Positions 1-52,326 of a stretch of 52,326 nt of DNA are shown here, piece by piece. The DNA comes from a virus (Duplodnaviria > Caudoviricetes), in the IMG/VR virus record IMGVR_UViG_3300012211_000001, positions 1 to 52,326 of that record; one strand, given 5' to 3'. How positions within the stretch are numbered: position 1 is the first letter of the stretch; every line of letters begins with the position of its first letter. Made by a program: the position numbers and the translations under genes. A model generated the notes under the pieces. The model saw nothing but the letters and a program-made list of their open reading frames with translations, did no database searches and was not told the origin of the DNA.

Positions 1-123
1 GGGGCCGCCTCAGGAGAAGCCTAGCGCAACCCCGCCGGATTCCCTATGATGTTGCTATAGACGGCGCTTCGTAGCGTCGCCCCGCTGATCCCTCGTCTCA
101 CCGGGTCGCCCCCTCAGTGGGCA
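1..123. repeat. Terminal direct repeat (copy 1); circular-assembly overlap or DTR
   Basis: Identical to 52204-52326. Confidence 0.95.
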
Positions 124-161
124 GCCCACCGCATCACCACTTCGCTTTCTAAGGACTCCGC

Positions 162-503
162 ATGCCAATCGTCGAACAGTTACTCAATGGGGTGAAAGTC
201 CAATGCGCGGATGGCACCGTCATTCCGTGTCGCCCGCTGCCACTCGGGGCGGCGATGGACATCATCGACCAATGGAATATTCGAGGGGATGTCTCCCTTA
301 CTCCAGAAGTCCGGGCCGATGCGCGGATTGCGATTCTCAAACGCTTTGCGACGACCTATCCCCCGCGGAACTGTGGCGCTCGGCGGGATCTGATTCCGCC
401 TATGGTAGGGACGCTTAACGCGAACAGCATGAGCGCCATTCTGTTTCGTGGTGTAGTCGAGCAGGGTCTGGTAAACCTGGCGCTCGTAATCAAGCTGCCC
501 TAG
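162..503 (+). CDS. Hypothetical protein, possibly a remnant tail-chaperone-like gene
   Basis: AAGGA RBS then ATG; function inferred only from its position before a Dit-like gene. Confidence 0.35.
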   Translation: MPIVEQLLNGVKVQCADGTVIPCRPLPLGAAMDIIDQWNIRGDVSLTPEVRADARIAILKRFATTYPPRNCGARRDLIPPMVGTLNANSMSAILFRGVVEQGLVNLALVIKLP

Positions 504-877
504 CCGCCTCAGATGATGACTGTCAGTGCCGAGTACGATTGGCGGCGATCCAATATTTCTCAGACGCCCCCGGCTGGAAGCAGAATGATCCTGAGCGCAA
601 GGAACGTGGGGCGATTCTCCAACGCTTCATTGCGGAAAGCTGTCCGTGTGCGGTGGGGGCTCAGCCAGTCCCAACCGCGACCAGGACCCCGATCTCTTGA
701 CGCTGACGAATCGCTTCTTCCAAAATCGCCCCGAGTGGTCGCCTGCGGATGGCGCATTTTTCATTTGGACCTGTGATGAGCCCACGGCAGGCGTCGGTAC
801 GTCTGGAGTGTCTGGGGTGCCTGAGCACGGAGAGCCGCAGGGCTAGCACAAATCCCCCAGGTTTCCCATTATGAAGC

Positions 878-1297
878 ATGGCGCTTGTCCGTGGCAACGC
901 GGCATTTACGTGGACGGATAGTAACGATTCCATTACTGAACGGGTGCTTCTCCTCGCGGAACCGCTCCGGGAAATCCGCGCCGCCCACCGCCAAAGTGTC
1001 TTTGTCGCCGATTCCCTCGACTTCACGAACCGCCAGTACTTCACCATCGGTGTGGGGGTCAACGAAACCATCGTGCGGGTGCGCTACGGCTACGATCAGC
1101 AGGGATTGATCGACCTTATCAAAGCCGGTTCGCGCGGCAATCAACTCACGTATTATCCCGACATGAATGTCCCAGGACGGGCACACAAGTACTACCTGAT
1201 TGCTCCCTTGAGTCCTATCCAGCTCGCCATGGATCGGGATATGGGCGTGACCTTTGGCTACCAAGAAGTCGAATTGACGTTGCGGGAAACCAATTAG
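878..1297 (+). CDS. Putative distal-tail (Dit)-like virion protein
   Basis: 139 aa beta-rich; LTYYPD and C-terminal VELTLRE pattern typical of Dit-like proteins; coupled to the following fibre gene. Confidence 0.45.
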   Translation: MALVRGNAAFTWTDSNDSITERVLLLAEPLREIRAAHRQSVFVADSLDFTNRQYFTIGVGVNETIVRVRYGYDQQGLIDLIKAGSRGNQLTYYPDMNVPGRAHKYYLIAPLSPIQLAMDRDMGVTFGYQEVELTLRETN

Positions 1298-2592
1298 TGC
1301 CAACGCCCCAAGCGTCATTATCCGACATTTGGAAACTCAAGATTTTAACTGATATCCGCCCTGGTGGGAACATGGAGCGGGTGACATTCAGCCGCACTGG
1401 TGTGGCGTCGTATTTCAAGCATGATCTGACGGTGGGGTCAGCGGCTACGGGGATTTTGCGCACGGAATGGTTAAAGGACCCCGTGTCTGGAATTCTCCAG
1501 CCCTATCTGAAGCTGGAAGCCGCCGCGACGAATAGCTGCTTGCAATCGCAGGCGCTGGCGACCGCGCCCTGGACGACCAATTTGCTGACGGCGACAAACA
1601 ACGCTGCCGTCGCGCCGGATGGGACGACGACCGCGAGCAGCCTCATTCCCACCGCCGTGAGCAGCGCCTTTCATCAGGTGAGTCAGACCATCACAGTGAC
1701 GGCAGGAGAATATGTCGCCATCTCCGGCTTCTTTAAGGCCAATGGCTACCCGGGGCTACAATTTCGTTTCGACGGTGTCTCCGGTTTCGCCGCATGGTAC
1801 GCCGACCTGGTGCTTGGGACAATCGCCGTAGCAGGGGCGAGCGGGTATACGGCCGTCGGGTCTGCCGTGATCCCACTCGGCAACGGCTTGTTCTGGTTAG
1901 CGGCGTGGGGCAAGACCCTCACCGATACGACTGTGAGCTTCAAAGCAGCCGTCTATGACACCGCCGCCCACGCGAACACGAGCACCGCCTTCACCGGTGA
2001 TGGTACGTCGGGTATCTACGCCTGGGGCCTTCAGCTGGAGCGTAACGGGGCGAACGCGCTGCCGCCGACCAGCTACATCACTACCACGACGATCGCGGTC
2101 ACGCGGAATGTGGACAGCTTCTCCGTGCCGTACTTCATTGATCCCAAGAGCATGGCCAATAGTTGGATGTACTTGCGGTTTTGGGATGTCGGCGGCAGTC
2201 AGGCGGCAAACTTCAGCGTCCCGTTAGTCATCGGCAATCCAAGCGGCACGCGCTTTCTATTCGACAACCGCACCAAGGGCGTCTGGAACATCCAGCATAA
2301 CGTCAGCGGGGGTAGTGAAGTTGATTCACAGATCGGGACGATTGCCACTTACGGGCAAGTGCAGGAATTGCTCGGCTTCATCAATGCCAACGGATCCGTA
2401 CAGTTGCGCGGCAGTGTCAACGCAGCGGCCGATGTGGTCGGCGCTCTGAGTGGCGCGAATGCACTCGCCTCGACCTTCGGCACGCTCACTTTGATATTGG
2501 GCGGCGTATCCATTCTGATCTCACGGATAGTAGTGGGGTTGGGTGCTGGGGTATCAGTGAACACGATCCAAGATGTGCGCAGCATCCCTTAA
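1297..2592 (+). CDS. Fibre/spike-like virion protein with carbohydrate-binding-type domains
   Basis: TFSR...LEAAATN...APDGTTTA...IYAWGLQLE...PTSYITT...TRNVD motifs typical of phage spike/fibre domains. Confidence 0.7.
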   Translation: MPTPQASLSDIWKLKILTDIRPGGNMERVTFSRTGVASYFKHDLTVGSAATGILRTEWLKDPVSGILQPYLKLEAAATNSCLQSQALATAPWTTNLLTATNNAAVAPDGTTTASSLIPTAVSSAFHQVSQTITVTAGEYVAISGFFKANGYPGLQFRFDGVSGFAAWYADLVLGTIAVAGASGYTAVGSAVIPLGNGLFWLAAWGKTLTDTTVSFKAAVYDTAAHANTSTAFTGDGTSGIYAWGLQLERNGANALPPTSYITTTTIAVTRNVDSFSVPYFIDPKSMANSWMYLRFWDVGGSQAANFSVPLVIGNPSGTRFLFDNRTKGVWNIQHNVSGGSEVDSQIGTIATYGQVQELLGFINANGSVQLRGSVNAAADVVGALSGANALASTFGTLTLILGGVSILISRIVVGLGAGVSVNTIQDVRSIP

Positions 2593-2609
2593 GGAGTTAT
2601 CTTCAAAAA

Positions 2610-2864
2610 ATGGCTGGGAAAAAGGGCCGCTCCGGTCGCCACTCCTTCGAGCTCACGCTTCGTGCACAGGCGATTGTGGAGCGCGCCAAATTGTTGGAGG
2701 AAGCTGAACAGATCGCCACCAATAAAGCCCTCGCCCCGTCCGATCGCCTCCACGCCATCCGCTTTCTTGTGGAGTACGGCTTCGGGAAAGCGAACCAGCC
2801 CGTCAGTACGCCTCCAGGCACGTCCTTCACACTGAAGTTCGGGGCTGATGCCGACGACGCTTGA
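2610..2864 (+). CDS. terS: Terminase small subunit (putative)
   Basis: AAGGAG RBS, MAGKKGRSGR start, YGFGKANQ C-terminus, overlaps terL. Confidence 0.7.
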   Translation: MAGKKGRSGRHSFELTLRAQAIVERAKLLEEAEQIATNKALAPSDRLHAIRFLVEYGFGKANQPVSTPPGTSFTLKFGADADDA

Positions 2865-4107
2865 ATACGTGAGGCCATGGCTTTACAACAAGCAACATGA
2901 AGCGATCTTTTGTCCCACCCGTTACGCCTTGGTCGAAGCCTCCACGAAGTCCGGTAAAACTGTTGGTTGTCTCGTCTGGTTCACTGAACAAGCACTCCAG
3001 GGAAAACTCGGGCAGAACTTCTGGTGGGTGGCACCATCCCACTCTCAGGCGAAGATGGCCTTCCAACGGCTCCGCCATGCGATCCCCCGTCAGATCATCG
3101 AACCCAATGAAACCGACCTCACCCTCAAACTGCTCAATGGGGCGATCCTCTGGTTCAAGACGGGGGAGAAGCCAGACTTGCTGTATGGCGAAGATGTCTA
3201 TGCCGCCGTGGTGGATGAAGCCTCTCGTCTCCGGGATGAAGCGTGGCACGCCCTGCGCTCAACGCTCACGGCGACCAGGGGTCCGGTGCGCCTGATCGGC
3301 AATGTGAAAGGACGGAAGAACTGGTTCTACGCGCTCTGCCGACGGGCAGAAGGTGGTGCGCCGAACATGCATTACGCCAAGCTCACTTGGAAAGATGCCG
3401 TCGAAGCGGGCGTCTTGCAGCTCGCCGAGGTGGAAGATGCGAAAGCCCAACTCCCCGAGTCCGTGTTTCAAGAACTCTATGCGGCAGAGCCGAGTGAGGA
3501 TGGGGGCAATCCCTTCGGCATCCAGCATATCGATCAGTGTACGGCACCACTCTCGAAGAAGGCGCCGAAGATTTGGGGCTGGGACTTAGCGCGGGCCCAT
3601 GACTATACCGTGGGCATTGCGTTAGACGACGAGGGATATGTCTGCCGGTTAGAGCGCTGGCATGAGGACTGGGAACCGACGATGCTCAAGATCCAAGCCC
3701 ACATCAGCAATACGCCGGCGTGGATCGAGCAGAACGGCGTCGGGGATGCACCAGTTCAACTGCTCCAGAAAGGCCACAGCAATATCCATGGGTTTTTGAC
3801 GACCGCCCCTTCGAAACAGGCGATCATGGAACGCTTGGCTGTTGCAATACAACAGCACGACGTGCATTTTCCTGAAGGGATTCTGGCGTCCGAACTCCGG
3901 TCGTTTGAGTTTGAGTCGACGCGCACGGGGGTGCGCTACAGTGCCCCGGAAGGCTGTTTTGACGACTGTGTGATGGCGTTAGCCATTGCCTGGCACGCCT
4001 TCGATCGCACCACGCCGCAGGTGGTGCCAGTCGGTGTGGAGCAGCAGAGTAAGTGGGTAGGACTCGGCGCTTTGGGGAACACTGGTCGGAAGTGGGGCGG
4101 CACATGA
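2848..4107 (+). CDS. terL: Terminase large subunit
   Basis: Walker A-like STKSGKT, Walker B VVDEA, nuclease motifs GWDLA..DYT and DDCVMALA. Confidence 0.95.
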   Translation: MPTTLEYVRPWLYNKQHEAIFCPTRYALVEASTKSGKTVGCLVWFTEQALQGKLGQNFWWVAPSHSQAKMAFQRLRHAIPRQIIEPNETDLTLKLLNGAILWFKTGEKPDLLYGEDVYAAVVDEASRLRDEAWHALRSTLTATRGPVRLIGNVKGRKNWFYALCRRAEGGAPNMHYAKLTWKDAVEAGVLQLAEVEDAKAQLPESVFQELYAAEPSEDGGNPFGIQHIDQCTAPLSKKAPKIWGWDLARAHDYTVGIALDDEGYVCRLERWHEDWEPTMLKIQAHISNTPAWIEQNGVGDAPVQLLQKGHSNIHGFLTTAPSKQAIMERLAVAIQQHDVHFPEGILASELRSFEFESTRTGVRYSAPEGCFDDCVMALAIAWHAFDRTTPQVVPVGVEQQSKWVGLGALGNTGRKWGGT

Positions 4108-4113
4108 CAACGC

Positions 4114-6228
4114 ATGGCCCGTAACGGCAAAAAGCTCTCCAAAGAAGCGCCCGCTGTTACCCGCGCCCTCGCTGAACGTGGCGGCAGCGCTGCGGAACGC
4201 GGGGGCCTTGGCATCCCCGTTACCGTCCGTCCAGAACCCTCTGATCCTGCTGCGCAACCACTTCCCACCGACCGGCGCCTAGTGGGTCTTGAACTCGGGC
4301 GTACAGGCCTCACGCAGTATTACGGCCGACTGTACGAAGAATTCCTCCCTGAACTCCGGCAGGAAAAAGGCCGCAAGATCTTTCGTGAGATGGCCGATAA
4401 TGATCCGACCATCGGAGCCTTACGTTCCGCCATCAAATTGCTCGTTAAATCCGCCAAGTGGCGCACCGAATCGGCCCACAACAAGGTGGATGCGCGGGCG
4501 GATTTCGTTGAGCAATGTCGCACAGACACCGAACATACCTTCGAGGAATTAGTTGGGGAAGTCGTCGATGATATGATCGTCTTTGGGTTCCATTATCCAG
4601 AGATTGTCTATAAGCGTCGGCAGTCGGGCGACTCGCAATACAAAGACAACAAGATCGGGTGGAAGAAATTCGCGACGCGGAGTCCCGAATCCCTGTATCG
4701 CTGGGAATTCGAGTCAGACACCCAGGAATTGCGTGGGATGTGGCAACGTCCGCCACCAGACTTCCAATTGCGTTATATCCCATTGGAAAAAGCATTGCTC
4801 TTTCGCATGGAGACCTTGAAGAATTCACCCGAGGGTCGCTCAGGATTACGCAACGCATATCGTCCGTGGTACTTCAAGAAATACCTCGAACAGTTGGAAG
4901 CGATCGGGGCTGAACGGACAGCGGCTGGCTATCCCGTCATGTGGATCCCTGCTGAGATGATCCTCAAGAACGATCCGCTCGTGGATACCTTCACGAAGAT
5001 GGCGGTCAACATCCGCACCGATGAGCTCATGGGTATGGTCATGCCTTTGGCCTATGATGAGAAGGGCCAGAAGCTTTACGACTTCGAGTTCAAATCCCCC
5101 GCCGGAGGGAAGCAATATGACATGTCGGCCATCATCACCCGCTACGATGTGCGGATTCTGATGACGGTTTTGGTGGACTTCGTGATTCAGGGCCATGATC
5201 AGACGGGCTCGTTCGCGATGGCGAAGACGAAGATTGACTTCTTCAACCTCGCCCTCTCCGGGTGGCTGGATGCGGTGGCGGGACCTCTTAACCGCTATGC
5301 CATTCCGCGGCTGCTTGAGCTGAACGGCATGGACACGGAAGATCCGCCACAATTCAAACATGGAGATGTGCAACGCCGGGATCTGCAGCAGATCGGCGAC
5401 TATATCCTTAAGCTGTCGCAAGCAGGGATGCCGATCTTCCCAGATCCTGCGATTGAAAACGTACTACGAGAGTTTGGCGACTTGCCGACGATGCCTCCAG
5501 AAGAACTCCAGCAGCGTGAGTTGCAGGATCAGGAGGAAGAAGCCTTGGCGGCACAGGAAGCAGCGGCACGGAGTCAGGCGGCGATTGCCACCAATCGGGC
5601 TACGGCGGCGAATCCCGAGCCGAAAGGAATTACGGCTCCGAAAGAGGAACCACCGAAGTCGAATGGAAAGCCAGAAGCGAAACCAGAGCCAGCGGCGAAG
5701 CAAGATATTCATCTGCATGTACATGAAGGGAATGTGTCCGTCACTCCGTCGCCCGTGACGGTGGAGGGTGCGCAGATCACTGTGAGCAAAGATGCCCCCC
5801 CGGTGACCCAAGTTACCGTAGAGGCTGCTGCGCCAATCGTGGTACCCCCAGCGGTGGTCCATGTGGATGGATCGCAGATTACGGTGGAAGCGTCCGCGCC
5901 ACTGGTGATTCCTGCACCCCAGGTCACGGTGGAAAAGACGGTCGTAGCACCCGAGATCACCGTTGCCGCACCGCAGATTACCGTTCAGGCGGCAGCCCCA
6001 GTTGTCGTTCCGGCCCCACTTGTAACGGTGGAGAAGACGACGGTCGAAGTGGCGGCTCCGCAGATCACCGTGGAGGCACCAGTCGTGACCGTGGAACCGC
6101 CTGCGGTGACAATTCAAAACGTGATCGAGAAGGATCAAACGCCGAAACAATTGATCGTTCAGCGGGATGCGGATGGCAAGTTCATCGGTGGCACGATTAC
6201 CCCTACCTCGTCGGGAGAGACATCATGA
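4114..6228 (+). CDS. Portal protein (DUF935/Mu gp29-like) with long repetitive C-terminal extension
   Basis: Follows terL; PEGRSGLRNAY, GSFAMAK, LNRYAIPRLLELN motifs. Confidence 0.9.
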   Translation: MARNGKKLSKEAPAVTRALAERGGSAAERGGLGIPVTVRPEPSDPAAQPLPTDRRLVGLELGRTGLTQYYGRLYEEFLPELRQEKGRKIFREMADNDPTIGALRSAIKLLVKSAKWRTESAHNKVDARADFVEQCRTDTEHTFEELVGEVVDDMIVFGFHYPEIVYKRRQSGDSQYKDNKIGWKKFATRSPESLYRWEFESDTQELRGMWQRPPPDFQLRYIPLEKALLFRMETLKNSPEGRSGLRNAYRPWYFKKYLEQLEAIGAERTAAGYPVMWIPAEMILKNDPLVDTFTKMAVNIRTDELMGMVMPLAYDEKGQKLYDFEFKSPAGGKQYDMSAIITRYDVRILMTVLVDFVIQGHDQTGSFAMAKTKIDFFNLALSGWLDAVAGPLNRYAIPRLLELNGMDTEDPPQFKHGDVQRRDLQQIGDYILKLSQAGMPIFPDPAIENVLREFGDLPTMPPEELQQRELQDQEEEALAAQEAAARSQAAIATNRATAANPEPKGITAPKEEPPKSNGKPEAKPEPAAKQDIHLHVHEGNVSVTPSPVTVEGAQITVSKDAPPVTQVTVEAAAPIVVPPAVVHVDGSQITVEASAPLVIPAPQVTVEKTVVAPEITVAAPQITVQAAAPVVVPAPLVTVEKTTVEVAAPQITVEAPVVTVEPPAVTIQNVIEKDQTPKQLIVQRDADGKFIGGTITPTSSGETS

Positions 6229-6809
6229 CGCTATCCACGCAGTATCGGGAACGCTCCGCCGTCCGTGAGGGCGCCAGTATGGGGATCGGGGGTGTGAGCC
6301 ACGAAGGGGCAAAATGGAAGTGTATCACCATTGCCGAACTTCGTGATTATCGCGATGGGAGTCTGCTGCGCCGCGTGGAAGATCACGGGAACATTCTTGT
6401 CTATGGAGGTGCCTCTGTACTTTGGGAAGCATTCATCGGGAATGGTTCGACCTCCACGGGCTCGGCAAAGCATTTCTTCAACTCGAAGTGTGCACTCGGG
6501 ATCGGGAATTCCAGTGCGGCTGCCGTGAATACCCAGAAAGCTCTCCAAGGGGGCTCCAAGATTTTCAAGATCATGTCGGCGGGGTTTCCGACCCATACGA
6601 CTGGATCGACGGTCGCTGCCGCCGCTCAAGTGCAGTTCAAGAGCACGTTTACGACCGCGCAGGCCAATTTCACCTGGTGGGAATGGGGGGTCGCGAATAT
6701 CGCGACGACCGCAGCGGTGCAACGGCTCTTGAATCGCAAGGTGGCGAATCTCTTGACCAAGACTTCTGCGGCTACCGCATCGTTGACCGTCACGCTTACG
6801 CTGTCGTGA
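6225..6809 (+). CDS. Virion structural protein (Ser/Thr-rich)
   Basis: FKSTFTTAQANFTWWEWG...LLNRKV..L.TKTS pattern of phage minor structural proteins. Confidence 0.65.
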   Translation: MTLSTQYRERSAVREGASMGIGGVSHEGAKWKCITIAELRDYRDGSLLRRVEDHGNILVYGGASVLWEAFIGNGSTSTGSAKHFFNSKCALGIGNSSAAAVNTQKALQGGSKIFKIMSAGFPTHTTGSTVAAAAQVQFKSTFTTAQANFTWWEWGVANIATTAAVQRLLNRKVANLLTKTSAATASLTVTLTLS

Positions 6810-6810
6810 G

Positions 6811-8409
6811 GTGGTTCGCAATGTAGCAGTCGTCCTCGGTCAGCCAACGCCGGTCATTAATCTCTGCGACCCCGTTTTGCCGGCGAGCGTGGATACGACG
6901 TATACCCTGCCCACGGGGGGGACGACGTGGACACCTACTGATGCGGCATCTTTTCAGACCGCGTTGAATGGTGCGGCACTTGGTGATGTGATTCAGTTGA
7001 ATGCGGGGACGGTCTATCAGGGACCGTTTACCCTGCCTGTAAAAAGCACCGGATCAGGCTGGATTTATATCACCACATCGGCCATTAACTCCCTTCCTGC
7101 CGCTGGCACTAGGGTCGGGCCTGCGAATGTTGGAGTGATGCCCACGCTCCGGATGTTGAATAGTTCGGTCTCCACAATTGAAACGGCTGGGGCGGTGCAT
7201 CATTATCGCTTTGTGGGCATGCATGCCGATGTCCCGGCATCCATGACGGATACTTTTGGTCGGGCCCCGCTGATCTTTGGGGGTGATGCGACCAGTTCAG
7301 CCAATCAACCACACGACATCATCTTCGATCGCTGTTATTTGCAGGGACGTGATGGGATTGGGCCTAGCAATGGACTCTCGATGACGCGACCGCTGCAACT
7401 CGGAGGTGCTAGAATGGCCTTCGTGGATGGTTATGTCAGCGAAATCCATGCCTTGGGTGCGGATTCGCAAGCCATTCTTATCTACAATGGCTCAGGTCCA
7501 TACAAGATTCACAATAGTCACCTCGAAGCGGCCGGCGAAAATGTGATGATTGGGGGAGCGAATCCCTCGGATTCCTCATTGTTACCATCGGATATCACAT
7601 TCACCCGCAATTATTTTTTCAAGCCATTGAGCTGGATTGGCCTCGGCTGGTCCGTGAAAAATCTATTAGAGCTGAAGATGGGCGTCCGTGTTCTCATTGA
7701 GGGCAACGTCCTCACGAACTGCTGGGCGCAAGGGCAGGCTGGATATGCCTGCGTGTTCTGGTCGGCATCAGAGAACGCGGGAGCGCCCTATACGGAGACG
7801 CGCGACGTGTGGATGCGGAAGAATCGAATCACGAACGTCGCTTCCGCGTGGCAGCTCACGAATCATTCGAGCACCGGGATCGTTGTGGATATGACGAAAG
7901 TGCGGATCGAGCAGAATGTCGCAGAGAAGATTGTTGATGTCGGTGGCCAGAGTGCGTTGCTTGGTGGGGCGATCAAACTATTCCAGATCACGGGCGTAAA
8001 CTGTCTCCAACTTGTCCATAATACAGTGGGAGCGGCCAGCGGTCCATTGCACAGTCAGCAAGTCTTCGCTGGAGCGATCAGTGATAGGTACATCGGGCGC
8101 AACAATATCTATGGCTTCAGCAGCAACGGCGTCATCGGCGACGCGGATGGTACAGGCGCCGCCTGTTATACAACCTACACGACAAACAATACCATCCATC
8201 GGGAAGTCTTCGCTGGAGATGCTGGAGGATCGCATCAAGCCGATTGTTTCTATGCGGCAACCGAAGCCGCGATCGGATATGTCAATGAAGCTGCAGGCGA
8301 CTACCATCTGAGCGTCGCCTCGACCTATAAGGGCTTGGCCGACGACGGCACCGATCCTGGCGCAGATATAGACGCTGTGGCCGCTGCGGTTGCGGGAGTA
8401 ACGGACTGA
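6811..8409 (+). CDS. Parallel beta-helix (pectate-lyase-like) protein, putative depolymerase
   Basis: FQTALNGAALGDVIQLNAGTVY cap, Asn-ladder repeats, KNLLELK..RVLIEGN. Confidence 0.75.
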   Translation: MVRNVAVVLGQPTPVINLCDPVLPASVDTTYTLPTGGTTWTPTDAASFQTALNGAALGDVIQLNAGTVYQGPFTLPVKSTGSGWIYITTSAINSLPAAGTRVGPANVGVMPTLRMLNSSVSTIETAGAVHHYRFVGMHADVPASMTDTFGRAPLIFGGDATSSANQPHDIIFDRCYLQGRDGIGPSNGLSMTRPLQLGGARMAFVDGYVSEIHALGADSQAILIYNGSGPYKIHNSHLEAAGENVMIGGANPSDSSLLPSDITFTRNYFFKPLSWIGLGWSVKNLLELKMGVRVLIEGNVLTNCWAQGQAGYACVFWSASENAGAPYTETRDVWMRKNRITNVASAWQLTNHSSTGIVVDMTKVRIEQNVAEKIVDVGGQSALLGGAIKLFQITGVNCLQLVHNTVGAASGPLHSQQVFAGAISDRYIGRNNIYGFSSNGVIGDADGTGAACYTTYTTNNTIHREVFAGDAGGSHQADCFYAATEAAIGYVNEAAGDYHLSVASTYKGLADDGTDPGADIDAVAAAVAGVTD

Positions 8410-8412
8410 GCC

Positions 8413-9162
8413 ATGGCAATTTCCCGGATCCAAATCGCTGATGAGTTGACTTATGCTCTGAGTGGCACGCCTATCACGAAGGTATTCAATACCGGAGTCT
8501 CGGCTGGGGATGCGATCGTTGTCTGCGTGTTCTGGAAAAACAATGTCACGATCAGTTCCGTTACCGATGATCAAGCAAATACTTACGTCGATTGTGGTGC
8601 GGGACGATTAACTCGTCCGACTGACGGGTTTCTACAAATCTACGGAGCGACGAATGTAGTGGGCGGGGGATCGTCCCCCACAATCAGTATAGCCTTTTCA
8701 GGGGCGGTGACGGAAGCTGGCGTAATCCTGATTGAATATACTGGCGAAGATCTCACCGCGCTCTTTGATAGCGTCTCTGGGACTGGCACCGCTACGAGCG
8801 GGACGAGTGTGACAACGGGCAGTTTCACGCCAACGATCGCCAGTGGAGCCATTATCGCCTATGGGAACACCAACGATACAGATGGGAGTGTGGGAAGCGG
8901 CTATACGCTCGTCGGAGCGCCAGCCGGAGCTGGTGCCATTACTGAGGAGAAGTTTTTTACCTCAGCCCCCGGAAGTCAGACCGCCGTGATAAATATGTCC
9001 ACAGCGATCGCGAAAGGTGGGCTGATAGCGGCGGTTATTCGTGCAGCAGGTAGTGGTAGTGGTGGGGCGGTCTCCGCCTCGGAGACTCCGGCAATCGCGG
9101 ATACCCCCAGTTGGTCCACGCCGCAATTTCTCCTGACGACCGCGGTCAAGGTCAGCGAGTAA
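8413..9162 (+). CDS. Putative virion appendage protein (S/T/G-rich beta-sandwich)
   Basis: ISSVTDDQANTY motif; composition; operon context. Confidence 0.6.
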   Translation: MAISRIQIADELTYALSGTPITKVFNTGVSAGDAIVVCVFWKNNVTISSVTDDQANTYVDCGAGRLTRPTDGFLQIYGATNVVGGGSSPTISIAFSGAVTEAGVILIEYTGEDLTALFDSVSGTGTATSGTSVTTGSFTPTIASGAIIAYGNTNDTDGSVGSGYTLVGAPAGAGAITEEKFFTSAPGSQTAVINMSTAIAKGGLIAAVIRAAGSGSGGAVSASETPAIADTPSWSTPQFLLTTAVKVSE

Positions 9163-9165
9163 GAT

Positions 9166-9765
9166 ATGCCCTTCCTCCTCACGGAATCCGCATTCGCCTT
9201 CCAAACCGGCCCAGTTGCCGAAGGGGTGATCCTCGGAGAATCCGCGGTCGCGACTCAGATCATTTCCGCTGGGGATTCCGCAGGGTTGGTGGAAGCCTCC
9301 AGTCCGTTTAGTGGGAAAGCGATTGTCGCCTCGGATTCCGGGATACTCACCGAACCTAGTACCATAGCGTTCGGCCTTAGTGAAACGGAAACACCCGGTA
9401 TCGCAGAAGCGCTCAGCAGTATTCTATCTGTGATCGGCGTGGAACCTTTCAACATCGCCGAAGCCCAGACTGCTAAGACCTCCGCCGCGCAAGTCGTCAC
9501 CAGTTCCGAACAGGGTCTCTTGGCCGAAACGCCGGTGGCGCTGTTAGCCACAAATGCAGCAGACCAAGCGGCAGTGACCGAAGCGATTCGTGCCTTGCTG
9601 GCCAGCCTCGATACAGAGGCAGGTTTGCTTGGGGAGATTCCCAATCCCTCCTTTGGTGTCCCATCGTTGGCTGGACTGGCCATTGGGCTGGCCAGTATCG
9701 ATCCTGATTTAGTGGGTGCGAGCGGAATAGATGGTAACTTGATCGGGACGGCTAATATCCTCTAG
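9166..9765 (+). CDS. Acidic repeat protein, putative fibre shaft
   Basis: Recurrent S(D/E)xGxLxE units. Confidence 0.55.
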   Translation: MPFLLTESAFAFQTGPVAEGVILGESAVATQIISAGDSAGLVEASSPFSGKAIVASDSGILTEPSTIAFGLSETETPGIAEALSSILSVIGVEPFNIAEAQTAKTSAAQVVTSSEQGLLAETPVALLATNAADQAAVTEAIRALLASLDTEAGLLGEIPNPSFGVPSLAGLAIGLASIDPDLVGASGIDGNLIGTANIL

Positions 9766-9774
9766 GGGGATCCA

Positions 9775-10125
9775 GTGGCGACAGCGAAAGCGTGGTATAT
9801 CCACAATGACATCCTCATCACCCTCACGGGCTTACAAAGCTCCACTATGGGGACCGGCAGTTATCTCAACAATTCTCCAAATGTGACGGTGAGCGTCTGG
9901 AAATCGCAGACGACGCAAAGCTCAACCAATCGCGTGCTGAATACCTTCGCGATGACGTATAATCCAGGGACCAACGGCATCTATCGCTATGTCGCGCCGA
10001 CTACCGCCGTCCCGAGTTTGCAAACAGCGGCATTGAACGGTATGGCGATCATCTCTGTGAATCATCTCGGCTTGCGTGGAGAGTGGCGCGTGCCCTTCCA
10101 AACCCAATATCGGCAGACGAGTTAA
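9775..10125 (+). CDS. Hypothetical virion protein
   Basis: AGGGG RBS, GTG start, tight operon packing. Confidence 0.55.
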   Translation: MATAKAWYIHNDILITLTGLQSSTMGTGSYLNNSPNVTVSVWKSQTTQSSTNRVLNTFAMTYNPGTNGIYRYVAPTTAVPSLQTAALNGMAIISVNHLGLRGEWRVPFQTQYRQTS

Positions 10126-10461
10126 GTGGCGACTGGAACGGGGACGTTGGATTTCGGAGCCTTCCCAGGTGCGAGTGACGCCAGTCTCGCCATCACGGGG
10201 CAGGCTGGCATTGTCGCCGGATCATTGGCTGAGGCATGGTTGCGACCAATTGCCACGACGGATCATAGCGCGGACGAACACATGATAGAGACGCTTGCGA
10301 TCTTTGCGAGTAACATCGTTGCGGGGACGGGCTTTACGATCTACGGGTTCAATACGAGCCAAACCAACGAGCCTACCGCAGGGCCTGGCGCCCAGAATTG
10401 GACTGGTGGCAAGGGAACCCGTATTTACGGCAAATGGACGATCGCATGGACATGGGCATGA
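10126..10461 (+). CDS. Hypothetical virion protein
   Basis: Abuts previous stop; GTLDFGAFPG...YGKWTIAWTW. Confidence 0.6.
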   Translation: MATGTGTLDFGAFPGASDASLAITGQAGIVAGSLAEAWLRPIATTDHSADEHMIETLAIFASNIVAGTGFTIYGFNTSQTNEPTAGPGAQNWTGGKGTRIYGKWTIAWTWA

Positions 10462-10682
10462 ACACACGGCGTCATGTGGCGCATGTGATTCGTCAGGCGG
10501 GAGGCGTCGATGCCTTGCCCATAATGGATGGGCCTCGCCTTGACCGTTGGAATCCCAGCAAACTGGCGGATGCGCTCGATCACGAAATCGCCCGTTGTGC
10601 AGCGGAGGGCTGGCCGAAGATTTCCTTGCACTTGGATGTGCCGGATGCGATGAAACTCGTTCGCTGTCTCCGGAGGCTCTAA
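10458..10682 (+). CDS. Hypothetical protein
   Basis: ATGA overlap with upstream gene; fills the operon. Confidence 0.5.
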   Translation: MNTRRHVAHVIRQAGGVDALPIMDGPRLDRWNPSKLADALDHEIARCAAEGWPKISLHLDVPDAMKLVRCLRRL

Positions 10683-11351
10683 ATGGCTATACAGATCCAA
10701 GGAAACGGCGGTACGGTTGCAGAAGTGGGAGGCAGCGTCTTCCGTGCAGTCCATGTGCACGTCAAACCATTGGAATGGGGTACGCTGGGACATTATCGCG
10801 CGAATCACCGATGCGCACTAGCGAATACGCAAGCCGCGAATTCGCGACTGTTCGAGGGACGGAATACGCATGCGACCAATCTGATTGTGCCGACGCGATT
10901 TCTCATCAAATGGCTGCAGACAGGTGTCCATACCGCCGCCATTGAAGATAGCATTGATGTGTTTCGCTGTACGGCATTCTCTGCAGTTGATACGACCAAT
11001 ACGGTGACACCTACCGCATCAGTAAAGCGCACCTCCATGGCTGTTAGCCCAGGGGCATTGGCCCTTCGTGGTGTAACCATCGCAGGAGCCGCCGCCGGGA
11101 TGACGGGCGGAACGCTCACCAAAGATGGCGGTTCCGTGAGCCAAACGCCGCTATGGTTGACGCTAGCGTTTACCGATCCTGCCCAACGCAATATCGTAGT
11201 GACCGATGTTTTTGATGACGTGAATGGAACCCATCCCTTTGTGTGGGTGCAGAATGAAGGTTTCGAGGCAGAGAATCGTGTTCTACTGGGGGCTGCTGCA
11301 GCGTCCTCAATCTACTTCGATTTATCTTGGGCGGAAGTGACGGCTTTCTGA
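10683..11351 (+). CDS. Hypothetical virion protein
   Basis: 222 aa, beta-rich, ends LSWAEVTAF. Confidence 0.6.
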   Translation: MAIQIQGNGGTVAEVGGSVFRAVHVHVKPLEWGTLGHYRANHRCALANTQAANSRLFEGRNTHATNLIVPTRFLIKWLQTGVHTAAIEDSIDVFRCTAFSAVDTTNTVTPTASVKRTSMAVSPGALALRGVTIAGAAAGMTGGTLTKDGGSVSQTPLWLTLAFTDPAQRNIVVTDVFDDVNGTHPFVWVQNEGFEAENRVLLGAAAASSIYFDLSWAEVTAF

Positions 11352-11352
11352 A

Positions 11353-11631
11353 GTGGCCACCGCAGTGGTTCATGCCTTGCGCCCAGCGGGGAGTCCGCTA
11401 TTCCCCGGTCAATTGGCTTATGTGGCGAGTTGCGTATTCTGGGGGCCCGATGTTGATGTGACGATCCGCGGCCAAGTCTATGATGTGCTGATCCAATTGA
11501 CGGACGGGTATACGCTCGGTGATTTGAAATCCGCTCTCAGTCAAGCGGTCGGGGATCAAGCGACGGTCTTAGGGCTTGCGGTGCTGGCAACGGATATTGA
11601 TCTTCCCAGTTTCGAGCATGGACCGCCATGA
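11353..11631 (+). CDS. Hypothetical protein
   Basis: Operon packing. Confidence 0.5.
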   Translation: MATAVVHALRPAGSPLFPGQLAYVASCVFWGPDVDVTIRGQVYDVLIQLTDGYTLGDLKSALSQAVGDQATVLGLAVLATDIDLPSFEHGPP

Positions 11632-11843
11632 TCGGTGGACGCGGACAACTCACCCTAGTCAATGGGCAAGCGACCGTGAATCTCCCCCGGATTCCCGCAG
11701 GGGCGGTCGTCGTACTCGCGCCCCAGAATCTCCTCGGCACCATTGGGACCTTAAAGTATGCCATCACGCCTAAGTCTGGTTTTACGGTTACGAGCGTGAG
11801 TCTGTTGGATCAAAGCGTGGTGGGTTGGGTCGTGCTGATATGA
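11628..11843 (+). CDS. Small virion protein (fibre C-terminal-like)
   Basis: GQLTLVNGQATV...GFTVTS...VGWVVL. Confidence 0.55.
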   Translation: MIGGRGQLTLVNGQATVNLPRIPAGAVVVLAPQNLLGTIGTLKYAITPKSGFTVTSVSLLDQSVVGWVVLI

Positions 11844-12586
11844 GTCTCCTCCTCGTTTATCAAGTCTCAGATAGCGAAATCTTTGTTGTTAGTGATGTAG
11901 CAATCATCGGTTTTGTCGTCACGGATCAAGCTGCTGTCGTGGCATTGGTCGTCGGCGTTGATGCTGGCGGCCTCGGCGAAGTGGGTAGTCTCAATGTTCC
12001 CGTGGCTGTACGTGAGACCATCACATTCGATGAAAGTGCAGTCGCCAACCAGCAAGGTGGTGGCTTTGCCATCTCGGATACGGATGGTGAAGCGCTAGCA
12101 GAAAGCATCACCATTCTCGTCCCCGTCAGTTTCACTGATGCCGAAGTACTGGGCGAAGTGATTGCTGGGATCTTACCCTTAGTCGCAGTTGATGTTGGCG
12201 GAATGGCCGAGCAGCCGAATCCCAATGGTAGTATAGCAGTGGGGGATGCCGTTGCGATCGATGAAAGCGCCCAAGCGCAACAGACTGCTTTTGGCGCCAT
12301 CACCGACGTTGACGCGTTCACTGTGGATGAAGTGGTCATCGAGCCTGTGCCGCCCATCGGTGGTGCTCCGCCAATCTTTGGTGGTGGGTTGGGACGCAAG
12401 CGGTCCATGGAGAAGCCCCCGCGCTGGTTGCAGCGTCGGCCCATCGGGCGGGACTGGTTCACGGTCAATGAATCTGCGGTGGCCGAGCTGCAAGAACCGT
12501 TTACCCAAGAATTCCGGGTTCCATGGGAACCAGATCAGGAGGAAGAGGAGACCATGATCCTGATGGCATTATTGGCCGATGCGTAG
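11840..12586 (+). CDS. Acidic repeat protein, putative fibre
   Basis: Periodic D/E-x-hydrophobic repeats; ATGA overlap. Confidence 0.55.
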   Translation: MSLLLVYQVSDSEIFVVSDVAIIGFVVTDQAAVVALVVGVDAGGLGEVGSLNVPVAVRETITFDESAVANQQGGGFAISDTDGEALAESITILVPVSFTDAEVLGEVIAGILPLVAVDVGGMAEQPNPNGSIAVGDAVAIDESAQAQQTAFGAITDVDAFTVDEVVIEPVPPIGGAPPIFGGGLGRKRSMEKPPRWLQRRPIGRDWFTVNESAVAELQEPFTQEFRVPWEPDQEEEETMILMALLADA

Positions 12587-12908
12587 TCTGATCGTCGGTC
12601 TGGTGCTACTCACTGGAGTGCAGACGGCTTCCGCACAAGGTATAGGGATCTTTCTGCATCACGATCGCTTGGCAGAATACGGCGCGGGGTTCGGACTCAA
12701 TGTCCTCTCGCGCGGTCCCTGGATTGCAAAGGATTTTCGTAAACCCGTGATCCGTTTGGTTGGGGTGCAGATCACGAGTTACGCCTATGAGCGCTTGTTC
12801 GACTACAACGGGTTCTCCTGGAATGACTATCGGCAGCGGCTCTACGGGTATCTCGTCACTGAGACGGTCATCGAGGGCGGTCGATGGATATGGCACCAGA
12901 TCCGATGA
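12579..12908 (+). CDS. Secreted/membrane hypothetical protein
   Basis: Signal peptide MRSLIVGLVLLTGVQTASA|Q. Confidence 0.55.
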   Translation: MRSLIVGLVLLTGVQTASAQGIGIFLHHDRLAEYGAGFGLNVLSRGPWIAKDFRKPVIRLVGVQITSYAYERLFDYNGFSWNDYRQRLYGYLVTETVIEGGRWIWHQIR

Positions 12909-14593
12909 CCATTACGATTGCGAAGTCTTTCGTTGATGATCTGCTGGCCTTGGCGGATCAGCTCGCCCCCAAACTGCGACGTGCGTTCCTTGACGCGATT
13001 GCCGCACTCCGTGATGAACTCACCCCGACCACGATCGCGGACCTCTTGCAGGGGGCCCATCCGACGGCGATCGAATTGTGGCAGCGGCTCCAAGAATTAT
13101 TGACGCCACCGATGCAGGATGCCATCCTTGCAGGTGTCGTGGAGGTGGGCGGATTGACGGGCGAGCAGTTCCCGCCCAGTGTGCAAATCCAGTTCGCGTT
13201 CGACCGCACCAATCCTTTCGCGCTCGATGCCGTGGATACGATCGTGGCCGATGCAGTGCGCGATATCGCCAATGCGAGTCAAGATGCGATTCGGCTGATC
13301 CTGCGTCAGGGCTTCACGGATGGATTGACACCCGATCAGATGGGCCGCCGACTCCGTGCGAACATTGGCCTGACGGATCGCTATGCTCAAGCCGTAGAGA
13401 ACTATCGGCAATCCCTGCTGGATCAGGATACCTCCGTAGGGCGTGCCGACGCATTGGCTGATGCCTACGCGCGCCGGCTCCTGAATATTCGCGCGAGCGC
13501 GATTGCGCGGACGGAATCCATTCGTGCGATGAGTGCCGGGCAGGACGCCTTGTGGGCCAGTGCGGTGGAGCAGAAACTCTTAGACCCTCAGCGCACCCGT
13601 CGTGATTGGATTGTGACGGAGGATGATCGGCTGTGTCCGATCTGCGAAGCGATCCCAGACCAGAATCCTGATGGCGTCGCCCTTGGGGAGCCGTTTCAGT
13701 CTGATGTTGGGCCATTGCAGTATCCGCCAGCACATCCCCTATGCTTTCCGGGAGATACGCTCGTAGCGTCCCGTTATGGGATTGCGGCCCAGAGTAAACG
13801 ATGGTATCAGGGACAACTTGTCATCATCCGCACGGCAGGAGGTAAGCAGCTTTCCACTACCCCCAATCATCCAATACTCACGAGTTGCGGTTGGATGGCG
13901 GCGAGCACGCTTGATGAATCCTGCGATGTCATCTGCGACCTGTTCGCGCAGCGGGTGAGTACGATTGATGACAATGATGGTCTGATGCCAACCAGCATCG
14001 AAGAAGTAGCGGACACGCTGTGGCAGGCGTCGCAGATGCGAACCGTTGAAATGCCAATTGCCGCCGAAGATTTCCACGGCGACGGGAAAGGCTCCCAAAT
14101 CGCAATTGTAAGGGCCCACAGCTTGTTGGGGGATAGTGCCGATTCCCTGCGCTTTGAGCCATCCTCCGACTTCGATTTCATACCAGGTTTGTTGACCGAG
14201 GCGTTGGATTTCCAAGGCTCTGATACACAACGATTCCAGTGTGCGCCGACTACCACGGGTTGCACTATGGGCGGCGACGGTTTGCCTGCATCGTTGATCT
14301 GTAGTCATATGCGACCACTTGAGCCGCTCGGCATCACTTTGGGATCGCATGGTAATGCCGTGCTCCCGCAGGATACGGTCAATGACATTTCGGCTGACCT
14401 GCTCTCGTATGGCGAGTTGGTTGGTCGATATCCCAGCGAGATAATCTTGGACAAGATCATCCGAGTTGAGCGTCGTGATTTTTCGGGTCATGTCTACAAC
14501 CTCCAGACAGGTGGCGGATGGTACATCGCTGAAGGTATTATAGCACACAATTGTCGCTGTGCGGTTACCCTTTCCTTCAAGGAATCCTCGTGA
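12905..14593 (+). CDS. Head morphogenesis protein (MuF/SPP1 gp7) containing an intein
   Basis: RASAIARTES, W...DDRLCPIC, PPAHPL|intein|CRC. Confidence 0.92.
   Translation: MTITIAKSFVDDLLALADQLAPKLRRAFLDAIAALRDELTPTTIADLLQGAHPTAIELWQRLQELLTPPMQDAILAGVVEVGGLTGEQFPPSVQIQFAFDRTNPFALDAVDTIVADAVRDIANASQDAIRLILRQGFTDGLTPDQMGRRLRANIGLTDRYAQAVENYRQSLLDQDTSVGRADALADAYARRLLNIRASAIARTESIRAMSAGQDALWASAVEQKLLDPQRTRRDWIVTEDDRLCPICEAIPDQNPDGVALGEPFQSDVGPLQYPPAHPLCFPGDTLVASRYGIAAQSKRWYQGQLVIIRTAGGKQLSTTPNHPILTSCGWMAASTLDESCDVICDLFAQRVSTIDDNDGLMPTSIEEVADTLWQASQMRTVEMPIAAEDFHGDGKGSQIAIVRAHSLLGDSADSLRFEPSSDFDFIPGLLTEALDFQGSDTQRFQCAPTTTGCTMGGDGLPASLICSHMRPLEPLGITLGSHGNAVLPQDTVNDISADLLSYGELVGRYPSEIILDKIIRVERRDFSGHVYNLQTGGGWYIAEGIIAHNCRCAVTLSFKESS
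13739..14491 (-). CDS. Antisense-encoded Vsr/DUF559-like PD-(D/E)XK endonuclease with N-terminal HTH, nested in the intein
   Basis: 250-aa ORF with E..V..WL...GI....QQAVGPYNCD....VAVEIFGGNWH motif; GGAGG RBS 8 nt before ATG. Confidence 0.8.
   Translation of the reverse strand: MTRKITTLNSDDLVQDYLAGISTNQLAIREQVSRNVIDRILREHGITMRSQSDAERLKWSHMTTDQRCRQTVAAHSATRGSRRTLESLCIRALEIQRLGQQTWYEIEVGGWLKAQGIGTIPQQAVGPYNCDLGAFPVAVEIFGGNWHFNGSHLRRLPQRVRYFFDAGWHQTIIVINRTHPLREQVADDIAGFIKRARRHPTATREYWMIGGSGKLLTSCRADDDKLSLIPSFTLGRNPITGRYERISRKA
13742..14551 (+). mobile_element. Intein (Hint), 270 aa
   Basis: Cys1 CFPGDTLV, block B TPNHP, block F VYNLQT, terminal HN followed by Cys+1; splits the MuF HPxCRC motif. 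Confidence 0.92.
14537..14545 (-). promoter_or_regulatory. Extended -10 promoter (TGcTATAAT) for the antisense endonuclease
   Basis: Perfect TGnTATAAT on the minus strand, ~45 nt upstream of ATG 14491. Confidence 0.7.
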
Positions 14594-15240
14594 ATCTCGC
14601 CATCGTCGGTGGGCGGTTGAGCCAGTCCAAGGACAAGGTTCCCTATCATAAACCGGGTTGGGAACTGTGGTCGATGAATGCGATGTACGGTAGCAAATAC
14701 AACGTGCTTCAGGAGCAGGATAGCAAGAAAGGTTTTTCGTTCCATCGCTGGTTTGAACTCCACCGACGGGCGTGGCTCCTCAAACATTATGGGCAGCGCG
14801 GATTCAAGGAACACGTCCGCGCGTTGGACCTCATGGGTATCCCCGTCTATGTGTGGGGAGAGCCTTGGCCGGAAATCAGCCGGAGCATTGAATATCCCAA
14901 GGAGCATGTCGAGGCCATGGTGTCCCACGGCCGCTATCATGCGGGAAGTTTTGACTGGATGCTGGCCTGTGCACTCACACTCTCGTCGGCCTTTGAGGAA
15001 ATCCATTTCTACGGTGCGGATATGGGATTATTCGATGGCGAGCCCTTGAGTGGACGCCCGGCCCTGGAATACTGGTGCGGCGTGGCTGAAGGTCGCGGCA
15101 TCCCGATCATCGCGCATGGCGGGTCACTCTTTAAGGTCTTACAGGTGGTGCAGAGCGAGCGACAATATGGCGCTGAGGATGTGGATAACATCTTGAGTGT
15201 CGCACCGAAGAAAGCCAAGGTGGTCGGAGTGCGACTGTGA
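14590..15240 (+). CDS. CstII(GT42)/Maf-like putative nonulosonate transferase 1
   Basis: NLAIVGG...WSMN N-terminus; SFDWMLACAL..AFEEIHFYGADM resembles CstII SGVYMCAVAIALGYKEIYLSGID; adjacent to neuA-like gene. Confidence 0.55.
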   Translation: MNLAIVGGRLSQSKDKVPYHKPGWELWSMNAMYGSKYNVLQEQDSKKGFSFHRWFELHRRAWLLKHYGQRGFKEHVRALDLMGIPVYVWGEPWPEISRSIEYPKEHVEAMVSHGRYHAGSFDWMLACALTLSSAFEEIHFYGADMGLFDGEPLSGRPALEYWCGVAEGRGIPIIAHGGSLFKVLQVVQSERQYGAEDVDNILSVAPKKAKVVGVRL

Positions 15241-16283
15241 GTGGTACACTGCTCGTCATTCCCGCTCGGGGCGGGTCAGTCGGGATTCCGCGCAAAGCGA
15301 TCCGTCCGCTCAACGGGAAATCTCCCCTGCAATACACACTCACGACTGCTCAGGGGTTAGGGGATGTCGTGGTCGTGACCGATGATCTGGAGATTGCAGG
15401 GCAAGCCTACGCGCTGGGAGCCGTGGTCATCCCAGAACCGCAACTTCCCACAGCGCCGGGCGTGCATACCTGGGAACCCGTGGTCTATCGCACCGTGCTC
15501 GAAGCCGAACAGGGTCGTGAACCCTATGCGATCGTGGGTGTCTTGCAATGTACCTCACCGTTTCTTCGCCGCACGACGATCCAACGGTGTTTGGATGCAC
15601 TTGCAGGGCACCCCATCGCCTTGACGGTAAAGGATGATCGTCATGCGAGAATCGGGACGCCGCGGAAACCTCGGGAACAAATGGCTCCATGCTGGAAAGT
15701 GACGGGCGGCTGTACAGCCATCCGGCGTGAGTTTCTGGTGGACGGCGCGTGGCCTGTGGAGCGCGGGTTACCGATTATCGTCGAGGGAGCGGAAGGTGTG
15801 GACCTGGACACGCCTGAGGACTGGGCGATCGCGGAGATGTACGCCGGCGCGACGGAACGCGAGTTCTTGCTCGCCCGTGTGCTGGTGCCCGACGAGTCTC
15901 GGGGGACTGCGGTCATTCTCTCGGGGTGGGATGAACCGCCGATGGATCAGCGTCTCCGGTTCGCGATGACTCCGAGTGATGCCATCTCTTTGCACGGTGA
16001 GAACACACGCGACGAAGCGGAACGCGCCCTTGCCCTCCGCTCTGGGAATGACATGACGATCATTACGTCCGCGTATCATCAACCACGCGCATTCCTGACG
16101 ATGCTCAAGGTCTTAATCGATCACGGGCTCTCTCGGACGGTGCGAATCTGGAATCGCCCCGCGCCGAGTCCGATGACGCGACTCGCGGATGAGTGGCATA
16201 AGATTTTAGAATATCAGGCCAAGGGTGATGTCGCGACAGCAGAGCAAGGGCTGCTATATCTTGACTGGCGGGACTCAGTGTGA
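15237..16283 (+). CDS. neuA: CMP-nonulosonate synthetase (NeuA-like) fused to a DUF218-like domain
   Basis: VIPARGGSVGIPRK, LQCTSPF, DLDTPEDW; C-terminal ENTRDEA...ITSAYHQPRA. Confidence 0.85.
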   Translation: MSGTLLVIPARGGSVGIPRKAIRPLNGKSPLQYTLTTAQGLGDVVVVTDDLEIAGQAYALGAVVIPEPQLPTAPGVHTWEPVVYRTVLEAEQGREPYAIVGVLQCTSPFLRRTTIQRCLDALAGHPIALTVKDDRHARIGTPRKPREQMAPCWKVTGGCTAIRREFLVDGAWPVERGLPIIVEGAEGVDLDTPEDWAIAEMYAGATEREFLLARVLVPDESRGTAVILSGWDEPPMDQRLRFAMTPSDAISLHGENTRDEAERALALRSGNDMTIITSAYHQPRAFLTMLKVLIDHGLSRTVRIWNRPAPSPMTRLADEWHKILEYQAKGDVATAEQGLLYLDWRDSV

Positions 16284-16444
16284 ATTTGCGCACCATCCGA
16301 GGATTTGGTGAAGATTGGCTGCGCGCCAGTTACATTTCATGGCTTGTGGGAGCCTATGCATGGTGGGCTCCTTGGTGGTTGCGATTGGTGTTTATCGGTC
16401 TAATCGCTGGAATGATTGCCCTCGCAGCCCATAGCTACATGTGA
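16280..16444 (+). CDS. Small membrane protein (54 aa, not in ORF track)
   Basis: GTGA overlaps at both ends; Trp-rich hydrophobic segment. Confidence 0.5.
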   Translation: MNLRTIRGFGEDWLRASYISWLVGAYAWWAPWWLRLVFIGLIAGMIALAAHSYM

Positions 16445-17382
16445 GATATCTTGTCCTGGGGGGGGGCGGTTTTATCGGCACGCATCTCGCTCGCTATCTC
16501 TTAGCCCATGATCATCACGTCACGACCATTGATCCGCGGCGCTGCGATCTCCGTGGCGTCTTGCATATCTACGGCTCCGCTGCTGATCCCACACTGATGC
16601 AACGTACCATCCCTCGGCACGATGGAGTCTTTCATCTCGCCGCCGTGGTGGGATTCGCCAAGGTGATGCCCAATCTGCTGGGCACCGTGACAGGGACCTT
16701 GAGCAGTGCGGAGACGGTCTTCCAGATTGCCGGCCAGACGAAAACACGCACGCTGTTTACTTCGACGAGCGCCGTCTATGGCCGGGGCAACGGGTCGCCT
16801 GCACGGGAAACGGACGATAGCTTCGTCGGGCCTTCCCCGGTCCAGTCATGGAGTTATGCCTACGCTAAAGCCGCCGCCGAGTGCTTGGCGTTTGCCTATA
16901 TCCGGGAAGCGCAAGCGCCGTTCATCGTCACACGGGTGTTCAATACCGTGGGGCCAGGGCAACGCCCAGAAGCGGGATTCGTGCTTCCCCGGTTCTGTCG
17001 TCAAGCGTCGAGCGGGGAGCCGCTGACAGTATATGCCCCTGGAACGCAACGTCGGACGTTTGGGCATGTGGCCGATGTGGTGCGGGGATTAACCGATCTC
17101 ATGGAATGCGATTCAGCCGTCGGAGAACTGGTGAACATCGGAGGGGTGGCGAATCACAGCATGCGTGAGTTAGCGGAGATTGTGAAGTTCCGCGCCCGGT
17201 CCAGCTCGCCTATCGAGACGATACCACCGCCTTATGAACACGGATATGATGATATCGAAAGCCGCGCCCCGGATCTGACGAAAATCGGCAAACTGATCGG
17301 GTATGTTCCCCAATATCCGATAGATGCGATGGTGGATGAAGTCCTAGCGGAATACCATAGCCGAAAGCTGGTACTCATCTGA
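16441..17382 (+). CDS. NAD-dependent nucleotide-sugar epimerase/dehydratase
   Basis: GGGGFIG, STSAVYG, YAYAK (YxxxK). Confidence 0.92.
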   Translation: MRYLVLGGGGFIGTHLARYLLAHDHHVTTIDPRRCDLRGVLHIYGSAADPTLMQRTIPRHDGVFHLAAVVGFAKVMPNLLGTVTGTLSSAETVFQIAGQTKTRTLFTSTSAVYGRGNGSPARETDDSFVGPSPVQSWSYAYAKAAAECLAFAYIREAQAPFIVTRVFNTVGPGQRPEAGFVLPRFCRQASSGEPLTVYAPGTQRRTFGHVADVVRGLTDLMECDSAVGELVNIGGVANHSMRELAEIVKFRARSSSPIETIPPPYEHGYDDIESRAPDLTKIGKLIGYVPQYPIDAMVDEVLAEYHSRKLVLI

Positions 17383-17411
17383 CCTTCTCCATTGCGGGGC
17401 GCTTCATCGGC

Positions 17412-18278
17412 ATGGAGCATTCGGCCTATCTTATTGCAGAGATCGGCGGGAACCATGGCGGTGATCCCAATAAGGCCGACGACTTAATTCGTGCGGCGGC
17501 AATGGCTGGAGCAGATGCCATTAAGATGCAGGCATATCGACCCGAATATCTGGTGACGGGAGATGCCCCTGCTTACTGGGGAGCCTCCGGGACGCAGCGG
17601 CAGTATTTCGAGACAACGGCGAGTTTCCCGTTAGCGGTATGGAAACATCTGGCGGCACAGGCTTCTGCTTATCGCATTGCATTCCTCCTGTCGGCGTTTG
17701 ATGAAGAATTGGTGGATGAACTTGATCCACTTGTCGCAGCTTGGAAGGTTGCGTCAGGAGACATCACCCATCAGTCCCTGATCCGTCGGATTGCAAGTAA
17801 GGGCAAGCCAGTTTTGTTGAGTACAGGTGCATCCACGATTCCGGAGATTTATCAGGCGCTTGAATGGCTAGGGGAATTACCCGTCTGTATTATGCATTGC
17901 TGTTTGTCCTATCCGGCATATGCAAACGATGCCAACCTCAGATGTATCCTCACGCTCCGGAAAACCTTCACTCGCGAGATTGGCTGGAGCGATCATATTC
18001 TGGGGAATCCCGACGTGCTCCGTACCGCATATGCGCTGGGCGCTAATGCCCTCGAAAAACATTTTACGATTCACACGGATGCAGATGGGCCAGATCACAC
18101 CCATTCATGGACTCCCTTATCGCTACGGGCGGACCGAGAAGCCGTGGACCATTTACGGGACTATTTGGGTACGGGAGAGAAGATCGTCCAGCAATGCGAG
18201 AGTGCTGCCCGCCGATACGCACGCCGTTCCATGCATAGGATCGACGGGCAACCACGGATGTTACGTCCTAACTATTGA
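17412..18278 (+). CDS. neuB: N-acetylneuraminate synthase family (NeuB/PseI-like), no SAF domain
   Basis: IAEIGGNHGG, GADAIKMQ, KVASGD, LSTGAS, GWSDH, EKHFT. Confidence 0.92.
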   Translation: MEHSAYLIAEIGGNHGGDPNKADDLIRAAAMAGADAIKMQAYRPEYLVTGDAPAYWGASGTQRQYFETTASFPLAVWKHLAAQASAYRIAFLLSAFDEELVDELDPLVAAWKVASGDITHQSLIRRIASKGKPVLLSTGASTIPEIYQALEWLGELPVCIMHCCLSYPAYANDANLRCILTLRKTFTREIGWSDHILGNPDVLRTAYALGANALEKHFTIHTDADGPDHTHSWTPLSLRADREAVDHLRDYLGTGEKIVQQCESAARRYARRSMHRIDGQPRMLRPNY

Positions 18279-18294
18279 ATCGGATGGGGCACCT

Positions 18295-18699
18295 ATGAGT
18301 GAACGACCAATAAATTGGGCTGGGATCAATGCCCATTTGGAGCGAGTGTTGGGTTGTCCCAGCGGACTCCGTGGCCTCGGACCTCGGCGTCGTCTCCCAG
18401 GTGGGGGGCGTAGTTTACCTCTTCAACTACCCCCTGATCCAGATTATCCAGTAAAGCAACTCCGACGTAACTTGACATTGAAGCAGAGGCAGTACTTGGG
18501 AGTTGGCCGGAAACTGGAAGAAGTAGTTAAACGTGCTCTACGCCAACGCGATCATGTGCGTGAGACATACCGGATATTCAAACAGGTAGAGCCACGGTTT
18601 ACCTGTCCCGATGTGCTTGACGAATTGGAAAGTTCATTATTAACTTCGTGGCGACTTATTCAGGAGGCACGAGCGATTGACGGTTTGTTGAAGGATTGA
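18295..18699 (+). CDS. Hypothetical protein
   Basis: 134-aa basic ORF between neuB and HNH. Confidence 0.45.
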   Translation: MSERPINWAGINAHLERVLGCPSGLRGLGPRRRLPGGGRSLPLQLPPDPDYPVKQLRRNLTLKQRQYLGVGRKLEEVVKRALRQRDHVRETYRIFKQVEPRFTCPDVLDELESSLLTSWRLIQEARAIDGLLKD

Positions 18700-18810
18700 T
18701 TTCCCGCCGAAGAGTGCCGCAGGCACCACGGCTTCACATCACTTGGCCACCGAAGCGCTGGCATCGCCACCACGGAAGGCCGCTTGTTCCTTATAGGAAA
18801 GGCGGTTTTT

Positions 18811-19125
18811 ATGTTTTGGCGTCCCGAAGATCACTGCGCGCATTGCGGTAGTACCTACCATGGCAGTTTCTATCACGAATACATCATCAACCGCAGCGAA
18901 GCGTGGCAGCGCAAATGCCAACGTGCATACCAGCGCTACGGACATATGTGCCAAGCGTGTCGGATTCGCGCGGCGGTACAAGTCCACCACATGACGTATA
19001 GGCGCCTGGGAAGGGAGAAATTGAGTGATCTGCGCGTCCTTTGCGATCAGTGCCATCGCTGTCTACATCGGAAAATGGAGGAACAGGGCGGTTGGGGATT
19101 GGATCAGCGGAGACTCGCTATATAG
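18811..19125 (+). CDS. HNH endonuclease
   Basis: CQAC...VHHMTY..LG.E...DL.VLCDQCH. Confidence 0.85.
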   Translation: MFWRPEDHCAHCGSTYHGSFYHEYIINRSEAWQRKCQRAYQRYGHMCQACRIRAAVQVHHMTYRRLGREKLSDLRVLCDQCHRCLHRKMEEQGGWGLDQRRLAI

Positions 19126-19239
19126 GGAGGTGATGCCAAATGAAGCCCGACGTGGGCTACACGTAGGTCGTGGGGACTTGCGCATTTTGCAAGAATCCCC
19201 ATGTTACTAGCCTAGAGAGACCAAAAATCGTGGGACCTG

Positions 19240-19272
19240 AAGGGCTCGCTCCTCGTTGGGGCGGGCCCTTTT
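19240..19272 (+). terminator. Hairpin with U-tract before the protease RBS
   Basis: AAGGGCTCGC...GCGGGCCCTTTT. Confidence 0.5.
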
Positions 19273-19289
19273 GTCACTGAGGAGGTTGT

Positions 19290-19850
19290 ATTCCGTTCGC
19301 CGGATACGCGGACTTCGCCGCTTGTGTCAAGGCGAACAGCAGCAAGAAAAACCCGAAAGCGTATTGCGGTGCGGTTCAAGCAGCGGTCGAAAAACTCGAA
19401 AAGGACTACTTGGCCATGGATGCACTGATGGACAAAAAAGTCGAATCCATGTCTCCAAAGCAGTTCGTCATCGCCAAGGTCGATGAAGCCCAACGCCTCG
19501 TGTTCGGCTGGGCGTCCGTCGCCAAAGACGCGTCGGGGAACATTCTCGAAGACCTCCAAGGCGATATCGTGACCATGGATGAACTCGAACCCGCAGCCTA
19601 CGATTTCGTCCTCCATTCTCGTGTGGGGACTGACTTGCATCCCACCGATGACGTAGCCAAAGGGCAACTCGTTGAATCGCTAGTGGTGACGCCCGATAAG
19701 CTTACTGCCATGGGCCTCAAAGCCGACACCGCTCCCCAGGGGGCGTGGTGGGTGGGATTCAAGTTCGACCCCGAGACGTTCGCTAAAGTCCGTGCAGGTG
19801 ACCGGACGATGTTCTCGATCAAAGGTGCTGCCGAGCGGGTGGAGGTCTGA
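19290..19850 (+). CDS. XkdF-like prohead protease, probable ATT start
   Basis: QRLVFGWASV, DLQGD, H, VES, WWVGFK, FSIKG; N-terminal (M)PFAGYADFAACV..N...PKAYC extension. Confidence 0.8.
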   Translation: MPFAGYADFAACVKANSSKKNPKAYCGAVQAAVEKLEKDYLAMDALMDKKVESMSPKQFVIAKVDEAQRLVFGWASVAKDASGNILEDLQGDIVTMDELEPAAYDFVLHSRVGTDLHPTDDVAKGQLVESLVVTPDKLTAMGLKADTAPQGAWWVGFKFDPETFAKVRAGDRTMFSIKGAAERVEV

Positions 19851-20698
19851 TGGCGAAGAAACTACGGAAGATGCGGATCGACGCCATTGGCTTGGTAGAC
19901 AAAGGTGCCAACCAAGATGCCATGATCGTGATCGCCAAACGGCATATCATCAAAGACGGTGCCGATGAAGGTCCGCCCTGTCCGATTGACGGGGAAGATC
20001 ACAAAAAGTCCGAACATGAAGCGGCCATGAAGGCCAAGTCCATGAAGAAAGAGGCATCGATGGATACCCAAGCAACGGAAGCCCTCCAAAAGGAAATTGC
20101 CGATCTCAAAGTTGAGCGTGATCGGGCCACCAAGGAGTTGGCTGACTTGAAGGGCTCTGGAACACTCTCCTCGGATACCGAAACGCTGAAGCGCCAGTAT
20201 GACGCGACGCAGCAGGAGTTGGAGAAGACACGCGACGATCTCCGCAAGCAACTGGAGGCTTCCCAGAAGGAAGCCGATGCTATGAAGGCGGAGAATGAGA
20301 AAATCTTCAAACAGCGTCGCCGGGAGCGCTTCGTCAAACGGGCGGCGGATTTGAAGTATCTCCCCGGAGCCCCAGCGGACGACTTCGCAGAGTTCCTTGA
20401 CGATGTAGAGAAATCTATCGGGGAGAAGCGATTCACGAAGTTTCTGAATCAATTGGATGCCTGGAATACGAATCTCGAAAAGAGTTACGTCTTCAAGGAA
20501 CTAGGCGCTGGAGGCGGGGGCGAATATAGTCTCGCTGGCCCCGAAGCGCAGCTCGATCTCATGGCCAAGGAATTGGCTGCCAAGGATACGAAGTTGTCCT
20601 ATCACCAAGCCTACAACAAAGTGCTGGATACGCCCGAAGGCCGGGCGATCTATAAGCGCCACGTTGCGGAAACCCGTAACCGGAATCAGGAGCGCTAG
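19850..20698 (+). CDS. Scaffold-like coiled-coil protein
   Basis: IGLVDKGANQDA N-terminus, K/E-rich coiled coil, upstream of capsid genes. Confidence 0.75.
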   Translation: MAKKLRKMRIDAIGLVDKGANQDAMIVIAKRHIIKDGADEGPPCPIDGEDHKKSEHEAAMKAKSMKKEASMDTQATEALQKEIADLKVERDRATKELADLKGSGTLSSDTETLKRQYDATQQELEKTRDDLRKQLEASQKEADAMKAENEKIFKQRRRERFVKRAADLKYLPGAPADDFAEFLDDVEKSIGEKRFTKFLNQLDAWNTNLEKSYVFKELGAGGGGEYSLAGPEAQLDLMAKELAAKDTKLSYHQAYNKVLDTPEGRAIYKRHVAETRNRNQER

Positions 20699-20700
20699 CC

Positions 20701-21117
20701 ATGGCCTACGAGATACCGCTGTTCGATGTATCGGCGCTGGCAACGGTGCCGATCATTCAGTACCGGCTGGTGAAGTTCTCCGGCGCGGGGATCAAACACA
20801 CGACCAATTTGGCCCACCGCTCGCTTGGGGTGGCCCAACAGAGCGGTACGACCTCTCCACAGACCATGGTGAGCGTTCGCACCTTCGGGGTGACCAAGGT
20901 CGAAGCTTCCAGTGGTGCGGTGACATTCGGCGCAGTACTCTCGCCGACTTCAGGAGCGGTTTCGACTGCCTCGCGTCTCGGGGGAACGGTCAAGGTCTCG
21001 ACCGCGCCCAAGACTTCGTATGTGATCGGCTATGCCATGACCACCGCTGCGGCGGGGACCGGGCGTCGGATCATCTCGATGCTGCTGACTCACGCCGGTT
21101 TCGCGACCACCGCATGA
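20701..21117 (+). CDS. Capsid cement/decoration protein (DUF2190-like) 1
   Basis: YRLVK..GVAQ..VRTFGVTKVEA..IGYAM. Confidence 0.75.
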   Translation: MAYEIPLFDVSALATVPIIQYRLVKFSGAGIKHTTNLAHRSLGVAQQSGTTSPQTMVSVRTFGVTKVEASSGAVTFGAVLSPTSGAVSTASRLGGTVKVSTAPKTSYVIGYAMTTAAAGTGRRIISMLLTHAGFATTA

Positions 21118-21137
21118 TGACGGGAAAGGACTAAGCG

Positions 21138-22091
21138 ATGCCATTGCCATCCCCACAACAGGTACACATAGATGTACCGTTGTCCAATTTGTCCATCGCC
21201 ATCATGCAGGAGGAGGCCGTCTTTGGCGTGGCGCGCATGGTGTTCCCCAACGTGCCAGTGGACAAGCAATCGAACAAATACTATGTGTGGAAGCAGGAAG
21301 ACTTCTTCCGCACCGATGCAACGAAGCGGGCCCCCGGGGCCGAATCGACCGGCTCGGGCCTCAACGTCTCCAGCTCGTCCTATTACTGCGATGTCTGGGC
21401 CAGTCACTTTGATATCGACCATCAGACCGCCGCGAACGTCGATCTGGCGCTGGATTTGGAACGGGCCGCCGTCGCGAAAGTGACCCGCGATATTCTCATC
21501 CGTGAAGACTTGGATTTCGTCGCCAAATACTTCGCCACCGGGATCTGGAATGCCGATACCCCGGTCGGCATCACTTGGGACAACGTGAACTCGACACCCA
21601 TCGAGGACATCCGCGGCCGCTGGTATGTGATGGTGCAGAACTCCGGGATGATCCCCAGCGATCTGACGCTGGGCCCGAACACCTACAAGCGGCTCCAGGA
21701 TCATCCGGACATCTTGGATCGGATCAAGTACACGCAGACAGCGATCGTCACGAAGGACCTGATTGCGTCCGTACTGGATCTGCGCCGGGTCAATGTGCTG
21801 TTCGGAGTGGCGAATAGCGCAAACGAAGGTGCCGCCACTGGAACATTCGCGTTCAATGCGGGCAACCATGCCCTCCTAACCTATGCGCCTACGGGCCCGG
21901 GCCTCATGGTGCCCTCAGCGGGCTACACGTTCATCTGGACGACTCCAGAGAACAACGCCTATCCGATCGCCATCGCGCGGATTCCGATCCTGTTCCGGAA
22001 GGTCGAGCGGATCGAAGGCGAGACGGCCTTCGCCAATGCAGTCACCGCCAAAGTGCTTGGCGAATTTTTGCCGAGCTGCGTCGCCTCGTGA
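21138..22091 (+). CDS. Major capsid protein
   Basis: VHIDVPLSNLSI, FPNVPVDKQSNKY, HPDILDRIKY, PSAGYTF. Confidence 0.92.
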   Translation: MPLPSPQQVHIDVPLSNLSIAIMQEEAVFGVARMVFPNVPVDKQSNKYYVWKQEDFFRTDATKRAPGAESTGSGLNVSSSSYYCDVWASHFDIDHQTAANVDLALDLERAAVAKVTRDILIREDLDFVAKYFATGIWNADTPVGITWDNVNSTPIEDIRGRWYVMVQNSGMIPSDLTLGPNTYKRLQDHPDILDRIKYTQTAIVTKDLIASVLDLRRVNVLFGVANSANEGAATGTFAFNAGNHALLTYAPTGPGLMVPSAGYTFIWTTPENNAYPIAIARIPILFRKVERIEGETAFANAVTAKVLGEFLPSCVAS

Positions 22092-22288
22092 TCGCGGTCA
22101 AGGATTTCCGCTATTACGATTTCCGCACGAAGCAGAGTGTGGACGTGCATGCGGGCGAATCCCTCGACCCAGATCTCTTAGGTCGCAATAAGGTGGATGT
22201 GGAGAAACTGCAACGCACCAAATTCGTAGACCGTGGTGAGGGGGCGCAGGATCCTCAGCCGCGGAAGAAGCGGGTGCGGAGTCGGTAA
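22088..22288 (+). CDS. Small capsid-associated hypothetical protein
   Basis: GTGA overlap with capsid gene. Confidence 0.55.
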   Translation: MIAVKDFRYYDFRTKQSVDVHAGESLDPDLLGRNKVDVEKLQRTKFVDRGEGAQDPQPRKKRVRSR

Positions 22289-22294
22289 CCGGCT

Positions 22295-22326
22295 GGGGGA
22301 GGCGGTGCCCCGCTCCCCCCCGTTTT
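22295..22326 (+). terminator. Rho-independent terminator
   Basis: GGGGGAGGCGG...CCGCTCCCCC followed by CGTTTT. Confidence 0.65.
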
Positions 22327-22337
22327 CGAGGTGACCT

Positions 22338-22781
22338 ATGGGGTTCCAGAAGTTCACACGCCAGGCACTCGCCCCGGCGTTCAATGAAGAATTGAAGTTC
22401 AACTCGACGGCGGCAATCATTGCGAACCGTGTTGTGAAGCTCATGAACACGGGCAACGTGAAGCACACCACGGGGACCTCCGGCCGTATTGCGGTCGGCG
22501 TTGCGATGAACGGCGCGACGGGCGGTGGCAAGCTCATTAGCGTGCGCTATTCCGGCATCGTGCCCATCGAAGCATCGACGAAAGCCATCGCGATTGGCGA
22601 TGTGCTCCGCTGCACCTCTGGGGCAGCCTCGACGGCTAGTCGCTTGGGTGGAACGGTCCGGACCACGACAGTGAATAACAACATCATCGGGATGGCATTG
22701 ACCAGTGCGGCGGCGGGCGCGACGAAGCGGCTCGTTTCTGTGATGCTCGGCCTCATCGTCAATACGGTGGCGTTGTCATGA
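22338..22781 (+). CDS. Capsid cement/decoration protein (DUF2190-like) 2
   Basis: Paralog of 20701-21117 (KHTT, SGAxSTASRLGGTV). Confidence 0.75.
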   Translation: MGFQKFTRQALAPAFNEELKFNSTAAIIANRVVKLMNTGNVKHTTGTSGRIAVGVAMNGATGGGKLISVRYSGIVPIEASTKAIAIGDVLRCTSGAASTASRLGGTVRTTTVNNNIIGMALTSAAAGATKRLVSVMLGLIVNTVALS

Positions 22782-23887
22782 CCTGGACCCGCACGCGAGA
22801 TCATTGCGCGATCCTCGGCTTTACGCAGCACAACTTCGCCGCGCCGTGGGGGCAGCCCGATTGGGATTTCAAAGGGCTGAATGATCTCCATTCGACCGTG
22901 GCCAATTTCTGGCCGAAGGACAAAGGCGATCCCTTTGCCTCAGGCCAAATCAGCTGGTATCAATTGCACTGGCCCGGGCCCGATGGCGAGTACCCAGGCG
23001 CTCGCGATCCCCAGCACACGAAGTGGTTGATTGAGCAGACGATCTGTCCGATTTGGATGTGGGAACATGATGACCGGATCCCGATGAGTGAAGCCTATCC
23101 CTTGGATCAGGTACTCACGGGAGCCGTCTTACCCACCGGGCAACCGCTATCTCCAGAGGCATACTACAACAACTCGATTTCCTGGATGATCGCCCATGCG
23201 ATTCTCCAAGGCTATCGGACCATCGGGCTCTATGGCGTCGATATGGCCATGGACGGGGTACATGGGGAATCGGAATACGGCTGGCAGCGACCGTCGGTCG
23301 AATACTTCATCGGCATTGCGCGGGGCCTCGGTATCCAAGTGCTCATGCCCCAGCAATCCGAGCTCTTGAAATGCGCCTATCTCTACGGCTACGACAACAA
23401 GATGCATGTTCGCCAGAAGTTGATCGTGCGGATGGAAGAGTTGGAACTCTCCGAAGCGCAAGCGGTGGATCAATATGAGACCACCAAGCGGGCGTTATAT
23501 CAAATCAAGGGGGCATTGCAACTCCTGAGTGGGGATGGACTCCACGAACTCGTGGCAAAGATCAAAGCCGTGATTCCTGAGGACATGCGCAAAGCCGCCG
23601 TGGAGGGATTGCAGAACGATGAGCAACTCGCCACGATGGATCTGGAGGCGGCCAAACGAGCGTTGCACGAGTGCCGCGGGGCCAAGCAGAACAGCAAATG
23701 GGTGCTGAAGAACTACTTCCCTGGCGAAGGGCCGCTACAGGATGTGTATCGCACAGAGCGTAGTCTGATGATTCGAGAAGAAACGGCGGTGGCGCCACCC
23801 CCATCGGATGGGCAACGTCCCGTCAATCGGCTGGCGATGATGGCCCCGTTATTGCCGCTCATCGAAGCGCCGGTGCAGAAGGAGTAA
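22778..23887 (+). CDS. CstII(GT42)/Maf-like putative nonulosonate transferase 2 with C-terminal coiled coil
   Basis: CAILG...LND; SISWMIAHAILQGYRTIGLYGVDM; QRPSVEYFIG; paralog of 14590-15240. Confidence 0.55.
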   Translation: MTWTRTRDHCAILGFTQHNFAAPWGQPDWDFKGLNDLHSTVANFWPKDKGDPFASGQISWYQLHWPGPDGEYPGARDPQHTKWLIEQTICPIWMWEHDDRIPMSEAYPLDQVLTGAVLPTGQPLSPEAYYNNSISWMIAHAILQGYRTIGLYGVDMAMDGVHGESEYGWQRPSVEYFIGIARGLGIQVLMPQQSELLKCAYLYGYDNKMHVRQKLIVRMEELELSEAQAVDQYETTKRALYQIKGALQLLSGDGLHELVAKIKAVIPEDMRKAAVEGLQNDEQLATMDLEAAKRALHECRGAKQNSKWVLKNYFPGEGPLQDVYRTERSLMIREETAVAPPPSDGQRPVNRLAMMAPLLPLIEAPVQKE

Positions 23888-23890
23888 CCG

Positions 23891-24241
23891 ATGCGGATGG
23901 ATCATGTCGGGACGGGAAGTATCCCCTTCAAAGGGGCGACGACCAATTGGTTGATCGCCAAATCCACCTCGCCTTGGTTGTCCTTGGGAGGCGCCTATAA
24001 GCTCTTTACGCTGCAGGCGGCGAAGGGCTCGTCGGTGGCCACGTCTGGCTTTACGGTCAAACTCTTTGGGGCATTGTCCTCGGCCTCCACAGCCCCGCTG
24101 CTCTTAGCCACCTGTACGAGCGCGGCCCGCCGGGCGATCTCAACGGGCAACGTTCCAGTAACATGGATCAAATTCAGTTCCACCAAGTTCACAACGGCCG
24201 CTGGTCGACGCCTCCGTGTCGAAACGTGCGCCCTGCCGTAA
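23891..24241 (+). CDS. Ser/Thr-rich virion protein
   Basis: AGGAG RBS; neck-region context. Confidence 0.6.
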   Translation: MRMDHVGTGSIPFKGATTNWLIAKSTSPWLSLGGAYKLFTLQAAKGSSVATSGFTVKLFGALSSASTAPLLLATCTSAARRAISTGNVPVTWIKFSSTKFTTAAGRRLRVETCALP

Positions 24242-24697
24242 ATGAGCTGGACCTACACGCGGGCCCCCAGTACAGCGAGTTCCGCCGGGCGACGGGATGC
24301 CCTGCGGCTCCTGCTCAATGACCTGACCAGTAGTCGGCCGCTGCGGGCCGATGAAGAACTCGCCTTTGCCCTCAGTCAGCAGAATAACAACATCTATCTG
24401 GCGGCATCCTGGATCTGCGAATCGCTGGCAGATAACGAAGCCGTGCAGACTCGGGTGGGCGACCTCTCAATCGGGGGCGAGAAGCCGAAGAATTATCGTG
24501 AAGCCGCCGCCTGTTATCGGATGCTGGGCATCCGGCGTGGGGTCACAGGGATTATGCCAGCCATGAGTTCGGGGCAAAAGACCGTTTATGTGCAGGATAC
24601 CGATCGGGTACAGCCCGTCTTTACACGCGGGATGATGACGCGCCCTGGGGCACCGGTAGGCATTGAAGGGACCGTCTCCACGGGGCTCACGACGTGA
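24242..24697 (+). CDS. Head-tail adaptor
   Basis: MSWTY...DALRLLLND....DEEL; VGDLSI. Confidence 0.8.
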   Translation: MSWTYTRAPSTASSAGRRDALRLLLNDLTSSRPLRADEELAFALSQQNNNIYLAASWICESLADNEAVQTRVGDLSIGGEKPKNYREAAACYRMLGIRRGVTGIMPAMSSGQKTVYVQDTDRVQPVFTRGMMTRPGAPVGIEGTVSTGLTT

Positions 24698-25026
24698 GTT
24701 TGCAAGCGCGGTTTCTGGATTTGATGCCTGCGACAGTAGCGATTACCCCGTTCCGTCGGTATTCGACGGATGGTTCAGGAGCCTATACTTACACGACGCA
24801 GGCCACAACGTACCGACTCCGACTGACGCGGGCCCTACATATGGATTTCACGCGCGATGGGCAAAGTGTGACGCCGACGCATCGGGCCTGGCTCGCGACG
24901 ACGGCGAACATCGACCCCCGGTCCAAGTTCTTGTATCAGGGGACCACGTTTCGCATCTTGGATGTGCAACGCCAGATGGATGATCGCGTCGGCCATCATA
25001 CCCGTCTCCTGCTCTATGGTGGATAA
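24694..25026 (+). CDS. Head closure/stopper protein
   Basis: Size, synteny, FLDLMPATV...HH motif. Confidence 0.7.
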   Translation: MSLQARFLDLMPATVAITPFRRYSTDGSGAYTYTTQATTYRLRLTRALHMDFTRDGQSVTPTHRAWLATTANIDPRSKFLYQGTTFRILDVQRQMDDRVGHHTRLLLYGG

Positions 25027-25460
25027 TGGCCATCGTGGTCCAAGGGACGGCCGAGATTATCCAGGCATTACAGGCCTTGGGGCCACAGGCGCAGCAGGGG
25101 CTCGCGGCGACGTTGTTCGAGGTGGGTGAGGAGATCATGGCGGATTCCAAGGAGCACTATGTCCCGGTCGATACTGGCGTCCTGCGGGAGAGCGGCTATG
25201 TGGAACCACCGGTGCTGAATGGAACCGAGACCACCGTGGTCTTAGCCTACGGCGGGGCGGCAAGTGCCTATGCATTGCTGGTGCATGAGAACCCGCGGGC
25301 TGGAAAGACTGGTGGGCTCTCTCCCCAAGGAAAGTCCTATAAGCATTGGGCGCGCGTGGGTTCTTGGAAGTTTTTGGAGACCCCGTTCAAGGAAGCTGCT
25401 GGTCGTCTGGTTGAACGTCTTGAAATAGGACTGAAAGCAAAAGTCCGAGCGTTGGGGTGA
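25026..25460 (+). CDS. HK97 gp10-like neck protein
   Basis: VPVDTGVLRES, YALLVHE, KFLETP. Confidence 0.85.
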   Translation: MAIVVQGTAEIIQALQALGPQAQQGLAATLFEVGEEIMADSKEHYVPVDTGVLRESGYVEPPVLNGTETTVVLAYGGAASAYALLVHENPRAGKTGGLSPQGKSYKHWARVGSWKFLETPFKEAAGRLVERLEIGLKAKVRALG

Positions 25461-25465
25461 GCTAA

Positions 25466-25969
25466 ATGCTCAACTTGCATGGTCAACGGTTCGGTCGGCT
25501 AACCGTAACCGCCGCACATCGTCCAGGATGGCACGGGGCCACGCAGTGGTTCTGTAGGTGCGATTGCGGCGAATGGGGATGGTTCCGTACCATGTATCTG
25601 CGAAACAGAGATACGCGATCCTGTGGGTGTCTTAAGCGCGAACTCATGGCGCTACACCGTCAGGACCCCACGACACATGGACACGCCAAGGTCGGGCACC
25701 ATACGCCGACCTATCGAACTTGGAATAACATGCTACAGCGATGCAGCAATCCGACCGTGCCCAACTATGAGCGATATGGGAGGCGCGGCATCGTGGTATG
25801 CGAAGCATGGACAACAAGCTTTGAGAAGTTCTTAGCGGATATGGGCGAGCGTCCCATCGGGACGAGCATTGATCGTATCAATGGTGACGGGAATTATGAG
25901 CCGGGGAATTGCCGCTGGGCCACGCCCAAAGAGCAAGCATCAAATCGTCGCGCACGGAGAGCGGTCTAA
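25466..25969 (+). CDS. HNH homing endonuclease
   Basis: [21 protein letters not shown]; YGRRGI.VC; [20 protein letters not shown]. Confidence 0.9.
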
Positions 25970-26395
25970 ATGTTGCTTCCGGAGCTGGGCAACTATTTGG
26001 TTACCCAAGGGGTGGCCGTCACTGGCTCAACCGCGAAGTGGAGTCTAGGACTTGGGTATGAGCCAGCGACCCCCGATGCGATCATCACCATCACCGAAAC
26101 GGGAGGCTTCCCGCAACAGGAAATCAGCACGCAGTCCCTGGAGCGCCCGACCTTTCAGGTCCGGGTGCGCGGGCCGATCAACCTGGCTGGGAGCTCGGCC
26201 TATGCCCAAGCGCGGAAGAAATTGAATGACGTGATGACCTCGCTGGAGACCGTGATGAATAAGAGCATCGGCTCTCCGGCGTGGCGCTATGTGCATATTC
26301 GGCGGCAGGGCGAGCCGCTGAGTCTGGGATTCGACAACACCAATCGCCCTTCGGTGGCCGTCAATTTCGCGGCTATCCGGTCGCGGACATCGTAA
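25970..26395 (+). CDS. Tail terminator protein
   Basis: ETGG..RPTFQVRVRG..LGFDNTNRP. Confidence 0.8.
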   Translation: MLLPELGNYLVTQGVAVTGSTAKWSLGLGYEPATPDAIITITETGGFPQQEISTQSLERPTFQVRVRGPINLAGSSAYAQARKKLNDVMTSLETVMNKSIGSPAWRYVHIRRQGEPLSLGFDNTNRPSVAVNFAAIRSRTS

Positions 26396-26413
26396 GCAGA
26401 CAGGGAGGGTAGT

Positions 26414-26848
26414 ATGGCGACCGCAGCACTCACGGGACGGGCTGGCGCACTCTACGCCAGCACCAACCTTGCACAAGCCACCAGTTCCATGACGCGCGTA
26501 GCGGAATTGCAGGATGTGACGCTGACCGTCAATGGCAAGACGATTGATGTCACGAGTCACGATTCCTCTGGTTGGATGGAGAATCTGCTGGGGATTCGGG
26601 ACTGGAAAGTCGCCGGGAAAGTCAACTACATCTCGACCGGCGCTGGGCAGAAAATCTTTGCCGTACAACTCACCGCGTCGGCGCCATTGTCCGTGCGGGT
26701 GAGCGTCGCGGCGACGACATCCAAGACCGCGCGACTCTGGGTCGGCAATGGTAAGGTGACGAAGTTCGAGCACTCCTTGCCCACGGATAAGTCCATTGTG
26801 GGCACACTGGAACTTGTCGGCACGGGTGCGATCACGAGGACTTCATGA
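26414..26848 (+). CDS. Tail tube (major tail) protein
   Basis: IDVTSHDSSGWMENLLGIRDW; GTGAIT. Confidence 0.88.
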   Translation: MATAALTGRAGALYASTNLAQATSSMTRVAELQDVTLTVNGKTIDVTSHDSSGWMENLLGIRDWKVAGKVNYISTGAGQKIFAVQLTASAPLSVRVSVAATTSKTARLWVGNGKVTKFEHSLPTDKSIVGTLELVGTGAITRTS

Positions 26849-27249
26849 CCGCCGTGCGGGCGGTCCCACTTACCTTGGGGGGTCGGGAGTGGCAACTCCG
26901 CTGTACGCTCGGGGCTATGGCGGCGGTGGAAGATCGAGGCCAAACGTGGAGCAGTCTGCTTGAGCGGCTGAAGGAAACGCCCCCCTCTTTGCGGGTGACC
27001 CAACTCTTGATCTGGGCACTGCTCCAAGATCATGATGACCCCCCGACGGTGGCTCAGGTGGGGCGGTGGGTCGATCCGGCGAATCTCCCAGAGGTGCTCG
27101 AAGCGGTCGGGTCGGCGTTACGGGCGGCATTCCCTGAGAAGCCCAAGGAAGTAAAGTCGGACCCTCCGCTGGCGCCTGGGACTGGGAGCAGATCCGCCAA
27201 CTCGCCTTTGGCCCGCTCGCCCTCGCGCCCGATTCCTTCTGGCGTCTAA
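26845..27249 (+). CDS. Tail assembly chaperone (G)
   Basis: LTLGGREWQLRCTLGAMAAVE; between tube and tape measure. Confidence 0.8.
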   Translation: MTAVRAVPLTLGGREWQLRCTLGAMAAVEDRGQTWSSLLERLKETPPSLRVTQLLIWALLQDHDDPPTVAQVGRWVDPANLPEVLEAVGSALRAAFPEKPKEVKSDPPLAPGTGSRSANSPLARSPSRPIPSGV

Positions 27250-27524
27250 CCCCGCGCGAATTCCTCGAACTCTCTGAGGGCTATCGCTGGCGGGATACGC
27301 ACGTCCAAGAACAGTGTGCGTGGATGGTCATGCATTTCCTCGCCCCCTTTACAGATACCGTATTGACGGTGGATAAGCTCTTAGGACGGGAAGCACCAGT
27401 GATTGTTGAGGAGAATGCGGTGTTTGACAAGTTGCTCGGAGTGACGGCGACGCTGGATGAAGAGCCGTATCAGCGGGTAATGGCGAAGATCGCCGCGCGG
27501 CGGAAAGAGGAAGCGCATGGCTGA
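27138..27524 (+). CDS. Tail assembly chaperone T-frame, likely made by -1 frameshift (GT)
   Basis: -1 frame open from 27138, encodes FWRLTPREF before any ATG. Confidence 0.7.
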   Translation, partial: EAQGSKVGPSAGAWDWEQIRQLAFGPLALAPDSFWRLTPREFLELSEGYRWRDTHVQEQCAWMVMHFLAPFTDTVLTVDKLLGREAPVIVEENAVFDKLLGVTATLDEEPYQRVMAKIAARRKEEAHG

Positions 27525-28779
27525 CTTGGGGGATGTGGTCGTCAAGTTAACGGCGGATGTCGGGCAATTTCAGACGGGGTTTAATCAAGCCACGACTTCG
27601 CTGCAAAACTTCCAGAACACCACAACAACCGCCACGGCGGGAAACCGCACCTTCTATGAGGGGGTAGAGCAAGCGGGAATTTTCGCTACAGGGTCTGAGC
27701 GCGGGATTCGGCGGATGGAAATGGCCCTTGGGGGCATCGCCGCCCAAACGGTAGGTGCCAGCCATGGCATGGGGCTCTTGACCGAAAGTCTATTGCTGTT
27801 CTCTGGGGGCTCGGCGATTGCCATCGGTGTGCTGGCAGGGATCGTGGCGATTACGGAAGCCTTCCAACTCATGAGTGCGGAGGCCACGGCTGATAGCGAG
27901 GCGACCAAAGCCCTCACTAAAGAACTCGATAAACTGGGCGAGCATGCGAAAGTTACCTCGCTCCAAATCCAAATCTCCGAACTTGAGCGGCTCCGGGATG
28001 ATCCCTCATTCTTCGAGCGGGCGAAGCAGATTGGGAAGGAATTCTTCCAGAGTCTCATCGGGGGAGCAGAGAGCACGGATGTGGGGATTCGGGAAGCCCT
28101 GAATCGGCAAATCGCGACGCTCACCAATGAAATGGCGCGGGCGCAAGAGAAGTGGAATGATCATGTCGAGCATGCCGTGGAAGTCACGGCTCGTCAGAAT
28201 GACGAATTGGAACAGATGGCTGATCGGCTAGATAAACTCCAGCCCCGAATGGATGCTGCCGCGCAAGCATATGTCAACTTTATCAATTCCACGGAAGCGG
28301 GGCGTGCCCTGGAATCCAAGGCATTTCGGGATGTGGTGGATAATGCGGGCCGCGAAATCGACCGCGTCATTGCCGAAGGCCAGCGGATCTTTGATCGTGA
28401 TCTTGCCGAAACCAATCGGCTGGCGCAACGCTGGGGAGATCGGATCGGGCGGGACCTTGCCCAGGCCATCATGAATGGCTTCAGCGATATGCAGGGCTTG
28501 ATGAAGCGCGTCTTCGAACAAGTCCTCAGCTATGCCTTGGGGCAATTCTTTGGCTCGATTTTCAAGGGGACCATAGGTGGAGGTGGGATTGGTACGGTGG
28601 GTGCTGATGCCTCTGGCGGGGGGATTAGTGGTTCACGAATGGCGGGAGGAGCAGTGACGCTGGATATGTCAAAAGTCTCGCCCTTGACGGCCTTTGCCGT
28701 CGCCCGAGATCCGGGGTTCCAAGAAGTGCTGCGGGCAGCGATCCTCGTGGCGAACCAGTCCGGGTTTCGGACTCCCTAG
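27517..28779 (+). CDS. Tape measure protein (short, 420 aa)
   Basis: LGDVVVKLTADVGQF start; helical A/G-rich; synteny. Confidence 0.85.
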   Translation: MADLGDVVVKLTADVGQFQTGFNQATTSLQNFQNTTTTATAGNRTFYEGVEQAGIFATGSERGIRRMEMALGGIAAQTVGASHGMGLLTESLLLFSGGSAIAIGVLAGIVAITEAFQLMSAEATADSEATKALTKELDKLGEHAKVTSLQIQISELERLRDDPSFFERAKQIGKEFFQSLIGGAESTDVGIREALNRQIATLTNEMARAQEKWNDHVEHAVEVTARQNDELEQMADRLDKLQPRMDAAAQAYVNFINSTEAGRALESKAFRDVVDNAGREIDRVIAEGQRIFDRDLAETNRLAQRWGDRIGRDLAQAIMNGFSDMQGLMKRVFEQVLSYALGQFFGSIFKGTIGGGGIGTVGADASGGGISGSRMAGGAVTLDMSKVSPLTAFAVARDPGFQEVLRAAILVANQSGFRTP

Positions 28780-28793
28780 ATGTCTCGCATCCT

Positions 28794-31259
28794 ATGAGCG
28801 GGAGAATCCGCTATCGCATCGACATCTTTGGGGCCGGTGTCCAGACGACAACGGGCGCAATCGATTTCACTCTCCAGACCTCGCAACTCCGCGCCCCACC
28901 AATCCTCGGTGGCCAATTGGTCCGTGCGCCGGAAGGGCGCGTCGAGTCCCAACCTTGGAAACTCTCAGTCTTGGATATCAATTCAACGTTCACCGCCCAC
29001 CTGACGAACAGCTCGGGACGGTTACAACTCCTGGGTCGGTTGACGCGGTTCCGCTCGTCCCTGGATTCGACGGCTAGTTACTCAACCATGTCGGTGGGGC
29101 GGCTGACGGATATCAACCTCGCCGCGGATGTCGCGGGGTGGGACCTCACGATTTCCGATGAGCGCTATCTCGAACGCCAAACCCAAATCTTTGGGCAAGC
29201 AAATACAGCGAGCCTCATTCCACGTGGCGTCATTAATACGTTCCAGCAGATCGCTCCCTTAACGAACTATACCGCACGGTATACCTGGAGGCTCGGTGCC
29301 AAGTCGGGCAACCTGGTTCAACTGATCTATCCCGCGGTATATCTGCGACCCCAGATATCCGGCCATCCCACACTCGGGCTTACGTCCTCCATCCCACAGC
29401 TAATGATGGATGATGTGAAGGTGGATTGCGTCTCTCCCTTCACGACGATGACCGTCGGGAACTTCAAGACCTTGCGGTTTCACAACATCACCAATGGGAC
29501 GGATTATGAGGTGGCGGGGTTTGGCACGCTCGGGCCTGGCACGTTCATCGATCCGACAATCATTGGGTATCTGCAGCGCTTCAACGAGACCAATCCCACG
29601 AACCTCGCGCTAATTGTGGTCTGGCCCACCAGCCAACCGAGCGGCGATGTGACGGGATATCTCTATGCCCCGACGCATTTACCTGACACGACACTGCCAC
29701 AGCATATCGGCGGCTCGACGGGCTTGCACCCGGGGACGGTCGCGCGGAATTGCTACAACGGGGTCTATAACGTCCCTACGGTGCCGAGTTCCACCTCGCT
29801 GAAATTGCGCATCTCGACGGCGGCATTTGATAAGTGGGAACGTGATCCCCACTATGGGCGCGTCTGGTTCCGCATCACTGCGCCGATGACGATGGCGGAT
29901 TTTCTCGAACAGCGGATCTTCGGACCCTATAGCGTCATTCCCCTGATCGACAGCCAGGGACGTATTGCGCCCATGCCCATGCGGCTGCCTAGCACCAACG
30001 ATCCCGTGCCGGCGACCATCCCGACGATCAGTGCGACTAATGCGCGGACGCATCCGACGTGGGAACATCCATCCCGGGAAGCCATCACGGCAGTGCGGTT
30101 GCGCTATGAGTCCTATGGCATGCAACTCGACCGCGACGGCAATCCGCAAATCTCCCCAGCAGCCGATGGCCTAATGGTGCTGACGAAGGAAACCACAAGG
30201 ACGAACGATAACATCACACGCTTGGGCAGGAATGAACGGACGTATCAATTCGGGTCGATTTCCGCTGGACGCACGCCAGTCCCGTTCTTTGCCTTTACGC
30301 CAGGTCGGGAACCGCCGCCGTTGCAGTACGCCGAGACCATGAGCTCTATGCTTGCCCGGCAAATCTTCCCCGTCTATGGGGATGGGCCGCTCTATGTCAG
30401 TGTGGAATGTCAGCGCACCATCGACCAGACGACCCATGGCACGGTGAATCCCGGTGAGTATGTGGCCCTGAACCTGGGGACCTGGCCCAGCCCACAAACG
30501 AATACGCGTGGTGGGAAGGCCTTACTGCGTATTTTGCAGCGGGGTGAGAAGCCGGAAGGTCCCGTGTTTCGGGGACTCTATCTCGGGCCGTCCACCCTGG
30601 GTGCGATTGGCACGCCAGGGATCATCCTGCGGCCTACAACGAATTCCTCGCGGCATACAGTGATTCTGACCGTCTCCAGTGTGCCGGCAGGATCACGGTG
30701 GCTTGCTCAGATTGCCATGACGACCTCGACGGGGGCGAGCGCACCAGCCTCCAGCTCGCCAGCTTGGCAGCCCGCGGGCACGAACACGACCGCCACACTG
30801 ACGCAGACGCTCGGGATGCGGCCGGCGGGGCGCAAACACTTCGTGCGTGTCCGAGCCATCAAAGCGACGCGCATCCTCTCGCCCTGGAGTGCAAGTACCT
30901 TTGCCGTTACCGCCGCGTTACCCGCACCCACGAACTTCGCCACCACAGTGGCCTCAGCGGGGATCGGGACGATCAAGTTCACTTACGGATCAAGTATCTA
31001 TCATACCGAGGTGATGATTGATACTAGTACGGCAGCGACGCTGACTAGTACGAATCGGGTGGATGTGGTTCCTCCAGCCACCACGCGCTATACGTTCTTT
31101 GGTTTATCCACCAATGCCAAGGCGAAGGCTGGTGTGCGGCATCGGGATCCGTGGGGTGGCGTCTCAGCGACCTTGGCAGGAACGATTAGTACGACGGGAA
31201 AGAATTCGACGACTTTGGCAAATCTTCGAGGTATTCAAATCTTGAAGGCGAAACTGTAA
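28794..31259 (+). CDS. Tail tip/hub protein with FN3-like C-terminus
   Basis: 821 aa after TMP; Thr/Ser-rich; HFVRVRA..SPWS. Confidence 0.7.
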   Translation: MSGRIRYRIDIFGAGVQTTTGAIDFTLQTSQLRAPPILGGQLVRAPEGRVESQPWKLSVLDINSTFTAHLTNSSGRLQLLGRLTRFRSSLDSTASYSTMSVGRLTDINLAADVAGWDLTISDERYLERQTQIFGQANTASLIPRGVINTFQQIAPLTNYTARYTWRLGAKSGNLVQLIYPAVYLRPQISGHPTLGLTSSIPQLMMDDVKVDCVSPFTTMTVGNFKTLRFHNITNGTDYEVAGFGTLGPGTFIDPTIIGYLQRFNETNPTNLALIVVWPTSQPSGDVTGYLYAPTHLPDTTLPQHIGGSTGLHPGTVARNCYNGVYNVPTVPSSTSLKLRISTAAFDKWERDPHYGRVWFRITAPMTMADFLEQRIFGPYSVIPLIDSQGRIAPMPMRLPSTNDPVPATIPTISATNARTHPTWEHPSREAITAVRLRYESYGMQLDRDGNPQISPAADGLMVLTKETTRTNDNITRLGRNERTYQFGSISAGRTPVPFFAFTPGREPPPLQYAETMSSMLARQIFPVYGDGPLYVSVECQRTIDQTTHGTVNPGEYVALNLGTWPSPQTNTRGGKALLRILQRGEKPEGPVFRGLYLGPSTLGAIGTPGIILRPTTNSSRHTVILTVSSVPAGSRWLAQIAMTTSTGASAPASSSPAWQPAGTNTTATLTQTLGMRPAGRKHFVRVRAIKATRILSPWSASTFAVTAALPAPTNFATTVASAGIGTIKFTYGSSIYHTEVMIDTSTAATLTSTNRVDVVPPATTRYTFFGLSTNAKAKAGVRHRDPWGGVSATLAGTISTTGKNSTTLANLRGIQILKAKL

Positions 31260-32368
31260 TGGCGAAGCCTGCGAATCTCTCGACCGGCGGTCTCGCGCCC
31301 CGGCGGTACGGCCTTCGGGTCGCAGTGTATCCCTCTGATCCCACCGTGTCCGTGGAAGTCCAGGCAGCCCCCACCACGGCATTTGCGAGTTCACAGACTT
31401 TGAATTTCAAATATCCACCCACCGCGGCGAGTTTCATTCTTTCCACCTTTGAGGTTCCCTATAGTACGAGCCTCTGGTATACGCGGGCCCGTCCGTTCAA
31501 GGCGGGATATACGACTGGGGCGTTTACGGGCATTGTCTCGGATACGCCAGCCTTGTTACAAGAAATGATGCCCATACCCGCGCATACGGCGACGCGAATC
31601 TCATCGCTCGATAATCCGCAAGGTAGCGTGCTGCCTGTACCGTTCGGGGCGAGCCTATTCACGGGCTCATGGGGTGGCATTGGTGTTGGACAGATGTTCG
31701 TGGCGTTCAGCTGGACGAGTCAGACGCTCCGTTACCCAGATGGTTCAACTCTGACGCTCCCAGCCCCCCCAGCAGGGATCGCGCTCGCCGCCGGCGATCT
31801 CAACCAAGTGGCGGGTGGTACGCGAGGCGCGACGACTCTGTTCGCGCGTCGCGGCCTTGTGAAAGACGGGCATGTCTACGCGTTGAGCGGCTCGCAGAGT
31901 TTTGCGGTGAGCGCCAACAACCGCCTGACCGTGGCGGCGCCGACGGCGGTCCCGGGCTACGATGGCTGGTGCGTGATGGTAGACTCGGGGAGCGGCACGA
32001 CGGTGTTTCTGCAGGAGTCGGGCGGGACGCAGTTCCCGATCCCCTTCGGGACGAACTACACGGAACCGACCGCGCACTTCTCAAATGCCGCCGCACAATA
32101 TACGAGTGCCTGGCTCAACGCCGTTGTCTACGTGGACCTGAACGCGAACACGACCTACTACTTCTACCCGACCTTCGATATTGCGCGTGGCTTCGCGCGG
32201 TTCTTTCCCGCTGGCGATGCGATCGGTGATACGGCACCATCGATGGCGGACGCGGCGCTCGCGTGGCTCGATGGTCGGATTGCACTATCGGGGACGGGGA
32301 TGCAGATCGCGGTGGGCGCGGGCGGGGGAAGCGGGAGTCCGACGACGGGGGGAAGTAGGCTGACGTGA
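31259..32368 (+). CDS. Tail fibre / receptor-binding protein
   Basis: Synteny; SWT..TL.YPDG, LNANTTYYFYP. Confidence 0.65.
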   Translation: MAKPANLSTGGLAPRRYGLRVAVYPSDPTVSVEVQAAPTTAFASSQTLNFKYPPTAASFILSTFEVPYSTSLWYTRARPFKAGYTTGAFTGIVSDTPALLQEMMPIPAHTATRISSLDNPQGSVLPVPFGASLFTGSWGGIGVGQMFVAFSWTSQTLRYPDGSTLTLPAPPAGIALAAGDLNQVAGGTRGATTLFARRGLVKDGHVYALSGSQSFAVSANNRLTVAAPTAVPGYDGWCVMVDSGSGTTVFLQESGGTQFPIPFGTNYTEPTAHFSNAAAQYTSAWLNAVVYVDLNANTTYYFYPTFDIARGFARFFPAGDAIGDTAPSMADAALAWLDGRIALSGTGMQIAVGAGGGSGSPTTGGSRLT

Positions 32369-32673
32369 GATACTTCTATACGCTGCCGACGGCGACGCTG
32401 CTCGCGAACCTCCCCAACGGGGAGAGCCAGAGCACCACGACCCCGGGCCGCCCGGACATCTCGGTGGTGGTCGTGGAGCGCTGGAACGACCCGATCAGTC
32501 AGGACGCGTGGGAGGCCCTGCCGGGCGTCGTGGAGCACACCATCTGGAACTGGAACGGGCTGGTCCCAGCCGGGTGGGTCGCCGCGCTCGGCCCGTGGGG
32601 GGTGCTAGCGACGGACACCATCGGGCAGGCGCTGCGGAAGATCCGCGCGTTCTGGCCGGCGGCGCGGCACTAG
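32365..32673 (+). CDS. Hypothetical (fibre-associated) protein
   Basis: GTGA overlap; high GC3 like the fibre 3' half. Confidence 0.55.
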   Translation: MRYFYTLPTATLLANLPNGESQSTTTPGRPDISVVVVERWNDPISQDAWEALPGVVEHTIWNWNGLVPAGWVAALGPWGVLATDTIGQALRKIRAFWPAARH

Positions 32674-33068
32674 CACTCGGTGCTGTCGAGCCGATTGGTG
32701 AGGAGGATGTTCTGACCGTCGCGGGCGACCATCACACTATCGCGCTGGAAATAGTCGGGATACTGTGAGAAGTGGACCCACGGAGTGATCACATCGGCAT
32801 ACGCGCCAGGATGTGTCTGGGATACGTCCTCGACTTTCGTGTAGAGCGAATCGAAGCTTTGCGTCCAGCGCTGGCAAACCGTGGTATTCGGACTCACGGT
32901 CACGGTATCGTACTTCATTGCACCGATGGAATCAGTGGCCCAGATGAACGTCACGTTGTCGCCCGTAAGATTCACGATCAGCACGCTGGGATCAGTGCGC
33001 ATTGGTCCAGTGGGAAACGATTTCGCGCAGGCTGTTACCACCACGAGCAATGCCAACAAGATTTTCAC
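32670..33068 (-). CDS. Lipoprotein (moron-like)
   Basis: GGAG RBS, GTG start, MKILLALLVVVTA|C lipobox. Confidence 0.7.
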   Translation of the reverse strand: MKILLALLVVVTACAKSFPTGPMRTDPSVLIVNLTGDNVTFIWATDSIGAMKYDTVTVSPNTTVCQRWTQSFDSLYTKVEDVSQTHPGAYADVITPWVHFSQYPDYFQRDSVMVARDGQNILLTNRLDSTEC

Positions 33069-33078
33069 ATCCGCTCCC

Positions 33079-33213
33079 TTACGATTTGTCAAGAATTGCA
33101 TGAAGAATCCCATACGCGATGAGGACTATCAAGCTGGAAATCAGCGACCAAAGCGCCAGTTTGCTGATCGCTCGGAGAATGCCCCGTTCGACTGCAGCAG
33201 CAAGGTCGTCCAT
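33079..33213 (-). CDS. Small membrane protein
   Basis: Single TM helix upstream of the lipoprotein. Confidence 0.4.
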   Translation of the reverse strand: MDDLAAAVERGILRAISKLALWSLISSLIVLIAYGILHAILDKS

Positions 33214-33348
33214 GGTGTCAAAGATAGGAGTAGGTGTGTTTGATGGTAGCGAGAAGATTTCCCGTGCGGAAGCCGAATCGCGCCGAAGTGTCGCATTCTG
33301 CAAGCCATGGATGGTGGCAGATTCCATCCCCATAGCCCATTTTAGGCC

Positions 33349-33693
33349 ATGAATATACCGTCAGGACCTGCGTGGGCCGTCGCGATTGGTATGATCTTTA
33401 CTGGCCTGGCAGTGCTCCTGAAGGCTGGTGTTCCCGTAGTCCAAGCGATCCGCCGCAATGGACCGAATGGACGGAACGATGCACTCGCACGTCAGGAAGC
33501 GGTCACTGAGATCAAAACACACATTGATGGTGAGGCGAAAGAATCGCGTGATCGCCAGGAGAAAATCATGGGGAACATTGATAAAACGCGGCATGACCTC
33601 GCGACGCCGCTCGCGACAATCGCCCTCACGGTGGCCCTGATGGAGCAGACGCTGATTGAGATTCGCGACGATCTGCGGCGTGGGCGTCCATGA
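33349..33693 (+). CDS. Holin/antiholin-like membrane protein
   Basis: N-terminal TM plus coiled coil, first gene of lysis region. Confidence 0.55.
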   Translation: MNIPSGPAWAVAIGMIFTGLAVLLKAGVPVVQAIRRNGPNGRNDALARQEAVTEIKTHIDGEAKESRDRQEKIMGNIDKTRHDLATPLATIALTVALMEQTLIEIRDDLRRGRP

Positions 33694-34040
33694 TCGCCCT
33701 CTTGTTGCTGCTCCAGATCGCCCCTATGCGAACCTACTGGCCCACAACGGTTGCCAAGCTGTGGAGCGGCACCAACACGCATACGCATGTGATGGTCACG
33801 GGGATCGTCGCCTATACACGACTGGAGGCAGACTCCGACTTTCATGTGCGGCTCGTGACCGATAGTGCGGCACTCCATGACTCAACCGCGGCGTTCCTCG
33901 TGGTGGAGATCATTCCTGCGATTCCCTTGCCTCATCCTAAAGTCGGAACCCGAATCACGGTCTATGGGATTTATCGCCGTGATCCAGAACACCGGAATTG
34001 GGCCGAAATCCACCCATGTGAACGCTGGACTCATCCATGA
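33690..34040 (+). CDS. Exported OB-fold-like protein
   Basis: Hydrophobic N-terminus; VTG....EADSDFHVRL, PKVGTRITVYG, WAEIHP. Confidence 0.55.
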   Translation: MIALLLLLQIAPMRTYWPTTVAKLWSGTNTHTHVMVTGIVAYTRLEADSDFHVRLVTDSAALHDSTAAFLVVEIIPAIPLPHPKVGTRITVYGIYRRDPEHRNWAEIHPCERWTHP

Positions 34041-34237
34041 CGCTCAGTCCTGCGCAGAAGAAACTGCTGCATACCGTCATCGGGATGGCGGGGGCCAGTG
34101 GTGGCTATATCGGCGTCAATGCCCTTCCCCTTCCCCCGAGTCTCAAAGTCCCCTTGTTGGGATTGTGTGTCGGCGTCATCATCCGCGGGGCGGGGTGGCT
34201 GTTGGCGAAGATCGACACTGAGCCGGCGAAACCATGA
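34037..34237 (+). CDS. Putative holin
   Basis: 66 aa, two TM segments, directly before lysozyme. Confidence 0.55.
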   Translation: MTLSPAQKKLLHTVIGMAGASGGYIGVNALPLPPSLKVPLLGLCVGVIIRGAGWLLAKIDTEPAKP

Positions 34238-34695
34238 ACATCAGCGATGATGGGATTGCTGCGATTCAACAGCGTGAGGGGACTGTCCTAACCATGTATC
34301 GGGACTCCGCTTCGTTGCCAACTATCGGAACTGGGCATCTGCTTACGAAAGACGAGTTGTCCAGCGGCAAGGTGCTGGCGACGGATTGGAAAGACGGCAT
34401 CACGCCAGCGCTCGCTGAGGATTTGCTGAAGCGGGATCTCGCGGCCGCGCAAGCGGTAGTGAATGCGGCGATTACCGTTCCGCTCGTGCAGTATCAGTTT
34501 GATGCGCTGGTGAGTTTCGCGTTTAACGTAGGCTCGATGGCCTTTCGTCAATCGACGTTAGCGCGTATCCTGAACGCAGGAGACTATCTCGGTGTCCCCG
34601 CCCAGCTTCAGCGGTGGATACACAGTGCGGGGGTGGTTGATCCGGGGCTCATCGCCCGGCGCAAGAGTGAAATCGCCCAGTGGGAAAACACCTAG
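34234..34695 (+). CDS. Endolysin, GH24 lysozyme
   Basis: REG..YRDS..PTIGTGH, QFDALVSFAFNVG, GLIARRKSE. Confidence 0.93.
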   Translation: MNISDDGIAAIQQREGTVLTMYRDSASLPTIGTGHLLTKDELSSGKVLATDWKDGITPALAEDLLKRDLAAAQAVVNAAITVPLVQYQFDALVSFAFNVGSMAFRQSTLARILNAGDYLGVPAQLQRWIHSAGVVDPGLIARRKSEIAQWENT

Positions 34696-34705
34696 GAGGC
34701 TAGGG

Positions 34706-34891
34706 ATGTCGAGTGCACTGATTGCCAAAGCGGTTGAGCGTATCGGACTCATCGTCGCTGGTGCCGGCGCCGGGTCGCTGATCGCCGTGGGTACGGGGAT
34801 AGCGAAAGTCGGCCTCGTCCTCGGGCTGCTCGCTGCCGGTGGTGCCTACGGCTATTCGCGCTATCTCGCTTCTGAGAAGCAGAGTTTCTGA
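34706..34891 (+). CDS. Small membrane protein
   Basis: GGAGG RBS; two hydrophobic segments. Confidence 0.55.
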   Translation: MSSALIAKAVERIGLIVAGAGAGSLIAVGTGIAKVGLVLGLLAAGGAYGYSRYLASEKQSF

Positions 34892-35472
34892 AGATTGATC
34901 CGCTGGTTCTCCTGCTCGCTGGAGTGGCAGTTGGCGGTCTCGCCTTTGGGACCTGTCAGGCTAGTCGAGCCACCGATGCCGAGATCCGGCTCCAAGATGC
35001 CCTCACCGCCCAGAAGGATTCCGCCTCCCACTGGCGAACCGCACGAGAGGGCCTCACGGTGCGCCTACAGACGCTCCAGCGCGATTCCGGGGTCTTAGCC
35101 CTCAATCTGGCTAGGGCTACCGGGGCTGCCCAGCGGGCTTCCCAACGCGCTGAGAGCCTATTCCTGCGTCTCCCAGATACCCTTCGTGTCGGGGTGCGCC
35201 TCGTCTTTGACTCTCTGGCGGGCGAAACGATCGCATGCCGTGGCATGCTTATGAATGCTGAGGCACGGGGCCAGAATTGCGAGCAGCGCGCGCGGGGGGA
35301 TTCGATCCAACTCACTCAGACCGTCCGTCTCCTCCTCCAAACGGAGGCTGCATGGCATATCGAACAGCAGAAGAATCGCCCCGGGTTCTTGGGCCTCCGC
35401 AGTTTTTGGCACGCCCGGAGCTGGACTATTCCCCTCGCAGCCATCTCAGCGCTCCTCATCCTGCGCCGGTAG
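34888..35472 (+). CDS. Spanin-like (Rz-like) protein, possible CTG start
   Basis: N-terminal TM, coiled coil, after endolysin; CTGA overlap. Confidence 0.55.
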   Translation: MKIDPLVLLLAGVAVGGLAFGTCQASRATDAEIRLQDALTAQKDSASHWRTAREGLTVRLQTLQRDSGVLALNLARATGAAQRASQRAESLFLRLPDTLRVGVRLVFDSLAGETIACRGMLMNAEARGQNCEQRARGDSIQLTQTVRLLLQTEAAWHIEQQKNRPGFLGLRSFWHARSWTIPLAAISALLILRR

Positions 35473-36002
35473 CCGTCATTCTGCTGTGCCTCACGTTCCT
35501 GCTGAGTAACTGGGCGAGTTATCGCGCCGGACGGAGAGACGAATCGCGCACCCAGTTGGGATACCTTCTTGCTGCGGCGCCGGCGCTTGAGCAACTCCAA
35601 GCGGCGACTCGGAGCGCTGATTCGTTGTCGATGCGGTTTCTGCTCCAGATGGGACGGCTCCGCAGACACCGCTAATCGGCCCACCGTCATGGAAAATGCA
35701 TAACTCAAAACGTGACTCAGGTCGCTGGCAATACACCTTGCGATGAAACGTGCAGTTGAGTACGTGCCAAATCCCCCCCAACGCGACATCTTGGGTGAAC
35801 TCCATATCAACAATGAGACCATCGCCGAGTGTATCGAGCCGAGTCATTATTGGTTCTCTCTTTCGAAAGTGTCCCGTACATTGAAAATCGCCCGCGCGGC
35901 GCTGAGTCGGGGAAATGTAGGTAGGTACTCAGAGCTAGCCGGTTTACCCGCCGGCCCGGACATCCTCGGGTGACCGGTCTCGTCCGAGAATAGCCCTTTT
36001 CC

Positions 36003-36084
36003 CTACCCACACTCAACCTTGCCAGACCCGACCACACCACGCCGTGCCACACCGGACCATACCCAAGCCCCGCCTTACCTGACC
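36003..36084 (-). repeat. GGY-NN pentamer array B (~14-16 units), putative guide ncRNA
   Basis: Minus strand: GGTCA GGTAA GGCGG GGCTT(G) GGTAT GGTCC GGTGT GGCAC GGCGT GGTGT GGTCG GGTCT GGCAA GGTTG. Confidence 0.8.
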
Positions 36085-36205
36085 ACGCGAGAAATTTGCA
36101 CTAACATGAAGCCCTTCGCGACTTCGGGGTGCGCATCCACTCGGCGCGCGGTGATCTCGCGATCTGACGGTCATTCCGAAACAGCGTCCCCGCGAGCGCG
36201 TTCAT
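36075..36205 (-). pseudogene. RusA-like resolvase C-terminal remnant, frameshifted
   Basis: NALAGTLFRNDRQI then, in another frame, REITARRVD...MLVQISRV*. Confidence 0.5.
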
Positions 36206-37155
36206 TCCCAGTTCGGTAGGGTGCCCCATGTCTTGGCCAACTTCTTATATTCGGTTGCCCCGACGAGGGTAATGGGAATGTGGGGATAGTAGCGGGCCAT
36301 GCGCGCCAGTTTGGTCTTAGACTTCGGGTCCATCCAGCCCTTTACCTCCACATAGAAGCTTGTATCGTCGGGGCGGTCTACTCGGAAATCTGGAGTATAG
36401 GAACGGCATCCCCGTTTGATGTTCTTGAACCAAAAGGTGATGGGTTCATAGGCCCAGCGCTTGATGGCTCCCGACGACAACAGGAAGTTGAGAAACCGCG
36501 CATAGTTCGCTTCCCATCGCGAGCGGAAGAACCTGTTCTCCAGATCGACCCTGCGTCCTACCTTGCTTCGACCGTTATACCATCTTCCTCCACGCCTAAG
36601 TCGCTGGCTGGCAGCTAGCGCCAGTTTCGTTCGTGTCTCTGGTGTAAAGGGATTGTGGCAACGGTGGTCAGAGGCTGCTCGTAACTTGGCGCGAGTCTCA
36701 GCGGAATGCGTATGTCCAGTATAGGTGCAACCCTGCGCAGCCGGATGACCCCGTTGCCGAGCGCGTAAAGAAGCTGCGTCCTTGGTAGCCTGTCGCTGAG
36801 GCCACTTCTTATCCAAGGGCCATTCCAAACCCAATTGATGAGCTACTCTTGAGATGCTTGTGACAGGACAGCCCAATTCTACTGCTAGTCGTTTTCGGTC
36901 AGGGGCGACAGGGCCAGCATACTCGCGGCGGATACGAGCCAGGGCCGCATCACTCCAAACTCGCTTAGGACTGGCTCTGAGACAACCGCAGGATTTGGTA
37001 GCGCCTTTCCTGATTTCGCCCCCGTCTATCCACTTCTCGGTTCCACAATCGCAGCGGCAGAACCAAGAGAGGTGGCCGCTATTTCCTAGCCGAGAGTTAG
37101 CGGTCACGGTGAGGCGACCCCAGCGTGTCCCAGCCATCGGTTTTCGCGTATTCAC
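36202..37155 (-). CDS. PD-(D/E)XK endonuclease with homing-endonuclease-type DNA-binding modules
   Basis: [17 protein letters not shown]; NUMOD3-like HSAETRAKL; RSRWEA..YEP..YTPDF..VEVKG. Confidence 0.8.
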   Translation of the reverse strand: MNTRKPMAGTRWGRLTVTANSRLGNSGHLSWFCRCDCGTEKWIDGGEIRKGATKSCGCLRASPKRVWSDAALARIRREYAGPVAPDRKRLAVELGCPVTSISRVAHQLGLEWPLDKKWPQRQATKDAASLRARQRGHPAAQGCTYTGHTHSAETRAKLRAASDHRCHNPFTPETRTKLALAASQRLRRGGRWYNGRSKVGRRVDLENRFFRSRWEANYARFLNFLLSSGAIKRWAYEPITFWFKNIKRGCRSYTPDFRVDRPDDTSFYVEVKGWMDPKSKTKLARMARYYPHIPITLVGATEYKKLAKTWGTLPNWE

Positions 37156-37156
37156 G

Positions 37157-37360
37157 CTAGGAAGTTAACCCGTAGACGCATCGGGTGATGGGTTCAGAGG
37201 CTTTGGGAGAGACGAATACCACATCGGGATACGGTAGTTTGGCCTTCGCCCATGCGGTGTGGAAATCGCAGACACCATACCAGTCCCCCTGCCAGTGCGC
37301 CCGACGTACGATATTGGTCACAGGTTTGCTGCACTGATCAACTGCGGGAGCCTTTGTCAT
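37157..37360 (-). CDS. Hypothetical protein
   Basis: Operon packing; CDFH motif. Confidence 0.45.
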   Translation of the reverse strand: MTKAPAVDQCSKPVTNIVRRAHWQGDWYGVCDFHTAWAKAKLPYPDVVFVSPKASEPITRCVYGLTS

Positions 37361-37547
37361 GCTTCCAGCTCGGACGCTTTAGCCCAGCCGCAAAGGTGAA
37401 CTTCCGGGGCGGCAGTGGGAATCGTGGCATCCCGAACTGGAGCAACTCCAGCGCTTCTTCCAACAGCGTCCCGTGGCGCGGATACCCAGCGAGTCTACGC
37501 TCATAGGCATCGAGCATCGCCGTGCGCAGTTCGTTTGAGAGGATCAA
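37338..37547 (-). CDS. Hypothetical protein
   Basis: Operon packing. Confidence 0.4.
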   Translation of the reverse strand: MILSNELRTAMLDAYERRLAGYPRHGTLLEEALELLQFGMPRFPLPPRKFTFAAGLKRPSWKHDKGSRS

Positions 37548-37704
37548 AAGGGCGAATCTTCCGGGCGCTCGGCCCGAACTGCTTGGATCAGATTGTCGAT
37601 CAGTTGCCAGAGCATACTGGGGCGCGGGGGCAGGGGTTCGTTCGGAATCGTATGCGTCTTGAGATACTCGGCCAGTCTCTCGCGGGCGGCTTGGGTTACA
37701 GGGC

Positions 37705-37959
37705 TCATGGGGCTACCGCCTTGAGGGCTGCCCCGATGAGAAACATGATTTTCGCCCAGAGCTGTTTATCTTCCGAATCCGCGACCAGCGTTTTCCCAGC
37801 CCACAATTCGATTCGCAACTTGGCGCGTCCTGCTGCGGGTAACGATGCTACAGGAGTCATGGAATCCGTCCTTGTTTCCAGAACTGGTAGGCAGAAATGC
37901 GATAGCGCCCCCACACGAAGCCACAGTGGAATGCGAATAGCATCGTCAGCAGCGACCAT
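37705..37959 (-). CDS. Hypothetical protein
   Basis: Operon packing. Confidence 0.4.
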   Translation of the reverse strand: MVAADDAIRIPLWLRVGALSHFCLPVLETRTDSMTPVASLPAAGRAKLRIELWAGKTLVADSEDKQLWAKIMFLIGAALKAVAP

Positions 37960-37999
37960 GCGGCACCGACTACCACGGCGACGCCGATTCCAAATATGG

Positions 38000-38719
38000 T
38001 CATGGTGGGGTCTGGTCCTCCGAGATGGCCCCGAACGGGACTTCGGGCAATCCGTTCAGTTCTAGCACGCCTTGATCTAGACGCCGCGCGGCGACTTCGC
38101 AGTACCGCTCCTCCAACTCCACGCCAATCGCTCGGCGGTTGCAGTTCTTGGCCGCGACGAGCGTGGTGCCGCTGCCCATAAATGGATCGAGGACGATGCC
38201 GTCCGGGTGACAGACTTTCTCCACGAGCCATGTCCATGTCTTGATGGGCTTGGGGCAGGGATGGCCGTTCTGGCGCGCTGCTTCTGTCGTCTGCTTGCCC
38301 GTTGGATGCTGTCCCTTGCCGCGTCGCCAATCGCGCCCATAGTACAGAATTGGCGTGAATACTGTCATCCCCCACGGGCCGTGCGTTGTCGCGGCGGGGC
38401 GCCAGAAACATCCCACATCGGTCGCCTTCGGATAAGCCCAGATGTTCAGCGGCGCGCACGTCAGCGCTCCAGCATCTACCACCGTCAGCCAGTGTTCGAT
38501 GACGCGCACCGTCACTCGCTCAAGATTGGCGGCGTCATCTACGAACCCTGCGCGGTAATGCGCCTTCCCGGATCGGTGCAGGTCGCCGTGATCCTTGTCC
38601 AGCGATTCGGCCATAGCGTAAGGAGGATCGGTCACGAACGCCGTAGCCTGCACCCGTAGAAAATCGCGGGCATCTCCGTGGTAAATGGTGATGCCGTCGC
38701 ACTCATAATACGGCTTCAT
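38000..38719 (-). CDS. DNA amino-methyltransferase (N4C/N6A, beta class)
   Basis: MKPYY..IYHGD, TDPPY, HPCPKP, VLDPFMGSGTT. Confidence 0.93.
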   Translation of the reverse strand: MKPYYECDGITIYHGDARDFLRVQATAFVTDPPYAMAESLDKDHGDLHRSGKAHYRAGFVDDAANLERVTVRVIEHWLTVVDAGALTCAPLNIWAYPKATDVGCFWRPAATTHGPWGMTVFTPILYYGRDWRRGKGQHPTGKQTTEAARQNGHPCPKPIKTWTWLVEKVCHPDGIVLDPFMGSGTTLVAAKNCNRRAIGVELEERYCEVAARRLDQGVLELNGLPEVPFGAISEDQTPP

Positions 38720-38762
38720 GGGTCTCCCAGAGAGCGGAGGATCGCCCCGCCTGTGTAGTTGT

Positions 38763-39041
38763 TCATGTCCGAGATTCCTCAACCCAATGCCCATCGGTAT
38801 CCCGAACGAAGTTGACATACCGGCGCTTGCTGCCGCTGGGCGAAATCGGTCCAGCGAGCCTGAACGCAGGGTCCCATGTCACGGCGCGAGACGTGCGCCC
38901 GTCGCGGATGACGATGGTGATGCGTTCACCAGGGCGCGCAATGCGGGTCGCGATATGGCTGGTGAGTTGGCGCACGGGCCACGGAATCGCTGCGGTGGCG
39001 GTGACGAGCTCTAGCAATTTGAGGAATTCGCGTCGTATCAT
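38763..39041 (-). CDS. Small protein with twin-arginine-like N-terminus
   Basis: MIRREFLKLL... Confidence 0.5.
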   Translation of the reverse strand: MIRREFLKLLELVTATAAIPWPVRQLTSHIATRIARPGERITIVIRDGRTSRAVTWDPAFRLAGPISPSGSKRRYVNFVRDTDGHWVEESRT

Positions 39042-39087
39042 GGATTCCCCATGGTGCGGAGGATCGCCCGCACGCGTTCAGGTAAGT

Positions 39088-39273
39088 TCACGGAAGTACG
39101 TCTTCCGGCTTCAAAATCTCGGCGTGAATGTAGGTGCCGATGGCTTGCCCGACACCTTGCGCTTTCATCGTGTGAATCGTGCAGCAACAGATCGGTTCGC
39201 GCCCCGGCCAAAACACGCGAGCCGTGGCGTCATCGTCACAATTCTCTTGCGAACACTTCGGCCAGTCGCTCAT
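39088..39273 (-). CDS. Small Cys/His zinc-binding protein
   Basis: C..C...CC..H; overlaps upstream stop. Confidence 0.55.
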   Translation of the reverse strand: MSDWPKCSQENCDDDATARVFWPGREPICCCTIHTMKAQGVGQAIGTYIHAEILKPEDVLP

Positions 39274-39557
39274 GGTAAAATCCCAGCCTTTCGATCTGCT
39301 TCGTCCACTGATTGTGAGTACGGGCGATGCTCCTGCTTCTCGGGGCGACTCCACGAACCAAACGTCGCCGCGAACTTGGCGAGATTGATGTAGCGCGCCG
39401 GCGTATTCCGCAGATAGGCGGCGAGTTCTTCGGCTATCCGTTCCTCGGGATGCGCTTTCAGAAGCGGTTTCACGTAATGGGCGATCATACGCACTGGGGC
39501 GATGCCTTCAGGATAAGCTCGATACCACGTTCTTAGGTACGGTTTCAACCAGCTCAT
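39270..39557 (-). CDS. Hypothetical, resembling replication-initiator C-terminal domain
   Basis: GGAGGG RBS; helical domain ending KFAATFGSW. Confidence 0.5.
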   Translation of the reverse strand: MSWLKPYLRTWYRAYPEGIAPVRMIAHYVKPLLKAHPEERIAEELAAYLRNTPARYINLAKFAATFGSWSRPEKQEHRPYSQSVDEADRKAGILP

Positions 39558-40295
39558 CTTCCCTCCTGAAGAAGCCACGGCTTTATCCGGTCGTGGAGAC
39601 GCCGGACTCTGAAATGTCGGCAAGGCGGTGGTAGCGCATCGTCCTGAGGCTCTCCGGGCTTTGTGGCAGGGTAAGGCCCCGTCGTGTTATGAGAGCACTT
39701 CGCAAACGACCAAAAATCGTGCGCCGCGATACGACCGAGCAATCCTAAAGCGCCACGACCGGCCAGGTTGCTGCCAAGCAGAGCCTGGAATTGCTCAACG
39801 CGCGTTGCTCGATCCTGTCCATTCCCGTTGAGTTTCGGTTGACCGCCTCGACCGCGGCGAACGGGTATCAGAACGCCGACCACCGAAAAAGGAATGCCCC
39901 GGTAGCAAGGCCCAAATCCTGGTCCGGTCGGCGGTCCGAACCGGGACACAGGGTTTTCCTCACTATCGGGGCATCTGCAAGCCCGTGACCGCCTGATTTT
40001 CGCGTCGGCTGACCGCATTTGGGACGGTCGGCGCGACTATGAACTCTCACCCATTTTCGGAACCTGTCAAGTAGGGCAAGCGCCAGTTCTAGCATCTGCC
40101 ACATAGCTAGGATCTTCGCCACGTCGCCCGCTGGCAGTAGCTGCGATTTCGGGCTAGGTGCTTGCCCTACAAAGTCTGGACGAGTTCCTGCCGGGGTTTT
40201 GAGGCCCCGTTCGTCCTAAACGCCTTCGGATTGGCCCGCTAGCACGTTGTCAGAGCCAAGCCCCTCTCAGCAGGGGCGACGCAGGAAACCAACTA

Positions 40296-40404
40296 TGGAC
40301 GGGCGGGGATTTGCACCCCGCTTGGACTTTCGCCTCCCTAGATGTCACCGAACTTCAGCACGGGGCGATTCGCGCGCGGCACGCCCCGTCTCGGAAACCC
40401 GTCC
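40296..40404 (-). ncRNA. tRNA-like structured RNA (109 nt)
   Basis: Acceptor stem GGACGGG/CCCGTCC+A; T-arm CGGGG-TGCAAAT-CCCCG; internal stem ACGGGGCG/CGCCCCGT; no canonical anticodon arm. Confidence 0.6.
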
Positions 40405-40436
40405 GGGCCCTACAAGGTCTGGAAGTGGATTGCGGT

Positions 40437-41597
40437 CTAACCCCATGGTTCTCTACGGGTTTGTGGATCACGGTCCCAGTCCGCTTCTGTCGGCACGCTC
40501 GACCTAGCTTCAGCCCACGTTGAGCCGACAAGCGCCATCCCGGCGCCTAAGATGTTACGAGCTGCGTTGTGGTCACGGTCCAATTCGGCACCGCAGGGGC
40601 AAGAATGCCACCGCTGGGCGAGCGTCTTTTTCACGACCTGACCACATGCGCTGCACTGTTGCGACGTACCGGCGGGACTTACCGCAATCAGTGTCCGAGC
40701 AGCGCTTTCAGCCTTCTCGGCCAGCAATCGCAGGAACTGCCCCCACCCGGCATCATGCACGGACTTCGCCAGCATTCCACCAGCGAGACCCTTTACGTTC
40801 AGGTCCTCGACGGCAATCAGATCAAAGCGGTTGACCAGCGACCGGGAAACCTTGTGGTGAAAATCCCTGCGTTGTTGCTGGACGTGCTCATAGATCCGAT
40901 GAAGGGAAAGTACAGCCTTCTTCCGCCCATGGCTTCCCATGTGTCGGCGTGCGACGCGACGTTGCGCTAGGCGAAGTCTCGCCTGACCGCTCGCGAAGTA
41001 TCGAGGGTTGGAAACCGCCTCCCCAGTGGAAAGCATGGCGAATGACGTGAGCCCTACATCTACGCCAATCGCAGCCCCGCTTCTGGGTAGCGCTTCAGTA
41101 TTTACTTCGTTAGCGAAGCAGACGAACCAGCGGCCAGCATTGCGCTTGACAGTCACCGTCTTGACCTTGCCTTCCAATGGTCGATGCAACTTTAACTTGA
41201 TCTGTCCCACACCGAACAAAGCAACCCGACCAGCGATGATCCAGTGAGTCTTTCCTGAAAACGTAAGGGAATCATAGCGTCGTGCTGAGCGGAAGCGTGG
41301 ATAGCCGGGAGCTTGACCAGCCTTCACCCGTCGGAAGAAGGCCCGGAAGGCTCGGTCCACGCGCCGCAGTACGTCCTTGGCCACCCTCTGGCTTGGGATG
41401 GCCAAATCCCCTGATGCACGAATCTCCTTGAGCTGTGCGGCCTGTTCGTATAACCCGATGCTCTTCCGCTGCATCCGCCACGCCTCGCGTCGTTCTTCAA
41501 GGGCCGCGTTGTAGAGTCTTGCCGCCTCGGACAATTGCAATTCAAGCGCCATTACTTGGGCAATGGTCGGATAGAGTCGGTACTTAAAGGTTTTCAT
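40437..41597 (-). CDS. tnpB: TnpB RNA-guided endonuclease (IS200/IS605 family)
   Basis: KTFKYRLYP; RuvC GVDVG / AVEDL / DRDHNAARNI; zinc finger CSAC..CPC. Confidence 0.95.
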   Translation of the reverse strand: MKTFKYRLYPTIAQVMALELQLSEAARLYNAALEERREAWRMQRKSIGLYEQAAQLKEIRASGDLAIPSQRVAKDVLRRVDRAFRAFFRRVKAGQAPGYPRFRSARRYDSLTFSGKTHWIIAGRVALFGVGQIKLKLHRPLEGKVKTVTVKRNAGRWFVCFANEVNTEALPRSGAAIGVDVGLTSFAMLSTGEAVSNPRYFASGQARLRLAQRRVARRHMGSHGRKKAVLSLHRIYEHVQQQRRDFHHKVSRSLVNRFDLIAVEDLNVKGLAGGMLAKSVHDAGWGQFLRLLAEKAESAARTLIAVSPAGTSQQCSACGQVVKKTLAQRWHSCPCGAELDRDHNAARNILGAGMALVGSTWAEARSSVPTEADWDRDPQTRREPWG

Positions 41598-41779
41598 TAC
41601 GGGTTTCCCACGGGAGGAGGCAGCAACCCAAGCCGACGAGCGCAACCGATATGATAATGCTCGTAAACTATCGGGTCGCTTTCCTTGACGTTGGGGGGCG
41701 GGGGCGCGATTCGCGATAACGCTTCGTCCCCCGTCCACAGCGCCCCCCCGCAAGCTTGGCATGTGGCCTCAATTTTCAT
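41597..41779 (-). CDS. Small zinc-finger-like protein
   Basis: CQAC...HIGC; TAATG coupling to tnpB. Confidence 0.55.
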   Translation of the reverse strand: MKIEATCQACGGALWTGDEALSRIAPPPPNVKESDPIVYEHYHIGCARRLGLLPPPVGNP

Positions 41780-42156
41780 TCGGTTCCCACGGGAGGAGAT
41801 ACCACCCCTGCGAGTAATTCGTCGGCCAGTTTCTTTGCTTCGGCGAATCGCTGTTCCGCATCTGTGCGTGCGCGATCACAGCGCTCTGCAAAGTCACGCC
41901 AAGACTGCCCCGCGCATTCTGTTGTCGGCTCGGCGCGCCAAATCGCCGCGTGCATTTCCAGCATCGCATGTTTAGGACCGTACATTGCGGCGCCGCTCGG
42001 AAGGAATCCCATGTAGGGGCTGATGTTGCCGCTCAGGTCACGACAGAGCGCGAATAGCCGCTCCACGAACGGATCGACAGCATAGGGATCATAGTTCTGG
42101 CGTCCGTCCCATTCTGCACGAAGCGCCGCGAGTCGTTCTGGAAACGAACTAGTCAT
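41776..42156 (-). CDS. Hypothetical protein
   Basis: Operon packing. Confidence 0.5.
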   Translation of the reverse strand: MTSSFPERLAALRAEWDGRQNYDPYAVDPFVERLFALCRDLSGNISPYMGFLPSGAAMYGPKHAMLEMHAAIWRAEPTTECAGQSWRDFAERCDRARTDAEQRFAEAKKLADELLAGVVSPPVGTE

Positions 42157-42307
42157 CCTCGAATATCTCCTCGGCTGGCGGGGCGGTGCAGGCGCATTCC
42201 TCGGGACACGATTCGGGTGTGCCATCGCAATCGCATTCGCACCACGTCTGCATCCCGCAGCGACAATGCTGTCCAGCAGCACATCCTTCGCACAGCCGCT
42301 CGCCCAT
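42149..42307 (-). CDS. Cys-rich microprotein (52 aa, 10 Cys; not in ORF track)
   Basis: MGERLCEGCAAGQHCRCGMQTWCECDCDGTPESCPEECACTAPPAEEIFEDD fills an operon gap. Confidence 0.55.
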   Translation of the reverse strand: MGERLCEGCAAGQHCRCGMQTWCECDCDGTPESCPEECACTAPPAEEIFEDD

Positions 42308-42338
42308 GGGGGGGTCTTATCCTTTCAGGTCCCGCAGG

Positions 42339-42563
42339 TTACCAGATTGTCATGTCTTTCGCGAGGCCGGAGCCGCCACAAGACGAGCACCGGCAGAGTT
42401 GCCCAGCATACGAGCCATCGGGATTTTTGATGATGTGGTGCGCCTTGGTGCATTCGAGCGGATCGTCGCACTCATCCCATCCTTCGCCCCCGCAGTGGAA
42501 GCACTCGAATTCGTCCTCGCCGTCATCTGGCTCGCGCTGTTCAGTTTCTGGTGTATGGGTCAT
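42339..42563 (-). CDS. DnaJ-type zinc finger microprotein
   Basis: CFHCGGEG...CSSCGGSG. Confidence 0.6.
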   Translation of the reverse strand: MTHTPETEQREPDDGEDEFECFHCGGEGWDECDDPLECTKAHHIIKNPDGSYAGQLCRCSSCGGSGLAKDMTIW

Positions 42564-42565
42564 GT

Positions 42566-42970
42566 TCAGGAACCCCCCGAGAGAGCCACGTAAATGCGCA
42601 TCCCGAGACGCTTCTCAGCGGTGCGCGCGATTCGCGCTGGCAGCAGCGGGGCCCATTTCGGATGCCCTTCGAGCTCGCGCAACCGGGGGCGCACCGTCGA
42701 AGGATTGATCCCCGTGCCATTGGCGATTTCGCCCGCGGTCATGCCTCGCGCCCCGGCGACAGCGATGTAGAGGTAAATCGCTTCCCGCACGCGAGCGGTG
42801 TGCGGCTTGATGCGCGCCGCCGCTTCACGCGAAGTGTCAACGGCCACGCTGGGGGGTGAGTTATCGGGCTCTGTGCCGACAGTGGTATTTCCACCCCCCA
42901 GGGGCCAAAACAAGTCGGGGTCGGGCTCTCCTGGGAGCGGGGCCGCCCAGTGCTTATGATGGGCGCGCAT
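42566..42970 (-). CDS. Winged-HTH protein
   Basis: DTSREAA...GMTAGEIA....PSTVRPRLREL. Confidence 0.75.
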   Translation of the reverse strand: MRAHHKHWAAPLPGEPDPDLFWPLGGGNTTVGTEPDNSPPSVAVDTSREAAARIKPHTARVREAIYLYIAVAGARGMTAGEIANGTGINPSTVRPRLRELEGHPKWAPLLPARIARTAEKRLGMRIYVALSGGS

Positions 42971-42972
42971 TC

Positions 42973-43545
42973 CTAGCCCGCGACCTCTTCCCAGAGCGTG
43001 ACTCGGAACGTCCCGAACGGGCCACGCTTCTCGGGGCGAAAATCTCCAATGCCGATGCCTACACCGGCTTCTGTCAGGAGCTGGTGCGCTGTCTCGACTT
43101 CGAGCAAATCGTCATTGACGAGAAGTTCGAAGCGGGCGCCCCAGTTGTCGAACCGGGGGCGATGGCGCATGACGCGGCCCTTGGTGGCGGGGATCGTGAC
43201 GGGTCGGGAATCGACCTCGAAGGATTTTGCAGGGCCGTCGCCGTTGAGGATCGTAATAGCATCCGTTGGGACGCGCACCGCTGAGGGAACCACGAAGCGC
43301 AAGCTCTTGCGGCTACCACGCATCTTGTGGTTCGAGCCAGCGTTCCCCATCGCTCCGGCGATACTGAAAGCGTTGAAGTAATACGTCCCGTCGGGCGCGA
43401 TATAGGCGTTGGCGGTTGCCTCAGCCCTCGGATCGGCGGTCTTGACCATCTGCTTGCGGGTTGCTTTTGCCTGTTCAGCTTGCTCTGCGAATCGGTGAAT
43501 CAGCAATGGCGTCACGCCACGAATCTCAACCTTGATCGTTTTCAG
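42973..43545 (-). CDS. Cas7/RAMP-like protein, probable CTG start
   Basis: KTIKVEIRGVTPLLIH first strand; C-terminal G-rich loop AGVGIGIGDFRPEKRGPFGTFRV. Confidence 0.75.
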   Translation of the reverse strand: MKTIKVEIRGVTPLLIHRFAEQAEQAKATRKQMVKTADPRAEATANAYIAPDGTYYFNAFSIAGAMGNAGSNHKMRGSRKSLRFVVPSAVRVPTDAITILNGDGPAKSFEVDSRPVTIPATKGRVMRHRPRFDNWGARFELLVNDDLLEVETAHQLLTEAGVGIGIGDFRPEKRGPFGTFRVTLWEEVAG

Positions 43546-43566
43546 AAAACCCCCTTAGAGAGAACT

Positions 43567-43646
43567 TCACCATGCCTTACCGCACCTTGCCCCACCCCGC
43601 ATTGCCAGACCACACCAGGCCCCACCTAGCCCAACCGAACCGCACC
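43567..43646 (-). repeat. GGY-NN pentamer array A (16 units), putative guide ncRNA
   Basis: GGTGC GGTTC GGTTG GGCTA GGTGG GGCCT GGTGT GGTCT GGCAA tGCGG GGTGG GGCAA GGTGC GGTAA GGCAT GGTGA. Confidence 0.88.
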
Positions 43647-43898
43647 TTACAAACCTTCTCTTTCAAAAAGCACTGCATCGATCGCGTCGAGTAACGGTTT
43701 GAAATATACGCCCCGGCCGTTTTTCAACTCGACTTCATTTCGCATTCTGACGAGCGCATTCGAGCTAAATTCTTGGAGTGGTGTGCCGGCGCGTTCTCCG
43801 AAGGGCCACAGAATCGTTCCAGCCGAATCGTCCGGCTCATCCCATGGCATCGGATCGGTACGCCGAAAGACTTCGGGATACTCGTCAAGGCGTTCCAC
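43647..43898 (-). CDS. Hypothetical protein
   Basis: WPFGERAGTPL motif; follows ERF. Confidence 0.55.
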   Translation of the reverse strand: MERLDEYPEVFRRTDPMPWDEPDDSAGTILWPFGERAGTPLQEFSSNALVRMRNEVELKNGRGVYFKPLLDAIDAVLFEREGL

Positions 43899-44592
43899 TG
43901 GCCACCTTCGCGGCTCGCGCCTTGAGTTCGAGCTTCACAATCGCCAACCACTCATCGGGAACGGGTGCTTGCCCCGACTCGACTGCGCGGAGCTGATTGA
44001 GTGCCCATTCGCGGACGCACTTGCCTTGTACGGTTCCGCCGCCCGTCCATTTCGTATCTCTAGTAGGAAACTCATCGGGTTCGGTAATCCGCTGGGGAGA
44101 CGTGGGGCCCGACTCCGCGCTGGGCGGACTCGCTGCGCTACCCTTGGAAGGCGCAGTGGACTTAGCCCCACGCTCCACTCGCTTCGCTCCGCTTGCCGCA
44201 TTGCCGTCGTCATCCTCAGTTACCACGCCCACGACTGCCGCGAGCGCATAGCGCCGCAGATAGGTCAGCGCAGAACCCACGCCTTGGGCATCCGACTGTT
44301 TCAACGGCGCGCCCGCCGTTCCCGCAATCCATTCCCCGGACTCGTGGACGAGGACGGTCGTCAGCGTGGCGAACGGTGGGTCGCCCACCGAGTACCCGGG
44401 AAACTGCGTTACCGTAAGGCCGTTCGATTGCAACGCAGCGCGGCAGGCGTTCCAAATGGATTCGAGCCCCGCGTAACTGGACTTGAAGAACGGGTTCGTG
44501 GAATCCTTCACCGCTGGTTGCAATGCGGCCTGCGCTTTCAGCAGCGCTTTGGCGAGCCCCGCGACGCTCGAACTCTGGGTGACGCTGGTCAT
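43885..44592 (-). CDS. erf: ERF family single-strand annealing recombinase
   Basis: KDSTNPFFKSSYA, LVHESGEW, QGVGSALTYLRRYAL, EDDDGN. Confidence 0.93.
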   Translation of the reverse strand: MTSVTQSSSVAGLAKALLKAQAALQPAVKDSTNPFFKSSYAGLESIWNACRAALQSNGLTVTQFPGYSVGDPPFATLTTVLVHESGEWIAGTAGAPLKQSDAQGVGSALTYLRRYALAAVVGVVTEDDDGNAASGAKRVERGAKSTAPSKGSAASPPSAESGPTSPQRITEPDEFPTRDTKWTGGGTVQGKCVREWALNQLRAVESGQAPVPDEWLAIVKLELKARAAKVASGTP

Positions 44593-44792
44593 CGGTTCCT
44601 CAGTTCTCGTGAATCCACATCACGGCAAACGACGCATTGAAGTTCCGGGGCTGGCGGTTTCTTGCCCCGCCAGACTGAAAGCAAGCCGTCCGGTTTCCGT
44701 CCACAAAGTGTGAACTTGTTGTCCTGTGTGAGATGATACAGGCCAAAACCTGCGCGGCTCATGCGCCATGCGATGTACGAAGTTTCAGGCAT
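44589..44792 (-). CDS. Hypothetical zinc-binding protein
   Basis: H...TLCG...CVVC; ATG overlaps upstream stop. Confidence 0.5.
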   Translation of the reverse strand: MPETSYIAWRMSRAGFGLYHLTQDNKFTLCGRKPDGLLSVWRGKKPPAPELQCVVCRDVDSRELRNR

Positions 44793-44987
44793 CGGGATGC
44801 TCTGGGGCCAGCAGCCACTTTTGCACCATTGCCTCGTGTCCGGCCACCGCTTCGGCTTCCGTGCTGTAGCGATCGCAATCCAGTCAGCTACGCGCTTGTA
44901 GGCTGGGTCCTCGAATTTTTCGCCCCAGACGCGAATGTCATTCGTCACCGTTCCGTCACGGAGATACCACTGATCGAAGCGCCGCAT
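44785..44987 (-). pseudogene. Internally deleted, frameshifted paralog of 48362-48700
   Basis: N- and C-terminal parts match that gene in different frames. Confidence 0.75.
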
Positions 44988-45290
44988 CAGAACGTGCCCC
45001 CGCAGTCCAACCATGGATTCTCCTCGACGGGCACTCCTGGTAACACGCCATCGCCCCGCGTCACATGCCCAGCAAGGCACCTTTGGAGTACCAGTTCTTC
45101 GTAGGGCAAATGCGAAAGTGGAGATGGAGTGATGAACCAATAGAGCAAGCCGCCGCACCGTTCGCATATCGCCGGGGCGCTTTGCTTCCGGGCAACGATT
45201 ACTTTTGTCGGCTTCATCGTTTCTCCGTCTGTTTCCAGCAATAGCCCATGAGGAATCCTATCGCCAAGAGCACGGCCACGAGCCAGAAAT

Positions 45291-45518
45291 TCATGCGACC
45301 GCTCGAACGCCGAGCATGGTTAACACGGCGCGGGCTTTGGTGCCTTCCCACGACCGGTGCCCCAGCTCGAGATCGGAGAGAAATGAAGCGCTGACCCGCA
45401 CGGCGCGGGCGACTTCTCTGAGGCCCAATCCCTTGTTAACACGCTCGGTGCGAACTCGCATCCCTAGGGCGCGCCAGTCGGGTTCCTTGCCAGTTCCGTG
45501 ACAGCGTTTACATTCCAT
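45291..45518 (-). CDS. XRE-family HTH regulator (Cro/CI-like), probably leaderless
   Basis: GLGLREVARAVRVSASFLSDLELG. Confidence 0.85.
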   Translation of the reverse strand: MECKRCHGTGKEPDWRALGMRVRTERVNKGLGLREVARAVRVSASFLSDLELGHRSWEGTKARAVLTMLGVRAVA

Positions 45519-45524
45519 AAGAAC

Positions 45525-45570
45525 ACTATACGCTTAGGGGGTTGACACGTCAAGGGGGATAGGCTAACGT
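45525..45570. promoter_or_regulatory. Divergent sigma70-type promoter pair
   Basis: Rightward TTGACA-17-TAACGT; leftward TTGACG-17-TATAGT. Confidence 0.85.
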
Positions 45571-45618
45571 AGGGGGGCAGGCAGTGAGAGGCGTCCCCTG
45601 AACCCCCTGGAGTCCCCA

Positions 45619-46182
45619 ATGGCATGTCCGATCTGCGGAGCGAAATGCGTTTGCCGGAAGCGCGGCGAAGATGGCCGCTGCTGCTCCTGCCACAAGCACA
45701 AGGCGCGGACGCCCCAGCAAGCGCAGGCACACTCACAGTATGAGATTGAACACAAGCGCCCCGTGGATGCGGCCTCAGTCTATCCCGTTGAGGAACTGCT
45801 GACGGAACTGGATGTGCGGCGCGTGGATCGGCGCGACGGGTTTTCTTATGCGGGGCTGTTTGATCGTCCCGTCGTCACTGATCTGGTGATTCTCCGAGAT
45901 GGTCCCATGCCCGTCGTCATCGCGACTGAGCGTAGCGACAATCCGGGGGCATCAATCACCAACACGATTGAGAAACTCGCTGCGAAGTTGATGAGCGAGA
46001 CTGGCTGGCTGCTGGGTGACTTCGTATTGGTCGAGCACTATCCCGCGCACCGCTACGGTGAATTCCTTGGGCGGTCGCTCAGTCAAGTGCATTTCGAGCG
46101 CATGTGGAGCGGCGTGACGTGGACGCATTTAGAGATTGACGGACTGCGTGCGCTGATCGCCCCAGCAGCGGTACCAGCATGA
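45619..46182 (+). CDS. Early hypothetical protein with Cys-rich N-terminus
   Basis: GGAG RBS; TERSDNPGASITN..E, VEHYP. Confidence 0.65.
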   Translation: MACPICGAKCVCRKRGEDGRCCSCHKHKARTPQQAQAHSQYEIEHKRPVDAASVYPVEELLTELDVRRVDRRDGFSYAGLFDRPVVTDLVILRDGPMPVVIATERSDNPGASITNTIEKLAAKLMSETGWLLGDFVLVEHYPAHRYGEFLGRSLSQVHFERMWSGVTWTHLEIDGLRALIAPAAVPA

Positions 46183-48365
46183 GTCGCTATTCTGATTTGC
46201 CGTCCGGATGCTCGCCGTCCGACATTCCTGGAAACCGCCCCGAGGATTTGGTCTCCGAAGAACTATACGAGTTGTTCAGCAAGGCATGGAGCTATGCCTT
46301 CACCGAAGAACAGATTGTGGAGATTTGGCGCGAAGCGGTGAAGGAAGAAGAAGCCAAGGCGGACGATTACGAGCGGCGGCGGGAGGGAGCGTGAGCGAAA
46401 AGAGGTATCCCGAGGTGATTACGCCTGAGATTCTCGCAGAGTTGGCGCATGTGAGCGATGACGAGATCGCCCAAGACATTGCGGATACCGAGCGCGAAAT
46501 CTCCCAGTATCGTGCAGTAGGGGAAGCGGAGGCGGGGATTGCTCGCGCGCACCCCGATCAGAACGAGCGGCGCATGGCTGATTTTCGCGCCCGCGCACGG
46601 CCTGAGCAAATCGCCCAGCGGGAAGCATTCGTGGCATATCTGCGACGGTTGCAAGTGGCGCGAAGCCAAGGAGTATAGGCATGAGTTCGGGGACTTCTTT
46701 GCATAGTCAAGACCGAGAGCAGCACAGTCAGCAACCCCCATTGGCCGACATTCGGAATGCGCTGCAAGCACTCGTCGCGTGGCGTGAGGAAAGCCTCCGG
46801 GCCGACTTGGAAGATGTCGAGCGCCTACTGAATCACGCGATTGAAGGCCTCTCGGAGCCGAATGCGGCGGCCATCCATGCTGCTACCGCCCTGCTGCGCG
46901 CCGCGATGGGTCCGACGGCATTTGATCTCGCCGAGCCCCGGTTGCCCCGCGATGTGGCGTCGGTGATTCTTCACGCCCAGTTGACGGGCCTTTCCCCGGA
47001 GACGCTGTGAGCGCCTCGAATCTGCCAACGGGTCCCTCACGGTCATTGCCGAAATTGACGCTCGAACAGCGTACTCGCGCCTATAAACTGGAGCACCAAG
47101 TCGTGGACGATTCGCTGGGGGCCGCTTATGAGATTATCGCACTGCGCGATGCCGCTCAAGCGATGGCCGATTTCGCTTTTTCGCATGTGGAGCAGACACG
47201 GGGCTATCGCGCGGCGATTCGTGCCTTCTGTAAGCACAAGCGCGCATTACGGGAAGCACTGAGTGGTTCTGGAGAGGTTCTATGATGAGCGCCTTGCGCG
47301 AAGAACTGACGATTGAACATGTGCGCCTTCTGCTGTCAATCGCAGTGACGACATATAACGAGAAGCCCGAAGGTGAGCGGCGCCAGTATCTCAAAGTGGT
47401 TGCGGGTAGTCTCGTGCGAACTATGATTGATCGTCTGGCGCGCCCTGACGTTCCTGACACGACGCATTGGTATCTGCCGCACATCTGGAATACCGAAGGA
47501 ATTTGCACCAAGTGTGGGCGAGATCTCCATCTCACTGATGATCCAGCTTGTTCCGACTCGCTCCAAGAAGCGATCAGTAAATGTCGGCAACTCGGGCATC
47601 TGTGGAGTGAGTCACACTTTCCCTACGAAGGCCAATGTTTACGCTGCGGCGAATGGGACTTACCGGAAACTGAGGGTGCTGATCCCAACGAAGGAGAGCC
47701 CCGGCCATGGCAATAGCCACCTGTGCGCATGGTGTCTCGCTGATGCGGTTCTGCGATGCGTGCGAGGAATCGAATATCCGCGCCGAGCAGCATTTCCGTG
47801 AGCAACGGCAGGTCGCCGCGGATCGCCGCATCGTGGAGTACCATCAAGCGATGTACGGTCCCAGCTCGGAGGATGCGTATTTGGCGGAACCCGAGGACCT
47901 ATGCCGGGGCTGCGGCACGCCTTGGATCAGTCATATGCGGACCGATGCGGATAATTACTGCGGCGAGTGCCGTAACCCGGAGGACCGATGATTGGCCATT
48001 TTTTGCTGACGCTGATCGCAGAGCAGGAAGATCGGGTGCTTACTGAAAGTTTTGAACCGTATGTTCCCGAACCGTATGTTCCCGATTTGACAACTCGGCG
48101 CTGTGTGATCGACGTAGCGCTCGACCGTTCGGCGAATACTACCGAAGCCGTATATTTCCCATTCCGGCCTGGTGCCCCGTGGGCGCAATGCGGCCTCGCA
48201 TGGGTCGGTAGATCATACGATCGGCTTTGTATGCGTTTTGGGTCGCCCCGCGTGAACGCCGCCATCCGGAATCGCATCCTCTCGAATCGCGCCCGCCGTA
48301 TTCTGGGTAACCCGTCTCGGGATACTGCTGGTGTCGGGGAGTGCCGATTCGGACGGGGCGAATGA
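46179..48365 (+). other. Run of coupled small early ORFs (46179-46394, 46391-46678, 46681-47010, 47007-47285, 47282-47716, 47707-47991, 47988-48365)
   Basis: Continuous same-strand tiling, mostly with start/stop overlaps. Confidence 0.6.
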
Positions 48366-48700
48366 GCCGATACGATCAGTGGTATCTCCGCGACGGAACC
48401 ACTACGAATGATATCCGTGTCTGGGGCGAAAAGTTCAAAGACCCCGCCTACAAACGCGTGGCGGCCACGACGCTGCCCGACGGGAAGTGGATCAGCACCG
48501 TCTGGATGGGCATGGATCATTCCTTCGGCGACGGGCCCCCGCTCATCTTTGAGACGATGGTATTCCCTTCGGAGGGAGACCTTGGAGACTTGGACTGTGA
48601 GCGCTACAGCACCGAAGCAGAAGCCGCCGCGGGTCATGCAGCCATGGTGGCGAAATGGACGGCCCTAGTTGGAGTCCCAGCGCCCCAGGAGCCCCAATGA
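48362..48700 (+). CDS. Conserved phage hypothetical protein
   Basis: ISTVWMGMDH...PLIFETMVF...RYSTEAEA..GH. Confidence 0.7.
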   Translation: MSRYDQWYLRDGTTTNDIRVWGEKFKDPAYKRVAATTLPDGKWISTVWMGMDHSFGDGPPLIFETMVFPSEGDLGDLDCERYSTEAEAAAGHAAMVAKWTALVGVPAPQEPQ

Positions 48701-49692
48701 GCGCCTCTAATACGATTGCCTGCATTCGAGAACTGGTCGGTGAAGGACTGATAGGCGTCATCCCAGAATGGAGCAGCGGCGACATTACGTCTTGTAAGGC
48801 GCTGGTGTTTACATCGGGGCGGGCGCTCATCTTGGGGGACAACGGCAGTTATTGGGTCGCCCCCGCCGAAGATGTGCAGCTCGTCGTTCGCAAGCTACGT
48901 GAGAGCTACGAGCATGGCGTCGGGGAACTCGCCCAACTGCTCGAATTAAGTGGAGCGATTCGGTGACTCCGGGCGTGTCGGGGCGCGATCTCCCCCCACT
49001 TGACATAACTGCCATTGGCAGTAGCTTCCAGTGTATCCTTACTGGAGCCTTGATATGATTCGCACCGCTGAGTGGACGAACTGGGCGATCAACTTCGTGC
49101 AAGAAGCCATCGTTGTGGCGAGTCTCGATTTTCCATGCGGGCCACAAGGCCCATGCGATGGCTTCGTAGGTAGCCCGGAGCGGAAGCGCTATCAGTCGAT
49201 GGTCCACGAATGGATGACAAACGGGGCGCTACCCAAGGAAGCCGTGCGGCGGTGCGCGTGTGGTATGCACGCTGTCTATCATCCGCTGATTGGCCTTGAG
49301 GTCGTAGATCTGTGCGCGCGGTGCTATGGCAATGAGTTCCCCGAACGAGCCGCCACGTTTGACTTAGCGCGTATAGCCCCGAGTGCTGGCGAGTTTCACG
49401 AATGAGCGGCGTTCGGCAGGCTCGGTGTGATTACTGCGGGCATTTCGGGCTATGCGAAGAATCCCCCAGTGGGCGCTATCTGGAGTGCGTCACAGGCTGT
49501 AGCCGACATCAAGTAGTCCCTCCGGGTGGTCAAGGCTGTGTCACCATATACGAGATAGCCTTTGCTCAGGCGCGGAACCACAACCTTACAAACGAAGCGG
49601 CACACGAGGTTGGATTGTTCGCCGTCTATCTTCATGGAAAAGTCGCCGGCAAGAAAGTGGTGTCCGAAGCAACCAATATGGTGCGCCCATGA
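48697..49692 (+). other. Small early ORFs (48697-48966, ~49055-49405, 49402-49692)
   Basis: Same-strand tiling with overlaps. Confidence 0.5.
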
Positions 49693-49883
49693 CGCCCCGC
49701 CAACTACGGGTCGCACTGAAGCGTCTCGCGCTCTCCCAATCCGAAGCCGCGCGCCGTCTCGGGATACAGCAGTCCACGATGTACCGCTGGCTCGCCGGCG
49801 AGCGAAAAATCCCCGGGCCTGTGGTCGCGGCGGTGAATTGCTGGCGTAGCGGTGCGTTTTCCCCACCCCAGAGGAACGGATGA
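49689..49883 (+). CDS. Small HTH regulator
   Basis: LSQSEAARRLGIQQSTMYRWLAGERKIP. Confidence 0.8.
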   Translation: MTPRQLRVALKRLALSQSEAARRLGIQQSTMYRWLAGERKIPGPVVAAVNCWRSGAFSPPQRNG

Positions 49884-50212
49884 GTACTTGGGAAAAGTTG
49901 CCGCCGCTCGACGGTCAGCCGAACCCGTGCGCGAATTGTCCGCCGATATTGGCTGAAGCGCATCCCGAGAAAATTATCGCCGTGGGATTTGGCGATGCTT
50001 GCGTGACGTGCGATGGGCGCGAAGTCTATCGCGAGCCGCAGGACATGGTGCGCGAGGATGCCTTCTGGGACTTCGCTCGCGCCGAGGAGGAAGCTGCCAA
50101 GGACCCCGACCACGATTGGCGCGCCGTGCTGTTCGGCCCGCTGCACGGGGAAACGTATCAGCGCCAAGATGGGAAGTGGCTCTTGGTCGAGAAAAACGAG
50201 GGATTCGCGTGA
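49880..50212 (+). CDS. Hypothetical protein
   Basis: DPDHDWR..GPLHGETYQRQ. Confidence 0.65.
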   Translation: MSTWEKLPPLDGQPNPCANCPPILAEAHPEKIIAVGFGDACVTCDGREVYREPQDMVREDAFWDFARAEEEAAKDPDHDWRAVLFGPLHGETYQRQDGKWLLVEKNEGFA

Positions 50213-50590
50213 GTCCGGGCGTGTCGGGGCACGATCTCCCCCTAACCCACCGTTGGAAAGCGGGCGAGCCGCAAACGCGGAGCTTCGACCGCAGTATCCC
50301 AACGAGCGAGCGGCGCTGTTCGCAATGCGGCATCGTATGCGAAAACGCCTACCGCGCGGGGACACATCCGGGGGTATGTATTCCCATGCAAGCCCTATTG
50401 TCGCCCGCGAAGTCCGGTGCGTTTTCTCCACCCCAGAGGCTAGATCCATGAAGTACCTCGTCTATACGCCAGAGTACGGCACCGTCATTCCGATTCTGGA
50501 TGATGGCACGGGGCCGATGGAATATGGGTGCGACGTGCTCCACGTCCGTGCGCGAAATCGCCGCGCCGCGAAGGTGCTGGCTGTGCGCGC

Positions 50591-51028
50591 ATGAAGGCGG
50601 TTAACCGGAAACGCGGGGGCTCAAGTTTCCCGGAGCAGCGTGATCGCAAGTATCGGCGCTGGATCTGGACAGAGAATCCGTGCATGCTGGCTGAGCGGAT
50701 CATGCGGGGCGCGGTATCGTCGTATGACGCGCCTTACGAGTCCCTGAATCACAACGCGGCGCGAGTCTATCGTGGGTTCTGGCACAACTGCTGGGGCGGG
50801 AATACGCCCGCGCATGTCGGGAAACATCAAGCCACAGGAGCGCCCGACTTCGGGGTGCTCGTGCCGCTGTGCAAAGTCGCGCACGGATTTTACGACGAGC
50901 ATCGCAAGGAGTGGGCGAAAGCAACGGGATTCACCGAAGCGAAAATGGCGCTCCGCGCATCGGGATACGCCTTAAAGTACGTCGAGCAAGGCGGGGCTGT
51001 GGTGCGGGCTGCTGGAGGAACCCTATGA
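50591..51028 (+). CDS. HNH-like/DUF968-like nuclease-fold protein
   Basis: RDRKYRRW..PC, PAHV, VPLCKVAH. Confidence 0.55.
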   Translation: MKAVNRKRGGSSFPEQRDRKYRRWIWTENPCMLAERIMRGAVSSYDAPYESLNHNAARVYRGFWHNCWGGNTPAHVGKHQATGAPDFGVLVPLCKVAHGFYDEHRKEWAKATGFTEAKMALRASGYALKYVEQGGAVVRAAGGTL

Positions 51029-52252
51029 ACTGGCTGCGCGAAATCTGGAAATTGCGCCCTCCGGTGAGTCCGCTCTGGATGTATCGCTGGCTGCGCGATT
51101 GGGATTCGCGCCCCAGCCGCTGGAGGGCGATTCGGCATACGCTGCCTTGCTGGTGGGCGCTCTGGCAGTGGGCCGCGAGTCCTGCGGGATATGATGGTGA
51201 TTACACGGATGTAACATTTGGGGCGGCGCCGTCCCCGGACCCCAAGGAGCCCAGGCCATGACGAATATCTGGTATTTCCGTGAAGGGACCGAGCAGCGCG
51301 TGGAAGTGCTGCACATGGATGCCGCTGACGGTGACCCACAGCGCTGGATCGTGAATTGTGGAGCGTGCGGGACCAACTTCACGCTGCGCCCCGACCACGG
51401 AGTGCAGATCGGCCCTGACGGCGCGCTAACTGCGGAGCACTCTTTTAACTGCCCGAAATGCATGAATTGGCATCGCCACGTTCGCGGCGGAGTGATACAG
51501 CCATGACAGGTCCTGTGGGGGCTTCGCTTCCGGGAGCCGCGCCATCAAGCGAGGGCCCAAGCGAGCAAGGCTGGTTTGACGTGCAATTAACGCGCGCCGA
51601 GTATGAAGCTGGGGCTGAGGCGCTTTTACGGATGGGGTTGGCGGTTGGCTGGCTTCCAACGCATGTCGAAGCTGCTGCGGCGTTCGTATGGCGCACCATT
51701 CAGACAGTCCGCGGGGCGGCGCTGGAGGCTGGGCCTCCCCTCGGGCACGAGAAGCTCGACGAAATCGTTGCCCGTTTCGGCGCAGCGAGTCACAAGGCGG
51801 GTCAGGAGTCTGTACGGCATACTGGGTATGAGCCTCGCGCCGAGGAATTGCTACGGGAAGCGACGGCCGAGGTACAAAAAGCATTACGAGTTCTGGTGAG
51901 TGGGGAGGCTGGGCCTTCCCCAGAACGTTGCCCAACTTGTAGGTCGGTAGCCCATGCCATCTGCGATACCTGCGGCGAAGAGTGGTTCAATCGCACGCAG
52001 AGCATCGCGCATTCACAACAAACCGCCGAACGGTTAGCAGCGGGGCCCTGGTACGTGGACGATTCGATCACGGGTCCCGAGCCTTGGTATGTCGGCAACG
52101 GAAAGCGGGGCTATCATTTCCTCAGCGAACTGGAGGCGCGCACCGTATGCGATGCGCTAAATCGCGCCCACGTCTCGGGTAACGCTGTAGATTTTGGTGT
52201 TCGGGGGCCGCCTCAGGAGAAGCCTAGCGCAACCCCGCCGGATTCCCTATGA
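51025..52252 (+). other. Terminal small ORFs (51025-51261, 51258-51506 zinc ribbon, 51503-52252)
   Basis: ATGA-coupled tiling. Confidence 0.55.
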
Positions 52253-52326
52253 TGTTGCTATAGACGGCGCTTCGTAGCGTCGCCCCGCTGATCCCTCGTC
52301 TCACCGGGTCGCCCCCTCAGTGGGCA
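52204..52326. repeat. Terminal direct repeat (copy 2)
   Basis: Identical to 1-123. Confidence 0.95.

What the first reader, a model, noticed from the sequence alone, without database searches (positions are those of the whole stretch)
13739..14551. Intein whose endonuclease is encoded on the opposite strand, with promoter and RBS built into the splice-motif codons
Seen: the MuF protein has a 270-aa intein (C1..HN|C) whose middle has no recognisable LAGLIDADG or HNH motif. The minus strand carries a codon-aligned 250-aa ORF with an HTH-like N-terminus and a Vsr/DUF559-type motif (E..WL..GI..QQAVGPYNCD..VAVEIFGGNWH). Its stop TAG is the reverse complement of the last N-extein codon (CTA, 13739-41). 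Its ATG is the complement of the His codon in GHVYNLQ, and its GGAGG RBS comes from the NLQ codons. A perfect TGnTATAAT lies in the IIA codons just before the terminal HN. Known: intein homing endonucleases are normally in-frame domains. Inference: this is a dual-strand selfish element whose nuclease is expressed independently of the late head gene, possibly early enough to home during co-infection.
Basis: partly seen in the sequence, partly recalled or inferred. Interest (0 to 1): 0.93.

Follow-up and report, generated by a model that had tools for sequence, protein, structure and literature searches.

The report
MuF intein with antisense homing endonuclease
A self-splicing protein insert (intein) in this soil phage's head-assembly gene carries its DNA-cutting mobility enzyme as a separate gene on the opposite strand, codon against codon; it is real and under selection, but a 2025 preprint already described the layout.

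Summary
The plus strand encodes a MuF head-morphogenesis protein with a 270-residue class-1 intein at 13742-14551. The minus strand encodes, in codon register, a 250-residue HTH plus Vsr-like (EDxHD-type) nuclease at 13739-14491.

Both frames are under selection. In 64 related loci the intein's middle varies most at the antisense third codon position. The nuclease genes use none of the three codons that would stop the sense frame: 0 seen against 240 expected in 65 loci. The antisense protein folds confidently (pLDDT 91.8) onto I-Bth0305I and Vsr. The sense middle is predicted to be disordered.

The -10 box, RBS, ATG and stop written in splice-block codons are over-represented given the amino acids. 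No expression data exist.

The closest MuF relatives lack the intein and read YPPAHPLCRCAVTL uninterrupted.

This is not new in kind. Gosselin, Arsenault and Gogarten (bioRxiv 2025) report anti-sense VSR-like endonucleases in full inteins of actinobacteriophages. This scan has also noted the layout on other genomes. New here are the embedded-signal statistics, the reach beyond actinophages, and one free-standing relative (L064).

The parts
12884..14593 (+). MuF / SPP1 gp7-like head morphogenesis gene (precursor of 569 aa, including the intein)
   Evidence: phrog_3517 head morphogenesis 1.2e-38. Pfam Phage_Mu_F 1.4e-4, below its cut-off. Intein-less homologues carry PF04233.
12884..13741 (+). 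N-extein (286 aa), ending ...YPPAHPL
   Evidence: It is 56-68% identical to intein-less MuF proteins of 279-293 aa that continue directly into CRC.
13742..14551 (+). Class-1 intein, 270 codons: C1, block B T40-P-N-H43-P, block F GHVYNLQT, block G H269-N270
   Evidence: Alignment A2 has C1, T40, N42, H43, P44 and N270 invariant and H269 at 90% or more. TIGR01443 intein_Cterm scores 18.0 bits against a cut-off of 15.6. The AF2 model's best Foldseek hits are inteins 1am2, 4oz6 and 2in9, with probability 0.99-1.00.
13742..13939 (+). Hint N-terminal subdomain (intein residues 1-66)
   Evidence: Block-mean pLDDT is 82-95 over residues 1-60. Sense codon position 3 is the most variable here, so selection acts on the sense frame.
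14120..14437 (+). Sense-frame middle of the intein (residues 127-232), translated as a spacer of no predicted fold
   Evidence: pLDDT is under 50 throughout. Sense codon position 1 is the most variable, and sense aa identity is lower than antisense.
14441..14551 (+). Hint C-terminal subdomain (residues 234-270, blocks F and G)
   Evidence: Block-mean pLDDT is 80-96. The sense-frame substitution pattern returns here.
14552..14593 (+). C-extein CRCAVTLSFKESS plus stop, with +1 Cys at 14552-14554
   Evidence: Intein-less relatives read HPLCRCAVTL without interruption.
13739..14491 (-). Antisense homing-endonuclease gene (250 aa plus TAG), codon-aligned with the intein
   Evidence: 78 database homologues, up to 58% identity, best E 1e-88. 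342 IMG/VR stretches encode a relative. AF2 mean pLDDT is 91.8. Antisense-frame selection is seen.
14363..14464 (-). N-terminal helix-turn-helix DNA-binding module (endonuclease residues 10-43)
   Evidence: Helices 10-18, 23-30 and 34-43. HTH_58 is found in 11 of 33, HTH_23 in 7 of 33 and HTH_7 in 7 of 33 family members.
13898..14185 (-). Vsr-like / EDxHD-type nuclease domain (residues 103-198) with invariant E105, D131, E140 and H147
   Evidence: Foldseek hits are 3r3p I-Bth0305I (probability 1.00, E 7e-3) and 1vsr (probability 0.99). Profile A3 against PDB sequences gives 3r3p at E 0.0048. That alignment places D131 and H147 on the crystal construct's D196A and H213A positions. PF18741 is found in 16 of 33 members.
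14500..14504 (-). Shine-Dalgarno-like GGAGG, 8 nt before the ATG, written in the N-L-Q codons of block F
   Evidence: Read from the sequence. SD-like words at this place occur in 25 of 41 related inteins against 8.6 expected from synonymous usage. GGAGG occurs in 15 against 3.9 expected.
14537..14545 (-). Extended -10-like TGCTATAAT, 45 nt before the ATG, written in the I-I-A codons of block G
   Evidence: TATAAT at this codon position occurs in 10 of 41 (0.36 expected) and in 9 of 34 in a second set (0.61 expected). Salmonella phage PK2 has the identical 9-mer at the identical distance.

Best explanation
This is a mobile intein whose homing endonuclease is a separate gene on the opposite strand.

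On the plus strand, MuF is translated through the whole 270-residue insert. The two Hint halves (residues about 1-66 and 234-270) fold together. The roughly 170 residues between them are only the mirror image of the nuclease gene and act as a floppy spacer. Splicing at C1/N270/C+1 joins HPL to CRC and restores the conserved MuF motif.

On the minus strand, the same codons encode a 250-residue protein. It has an N-terminal HTH, a helical linker and a Vsr-like (EDxHD-type) nuclease. Inferred: this protein cuts intein-less MuF alleles at or near the HPxCRC-coding site in a co-infecting phage, and repair then copies the whole cassette in.

The nuclease gene must avoid TTA, CTA and TCA codons, because their complements would stop MuF.

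Its own signals sit in the complement of splice-block codons: the -10 in block G, the RBS and ATG in block F, and the stop at the intein/extein border. The cassette therefore travels almost whole with the intein. It can probably be expressed without the late head operon.

Shown: both ORFs, their selection, the folds, the embedded motifs and their enrichment, and intein-less close relatives. Inferred: splicing, transcription from the -10, timing, cleavage and homing.
For: (1) Antisense frame is a real protein family.
- 78 homologues.
- 342 of 365 IMG/VR candidate stretches encode a relative.
- 121 phage records match.
- 30 loci in bacterial genomes or MAGs of many phyla match.

(2) Substitution pattern.
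- In 64 unique loci aligned by the SENSE peptide, exteins and Hint blocks vary most at sense position 3.
- Intein residues about 61-240 vary most at sense position 1, which is antisense position 3.
- In that middle stretch antisense aa identity is 0.27-0.71, against 0.18-0.59 for sense.

(3) Sense frame kept open.
- A codon-aligned frame is open across the whole nuclease match in 79 of 80 IMG/VR loci, 30 of 30 genome loci and 4 of 4 named phages.
- There are 0 TTA/CTA/TCA codons against 240.1 expected in 65 unique loci. Chance would leave 6.1 loci free of them; 65 are free.

(4) Folds.
- The nuclease has pLDDT 91.8 and pTM 0.72. Its top Foldseek hits are I-Bth0305I and Vsr.
- Catalytic Asp and His equivalents are invariant.
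- In the sense model the Hint halves have high pLDDT and residues 127-232 are under 50. Its hits are inteins.

(5) Embedded signals, conditioned on the sense amino acids and local codon usage.
- TATAAT: 10 of 41 against 0.36 expected.
- TGnTAnnnT: 15 against 0.31.
- GGAGG: 15 against 3.9.
- ATG at either of two His codons: 15 and 18 against 8.3 and 8.2.
- Replicated in 34 other loci: TATAAT 9 against 0.61.
- The nuclease stop falls on intein residue 2 in 30 of 41. Of 32 Leu-2 codons, 30 are CTA or TTA, against a 10% background.

(6) Mobility.
- The nearest MuF relatives (56-68% identity) have no intein and read YPPAHPLCRCAVTL.
- The nearest intein-bearing N-extein is only 54% identical.

(7) One free-standing copy of the nuclease lies beside an intein-less MuF (L064). 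It has 5 sense-frame stops.
Against: - There is no transcript, protein, splicing or cleavage evidence of any kind. No RNA run holds the stretch.
- The window's own nuclease gets only sub-threshold Pfam hits: HTH_58 at 0.019 and MTES_1575 at 0.04.
- Foldseek E-values are weak (7e-3 and 2.4e-2), although the probabilities are 0.99-1.00.
- The consensus promoter scan did not list the -10. It has no -35 partner, and no terminator-like site was found.
- A single TGNTATAAT in 52 kb is within chance.
- A perfect TATAAT is present in only about a quarter of relatives. No -10-like match was found upstream of the start in Gordonia phage Vivi2 or Pseudomonas phage BR313c.
- The host is unknown, so its sigma-70 consensus is assumed.
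- The sequences in the enrichment tests are related. The simulated P values (0 of 200,000) therefore overstate significance.
- Higher conservation of the intein than of the exteins could reflect double coding rather than transfer.
Confidence: 0.8

Rival explanations
1. The antisense nuclease is real and selected, but it is not driven by the embedded -10. It is transcribed by read-through from a leftward promoter elsewhere, or from a phage-specific promoter. On this view the TATAAT-like and GGAGG-like words are by-products of A/T-rich Ile codons and of block F conservation.
For: The promoter scan does not list the site, and no -35 is present. One TGNTATAAT per window is within chance. Only 10 of 41 and 9 of 34 relatives have TATAAT. 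No -10-like match was found for Vivi2 and BR313c.
Against: The enrichment was computed conditional on the encoded amino acids and on local synonymous usage, and it is 15- to 50-fold. The rare codon ATA supplies 15 of 18 Ile at the key column, against 10% in the background. Salmonella phage PK2, only 29% identical in the nuclease, has the same 9-mer at the same 45-nt distance. Aaphi23 has TGTTATAAT at another nearby place.
Confidence: 0.2
2. In this particular phage the element is a vertically inherited relic. The intein still splices, but the nuclease no longer homes because it is inactive or has no remaining targets.
For: The homing cycle predicts such stages. The preprint notes that several VSR-like intein groups look vertically inherited (section 15). 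No close intein-bearing sister of this phage was found.
Against: All invariant family residues, including E105, D131, E140 and H147, are intact in the window's copy. The ORF, start, RBS and -10 are all intact. Intein-less target alleles with the identical junction exist in metagenomes.
Confidence: 0.1
3. The antisense ORF is a chance open frame of a G+C-rich gene. Its database matches merely mirror conservation of the sense-frame intein.
For: Long antisense ORFs are common in this window. Codon-aligned frames do mirror each other's conservation. For example, sense AEDFHGDG mirrors the nuclease core.
Against: Substitutions pile up at the antisense third position in the middle. The antisense frame folds at pLDDT 91.8 while the sense middle is under 50. 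Members hit independent Pfam families: PF18741 in 16 of 33 and HTH families as well. L064 encodes the same protein (46% identity) where the opposite frame is closed by 5 stops.
Confidence: 0.01
4. It is a 'fractured gene'. MuF would be made as two polypeptides joined by a split intein, with the nuclease gene lying between the halves.
For: The nuclease family is the one Dassa et al. 2009 found between split-intein halves (abstract and passages).
Against: The sense frame has no stop from 12884 to 14593. It is open in 79 of 80 and in 30 of 30 related loci. The stop-generating codons are avoided. There is no start or RBS for a separate C-intein piece, and the C-extein is only 13 residues long.
Confidence: 0.01

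Closest known systems
Anti-sense VSR-like homing-endonuclease inteins of actinobacteriophages (Gosselin, Arsenault and Gogarten, bioRxiv 10.1101/2025.01.02.630785, version of 2025-10-20; I read the abstract, section 15 and passages)
   Same: Both have a contiguous, non-split intein with a VSR-like endonuclease ORF on the antisense strand. In both, the in-frame middle has no recognisable structure. Minor capsid (MuF-type) proteins are among the hosts of that paper's non-canonical inteins. Their predicted nuclease also matches Vsr (1CW0) and I-Bth0305I (3R3P). My tblastn hits include Gordonia phages Vivi2, Fosterous, Affeca and Angelicage.
   Different: The window is an uncultured soil virus of unknown host. 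Its nuclease is only 37-38% identical to the Gordonia phage copies. The main text of the preprint has no occurrence of 'promoter' or 'ribosom', and both occurrences of 'codon' are 'stop codon', so it holds no codon-usage analysis. It surveyed only PhagesDB. I could not see its supplementary tables, which list the phages and clusters.
I-Bth0305I, the EDxHD family prototype (Taylor et al. 2011, PMC3239194; passages read)
   Same: Both combine an N-terminal HTH/NUMOD-type DNA-binding region with a C-terminal Vsr-like nuclease. The catalytic Asp and His align. It gives the best structural match. Both are tied to a self-splicing element in a phage gene.
   Different: I-Bth0305I lies inside a group I intron of recA on the sense strand and shares no codons with a protein. 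Sequence similarity to it is marginal (E 0.0048 with a 41-sequence profile).
'Fractured genes': split inteins with a free-standing Vsr-like endonuclease gene between the halves (Dassa et al. 2009, PMC2677866; abstract and passages read)
   Same: It involves the same nuclease superfamily, a phage setting, and an endonuclease gene with its own control elements sitting between the Hint halves.
   Different: [quoted passage not shown] Here the host frame runs through the nuclease gene on the other strand. In that text 'antisense' and 'complementary strand' do not occur, and the passages with 'opposite' or 'orientation' concern charges, model refinement or the original gene orientation.
Antisense LAGLIDADG endonucleases in inteins (Synechocystis dnaX, Chloroflexus SpoVR-like; Gorbalenya 1998 and Gogarten et al. 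2002, known to me only as cited in the preprint)
   Same: The principle is the same: a nuclease is encoded on the strand opposite to a contiguous intein.
   Different: The nuclease fold is different (LAGLIDADG) and so are the host genes. I did not read those papers.

Membership tests
Class 1 intein (Hint domain) | N-terminal nucleophile Cys1 and +1 Cys/Ser/Thr | tested here: met
   TGC at 13742-13744 and TGT at 14552-14554. C1 is invariant in 35 of 35 sequences.
Class 1 intein (Hint domain) | Block B TxxH and block G His-Asn | tested here: met
   T40-P-N-H43-P and H269-N270. T40, H43 and N270 are invariant and H269 is at 90% or more in A2. TIGR01443 scores 18.0 against a cut-off of 15.6. TIGR01445 scores 22.2, below its cut-off of 24.5. 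Pfam Intein_splicing scores 31.8, below its cut-off of 35.8.
Class 1 intein (Hint domain) | Hint fold | tested here: met
   In the AF2 model the two halves have block-mean pLDDT of 82-95 (residues 1-60) and 80-96 (C-terminal part). The top Foldseek hits are GyrA, RecA and DnaB inteins with probability 0.99-1.00, although E is only 1.4e-3 or weaker.
Class 1 intein (Hint domain) | In-frame insertion at a conserved host site, with intein-less alleles that match the spliced product | tested here: met
   Intein-less MuF proteins P0083, P0085 and P0089 read PPAHPLCRCA(V/T). P0085 reads YPPAHPLCRCAVTL.
Class 1 intein (Hint domain) | Protein splicing activity | not testable with these tools
   This needs expression and detection of the ligated HPL-CRC junction.
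EDxHD / Vsr-like homing endonucleases | Vsr-type nuclease fold | tested here: met
   Foldseek: 3r3p with probability 1.00 and TM (target) 0.63; 1vsr with probability 0.99; 3hrl. E-values are weak (7e-3 to 0.14).
EDxHD / Vsr-like homing endonucleases | Conserved catalytic Asp (Mg2+) and His (general base), plus acidic residues | tested here: met
   The profile alignment to 3r3p places D131 and H147 on the two positions mutated to Ala in the crystal construct (D196A, H213A). It places E140 on the Glu of AIEVNG. All are invariant in A1 and A3. The fifth motif residue was not mapped.
EDxHD / Vsr-like homing endonucleases | N-terminal sequence-reading DNA-binding region | tested here: met
   A three-helix HTH at residues 10-43. 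HTH Pfam families are found in 7-11 of 33 members. Some relatives carry two such modules.
EDxHD / Vsr-like homing endonucleases | Site-specific cleavage of the empty allele | not testable with these tools
Anti-sense VSR-like HEN inteins (Gosselin et al. 2025) | Contiguous intein ORF with the nuclease ORF on the opposite strand inside it | tested here: met
   The same holds in 79 of 80, 30 of 30 and 4 of 4 related loci.
Anti-sense VSR-like HEN inteins (Gosselin et al. 2025) | In-frame middle without a recognisable fold, while the antisense product matches Vsr | tested here: met
Fractured gene / split intein (Dassa et al. 2009) | Host gene broken into two ORFs by the endonuclease gene | tested here: not met
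   There is a single open frame from 12884 to 14593.

The most novel reading that the evidence does not exclude
The whole expression cassette of the nuclease is written in the complement of the intein's own splice-block codons: the extended -10 in block G, the RBS and ATG in block F, and the stop at Leu-2 of block A. Selection on synonymous sites holds it there across phages of many bacterial phyla. Those few dozen bases would then serve three purposes at once: Hint catalysis, nuclease coding and gene control. The element would be a self-contained, host-sigma-70-driven unit that fires independently of, and perhaps before, the late head operon. The free-standing copy beside an intein-less MuF (L064) would be an escape or a precursor of this unit.
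Probability: 0.45. Interest if true: 0.6.

Novelty: new member of a known kind. Interest (0 to 1): 0.4.

Why it matters
The window adds a clean, intact example from an uncultured soil phage of a layout that was named only in 2025 and only for actinophages. The comparative work around it makes four points.

- The layout is spread far beyond actinophages. It occurs in Salmonella Jerseyviruses, Pseudomonas, Aggregatibacter and Pantoea phages, and in contigs assigned to at least ten phyla.
- It is almost never annotated.
- About 700 bases are truly double-coding, with measurable selection on both strands.
- The nuclease's control signals and stop are embedded in splice-motif codons. That can be tested in cultured phages.

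It may also explain older remarks that MuF inteins 'lack a recognisable endonuclease', as in the Methylococcus capsulatus genome paper (PMC517821, passage read). I did not test that prophage.

For annotation pipelines, the lesson is that they will keep missing a widespread nuclease gene, because it lies wholly inside another gene on the other strand.

Tried and rejected
- Nucleotide search of the MuF gene against phage records found no match.
- A single-protein scan of IMG/VR with the nuclease and one with the N-extein found no relatives. The alignment-based scan worked.
- RNA evidence: no RNA holder is listed for the stretch. The holders are soil-metagenome DNA runs, two of which may be the source. 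I did not lay reads.
I used the search for homologous proteins instead.
- The tree of 93 nucleases is only the quick IQ-TREE search. It places the free-standing L064 among nested copies with SH-aLRT 82, not starred. I treat the direction (escape or precursor) as open.
- I rejected the chance-ORF and split-intein readings; see the rival explanations.
- Rows dropped: of 80 IMG/VR loci, 76 had enough flank and 66 were unique. L064 and L066 were then removed before the alignment of 64.
- The 41 'same-type' rows are those with C and N aligned at both junctions.
- In one search, four loci (L094, L101, L105, L115) had their junction mis-detected. They were kept and counted as misses.
- The supplements of the preprint were not seen.
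Full report
**What is there**

The window is a complete 52,326-base virus record with direct terminal repeats, at about 58% G+C. The only holders found are soil-metagenome DNA runs, two of which may be its source.

The plus strand has a 569-codon ORF at 12884-14593. PHROGs call it head morphogenesis, MuF/SPP1 gp7-like (phrog_3517, 1.2e-38). It reads ...YPPAHPL|CFPGDTLV...GIIAHN|CRCAVTLSFKESS. The 270 codons at 13742-14551 carry the marks of a class-1 intein:
- C1, block B TPNHP, block F GHVYNLQT, block G HN and a +1 Cys.
- All of these are invariant or nearly so in 35 aligned relatives.
- TIGR01443 passes its cut-off. TIGR01445 and Pfam Intein_splicing fall just below theirs.

The minus strand, in exact codon register, has an ORF from ATG 14491 to TAG 13739 (250 aa).
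- the stop is the complement of the last extein codon CTA;
- the ATG is the complement of the His codon in GHVYNLQ;
- GGAGG lies at 14500-14504, 8 nt upstream;
- TGCTATAAT lies at 14537-14545, 45 nt upstream.

**Is the antisense ORF a gene?**

ORF length alone says nothing here, because long antisense ORFs are common in this genome. The evidence is comparative.

The translated ORF finds relatives widely:
- 78 database proteins, up to 58% identity, best E 1e-88;
- 342 of 365 candidate stretches in IMG/VR;
- 121 phage records;
- 30 loci in bacterial genomes and MAGs.

Family members hit independent Pfam families: REase_MTES_1575 in 16 of 33, HTH_58 in 11 of 33, and HTH_23 and HTH_7 in 7 of 33 each. 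The window's own copy is sub-threshold.

Codon-aligned frames mirror each other's conservation, so I tested which frame is selected. I aligned 64 unique loci by their SENSE peptides, which favours the sense frame.
- Exteins and Hint blocks are most variable at sense codon position 3. There, sense amino-acid identity exceeds antisense.
- From about intein residue 61 to 240 the pattern flips. Sense position 1 (antisense position 3) is the most variable, with identity 0.31-0.63 against 0.42-0.78 at sense position 3.
- In that stretch antisense amino-acid identity is 0.27-0.71 and sense identity is 0.18-0.59.

The folds agree.
- With 33 homologues, AlphaFold2 gives the antisense protein mean pLDDT 91.8 and pTM 0.72.
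- The sense intein, with 35 homologues, has confident Hint halves and pLDDT under 50 for residues 127-232.
- The sense model's Foldseek hits are inteins.

**What the antisense protein is**

The model has a three-helix HTH (residues 10-43), a helical linker and an alpha/beta domain.
- Foldseek's best PDB hits are the I-Bth0305I catalytic domain (3r3p, probability 1.00, E 7e-3), E. coli Vsr (1vsr, probability 0.99) and a DUF559-like protein (3hrl).
- A profile of 41 nuclease domains finds 3r3p at E 0.0048.
- That alignment puts the invariant D131 and H147 on the two residues mutated to Ala in the crystal construct (D196A, H213A). The paper treats these as active-site residues, with His213 as the predicted general base (passages of PMC3239194).

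So it has the architecture and catalytic residues of the EDxHD / Vsr-like homing endonucleases. Cleavage itself is untested.

**Is the sense frame kept open?**

A codon-aligned open frame spans the whole nuclease match in 79 of 80 IMG/VR loci, 30 of 30 genome loci and 4 of 4 named phages: Vivi2, BR313c, Aaphi23 and PK2.

In this register, sense stops are the complements of TTA, CTA and TCA. In 65 unique loci the nuclease genes contain none of these codons. From the Leu and Ser codon usage of neighbouring genes, 240.1 are expected. Chance would leave 6.1 loci free of them, and 65 are free. The lowest-G+C loci are the most telling (P about 1e-7 to 1e-8).

The exception is instructive. In L064 the nuclease gene (286 aa, 46% identical to the window's over residues 17-228) stands free. 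It is convergent with, and just downstream of, a MuF gene that has no intein (...GFIHPGCRCSCHLV...). There the opposite frame has 5 stops.

**Signals in splice-block codons**

In 41 inteins with both junctions aligned:

| Motif | Observed | Expected |
|---|---|---|
| TATAAT | 10 | 0.36 |
| TAnnnT | 20 | 3.0 |
| TGnTAnnnT | 15 | 0.31 |
| SD-like word | 25 | 8.6 |
| GGAGG | 15 | 3.9 |
| ATG at first His codon | 15 | 8.3 |
| ATG at second His codon | 18 | 8.2 |

- The rare Ile codon ATA supplies 15 of 18 Ile at the key column, against 10% in the background.
- A second set of 34 loci (30 genome loci and 4 named phages, with four mis-detected junctions kept as misses) gives TATAAT 9 against 0.61 and TAnnnT 14 against 2.8.
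- Salmonella phage PK2 has the identical TGCTATAAT at the identical 45-nt distance, plus GAGG at 8 nt. Aaphi23 has TGTTATAAT 28 nt upstream, plus GGAGG. BR313c has only GAGG, and Vivi2 has neither.
- The nuclease stop falls on intein residue 2 in 30 of 41. Of 32 Leu-2 codons, 30 are CTA or TTA, against a 10% background. The window has Phe at residue 2 and uses the extein's CTA instead.

Caveats:
- The sequences are related, so the P values are inflated.
- The window's single -10 match is within chance by itself.
- The consensus scan does not list it, for want of a -35.
- The host's promoter consensus is unknown.
- There is no expression evidence.

**Mobility**

The closest MuF relatives of the window's N-extein are intein-less proteins of 279-293 aa. 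Examples are P0081 at 68%, P0082 at 62%, P0083 at 59% and P0085 at 56% identity. They run straight through the site, as in YPPAHPLCRCAVTL, which is exactly the predicted spliced product. The nearest intein-bearing N-extein (L006) is 54% identical over 200 residues.

The same insertion point recurs in very different MuF exteins. His at -2 is present in 41 of 41, and -1/+1 is most often P-x|C. This patchy pattern fits invasion and loss, but it does not prove ongoing homing.

**Double coding at the edge**

The free-standing L064 protein is homologous to the window's up to about residue 228. So the true C-terminal part of the nuclease overlaps intein residues of about 23-61, including block B. TPNHP is the mirror of nuclease W207-G211. 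In that stretch both outer codon positions are more conserved than in the exteins. I did not model this further.

**What is known**

Searches led to one direct precedent: Gosselin, Arsenault and Gogarten, bioRxiv 10.1101/2025.01.02.630785. I read its abstract, section 15 and passages.
- It reports anti-sense VSR-like endonucleases in full inteins of actinobacteriophages.
- It lists minor capsid proteins among the four host protein types of its non-canonical inteins.
- It cites Gorbalenya 1998 and Gogarten et al. 2002 for antisense LAGLIDADG cases. I did not read those papers.
- Its main text has no occurrence of 'promoter' or 'ribosom', and both occurrences of 'codon' are 'stop codon'. I could not see its supplements.

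Dassa et al. 2009 describe the same nuclease family between split-intein halves. Their text has no occurrence of 'antisense' or 'complementary strand'.

This scan's own notes show the same layout reported from other genomes. All eight notes listed describe it, and several already cite the preprint.

**Verdict**

The element is a new member of a known, recently described kind.

- two-strand selection statistics;
- the finding that the -10, RBS, ATG and stop of the nuclease gene are embedded in Hint block codons and held by synonymous-site selection;
- the spread beyond actinophages;
- intein-less nearest relatives with the exact junction;
- a free-standing copy next to an empty site.

Expression, timing, splicing and cleavage remain to be shown.

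Noticed in passing
L064:2309-3655: A free-standing copy of the nuclease (286 aa, two HTH modules) is convergent with, and overlaps the 3' end of, an intein-less MuF gene (...HPGCRCSCHLV...). The opposite frame is closed by 5 stops. In a quick tree it sits among intein-nested copies, with weak support.
   Followed up: partly
L066:2321-3848: The MuF reading frame is interrupted about 20 codons upstream of the intein, giving two ORFs (3270..3848 and 2321..3325 on the minus strand). This could be a frameshift, an assembly error or a real split.
   Followed up: no
L003 (Aaphi23) about 2265-2321: In Aaphi23 the extended -10-like TGTTATAAT lies 28 nt before the nuclease ATG, in different sense codons (G-Y-Y-N-I-N) from those used in the window. 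The signal appears to have been re-created at another place.
   Followed up: partly
phage records H77, H79 and H84: Several Salmonella Jerseyvirus records annotate the intein-bearing MuF gene as 'NAD+--asparagine ADP-ribosyltransferase'. Most records do not annotate the antisense gene at all. PK2, PK1 and vB_StyS-sam list overlapping hypothetical proteins.
   Followed up: no
PMC517821 (Methylococcus capsulatus genome paper, 2004): It describes a Mu-like prophage F (gp30) intein that 'lacks a recognizable endonuclease sequence'. This might be the same antisense layout. I did not check that prophage.
   Followed up: no
window 21090-21869 (-) and 5464-6150 (-): Other long antisense ORFs (259 and 228 aa) lie inside plus-strand genes of this 58% G+C phage. 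I took them as the chance background for ORF length and did not examine them.
   Followed up: no
alignment A1, columns 1-100 (P0016, P0023, P0028, P0037, P0053, P0066, P0078, P0079): A subset of the nuclease family has a second N-terminal HTH module, so the DNA-binding part is modular. These longer forms are also nested in open sense frames.
   Followed up: partly

Follow-up and report, generated by a model that had tools for sequence, protein, structure and literature searches.

A very probable VIPR system with a CTG-start vipr gene and a distant second array in a 52-kb soil phage genome

Introduction

Can a run of pentamers, each led by GGY and closed by a variable dinucleotide (NN), form an RNA-guided system outside CRISPR together with the small RAMP-like gene that follows it? 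The question is raised by a locus on the minus strand of a 52,326-nt stretch of phage DNA (the window), for which an earlier reading of the letters alone (the original prediction) had proposed such a system. We find that the locus is very probably a VIPR system, carried by a soil phage whose 52-kb genome is probably complete. As a member of that known family, it is a new example and not a new kind.

VIPR (Viral Interference Programmable Repeat) was first described in two bioRxiv preprints, both from 2026 and cited here from the portions that were available (10.64898/2026.04.26.720920, 10.64898/2026.04.26.720927). These portions present RNA-guided DNA silencing by Vipr, a minimal RAMP protein carried by phages, in which competing phages are silenced transcriptionally and the target is DNA rather than RNA. 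The guide (vrRNA) comprises 9–16 YNNGG repeats and an invariable, structured 3' tail; one protomer occupies each repeat and sequesters GGY, and the NN pairs read double-stranded DNA with every third base skipped (10.64898/2026.04.26.720920, 10.64898/2026.04.26.720927). Seven types are distinguished, with or without vap genes, the typical locus being a two-gene vipr–vap arrangement, and stand-alone genes are also mentioned (10.64898/2026.04.26.720920, 10.64898/2026.04.26.720927). The characterised examples are the type II system of Escherichia phage SUSP1 and that of a Pseudomonas fulva prophage (10.64898/2026.04.26.720920, 10.64898/2026.04.26.720927; PDB 36pp). In the cryo-EM preprint, SUSP1 Vipr holds G1, G2 and Y3 through H17, R138, D177, W178 and R179, and the available text reports no self-target for the published systems (10.64898/2026.04.26.720920 / 10.64898/2026.04.26.720927). 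The upstream vrRNA of SUSP1 is itself among those shown to act as a guide, and polymerisation of Cas7-type subunits along guide RNA at a fixed period is described as well, being also established knowledge (10.64898/2026.04.26.720920, 10.64898/2026.04.26.720927).

Results

Two GGY-NN arrays in the window

The locus and its immediate neighbours, in the direction of reading, are as follows.

43647..43898, minus strand: 83-aa ORF, last gene before the array in a leftward operon; its TAA abuts array 1
43567..43646, minus strand: vrRNA 1 repeat tract (array 1), 16 head-to-tail pentamers, 15 of 16 with GGY
43546..43566, minus strand: tail from repeat tract to start codon, 21 nt, with a small predicted hairpin and then TTTT
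42973..43545, minus strand: vipr gene, 190 codons plus TAG, with CTG at the start position (43545-43543)
42566..42970, minus strand: gene for a 134-aa winged-helix / HTH protein, its ATG 2 nt past the vipr stop

Read from 43646 downward, units 1–8 of array 1 are GGTGC GGTTC GGTTG GGCTA GGTGG GGCCT GGTGT GGTCT, and units 9–16, down to 43567, are GGCAA TGCGG GGTGG GGCAA GGTGC GGTAA GGCAT GGTGA. The tenth unit reads TGC in place of GGY. The resulting NN string is GC TC TG TA GG CT GT CT AA GG GG AA GC AA AT GA, and both this list and the originally predicted count of 16 units, 15 of them with GGY, were reproduced exactly on the minus strand. The array had been placed right behind an upstream stop codon and about 20 nt ahead of a gene of about 190 aa. 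Its first unit does directly abut the TAA (43649-43647) of the 83-aa ORF, and 21 nt lie between its last unit and the vipr codon that aligns with Met1 of the homologues.

A pentamer run of this kind could in principle be a chance low-complexity tract. We scanned the whole 52-kb window on both strands for GGY at period 5 over at least 5 units, and found three runs: array 1, a second minus-strand array, and one run at 29513-29542(+) with five of six GGY units, which is at chance level. As a control, we ran 200 first-order Markov simulations of the window, allowing one miss and using both strands; the longest GGY run was 3 units in 44 simulations, 4 in 128, 5 in 26 and 6 in 2. Both minus-strand arrays lie far beyond chance, because 15 and 10 GGY units are observed against a simulated maximum of 6.

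36014..36084, minus strand: array 2, candidate vrRNA 2, with 10 + 4 GGY-NN units, intergenic, 7 kb from vipr

The main block of array 2 (36014-36063) has GGY in all ten units, with the NN string AT CC GT AC GT GT CG CT AA TG. Ahead of it come four further units (36065-36084), out of register by one base, and then a single G. Array 2 is flanked by an HNH / resolvase-like gene (36202-37155) and an ORF at 35491-35847; it could serve as an orphan guide or else form a 'staggered' pair. Rfam gave no match at E ≤ 1 around array 2, and the array with its flank folds no better than its shuffles. For array 1, 197 of 200 shuffles fold at least as well as the sequence itself (z +1.68), which is the expectation for a guide that is kept single-stranded.

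The vipr product resembles SUSP1 Vipr

Pfam and PADLOC searches returned no match for the Vipr protein of the window, and the PHROGs match is a family of unknown function (phrog_4652, E 2.8e-23). A profile of 83 diverse sequences (A2) identified the 'SUSP1 Vipr protein' in the PDB (36pp_D, E 1.6e-22), with the next match at E 0.29; profile positions 1–180 align with residues 1–188 of 36pp_D, which is full length. A second profile (A1) reached 36pp_D at E 1.3e-10, and the window protein by itself did so at E 4.8e-5 over residues 120–184. The suggested likeness to VIPR-type systems is borne out by this homology, together with the contact residues and the array linkage described below.

The original prediction had noted a RAMP-like first strand and a C-terminal glycine-rich loop; these are KTIKVEIRG and GVGIGIGDFRPEKRGPFG, respectively. 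The AlphaFold2 model (pLDDT 93.8, pTM 0.87) has strands at 2–10, 55–58, 110–118, 123–132, 136–143 and 180–187, with the G-loop at 161–178, and we read the hairpin at 110–132 as a putative thumb. The model thus predicts a minimal RAMP fold, with a single RRM core, a thumb and a glycine-rich loop, and no second RRM. A Foldseek comparison of the kind that the original prediction suggested, against Cas7/Csm3, gave 108 PDB matches at E ≤ 1e-3, the best being 6ifl_F (E 4e-7, TM 0.56). The best 28 of these 108 are all chains of about 190–235 residues from type III-A Csm or type VII CRISPR complexes, which we take to be the Csm3/Cas7 backbone subunits. This assignment is consistent with the Cas7 query named in the available VIPR preprint text, 6IFN chain E. 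The prediction would have failed on a protein lacking an RRM/RAMP fold; we find both the RAMP fold and homology to the solved SUSP1 Vipr.

The GGY-contacting residues can be followed in the alignment. R129, D168, F169 and R170 of the window Vipr align with R138, D177, W178 and R179 of SUSP1 Vipr, and H17 aligns with H17, giving four identical positions and one conservative aromatic-for-aromatic replacement (W to F) among the five. No reliable counterpart could be placed in the window Vipr alignments for E71, M72, C173, T175 and K33 of SUSP1. The residues that are invariant across the family are kept, and the reading frame is intact.

The alternative of a Class 1 CRISPR-Cas remnant draws on the Cas7-like fold and on a Cas12f-like (TnpB) gene 1.2 kb from vipr.

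40437..41762, minus strand: TnpB / IS605 OrfB gene, matching Pfam OrfB_IS605 and the Cas12f1-like TNB domain; PADLOC Cas12f at E 1.4e-60

This gene is not part of the VIPR locus and has no accompanying CRISPR array; it gives the phage a putative second, unrelated system guided by RNA. The claimed absence of CRISPR repeats and cas genes held for the repeats, with no CRISPR-like repeat family found in the window, and for cas1, cas2 and the other cas models run against the 70 ORFs; the exception is the TnpB ORF, which does match Cas12f models. Rfam at gathering score gave no family across the whole window, in which no tRNA was found either. The best sequence match of the protein is Vipr and not a Cas protein, simulated runs stop at six units, and arrays accompany the gene in nearly all related loci (below). 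The repeat, cas-model, simulation, linkage and homology results together refute both a CRISPR-Cas remnant and a chance tract, and we regard either as barely conceivable.

Arrays accompany the gene across the family

Of 1571 candidates from a word-indexed search for the Vipr family, 1350 proteins passed E ≤ 1e-3, and an exhaustive search gave 2885 cluster representatives at 50% identity. We examined 88 related loci, 8 from genome contigs and 80 from viral contigs, whose relatives are 37–86% identical. The cellular relatives come only from metagenome-assembled genomes, titled Chthoniobacterales, Opitutaceae, Phycisphaerae, uncultured bacterium and Woesearchaeota archaeon.

Homologues lacking GGY-NN arrays would have spoken against the original prediction. 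Arrays of at least six GGY units lie within 1 kb of the gene in 86 of the 88 loci, and on the same strand in 85, although the 88 are not independent cases because many are near-copies of one another. The three loci without a same-strand array comprise two whose available sequence ends at the gene (L006 and L050) and one with its array on the other strand (L052). Near the gene (165 kb in total), there are 292 same-strand arrays against 2 on the opposite strand; farther away (599 kb), there are 7 against 1. The array of L052 (5798-5912, 19 of 23 units) makes it the only relative in which the array runs opposite to the gene.

We counted 206 distinct arrays with 3364 units among these loci. Base use is A.34, C.15, G.30 and T.21 at unit position 4, and A.29, C.19, G.25 and T.26 at position 5, and the NN positions are therefore near-evenly mixed and hypervariable across the distinct arrays; GGY at positions 1–3 in this tally is partly forced by the scan rule. 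The array ends within 60 nt of the start codon in 47 of the 83 loci whose match starts at residue 1, and many relatives have arrays solely downstream of the gene or kilobases away.

Some arrays in the family are long. Uninterrupted arrays in L018 (3458-3947, 86 of 98 units) and L009 (609-858, 46 of 50 units) exceed the 9–16 repeats per vrRNA given in the available preprint text, and L082 (1831-12144) has many arrays spread over 10 kb.

The tail and a possible leader role

Within the 21-nt tail of array 1, a hairpin is predicted at 43562-43550 (CTCTC-TAA-GGGGG, 5 bp including G-U pairs), followed by a U-run. It appears in both the MFE and the centroid folds and is also a terminator-like match. 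Its 3' arm contains AAGGGGG (43556-43550), which is likely the vipr ribosome-binding site, and any function of the tail is putative. The tails of the relatives differ from one another in sequence. In a sub-clade (L020, L025, L028 and L033), a spacer of about 20 nt (CTCTGGCGAGAAATTTTTAT or TTAGGGGGCAAAGAATTTTT) recurs between the downstream arrays, behind a terminal GGTTT unit. This spacer looks like a short conserved tail of the hairpin plus U-run type.

TRAP acts on (G/U)AG repeats, and by analogy the array could be confined to a cis-acting role as the vipr mRNA leader, where bound protein would adjust translation and no guide would be involved. Array 1 is indeed the 5' leader of vipr, the predicted hairpin includes the ribosome-binding site and extends to the start codon, and a similar closeness of array and start codon occurs in the 47 of 83 relatives noted above. 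A leader-only function is, however, at odds with the many relatives whose arrays lie downstream only or kilobases away, with array 2 of the window at 7 kb, and with NN positions that are hypervariable rather than conserved. The upstream vrRNA of SUSP1, moreover, itself acts as a guide according to the available preprint text (10.64898/2026.04.26.720920, 10.64898/2026.04.26.720927), and leader and guide roles can coexist. We consider a leader without a guide very improbable.

Guide and message may nevertheless be one molecule in this clade. The ribosome-binding site would be hidden in the hairpin and the CTG start deliberately weak, with growth of the Vipr filament or processing of the tail setting translation. 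We offer this as a speculative idea with a small chance of being right. If true, such an autoregulatory loop would keep protein and guide proportionate with no accessory gene, and it would also serve guides scattered elsewhere in the genome.

The CTG start codon

The vipr start position is occupied by CTG, the codon that stands opposite Met1 of homologues beginning MKTI in the alignment. The frame opens just three codons before it, behind a TAA, and AAGGGGG is placed 4 nt 5' of it. Start positions in 83 relatives are ATG (60), GTG (16), TTG (6) and GTC (1), and CTG is found only in the window among the 84 sequences compared. The region is identical in contigs from three public soil runs of at least two studies. 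Contigs of two runs cover all of the segment compared, and these runs possibly gave rise to the DNA studied here; the third, from another study, contributes a 155-nt contig. All matching contigs are of DNA, and no RNA run containing this sequence was found listed.

Because the start position is CTG, vipr expression may be weak or lost. The locus could on this ground be a decaying or silenced VIPR copy in which Vipr is no longer translated and the array survives as a relic. Initiation at the next canonical start (GTG, codon 11) would cost the RRM its first strand; one array unit has lost its GGY; and no target was found (below). Set against this, CTG is accepted, if rarely used, as a start in NCBI table 11, the family often relies on weak starts (GTG or TTG in 22 of 83 relatives), and the AAGGGGG upstream is strong. 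The frame and the family-invariant residues are retained, 15 of the 16 units are intact, and the sequence is unchanged across the three soil runs, with the proviso on their source given above. A decayed copy seems improbable to us, and we retain the reading of the locus as a VIPR system.

Search for targets

The original prediction expected the NN string, read with gaps as NN.NN.NN, to match rival phages or host genes. This gapped reading is the same as the one-base-skip rule (NN-x) in the available preprint text, which we applied by analogy to both strands with a threshold of at least 80% NN match. No self-target was found in the window by this rule, the best matches being 20/32 for vrRNA 1 and 14/20 for vrRNA 2. 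Skip lengths of 0, 2 and 3 did no better in the window, except that the arrays match themselves at skip 3. The 88 related loci (813 kb) likewise held no target, with best values of 20/32 and 15/20.

In viral contigs, exact sub-patterns of vrRNA 1 units 1–10, 7–16 and 4–14 (unit 10 open) gave 0 matches each, as did that of all ten vrRNA 2 units. Half-guides gave 1 match for units 1–8 and 69 for units 9–16, none of which extended beyond 25/32 at full length, the chance level among 70 loci. In metagenome contigs, units 4–14 (unit 10 open) matched 4 records with 2 distinct sequences, at 23/32 and 22/32, in which 3 and 2 of the 12 free bases fit, again as by chance. The best values of 25/32 and 23/32 equal chance expectation because 16 or 20 bases were forced beforehand. 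In one of the metagenome matches, an open frame covers the site and the skipped base falls on the wobble position. Neither the 4 metagenome-assembled genomes with relatives nor 401 genomes from the order to which one of these belongs gave a match at ≤ 3 mismatches. As for the published systems, no self-target was found, and no target at or above 80% emerged from searches of this form, in which a target at 80–90% NN match could be missed because they needed long exact stretches or ≤ 3 mismatches.

The phage genome and neighbouring genes

With an exact 123-nt direct terminal repeat (1-123 = 52204-52326), the contig probably represents an entire phage genome of 52,203 bp, either circularly permuted or terminally redundant. 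It encodes a terminase, portal, major head protein, endolysin, Erf and DNA methyltransferase, and its host is probably a non-model organism.

The 83-aa ORF upstream of array 1 has no family match and no homologue in any of the 88 loci; Erf (43885-44592) belongs to the same leftward operon. On the other side of vipr, the 134-aa protein matches Pfam HTH_20 (E 1.9e-6) and HTH_IclR (E 2.3e-4) as well as phrog_1123 (E 2.1e-10). Its homologues are absent from all 88 related loci, and for this reason we treat it as a candidate for a vap-like accessory by position and fold class only. Apart from Erf, which occurs in 6 of the 88, the neighbouring genes of the window have no homologue in these loci. No conserved neighbour cluster was found across the family, and hence no conserved vap, because no neighbouring gene is common to the relatives. 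The largest neighbour clusters among the relatives were rejected as ORF artefacts that read through arrays.

45525..45553, minus strand: promoter-like site, TTGACG-17-TATAGT, matching 10 of 12 consensus positions, preceding an XRE-type HTH gene (45291-45518)

This site could possibly be the start of the leftward transcript that carries vrRNA 1 and vipr, and the XRE-type HTH gene that it precedes, also on the minus strand, matches HTH_31 (E 2.6e-6). Promoter-like sites were called by consensus match only, with 4 found against 2.7 expected in shuffles. At 45487-45553, such sites stand back-to-back on both strands, between the XRE-type HTH gene and a plus-strand operon from 45619, in what looks like a lysis-lysogeny or early switch region. 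Elsewhere, at 48054-48085, there is a perfect 15-nt tandem repeat in 2.1 copies, GAACCGTATGTTCCC, which is partly palindromic and may be an operator or origin element.

Discussion

A working model for the locus

The array, its non-randomness, the fold, the Vipr homology, the contact-residue alignment and the family-wide linkage of gene and array are shown here. Since the locus agrees with VIPR at every sequence-level point testable here, both the match and the mechanism are supported. The points against are the target not found, the CTG start, the unit without GGY, the lack of an accessory gene common to the relatives and a hairpin tail unlike the pseudoknot tail of the SUSP1 clade. For the window locus itself, we infer by homology with the SUSP1 system that the array is transcribed and processed, that the RNP assembles, and that it binds and silences DNA.

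On this basis, the leftward early operon would be transcribed through the array to give a vrRNA of 16 GGY-NN units and a short 3' tail. Vipr protomers, each a single-RRM RAMP protein with thumb and glycine-rich loop, would polymerise on it, one per unit. Each GGY would be flipped out and held by H17, R129, D168, F169 and R170, leaving the 16 NN dinucleotides displayed as a gapped guide. The guide would pair with double-stranded DNA of either strand in the order NN-x-NN-x, one base being skipped per unit, and the bound filament would stop transcription of a competing mobile element. Array 2, 7 kb away, would supply a second guide.

One subunit per GGY with NN as a gapped guide is what the original prediction had proposed, and this agrees with the mechanism in the available text of the two 2026 preprints. 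The further proposal of nuclease-free targeting of DNA or RNA of rival phages would, by the same analogy, stand for DNA and not for RNA.

Comparison with known systems

The locus adds a probably complete soil phage to a VIPR family that is large in metagenomes (2885 clusters at 50% identity), and it leaves the known mechanism unchanged. Its natural design is compact, with guide, 21-nt tail and 190-codon gene in 674 bases and no conserved partner gene. As one more natural variant, combining a CTG start with a short tail and a candidate distant second guide, the locus is of practical value for the engineering and classification of VIPR systems.

The window shares with SUSP1 VIPR one small RAMP protein (about 190 aa), homologous over its full length by way of the family profile, and five GGY-contact positions that are identical or, once, aromatic-for-aromatic. 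As in the systems described in the available preprint text, a 16-unit GGY-NN vrRNA, inside the published range of 9–16, immediately precedes vipr on its strand, and the system is phage-borne, without a CRISPR array and with no self-target found in the window. It differs in that the protein alone aligns with SUSP1 Vipr over its C-terminal third, the full length needing the family profile, and in that vipr starts with CTG. The 21-nt tail has a small predicted hairpin that overlaps the ribosome-binding site, whereas the SUSP1 clade is described there with a pseudoknot tail. The window also has no accessory gene common to the relatives, its array 2 lies at 7 kb, and its phage is known from a soil metagenome.

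With Cas7/Csm3 of type III-A Csm and type VII complexes, the window Vipr shares an RRM core, a thumb hairpin and a glycine-rich loop (TM 0.5–0.6), and its subunits would likewise polymerise along guide RNA at a fixed period. Identity is 12–17%, and the period is 5 for Vipr and 6 for Cas7/Csm3. As far as the preprint text goes, VIPR flips out three guide bases and one on the target; it lacks a crRNA repeat handle, adaptation genes and any Cas5, Cas6, Cas10 or Cas11 partner. Unlike in Class 1 CRISPR, the VIPR guide is encoded in the genome and not acquired. TnpB with its omega-RNA is similar in being a compact RNA-guided system on a mobile element, and differs as an unrelated RuvC-fold nuclease that uses a contiguous guide.
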